Shown here piece after piece: positions 1 through 10,157 of a DNA stretch of 10,157 nucleotides (positions within the stretch are counted from its first letter, which is position 1; every line of letters starts with the position of its first letter). The stretch is from an uncultured Deinococcales bacterium (GTDB lineage: Bacteria; Deinococcota; Deinococci; Deinococcales; JAAFIG01). A model generated the notes under the pieces. That model was not told the origin of the DNA, ran no database searches, and was given only the letters and a program-made list of their open reading frames with translations. The stretch spans positions 1 through 10,157 of the forward strand of contig CAXTKV010000190.1 of NCBI GenBank assembly GCA_964244895.1, in the 5' to 3' direction. The translations under genes and the position numbers were made by a program.

Positions 1-360
1 CGAACCTACCACAGCGTGTTATCAGCAGAGATCGCCCGTCAGACCGAGGAACTCGATCAGAGTCAGCGGGCGAAAAACGGTCGAACCCTGATCACCGTCG
101 GAGCGGCACTGGCAGCCGTGGCGAGCCAGGCCGCCGCGCAGAACACCTTCGGCGCGGCGACCCAGAAGATGGTCGCCGAAGGCAACTCACTGCAGACGAA
201 CATTGTGACGGTCCTCGGCGTTTTTGGTGGGATCTGCTTCTTGGTCGGAATAGGAATGTTTATGGCTCGCAATCGCAACGCCGTGGGGGTGATGGCAGCA
301 GCCGTGGTGTCGCTGTTGCTGATTCCGGTCACAAAAGCCTTGCCCGCGCTGGCCAGGTGA
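1..360 (+). CDS. VirB2/TrbC-like conjugative pilin precursor (probably 5'-partial)
   Basis: Frame is open from base 1 (RTYHS precedes the GTG at 16), so the start may lie upstream. Charged leader, then signal-like TLITVGAALAAVASQAAA|Q (Q at 139), giving a predicted 73-aa mature peptide with two hydrophobic segments joined by a basic loop (ARNRN). Lies two genes upstream of VirB4. Confidence 0.7.
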   Translation, partial: RTYHSVLSAEIARQTEELDQSQRAKNGRTLITVGAALAAVASQAAAQNTFGAATQKMVAEGNSLQTNIVTVLGVFGGICFLVGIGMFMARNRNAVGVMAAAVVSLLLIPVTKALPALAR

Positions 361-371
361 AGGGGTAGATC

Positions 372-728
372 GTGGAGCATGACCTCCACAGGACGCTGAA
401 GGTCACGGGCCGCGTGACCTTCAGAAACATCGGCGGCATGGAGATCGGCGTGGGTATCTTCGCTGGCGTGATCACCCTGTTGTTGTTTGGTTCACTCGGG
501 GTTGTCGTCCAGTACGCGCTCGCGGTCTTCAACACCGTCGTGTTCATCATCGTCGGCGTCATGCTTCGTCGAGCGCTCCCCGGCCCGAGCGGGGCGTACC
601 TGATGGAGTGGATGATGTCGCACCGCCTGTACAAACCCGCCCCGGACCCGGTTCACGCGCCGCAAATCGTGGATCAATCGCTGTTGCAGGAAGCCAGGGA
701 GGAGGTTCATGCTCGCGGCTTTAGCTGA
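372..728 (+). CDS. VirB3-like small inner-membrane T4SS protein (118 aa)
   Basis: GTG start preceded by AGGGG at 361-365. Two adjacent hydrophobic segments followed by a polar tail. Sits between the pilin-like gene and VirB4, overlapping the VirB4 start by 20 bp. Family call rests on topology and synteny. Confidence 0.6.
   Translation: MEHDLHRTLKVTGRVTFRNIGGMEIGVGIFAGVITLLLFGSLGVVVQYALAVFNTVVFIIVGVMLRRALPGPSGAYLMEWMMSHRLYKPAPDPVHAPQIVDQSLLQEAREEVHARGFS
697..705 (+). promoter_or_regulatory. Shine-Dalgarno site for virB4
   Basis: GGGAGGAGG just upstream of ATG 709. Confidence 0.75.
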
Positions 729-3264
729 CAACGAAATCGCGAAAGCACTGCCGTATTTTGAGCTGTTCGGCAACGGCATCGTCACGCTGATTGACGGTCG
801 CGCCGTCGTTGGTGTCGCTTTTGACTTACCAGCCGCGCCGACGCTCGGGGCGGGGCAGCTCGAGCGGATCGAGCGGGGTCTTCGAGAGATCGCCTCGAGC
901 CTCGTTCCGAGCAAGGGCGTCCTGAACTGGCACGTGACCCTGCGCAAAAGCACCAGTGAGGTGATTGATCGCTTCACTGAGAGTCTGGAGACCGACCACG
1001 AGGTCACGGCTCGCTGGTCTCGGGCCGTGACGCGCAGACTCACGGGGCAGATCGAGGCGGGCTCGATCTTGACCTCCCACAACTTCGTGACGATCAGTTT
1101 CGGTCAGACGCGCAAGGGTGTGGCTGCGCCCAACCTGGTCACGGTCGCGCTTTCTAAAGTGCTGAAGGGACTGGCGCAACGCACCCACGTCGCGCGGACC
1201 GTCGAAGACTTCAGCGAAAACATCCAGGCCAGGGGCCTCGAGATTCAACTCGGCCTGGTCCGAAATCTTCGGCGCTTGGGCTTCAATCCTCGAGCGATGA
1301 ACGGCGACGATGTGTTCCGGGCGATTCGCGCGTACACGACCCCAGGGCGACGCGAATTGCTCGAGACCTACGTGCGTCCGGAGCCGCACTTTTACACCGA
1401 AGATCAGTACCGCCGCGATCCGAAGATCGGCGTCTGGACCTTGCGGGCGCAGTGCGTCGAACAGGAGGTCTTCACCGCCCCGTGGGATCACCTGCGAATC
1501 GGCCATCACTACGTTCAGTGCCTGGCGATGACGGGCTATCCCGAAACCTCAAAGATGAACACGATGGGTCCCATGCTGAACGCCCTGGCGGAGATGCCGG
1601 GCGAGGTCCATTTCGTGATGCAGCTCCACCACCCCGACCGCGAGATGATGGAGACGAAGCTCAATCAGACCTTCCAGAACCTCGACAGCCTGGTCGCAGA
1701 CATGCCCATCGTGGACCCGGCGATGCGCGAGCGCCGCGACAACATGGACGTCCTCTTGAAGCGTGCGGAGCGCAACAACGAGGGGTTTTTCGAGGTCATG
1801 GGCCTCCTGATCCTGGCCGACACCGACCGCGAAGTCCTGAAACACCGGGTGGCGGCGTTTCGTCGCAGCGCCGGAGAGGTGCCGGGCCGACCGTTCACTC
1901 TGATGCGCACCGGGATCTTGCAGCCGTTTCTCGAGGCCATGCCGTTTTCGGGCCGCCGGATGACCAGCGGCGTCACCTTTCTCGAGTCGCAAGCCGTGGC
2001 TCAACTGCCGCTCGGCGGAGCCTGGAACTCCGGTCACGCCCCGCAACTGCTGTTCAGGACGCGCAAGGGCACGCTGCTGCCCCTGGCGCTTCGCGGTGCG
2101 CACGTTCGGGCGTACAACATGGTCATCATCGGCGAGACGGGCGGCGGGAAGAGCTACACCGCGCAGGTGATCATGTCGTTCCTGGCGCGCTACGAGCGCA
2201 CACGATTGAACGTGATTGATGTCGGCGGTTCGTACCACGCGCTGTTCAGTCTGTTTGCGCCGCGCAGCGTCGCCGTCGAATTGACGACGCGCGGCGACAT
2301 GCGCTTCAACCCGTTCGACCTCGCCCCCGGCATGTCGCAGCCCGACGACGAGAAGATGAGTTTTCTGCTCTCCTTGTTCATGCTGTGTTTCAGAGACCTG
2401 CCCGGTGACCGCCTTGGACGCGCCCGAGCTTTGCTCGAGGAAGCCATCAAGCGCACCTACAACGCCGCCACCAACACCAAGGACGGCGTTGAGGTCGTGA
2501 TCATGAAGGATTGCACCGTCAGCCAGCTCCGGCGAGCGCTGGTCAACCTGCGTCAGGTGGGCAAGAGCAAGATGCTGGACGGGGACTACGAGCTGGCGAG
2601 TTCGATGGCGATGATGCTCGAGAGCTGGTGCGGGGAGAAAACCATCGGGCGGCTGATCGATGGCGAGAGCACCGTGCAGCTCGGCGAGGCGACGATGGTT
2701 TACTGGGACCTCTCCAAAATCGGGATCAAGAATCTAGAACTCGCTTCGGTCGCGGTGTCCGTCGTCAACGATTACATCCAGACGCGCCTGCGCCCCGAGG
2801 TCGAGACGCACACCTTCCTCGACGACATTGACGAGGTGATCGAAAAGCTCCCTGCGATGGCCGACCTGATCAACGACGGCTATCGCCGTGGACGCAAGCT
2901 GAATGCCTCGTGCACCCTGGTCACCCAGTTGTGGGAAGACCTGCCGGAGAAGGTCAAGGAACTCTCGTTCTTCTACTGGATCATCTCGGCCAACAAGAGC
3001 GCACCGGACATCGCGGCCCAGACGAAATTGCCCCCGGAGGCGGCGGCGATCATGCGCCAGTTGGGGCACGGCGAGGTGTTCTTGATCGTCCGCGAGAACG
3101 ACGGCACCAAAGCGGAAACGATATGTATCGAAGCCACCCCCGAGCAGCACTGGGCGATCACCACCAATCCGAATGAGGTGACCCTGCGAAAGCAAACCCT
3201 GGAGCGCTTCAATGGTGACTGGAACAAGACGGTGCAGTGGTTGGCCGCGACCGCGCCAATCTAG
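709..3264 (+). CDS. virB4: VirB4-family T4SS ATPase (851 aa)
   Basis: Walker A NMVIIGETGGGKS (GETGGGKS at 2131-2154), VIDVGGSY, FNPFD, Walker B-like HTFLDDIDE (2809-2835) and GRKLNASCTLVTQ. Length and motif order are typical of VirB4/TraC/TrbE. Confidence 0.92.
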   Translation: MLAALADNEIAKALPYFELFGNGIVTLIDGRAVVGVAFDLPAAPTLGAGQLERIERGLREIASSLVPSKGVLNWHVTLRKSTSEVIDRFTESLETDHEVTARWSRAVTRRLTGQIEAGSILTSHNFVTISFGQTRKGVAAPNLVTVALSKVLKGLAQRTHVARTVEDFSENIQARGLEIQLGLVRNLRRLGFNPRAMNGDDVFRAIRAYTTPGRRELLETYVRPEPHFYTEDQYRRDPKIGVWTLRAQCVEQEVFTAPWDHLRIGHHYVQCLAMTGYPETSKMNTMGPMLNALAEMPGEVHFVMQLHHPDREMMETKLNQTFQNLDSLVADMPIVDPAMRERRDNMDVLLKRAERNNEGFFEVMGLLILADTDREVLKHRVAAFRRSAGEVPGRPFTLMRTGILQPFLEAMPFSGRRMTSGVTFLESQAVAQLPLGGAWNSGHAPQLLFRTRKGTLLPLALRGAHVRAYNMVIIGETGGGKSYTAQVIMSFLARYERTRLNVIDVGGSYHALFSLFAPRSVAVELTTRGDMRFNPFDLAPGMSQPDDEKMSFLLSLFMLCFRDLPGDRLGRARALLEEAIKRTYNAATNTKDGVEVVIMKDCTVSQLRRALVNLRQVGKSKMLDGDYELASSMAMMLESWCGEKTIGRLIDGESTVQLGEATMVYWDLSKIGIKNLELASVAVSVVNDYIQTRLRPEVETHTFLDDIDEVIEKLPAMADLINDGYRRGRKLNASCTLVTQLWEDLPEKVKELSFFYWIISANKSAPDIAAQTKLPPEAAAIMRQLGHGEVFLIVRENDGTKAETICIEATPEQHWAITTNPNEVTLRKQTLERFNGDWNKTVQWLAATAPI

Positions 3265-3268
3265 GAGG
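3263..3268 (+). promoter_or_regulatory. Shine-Dalgarno site overlapping the virB4 stop codon
   Basis: TAGGAGG: the TAG stop (3262-3264) runs into AGGAGG, upstream of ATG 3273. Confidence 0.75.
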
Positions 3269-3272
3269 CCCC

Positions 3273-4361
3273 ATGAAAAAAGTCTTTGCAGTGCTGGTGG
3301 TGCTCTGGGTGAACGGCGCGATGGCCCAGGTGCCGGACGTGGTTCCGAGTCTGCCGGGCGGCGTGCCGAACGCCATCAACACTGGGCGAAGCGTGGCCCA
3401 ACCCGTCACCGACCCATTGAGCATCATGCAGCCGATTCAGCAGTTCGCCTCGAGCATGTGCGGCAACGTTCAGAACCTGAACTTCGGCTCGCTCGAGTTC
3501 ATCTGCACGGGGTCCTCGATGCTGAACACCGTGGGTGACATGATCACCAACTTTCAGTCCGACATGGCCTCGTTCACCGGAGAACTCGGCGGCGACATGC
3601 TCTCGGATGTCGTCAACACCCTGGCGAGCGGACTCGGGGCGGATGCGCTCAATGAGCACATGCAGAGCATGCGCAACGACCTCGCCAGCACGCCAGGACG
3701 GATCAAGGCGCAACTGCGGACCTCGGCCAGCATGCTGGTGCGCGACAGCGTCGGTCAACTCTTCGCCGGAAAAAAGGGCATGAGGTTGGGCGACGCGGCC
3801 AACCTGGCGACCTGGGCCAGAATCGTCAATCCGGAGCTGGCCGTCCAGGAGGTGACGAACGAGGTCAAGAAGGGCAAGACCCTGCTGGCGGCGGGTGACG
3901 CCCTGGCCGCCAGCACCTCGAGCGCCGACATCGCCACCCGGATGGCCGAGGCCGACGCCGGACAGAACCTCGCCAAGACGGTCAACGGTGATCCGTTGCG
4001 CGCCAACCTGGGCAAGGCCGAATTGCTCCGGCAGAACGTGGGGCGGGCCGTGAGTACGCGGGCCGCGATCCAGTCGCTGACCGAGGGGATCGCGGATGTG
4101 ATGTCCATTCAGGCGAGCGCCGCGATGAACAACGAAGCCTACGCCAAGGCGCAGGCGATGCAGGCGAGCTACACGACGGCGCAGCTCGCGACCCTGGTCA
4201 ATCTGTACGCCCAGAGCAAAGCCGACGAGTTGGAGGAGCAGAGCGGGGCCGTCGAGCAGGCGATGGCGGAAGTCTGGCAAGAGGTGCAGATGGCGACCGC
4301 CACCGGGAACCAGATGCGCCGTGCGCTCGACAAGAAATCTACCGACACCCTGAACTGGTGA
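3273..4361 (+). CDS. Secreted alpha-helical protein, putative VirB5/TrbJ-like minor pilin or tip protein (362 aa)
   Basis: Start reassigned from 3237 to ATG 3273 (AGGAGG upstream). Signal peptide MKKVFAVLVVLWVNGAMA|Q. Ala/Gln-rich helical C-terminal half. Occupies the VirB5 position between VirB4 and the VirB6-like gene. CDS is secure, family call is by synteny. Confidence 0.55.
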   Translation: MKKVFAVLVVLWVNGAMAQVPDVVPSLPGGVPNAINTGRSVAQPVTDPLSIMQPIQQFASSMCGNVQNLNFGSLEFICTGSSMLNTVGDMITNFQSDMASFTGELGGDMLSDVVNTLASGLGADALNEHMQSMRNDLASTPGRIKAQLRTSASMLVRDSVGQLFAGKKGMRLGDAANLATWARIVNPELAVQEVTNEVKKGKTLLAAGDALAASTSSADIATRMAEADAGQNLAKTVNGDPLRANLGKAELLRQNVGRAVSTRAAIQSLTEGIADVMSIQASAAMNNEAYAKAQAMQASYTTAQLATLVNLYAQSKADELEEQSGAVEQAMAEVWQEVQMATATGNQMRRALDKKSTDTLNW

Positions 4362-4364
4362 ATC

Positions 4365-5450
4365 GTGGATGACCTCTTTCGCATTTTTCAACCGATCGCG
4401 GTGCTCAACGTCTGGGCCGCGAACATCGGCAACATGGGCATCAAAAACCTGATCGTGGCCACCAGCGTCGTCCTCGTCACCATCGGTTTCCTGCTCGGCC
4501 TCTTCGGAACGGCCACGCTTCGACTGCCGTTCTGGACTCTGCTCGGTCGGACGCTCGTGATCTCTGTCCTGATCGGCGCGTCGCTTCCGATTGGATCGTT
4601 CACCAAAGGCTTCTGGGCCGTGCTGTACAACGCGGGGCTGGCGACCAGCACGAAATCACTCGAGACCGCCGTCGAGAAATCCGGCGCGTTCGGCGCGACC
4701 CTCGGGCTGATCGGCATGACGCTGACCGCAGGCAAAATGGTCGGCAGCGGAGCCTTGAAGGCGAAAAACCTGAAGGAGGCTGCGAGCGCGGCGGCGGCCA
4801 ACGGCAAGGACGTGCTGAAATGGGCCTCGGCCCTGAATCAGTTGATCGCCCCGTTCTGGTTCATGTACCTGCTCGTGGTCGTGATCTCGGGGTTGACGAT
4901 CTACCTGGGGAGCCTGTTCTTGCCCCTGTGCCTGGCCTTTTGCATGTTTCAGACCATCGGCGGCATGAGCTGGATCTCGGGCTGGATTCGCACGATGGTC
5001 AACGCGATGGCGGTGATGCTGATTCTTCCGGTCGTCTTCGCGTTCTCCTTGAAAATGGGCTGGGAAATTCCGATGAACGTCGTCAACAAGGGACTCGATC
5101 AAAAAGTCCAGGCCATCGCGTCCACCATGGCGCAAGTCGGTCAGCAGGAGGAGGCCATCGTCAAGGCGATCACCAGTCTCGGCACGGACGTGACCGCCAG
5201 CGTCGAGGCGGTCAAAGCCACGCTCGGCGGGGGCCTGATCAACAACGGTCTCAAACTGGTCGGCCTGACCATCGAGACCCTGACGATGTTCGTGGTCGGC
5301 GTCTTCGCGGTGATCGTGGGCCTCTTCATCGGCGGATTCCTGCTGATGAAAACCGACCAGTTCGCGGGCAAAACGCTCGGTGGAGCCGTGTCCGGGCTGG
5401 CCATGAGCACCTTGCGAGCGCCCAGGTGGCCGAGCGGTGCGCGATCATGA
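4365..5450 (+). CDS. Polytopic inner-membrane protein, VirB6/TrbL-like (361 aa)
   Basis: GTG 3 bp after the upstream stop. About 5-7 hydrophobic segments. The segment LTIYLGSLFLPLCLAFCMFQTIGGMSWISGWIRTMV resembles the VirB6/TrbL core (P..la......W). Gly-rich end. Synteny fits. Confidence 0.7.
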   Translation: MDDLFRIFQPIAVLNVWAANIGNMGIKNLIVATSVVLVTIGFLLGLFGTATLRLPFWTLLGRTLVISVLIGASLPIGSFTKGFWAVLYNAGLATSTKSLETAVEKSGAFGATLGLIGMTLTAGKMVGSGALKAKNLKEAASAAAANGKDVLKWASALNQLIAPFWFMYLLVVVISGLTIYLGSLFLPLCLAFCMFQTIGGMSWISGWIRTMVNAMAVMLILPVVFAFSLKMGWEIPMNVVNKGLDQKVQAIASTMAQVGQQEEAIVKAITSLGTDVTASVEAVKATLGGGLINNGLKLVGLTIETLTMFVVGVFAVIVGLFIGGFLLMKTDQFAGKTLGGAVSGLAMSTLRAPRWPSGARS

Positions 5451-7828
5451 ACATCCAGAGCCGACAGACCACCGTGCTGATCGGCCTCGTCGTGGGCTTG
5501 CTGATCTGGGGCGGCTGGGCTGGCTTCGAGGCGTACCGCCTCCTTGAGCAGCACACGAGGCGACCAGAAACGCGAACCATCCACGCCCAGATGGAAGCCG
5601 CTGGCAACAGCGGGCCGTACGCGTGCGCCTTCGATGGGCGTTGCCGCGCATCGTACGCGAGCGCCCTCGAGCGCTTCCCTCTGCACGTCGCCTTCGGCGC
5701 GGGGTTCGTCTTGCTCGGTCTACTGGCCGGTCACGTGCTCGGCACCGACACGAAGATCCGCCCCCCGGCGGGAGCGAGCTTTGCCCTGGAGGAGCAGTTG
5801 ACGCGTTTCCTGGTCGGGTCCCCAAAGCATCCACCGAAGCGCGGCTACCTCGGGGTGTTGCCGTCGGGACGGGTGCTGAACTGGCCCGGAGGTCTGGTCA
5901 ACATGGCGATCACGGGCAATCCCGGAGCGGGCAAGAGTTCGCGCTTTCTCAAGCCGCTGATCGTCAAATCGGCCTTCGATGGCTGTACCAGCATCATCTG
6001 GGACATGAAGCCGGGCGATTTCGAGGGCGGCTTCGAGGACGTGCTGGGGCTGTACCAGGCCCTCAAGCTGCCCACCTATGCCATCAAGCCGATGCACGAG
6101 GATAGCGTCAGTATCGATGTGCTCGAAGGGGTCAGCACCTACGCCGAGGCGATGGCGCTGTGCGAGATGCTGATCCCCGAGGCCGACAAGGAGGAGGTCG
6201 AGTTTTACCGCGAAGCCGAGCGCTCGATCCTGGCCAACCTGATCGTTGACGCCATTCGCCGGGGCCAACACCTCGAGTACGTCTACTGGCGCGCGAAATG
6301 GGGGGTCAAGGAGTTCAGGAAGTACGTGATGAGCGACCCTGAGATGCTCAATCGGCTGGCGACCACGCTGGATCGCACCAGCGAGCGACTCTCCGGGCTG
6401 CTGGATCACATCGCCAACAAGCTCGAGATCTTCTGCATGCCTTCGGTCGCCCACGCGTTGTGCGGGCAAAGCGCAGAGCGCCTCGATCTGCACAGCGCCT
6501 TCCGACAGCAGAGCGTGATCTACGTCGGCATCCCCAAGGAAATCGCCAAAGGTCCGCGCGGCGCGTACATGGCCCGGTTGATCTGGCGCATCATCCACCA
6601 GGCGGCGGACGAGACGATGGCCGTGACCAAACGCAAACGCCTCGAAACCAAGGTGATCCAGGTGATTGACGAGTTTGCCAACTGGCCGACCTTTCACGAC
6701 ATCGAATCCCGAATCTCCAATATGCGCAGCGCAGGGATGTGCTACATGCTCGCCTTTCAGAACCAGTCGCAAGGCTACGTCAAGTACGGCGAGTACAAGT
6801 TCAATTCGACGCTCGACGCGTGTCAGTACATGTTGTACTTCCCGCATCTACTGTCCGACACAGACAAATTCAAGCTCGAGCGGATCTTGGGCGAAACCGT
6901 GGTGATTGACGACAGCGTAGGGGTCGGCAGCGGTCCGCTCGGCTCGAGCAACTCGCGGCAATATCGCCACGTCAAGGTGCCGCTGCTCGCGGCCAGCGAC
7001 ATGTCCGTGTTCCCCGATGGCTGGGCGATTGTCGTCGGTCCGGAGACCCGACCGATCAAGGTCAGCTTGCCGCACCTCGACCACCCCGCGAATCCCTACC
7101 GCGAGGTCTACACCGACCTGTGCGAATTGGCACAGCGCCACGGCGATTCGAGGATGGTCGTTCAAGGCCGCGCCCAGCCCGAACCGGCGTCGGTCAACCG
7201 AGCCGTTCAGATCCGCGAGCCGCAGCACGCCCACGCTCGAACGCCGGGCGGGATCCCGCCGACCGCCTCGAGTCGCCTCCGCGCGGACGAACGCGATGAA
7301 CTGTTGTTACGAAGGTTCATCATTCACGCCTGCGAATCCGGGCGGGCCGAGCTGGCCACCCTCGAGAACCAGATCACGCAGGTCAAGCTCACGCACGTGG
7401 GTCCCGTGGACGCTCGCCTCGAGCACCTGCACTGGGTCACGCAGCGGGATGAGGCGGTGATCGTGACCCGCATCGCGCTCGAGCATCTGGAGGAGCACTA
7501 TCGGCGCAAACTTCGGCAACTCGCTCGAGTGACCGAGGTGCGTCGTTGGCTCGAAGATCACGCCGAATACGTCCTTGGACACGCGAAATTCGCGGGCGGT
7601 GAGATCAAAGGCCAGCTTGAAGCGGATGGGCGGTTGCTGCTCAACCTCGAGGACGCCCTCGCGCTCTGCGGCAAGGGGGCGACGAAACTGAAGGAAATCA
7701 TCGCGCTCGAGATCGAGGGTGAAGCCCGCCAGTTTCACCCGTTCATGATGACGGTCAATGTGGATGACCTCAAGAGCAACCTCAACACCAGCAAAAAGCG
7801 TGTCTACCGCAGCGAGGTAAGGGCATGA
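5447..7828 (+). CDS. virD4: VirD4/TraG-family type IV coupling protein with C-terminal extension (793 aa)
   Basis: Start reassigned from 4820 to ATG 5447 (ATGA overlap with the upstream stop). Two N-terminal TM segments, Walker A GNPGAGKS (5915-5938), IIWDMKPG, Walker B VIDEFAN (from 6662), MRSAGMCYMLAFQNQSQ and PLLAASDMSVFP..AIV..RPI, all characteristic of VirD4-type coupling proteins. Confidence 0.92.
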   Translation: MNIQSRQTTVLIGLVVGLLIWGGWAGFEAYRLLEQHTRRPETRTIHAQMEAAGNSGPYACAFDGRCRASYASALERFPLHVAFGAGFVLLGLLAGHVLGTDTKIRPPAGASFALEEQLTRFLVGSPKHPPKRGYLGVLPSGRVLNWPGGLVNMAITGNPGAGKSSRFLKPLIVKSAFDGCTSIIWDMKPGDFEGGFEDVLGLYQALKLPTYAIKPMHEDSVSIDVLEGVSTYAEAMALCEMLIPEADKEEVEFYREAERSILANLIVDAIRRGQHLEYVYWRAKWGVKEFRKYVMSDPEMLNRLATTLDRTSERLSGLLDHIANKLEIFCMPSVAHALCGQSAERLDLHSAFRQQSVIYVGIPKEIAKGPRGAYMARLIWRIIHQAADETMAVTKRKRLETKVIQVIDEFANWPTFHDIESRISNMRSAGMCYMLAFQNQSQGYVKYGEYKFNSTLDACQYMLYFPHLLSDTDKFKLERILGETVVIDDSVGVGSGPLGSSNSRQYRHVKVPLLAASDMSVFPDGWAIVVGPETRPIKVSLPHLDHPANPYREVYTDLCELAQRHGDSRMVVQGRAQPEPASVNRAVQIREPQHAHARTPGGIPPTASSRLRADERDELLLRRFIIHACESGRAELATLENQITQVKLTHVGPVDARLEHLHWVTQRDEAVIVTRIALEHLEEHYRRKLRQLARVTEVRRWLEDHAEYVLGHAKFAGGEIKGQLEADGRLLLNLEDALALCGKGATKLKEIIALEIEGEARQFHPFMMTVNVDDLKSNLNTSKKRVYRSEVRA

Positions 7829-8379
7829 GGGGGATGCTGGTCGGGTTGCTGCTGGTGGGCGGCTTCGCTCGAGCCGATGCATTTCGGATTGACACCGACC
7901 AGCAAGTCGCCGCCATCATCAACAGTGCCCGACGCGACGTGGTGTTGATGATTCCCGATCTGCGCAGCAGTGAGGTCTACAACGCATTGAGAACTGTATT
8001 GATCAACAATCGGCTGAAGGTGCGCGTGCTGACCGATGCCTCAACCGTGACCAACGGCGCGAACCGGATGGCCGCACTCAGCCTGCTCGGACTCGAGATC
8101 AGGAACCCTCCGGGCGAACTCAAACAAACCGCGCTTGCCTTTGACGTGCAGGTGCGCGTGCTCTCGGGCATTCGAGAGCGCTTTGCGCTGATTGACGGTC
8201 ATGCGTTGATGCGCGGCCCGGTGGTCGGCGAGCCGCCCACCATCGGCCAGGGTCGAACGTGGCTGATCACCGAAGCAGGCGATGTCGAGCGGTTTCGAGC
8301 GCTCTTCAATACCAACTGGGGTCGCGCCAAGCCGTGGGTCTACCGCATTTCTCGCAGTGTCATCAGGAGGTCAAAATGA
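7825..8379 (+). CDS. Secreted single-domain phospholipase D/Nuc-fold protein with degenerate HKD motif (184 aa)
   Basis: ATGA overlap with the virD4 stop, GAGGT at 7814-7818. Short signal-like N-terminus. PLD scaffold IINSARRDVVLM..VYNAL..KVRVLTD..RFALIDG..FRALFNTNW. The HxKxxxxD position reads RERFALID (8173-8196) and GSxN reads GPVV. Confidence 0.75.
   Translation: MRGMLVGLLLVGGFARADAFRIDTDQQVAAIINSARRDVVLMIPDLRSSEVYNALRTVLINNRLKVRVLTDASTVTNGANRMAALSLLGLEIRNPPGELKQTALAFDVQVRVLSGIRERFALIDGHALMRGPVVGEPPTIGQGRTWLITEAGDVERFRALFNTNWGRAKPWVYRISRSVIRRSK
8365..8370 (+). promoter_or_regulatory. Shine-Dalgarno site
   Basis: AGGAGG 5 nt upstream of ATG 8376. Confidence 0.75.
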
Positions 8380-8924
8380 AGTTCGCCGCCGTCGCATTGT
8401 CATTGGTGCTCACCGTGCCGCTCGCGGTGTTCGCGCAAAACCCTCCAGGGTCGAATGCCAGTGCGCCCACTGCACCGTTGGGGGCGCAACCGATCACCGA
8501 TCTTCGCCGCGCCATCGAAGTGGTGGAACAGGCCAGGCGCTCGGTGATCGTCGTCGGTTCGAGCATCACCAGCCGCGAGTTCGCCAGCACGCTGATTGAC
8601 AAGGCGCGAGCGCTGCGTTCGGCGCAGAATCCGACCCCGATCAAGATCATCGTCGAACTGAGCAGGCAAAACCAGACGAACGAGCTGCTGATCAGGTTGT
8701 GGCGCTCGGCGGGGGTTGGGGTGCGCGGACAACGCGGTGTCCAATTCGCCGTCACCTACGTGGACGCCCTCAACACGGTGATCTCGAGCGAGATGCTCGG
8801 GTTGAAGCGACGGCGAGACGTTCCCGAAATGATCTACCTGAACATGCCGGGAATGGCGGCGCAGAACTCCGCCGTGATCGAGCGGTATTTCGGGGCATAC
8901 CCAGAACTCTGGAGGGCGCGATGA
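8376..8924 (+). CDS. Secreted protein, probable second and more degenerate PLD/Nuc-fold protein (182 aa)
   Basis: Start reassigned from 8259 to ATG 8376 (ATGA overlap plus AGGAGG). Signal peptide MKFAAVALSLVLTVPLAVFA|Q, Pro-rich linker, then VVEQARRSVIVV..ITSREFASTL..IKIIVE..AGVGVR. The HKD position reads QFAVTYVD (8742-8765). Confidence 0.62.
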   Translation: MKFAAVALSLVLTVPLAVFAQNPPGSNASAPTAPLGAQPITDLRRAIEVVEQARRSVIVVGSSITSREFASTLIDKARALRSAQNPTPIKIIVELSRQNQTNELLIRLWRSAGVGVRGQRGVQFAVTYVDALNTVISSEMLGLKRRRDVPEMIYLNMPGMAAQNSAVIERYFGAYPELWRAR

Positions 8925-9208
8925 AACTCGAAAAACGCATGATCGTCTACCTGGTTCTGGCGAGTGTGGTCGGTCTGTTTGCGACTTTCAACAAGGAGAA
9001 TGGCAGCATCTACATGGGCTTCATGATCCTTTCGTTCACGGTCATCACCGTGAGCGTTCGGTCAACTTACCTTCTGGTGCGTGACATCGCTCGCAAGTTT
9101 GAGGGCGATGCGAAGCACACGCTGCAACGCTCCACCAACTCGCAGCCGAAACGAGCGGGTTCAGAGGCTCACATTGGGGGAAATCATGGGCCTGCACCAG
9201 TCCGGTGA
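8921..9208 (+). CDS. Small hypothetical membrane protein with two TM segments (95 aa)
   Basis: Start reassigned from 8699 to ATG 8921 (ATGA overlap, GGAGG at 8911-8915). Two hydrophobic segments followed by a basic, polar tail. Confidence 0.6.
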   Translation: MKLEKRMIVYLVLASVVGLFATFNKENGSIYMGFMILSFTVITVSVRSTYLLVRDIARKFEGDAKHTLQRSTNSQPKRAGSEAHIGGNHGPAPVR

Positions 9209-9494
9209 CCCGATCACCGAAGCGGCAAACGCAACCAACCAGGTGATCCAAGACTTGCTCGGTCAATCTCAAGTCGTGGCTGAGCAAATCACCCAGCATC
9301 GCTACTGGAGTACGCTGCAAGACCGCACACATGGAGCGGCCAAAGCCAACCTGATCACAAATCTCGAGGCCCTGGGCGAGCGCGGCTGCGCTCTTTCGGA
9401 CGTGAAGGTGTGCCGCTTGGTGCTCATCAACCTCGAGTTCATGCTCGTCAATTTGAAGCTGTATGAAACGCCCAACGACATCGAAATCTGTTGA
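9186..9494 (+). CDS. Hypothetical small helical protein (about 102 aa, start uncertain)
   Basis: ORF 9081-9494. ATG 9186 is preceded by GGGGGA and overlaps the upstream gene by 23 bp. ATG 9108 is an alternative. Protein-like composition with amphipathic helices. No family recognised. Confidence 0.5.
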   Translation: MGLHQSGDPITEAANATNQVIQDLLGQSQVVAEQITQHRYWSTLQDRTHGAAKANLITNLEALGERGCALSDVKVCRLVLINLEFMLVNLKLYETPNDIEIC

Positions 9495-9642
9495 TTCCAC
9501 GCTGTAGAGGGCAATCCCAGGTGGCGATGGCTTTGATCGCGACCGCGCGACCGACTCCGCTCGCCGGGATCGAGTGCGTCGTGTGAGCTTCCTTCGTCGT
9601 TTCGTCGCCGACCACGCTCGCGCTTTTTCGGACTGCACACGG

Positions 9643-10155
9643 TCACAACCAGCGGAACGCCGAAGGAACACCACCGCGTCCAGGGCAGGTCAGCGCCTGA
9701 GCCTTCGCGTCGTACCCGATGGGCTGATCCCGGTACGAACACCTCGGGTGACGCTTCAAGTACGACGGTACAAGCGCCGAGAGTGTCACAGGCAGGGCTT
9801 TGTGCTCGAGCTTATACGCTCGAATTCCCAATTCCACCGCGAGAAACGCCCCAGCCACGCGTGCTGAGCAATCGATGTCAACCATAGTGCCAAGCTGAGC
9901 ATTCGCGGCGGCCCTCAGCACGACCCCGAGGCGATTTGAGCGGTTCGCAACTCCGGCGGTCTGGGCATCCCAGGTCGTCTTGAGGCCGTCGGAAGCATAG
10001 TCGCAGTCAGCCAGACGCACACTCGAGACTCGCGCGTCCTCGAGCAACCATTCGCGCGTCTCGCCAGGGTTCCAGCCCGGTGTTGACCACGCCGACTGGA
10101 ACAGCGTACTGACCGTACCGAAGTCAGGTCCGCTCCCGCTGACGGTGCGAAAAAA
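9643..10155 (-). CDS. 5'-truncated hypothetical protein with pseudopilin G (GspG)-like C-terminal motif
   Basis: Manual translation shows the frame stays open past 10047 to the window end (..FFRTVSGSGPDFGTVSTLFQSAWSTPGWNPGETREWLLEDAR..). C-terminus LGIRAYKLEHKALPVTLSALVPSYLKRHP matches the 'al..Y....g..P..L..Lvp.Yl...P' pattern. TGA at 9643-9645. Confidence 0.6.
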   Translation of the reverse strand, partial: FFRTVSGSGPDFGTVSTLFQSAWSTPGWNPGETREWLLEDARVSSVRLADCDYASDGLKTTWDAQTAGVANRSNRLGVVLRAAANAQLGTMVDIDCSARVAGAFLAVELGIRAYKLEHKALPVTLSALVPSYLKRHPRCSYRDQPIGYDAKAQALTCPGRGGVPSAFRWL

Positions 10156-10157
10156 GT

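Follow-up and report, generated by a model that had tools for sequence, protein, structure and literature searches.

Ten co-directional ORFs, from virB2 past virD4

The window analysed here is the entire contig C190 (10,157 nucleotides) of an uncultured Deinococcales genome (G000), and its first base already lies within a virB2-like gene. Positions 1 to 9494 are filled by ten co-directional ORFs, all of them open and tightly packed, with spacings of −23 to +11 bp:

1..360, + strand: VirB2-like pilin precursor; truncated 5′ where the contig starts, two hydrophobic segments
372..728, + strand: VirB3-position protein with two transmembrane segments, 118 aa; overlaps the virB4 start; leave-out HMM
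709..3264, + strand: VirB4/TraC-type ATPase, 851 aa; Pfam TraC_F_IV and P-loop_TraG, Walker A at residue 475
3273..4361, + strand: VirB5-position secreted protein, 362 aa; leave-out HMM, family conserved between virB4 and virB6
4365..5450, + strand: VirB6-like polytopic protein, 361 aa; five hydrophobic segments, leave-out HMM
5447..7828, + strand: VirD4 coupling protein, 793 aa; two N-terminal transmembrane segments, Walker A at residue 157
7825..8379, + strand: X1, secreted PLD-like protein; Pfam PLDc_2 E 0.004, family alignment
8376..8924, + strand: X2, second and more divergent member of X1's PLD-like family; leave-out HMM E 4e-8
8921..9208, + strand: X3, small protein with two transmembrane segments; hydropathy, HMM E 0.014
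9186..9494, + strand: X4, 102-aa ORF; membership in the system uncertain

Of the sequencing runs listed, one contains this DNA at a small share and no RNA run does.

The VirB4 and VirD4 assignments are firm, resting on Pfam and NCBIfam matches and on the Walker motifs; VirD4 matches the Pfam families TrwB_AAD_bind, TraG-D_C and T4SS-DNA_transf as well as NF045973 (E 3e-25). Leave-out HMMs, built without the proteins of this genome, tie several other ORFs to genes at the same position in relatives, with single-comparison E-values of 2.7e-6 for VirB2, 6e-13 for VirB3, 9e-30 for the VirB6 position, 2e-34 for the VirB5 position (where the seeds were chosen partly by gene position) and 3e-19 for X1. 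A first-pass annotation of this DNA had read the first five genes as virB2 to virB6. Their order is indeed conserved and VirB4 is secure, but the VirB5 identity found no support in Pfam, PDB or hhalign searches and that of VirB6 is weakly supported. The VirB6-position protein fits in topology and position; one of the 19 family members matches TrbL/VirB6 (E 1.5e-4), hhalign to R388 TrwI gives 0.7%, and the window protein is shorter than the 18 homologues in its alignment. For the VirB5-position family, Pfam gave nothing relevant (0 of 17), PDB sequences returned nothing, the Atlas yielded a Thermus-type homologue and no usable match, and hhalign to TrwJ gave 2%; a putative VirB5/TrbJ role of this protein is suggested by its position. 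Size, topology and position likewise point to VirB3 for the ORF at 372..728, for which a Pfam search gave no relevant family. The first gene probably encodes a VirB2-type pilin: the B2 proteins of relatives exceed the Pfam TrbC/VirB2 cut-off, and the window copy is linked to them weakly, with a Pfam TrbC match at E 0.037, and was missed in the whole-genome HMM search at E<=0.01.

The virB6-like stop and the virD4 start overlap by ATGA at 5447-5450, as the same annotation had noted. The direct succession of the two genes recurs in 21 of 25 loci, where −4 to 271 bp separate them; of the other four, two contain insertions and two owe their spacing to start codons misplaced by the ORF caller. Both the gene order and the overlap are real and conserved across the Deinococcota. 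X1 belongs to a PLD-like family commonly found 3′ of virD4, and the HxK(x4)D catalytic motif occurs in none of the 17 PLD-like proteins at this position. The earlier proposal that the secreted proteins after virD4 might form the envelope channel drew nothing from these data, in which no test pointed that way. Small transmembrane genes occupy the X3 position in relatives too, and their homology to X3 is conjecture. X4 has no family match, and no homologue of it was found among the fetched loci or in the genome.

Predicted core proteins outside the operon

The DNA upstream of virB2 is absent from the window because the contig begins inside that gene. In relatives, the gene adjoining virB2 is divergently transcribed, unannotated and predicted to encode a VirB10 fold. 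The protein modelled comes from another contig of the same genome, C244 (pLDDT 81, 150 sequences). All 11 Foldseek matches to this model at E<=0.001 are VirB10-family outer-membrane-core T4SS structures, from Dot/Icm, Xanthomonas, F, R388 and Cag, each with probability 1.0. VIA alignment gave Z scores from 13.3 (rmsd 3.3, 107 residues aligned) to 10.4 with five core chains, the first unrelated chain scoring 5.0. The predicted layout of the protein comprises a cytoplasmic N-domain, one transmembrane segment, a long Pro-rich linker and a C-terminal barrel with a helical hairpin. A VirB9/TraK fold was predicted for a secreted protein encoded near the virB10-like gene, again modelled from C244: its nine best Foldseek matches all belong to core complexes (E 5.6e-8 to 8e-6), and VIA aligned residues 1-98 to an F-plasmid chain with a Z score of 12.2 (rmsd 2.2, 92 aligned). 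The N-domain is clear; the C-terminal domain finds its best matches among generic Ig/ApaG-like folds.

Together, these models predict that the system encodes VirB10 and VirB9 core proteins outside the operon seen in the window. The first-pass annotation had taken the operon to run without virB7-virB11 and had proposed that the envelope is crossed by the secreted proteins after virD4 or by a host channel; it had also named core homologues just upstream or elsewhere on the element as evidence against itself, and this is where the predicted VirB10-fold and VirB9/TraK-fold genes lie. Its proposal could draw on the silence of the Pfam VirB10, VirB9 and VirB8 models in genome G000, but the positive control for VirB8 was silent in the same search, and the VirB10 and VirB9 misses are false negatives, due to the divergence of the sequences. 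Searches of PDB sequences were similarly unproductive, the VirB10-like profile giving no matches and the VirB9-like profile weak ones to TrwF (E 0.23) and CagX (E 0.59) amid low-complexity noise. Since this genome has genes of both folds, and such genes accompany VirB4 throughout the phylum, a machine lacking the core is largely refuted, and we regard it as very improbable.

VirB8, which MPF-T cannot do without and most classes possess (PMC4027160), is a different case. Protein scans returned no VirB8-like Pfam match, and clustering gave no conserved VirB8 or VirB7 candidate. The VirB8 model PF04335 matches R388 and pTi, detects pDFI3 at E 0.04 only, and does not match pNEB1569 or pTA69. Since Pfam also misses the VirB9 and VirB10 of this system, a null VirB8 result does not amount to absence. 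What stands of the earlier notion of a streamlined machine is the failure to identify a VirB8 or a VirB7; against it, a core is predicted and a PilT/DotB-type ATPase often follows virD4.

C244 carries the VirB10-like, relaxase-like and VirB9-like genes, together with ParB and a toprim-like gene, and is likely the upstream half of the window's element. In two relatives, a window-type VirB4 (88% and 86% identity) and a C244-type VirB9 (87% and 77-79%) come from records that share a source and longest-contig figures, 53,743 and 28,247; these figures come from records rather than from the contigs themselves. By tetranucleotide distance to the window, C244 is third of 291, and among 726 pieces of matching length taken from other contigs none comes as near. 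The join is indirect, because the ends of C244 do not overlap those of the window; the ends of C190 join no contig.

An alternative is that the window copy is decayed or incomplete, or that C244 is part of a different one among the three systems in this genome. The missing overlap is compatible with this, as are the absence of ATPase and SLT genes from the window, the long branch of its VirB4, its short VirB6, the existence of decayed copies elsewhere (such as G007, where virB4 is split) and the count of three VirB4 copies against only two VirB10-like matches in the genome. However, the ten frames are open and closely spaced, the 851-aa VirB4 is kept in three relatives at 86-88% identity, and composition matches C244 to C190 and C32 to C279; C133 and C113 are joined by a 55-bp overlap. 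We consider decay or a mistaken pairing improbable.

Accessory genes, distribution and a proposed conjugation machine

The gene 3′ of the VirB10-like gene usually encodes a small protein of about 165-200 aa resembling MOBC relaxases, and a Replic_Relax gene stands there in most loci read. The C244 protein exceeds the cut-off of PF13814, a family treated as MobC (PMC5357655), and the nuclease motif PD..E[YF]D is present in 21 of 25 relaxase-like proteins. The element is predicted to carry a MOBC-like relaxase. In relatives, an ATPase of the PilT/VirB11 superfamily and a lytic transglycosylase (SLT) are often encoded 3′ of virD4; the profile of this traffic-ATPase family matches PilT, DotB and FlaI. 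The genome's three copies of the ATPase lie on C87, C221 and C297, and since their composition ranks are low (156, 111 and 293 of 326) none could be tied to the window's element. A conserved secreted protein is encoded after virB9 in relatives. A likeness of this protein to TraU was considered and rejected, the search giving no support; its Atlas match, to fungal DUF7872 clusters at 0.93, is a lead only.

VirB4 homologues were found in 78 of 301 genomes and VirB10-like genes also in 78, with 76 genomes common to both; of the 78 genomes with VirB4, 61 also gave a VirB9-like match and 17 did not. The system is therefore present in about a quarter of the sampled Deinococcus-Thermus genomes. Conservation of the neighbourhood, which the first-pass annotation had proposed as a check, is extensive, a VirB10-like gene lying within 20 kb at 90 of 101 VirB4 places. 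The window VirB4 used as a query against genome and metagenome contigs returned no related loci. Complete plasmids carry the full gene set. Of the PLSDB plasmids with a VirB10-like gene, 26 of 27 are typed "non-mobilizable"; some are relics and others carry the whole set. Plasmid pVV8 of T. thermophilus HB8 was rejected as an intact carrier: it retains a shortened VirB10-like gene and the relaxase-position gene, which lie amid IS elements and have no operon next to them, and is absent from the nine Thermus records matching VirB4.

We propose that the window holds the virB2-to-virD4 operon of a Deinococcota-specific T4SS, that genes outside this operon encode its predicted core of VirB10 and VirB9, the relaxase-like protein and, usually, a traffic-type ATPase, and that the system probably conjugates its own plasmid or integrated element. 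The small MOBC-like relaxase (of the PD-ExD, restriction-nuclease type) encoded right after virB10 would nick a putative oriT, and VirD4 would pass the substrate to an inner-membrane machine of VirB4, VirB3 and VirB6. VirB10 and VirB9 would bridge the periplasm and outer membrane, and VirB2 with the VirB5-position protein would assemble into a pilus. VirB11 may be replaced by a member of the PilT/DotB/VirB11 superfamily, the SpoIIIAA-like ATPase, and the SLT enzyme would open the cell wall. Class-specific structural or mating-pair parts could be supplied by the PLD-like proteins, which lack the catalytic motif, and by the conserved secreted protein encoded after virB9. We found no transfer experiment for this system in the literature, and DNA transfer is what its gene set leads us to infer.

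The same machine could instead mainly secrete proteins, for example in interbacterial competition, or release DNA for competence-dependent uptake in a manner resembling transjugation. DNA transfer described so far in Thermus requires recipient competence and involves no T4SS or relaxase (PMC5365140), three loci (G170, G103 and G024) show no relaxase adjoining virB10, and secreted PLD-like proteins are co-encoded. Such a role is nonetheless improbable, since the relaxase gene is present in the majority of the loci read, the toprim, ParB, SSB and ArdC-like genes that accompany the system are typical of conjugative elements, and the PLD-like proteins lack the catalytic motif.

In a large plasmid survey, none of the 67 Deinococcus-Thermus plasmids was conjugative, and transjugation was suggested as an explanation (PMC9185392). 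If the plasmids described here do conjugate, then this absence reflects a failure of detection, and a major part of the gene flow in radiation-resistant bacteria and in thermophiles would pass, unrecognised, through classical conjugation. From this system one would also learn how the T4SS core is adapted to the envelope of this phylum and whether VirB8 is dispensable. Genetically tractable Thermus strains make the question of conjugation directly testable.

Class placement and comparison with known systems

The window VirB4 scores 111 bits with TIGR02746 (cut-off 567), 58 with TIGR00929 (cut-off 643) and 20 with TIGR03744 (cut-off 521), so that every class model tested stays below one fifth of its cut-off. 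Two quick VirB4 trees with SH-aLRT support were built on 11-12 references, with MPF-G sequences left out; pCF10 is absent from the first, and R64 TraU and eight Deinococcota rows were left out of the second. In both, the F, T, FA, FATA and B references fall outside the Deinococcota group (support 93 and 95). The window VirB4 sits on a long branch, which R64 TraU joined in the first tree. The single MPF-C reference, the long-branched Nostoc VirB4, was placed within the Deinococcota by one tree and with T by the other, and its placement is unstable for that reason.

These results bear out the earlier suggestion of a poorly described conjugation machine outside the well-profiled MPF classes, and our best reading is a conjugative T4SS peculiar to this phylum and overlooked by current profiles. 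As a matter of classification only, it may still be a very divergent branch of MPF-C, MPF-F or MPF-G. The best NCBIfam match is to F-type TraC, Nostoc groups with the Deinococcota once, and the trees are quick and thinly sampled; against this stand the low class-model scores, the exclusion of five classes, the instability of Nostoc, and a gene set and layout that differ. We hold placement in an existing class to be unlikely, though less so than the other alternatives. Whether the system deserves to be called a ninth class of conjugation machinery is in our estimate an even question: such a class would be specific to the Deinococcota and devoid of VirB8 and VirB7. Its genes for VirB10 and for a minimal MOBC-like relaxase would stand back-to-back with those of the pilin operon, a SpoIIIAA-like ATPase would serve for VirB11, and the envelope would contain two parts found in this class alone: a PLD-like protein that has lost catalysis, and the conserved secreted protein encoded after VirB9. 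If this is true, the lack of conjugative plasmids in surveys of the phylum would be accounted for, and the system would offer a source of thermostable T4SS components.

The system has been noted once before, on a Thermus plasmid, with several differing assignments. Brumm et al. (2015) predicted a "Thermus conjugation system" on pTA69 and remarked on orthologues on two T. thermophilus plasmids (PMC4605624). It is the same locus family, and, within the accessible part of that paper, virB1, B2, B4, B6, B9 (pTA69-30, 288 aa) and VirD4 agree with ours. VirB10 was assigned there to -31, a 304-aa membrane protein, versus -23 (554 aa, a member of the VirB10-fold family) here; the relaxase to -45 (by locus-tag count a RefSeq tyrosine recombinase) versus the relaxase-like -24; VirB11 to -34 versus the traffic ATPase -11; and VirB3 to -27 versus the VirB3-position gene -21. 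That part of the account contains no experiment, phylum-wide survey or class placement.

With MPF-T (Agrobacterium VirB, R388 Trw, pKM101 Tra) the system shares the virB2-B3-B4-(B5)-B6-like order, the VirB2-type pilin, the predicted VirB9/VirB10 core fold and the SLT enzyme. Unlike in MPF-T, virB10 is divergent and upstream, virB9 is separate, virD4 is fused into the operon and follows virB6 in place of virB7-B11, no VirB8 or VirB7 was identified, the ATPase is SpoIIIAA/PilT-like, and VirB4 lies outside the T clade and below the cut-off. MPF-F (F, R27) supplies the best VirB4 profile, TIGR02746, and, among the fold matches, the nearest relative of the VirB9 N-domain, F TraK; the long linker of the Deinococcota VirB10 is VirB10/TraB-like. 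The differences from MPF-F are a VirB2-type pilin, a traffic ATPase, and a VirB4 that scores below the TraC cut-off and lies outside the F clade. No Pfam match to TraN, TraH, TraU, TraW or TraF was found in 35 of 90 pTA69 proteins, 35 of 69 pNEB1569 proteins or the conserved secreted protein after virB9, and divergence may hide them.

The compact B3-B4-B6-D4 neighbourhood recalls MPF-FA/FATA (pCW3, pCF10, pGO1), and pGO1 TrsE scores 157 bits on the Deinococcota VirB4 profile. MOBC-type relaxases accompany FATA systems (PMC5357655). Monoderm classes lack both the VirB9/VirB10 core and the pilin (PMC4027160), whereas the Deinococcota system has both, the core by predicted fold. Lastly, Thermus transjugation (TdtA/ICETh1; PMC5365140, PMC7767461) resembles it in being contact-dependent DNA transfer within the same phylum; but transjugation needs a competent recipient and neither T4SS nor relaxase, whereas the system described here encodes VirB4, VirD4, a predicted core and a relaxase-like gene.

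Gene order in the window and on related plasmids

The window takes up an entire contig of the 5.1-Mb, 91% complete source genome, with the contig edge lying inside the first ORF. Ten co-directional ORFs are packed into positions 1-9494, the spacing between neighbours ranging from -23 to +11 bp; the virB6-like gene and virD4 share an ATGA in which the stop of the former overlaps the start of the latter. The VirB4 and VirD4 assignments are firm. The best named relatives of VirB4 (23-27% identity) are encoded by plasmids of Thermus, Allomeiothermus, Oceanithermus and Deinococcus, which points to a Deinococcota host. On the four named plasmids read fully around the match the neighbourhood is conserved: TrbC/VirB2, a small gene, VirB4, two hypothetical genes and VirD4. 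A fifth plasmid, pDFI3, departs from this order: its genes are rearranged, and those for pilin sit at a different place on the element. HMMs built without proteins of the source genome matched each window ORF up to the PLD-like X2 to its positional counterpart; the link for B2 is weak, and for the B5 family part of the seed was picked by position. Of the virB2-virB6 identities proposed in the first-pass annotation, that of VirB4 stands, while support sought for the VirB5 label yielded nothing past position and a signal peptide. The same annotation saw no room for virB7-B11 before virD4, and this held: virD4 begins within 271 bp of the virB6-like gene at 21 of 25 loci, and thus there is no space for these genes at that point.

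A minus-strand frame of 170 codons (9643-10155) heads to the contig end; searches returned no family match for it, neither the genome nor the fetched loci contain a homologue, and it may not be a gene. In another genome (L060:17186-19568, G024:C15) a PLD-like gene directly follows the VirB6-like gene with no virD4 in between. VirB6-like proteins reach 1517 aa on pDFI3 (L027:21097-25650) and about 1020 aa in genome G028, and an M23 peptidase domain (E 7e-24) is present in one of the 19 members of alignment A7. Near-identical tandem pairs of VirB2 pilin genes occur at L139:11463-12174 (G103) and L027:35271-35976.

Predicted core proteins and other conserved parts

Clustering revealed, at most loci, a 500-800-aa gene divergent from virB2 and unrecognised by Pfam, whose product runs from a cytoplasmic N-domain through a single TM segment and a long Pro-rich linker to a conserved C-domain. 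The C-domain encoded on contig C244 of the source genome, folded with 149 homologues, gave a model of pLDDT 81. Every one of the 11 Foldseek matches at E<=0.001 was an outer-membrane-core structure of a T4SS; five of these scored Z 13.3-10.4 in VIA-align, where the first unrelated chain reached 5.0. A second unannotated family has a signal peptide, two beta domains and a linker (pLDDT 80). Its top nine Foldseek matches were core-complex entries of F, Xanthomonas, Dot/Icm and R388; the N-domain superposes on the F chain with an rmsd of 2.2 over 92 residues, and the C-domain is a generic Ig-like fold. VirB10 and VirB9 folds are predicted for the two families, and on these models the T4SS core is encoded away from the virB2-virD4 operon. 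The notion of a machine without a core is thereby largely refuted, and passage across the envelope is probably of the ordinary kind. Neither VirB8 nor VirB7 was identified with a profile library that also misses this system's VirB9 and VirB10.

Usually next after virB10 is a 165-200-aa Replic_Relax gene (PF13814), with a PD..E[YF]D motif in 21 of 25 copies; a passage of PMC5357655 equates PF13814 with MobC relaxases. Downstream of virD4 lie one or two secreted PLD-like proteins (HxK in 0 of 17); an SLT enzyme and a SpoIIIAA-like ATPase are often encoded there too, and the ATPase profile matches PilT, DotB and FlaI. Usually behind virB9 is a secreted protein of 340-630 aa (26 ORFs in 59 stretches) with no Pfam or PDB match. 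The copy at L051:2472-3689 (G000:C244) and its homologues have cysteines and a C-terminal W-x-SVPEG motif, and the Atlas gave a lead to fungal DUF7872 clusters (0.93). At Thermus-type loci (L024:28694-30091 and others) the ATPase is followed by an SLH-domain coiled-coil protein and a lipoprotein-like gene, which could serve as the machine's wall anchor. TnpB elements lie within or beside the transfer region of two plasmids (L026:24021-25298; L028:20904-22163).

The genes, order, co-occurrence and motifs established here belong to what we regard, with good confidence, as a relaxase-piloted conjugative T4SS. Such a system would form a pilus, the SpoIIIAA-like ATPase may act in the machine, and nicking by the relaxase would lead to DNA transfer.

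Distribution, paralogues and decayed copies

Among 301 genomes of the phylum, VirB4 (E<=1e-30) was found in 78 and the VirB10-like domain likewise in 78, with 76 common to both; the VirB9-like family occurs in 68, of which 61 have VirB4. Relatives within this set are not independent samples, and the set may share entries with the named plasmids. A VirB10-like gene lies within 20 kb at 90 of 101 VirB4 places, counting as one a gene broken into two ORFs. This split virB4 (L037:1749-4351, G007:C58) has open frames of 299 and 580 codons. The other 11 places include the source genome's three fragmented contigs and one same-contig pair 242 kb apart. The VirB10-like domain is present in 27 of 72,556 plasmids, every one from Deinococcota. 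It matches 475 clusters at 50% identity; of 10 clusters looked up, two carried an organism name, both Deinococcota.

Besides the window (C190), the source genome has VirB4 loci on contigs C113 and C279. Three divergent copies of the system are present (C190; C113+C133; C279), the other VirB4s being 23-27% identical to the window's. C133 carries virB10, virB2 and virB9 and overlaps C113 by 55 bp, so that the two contigs together make up a complete paralogous locus. Separate contigs (C244, C32, C87, C221, C297, C324) carry three ATPases, three post-virB9 proteins and two relaxase-like genes. C244 starts just 5' of its virB10-like gene, followed by the relaxase, post-virB9 protein, virB9, ParB and a toprim fragment. 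Its ends do not overlap the window. In two cases, close relatives of the window VirB4 and of the C244 VirB9 are recorded on contigs of identical size; in composition C244 ranks third of 291 contigs in nearness to the window, and none of 726 length-matched pieces is as close. This indirect evidence makes C244 the likely upstream half of the window's element. By composition, no link to this element could be drawn for any of the three ATPase contigs.

Plasmid pVV8 of T. thermophilus HB8 (L180, NC_017767.1:53751-72266) has a 305-aa VirB10-like remnant, a relaxase-position gene and toprim amid IS elements; the virB2-virD4 operon is absent beside the remnant. Nineteen Thermus plasmids match the VirB10-like domain and only 9 match VirB4, which suggests that decayed derivatives, perhaps mobilisable, may be common.

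Class placement and earlier descriptions

Against the F, T, FATA-type and G models, the window VirB4 reaches less than a fifth of the cut-off score. In two quick ATPase-domain trees, a branch (SH-aLRT 93 and 95) set 23 and 15 Deinococcota sequences, respectively, apart from references of the T, F, FA, FATA and B classes, with MPF-G outside the sample. In keeping with the poorly described class suggested at first pass, the Deinococcota VirB4s stood apart from these five classes; the long branches R64 TraU and Nostoc MPF-C each intruded once. Judged by sequence, these VirB4s probably form a separate class; for the system as a separate MPF class the chances appear even.

Neither Deinococcus nor Thermus is named in the main text of Guglielmini 2011, 2013 or 2014, or in that of a T4SS paper on Patescibacteria from 2025. 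Passages of Coluzzi 2022 (PMC9185392) and Blesa 2017 (PMC5365140) give, respectively, 0 conjugative plasmids of 67 from Deinococcus-Thermus and DNA transfer without a T4SS or relaxase. In the literature searched, which covers few subscription journals, we found no phylum-wide description of the system and no experiment on it. The starting observation opened the way to a system that is widespread and escapes standard profiles. This system is not wholly undescribed, having been mentioned in a 2015 prediction: a section of Brumm 2015 (PMC4605624) already proposes a Thermus conjugation system on pTA69. The VirB9 assigned there is the same as ours, whereas VirB10, VirB11, VirB3 and the relaxase are assigned differently.
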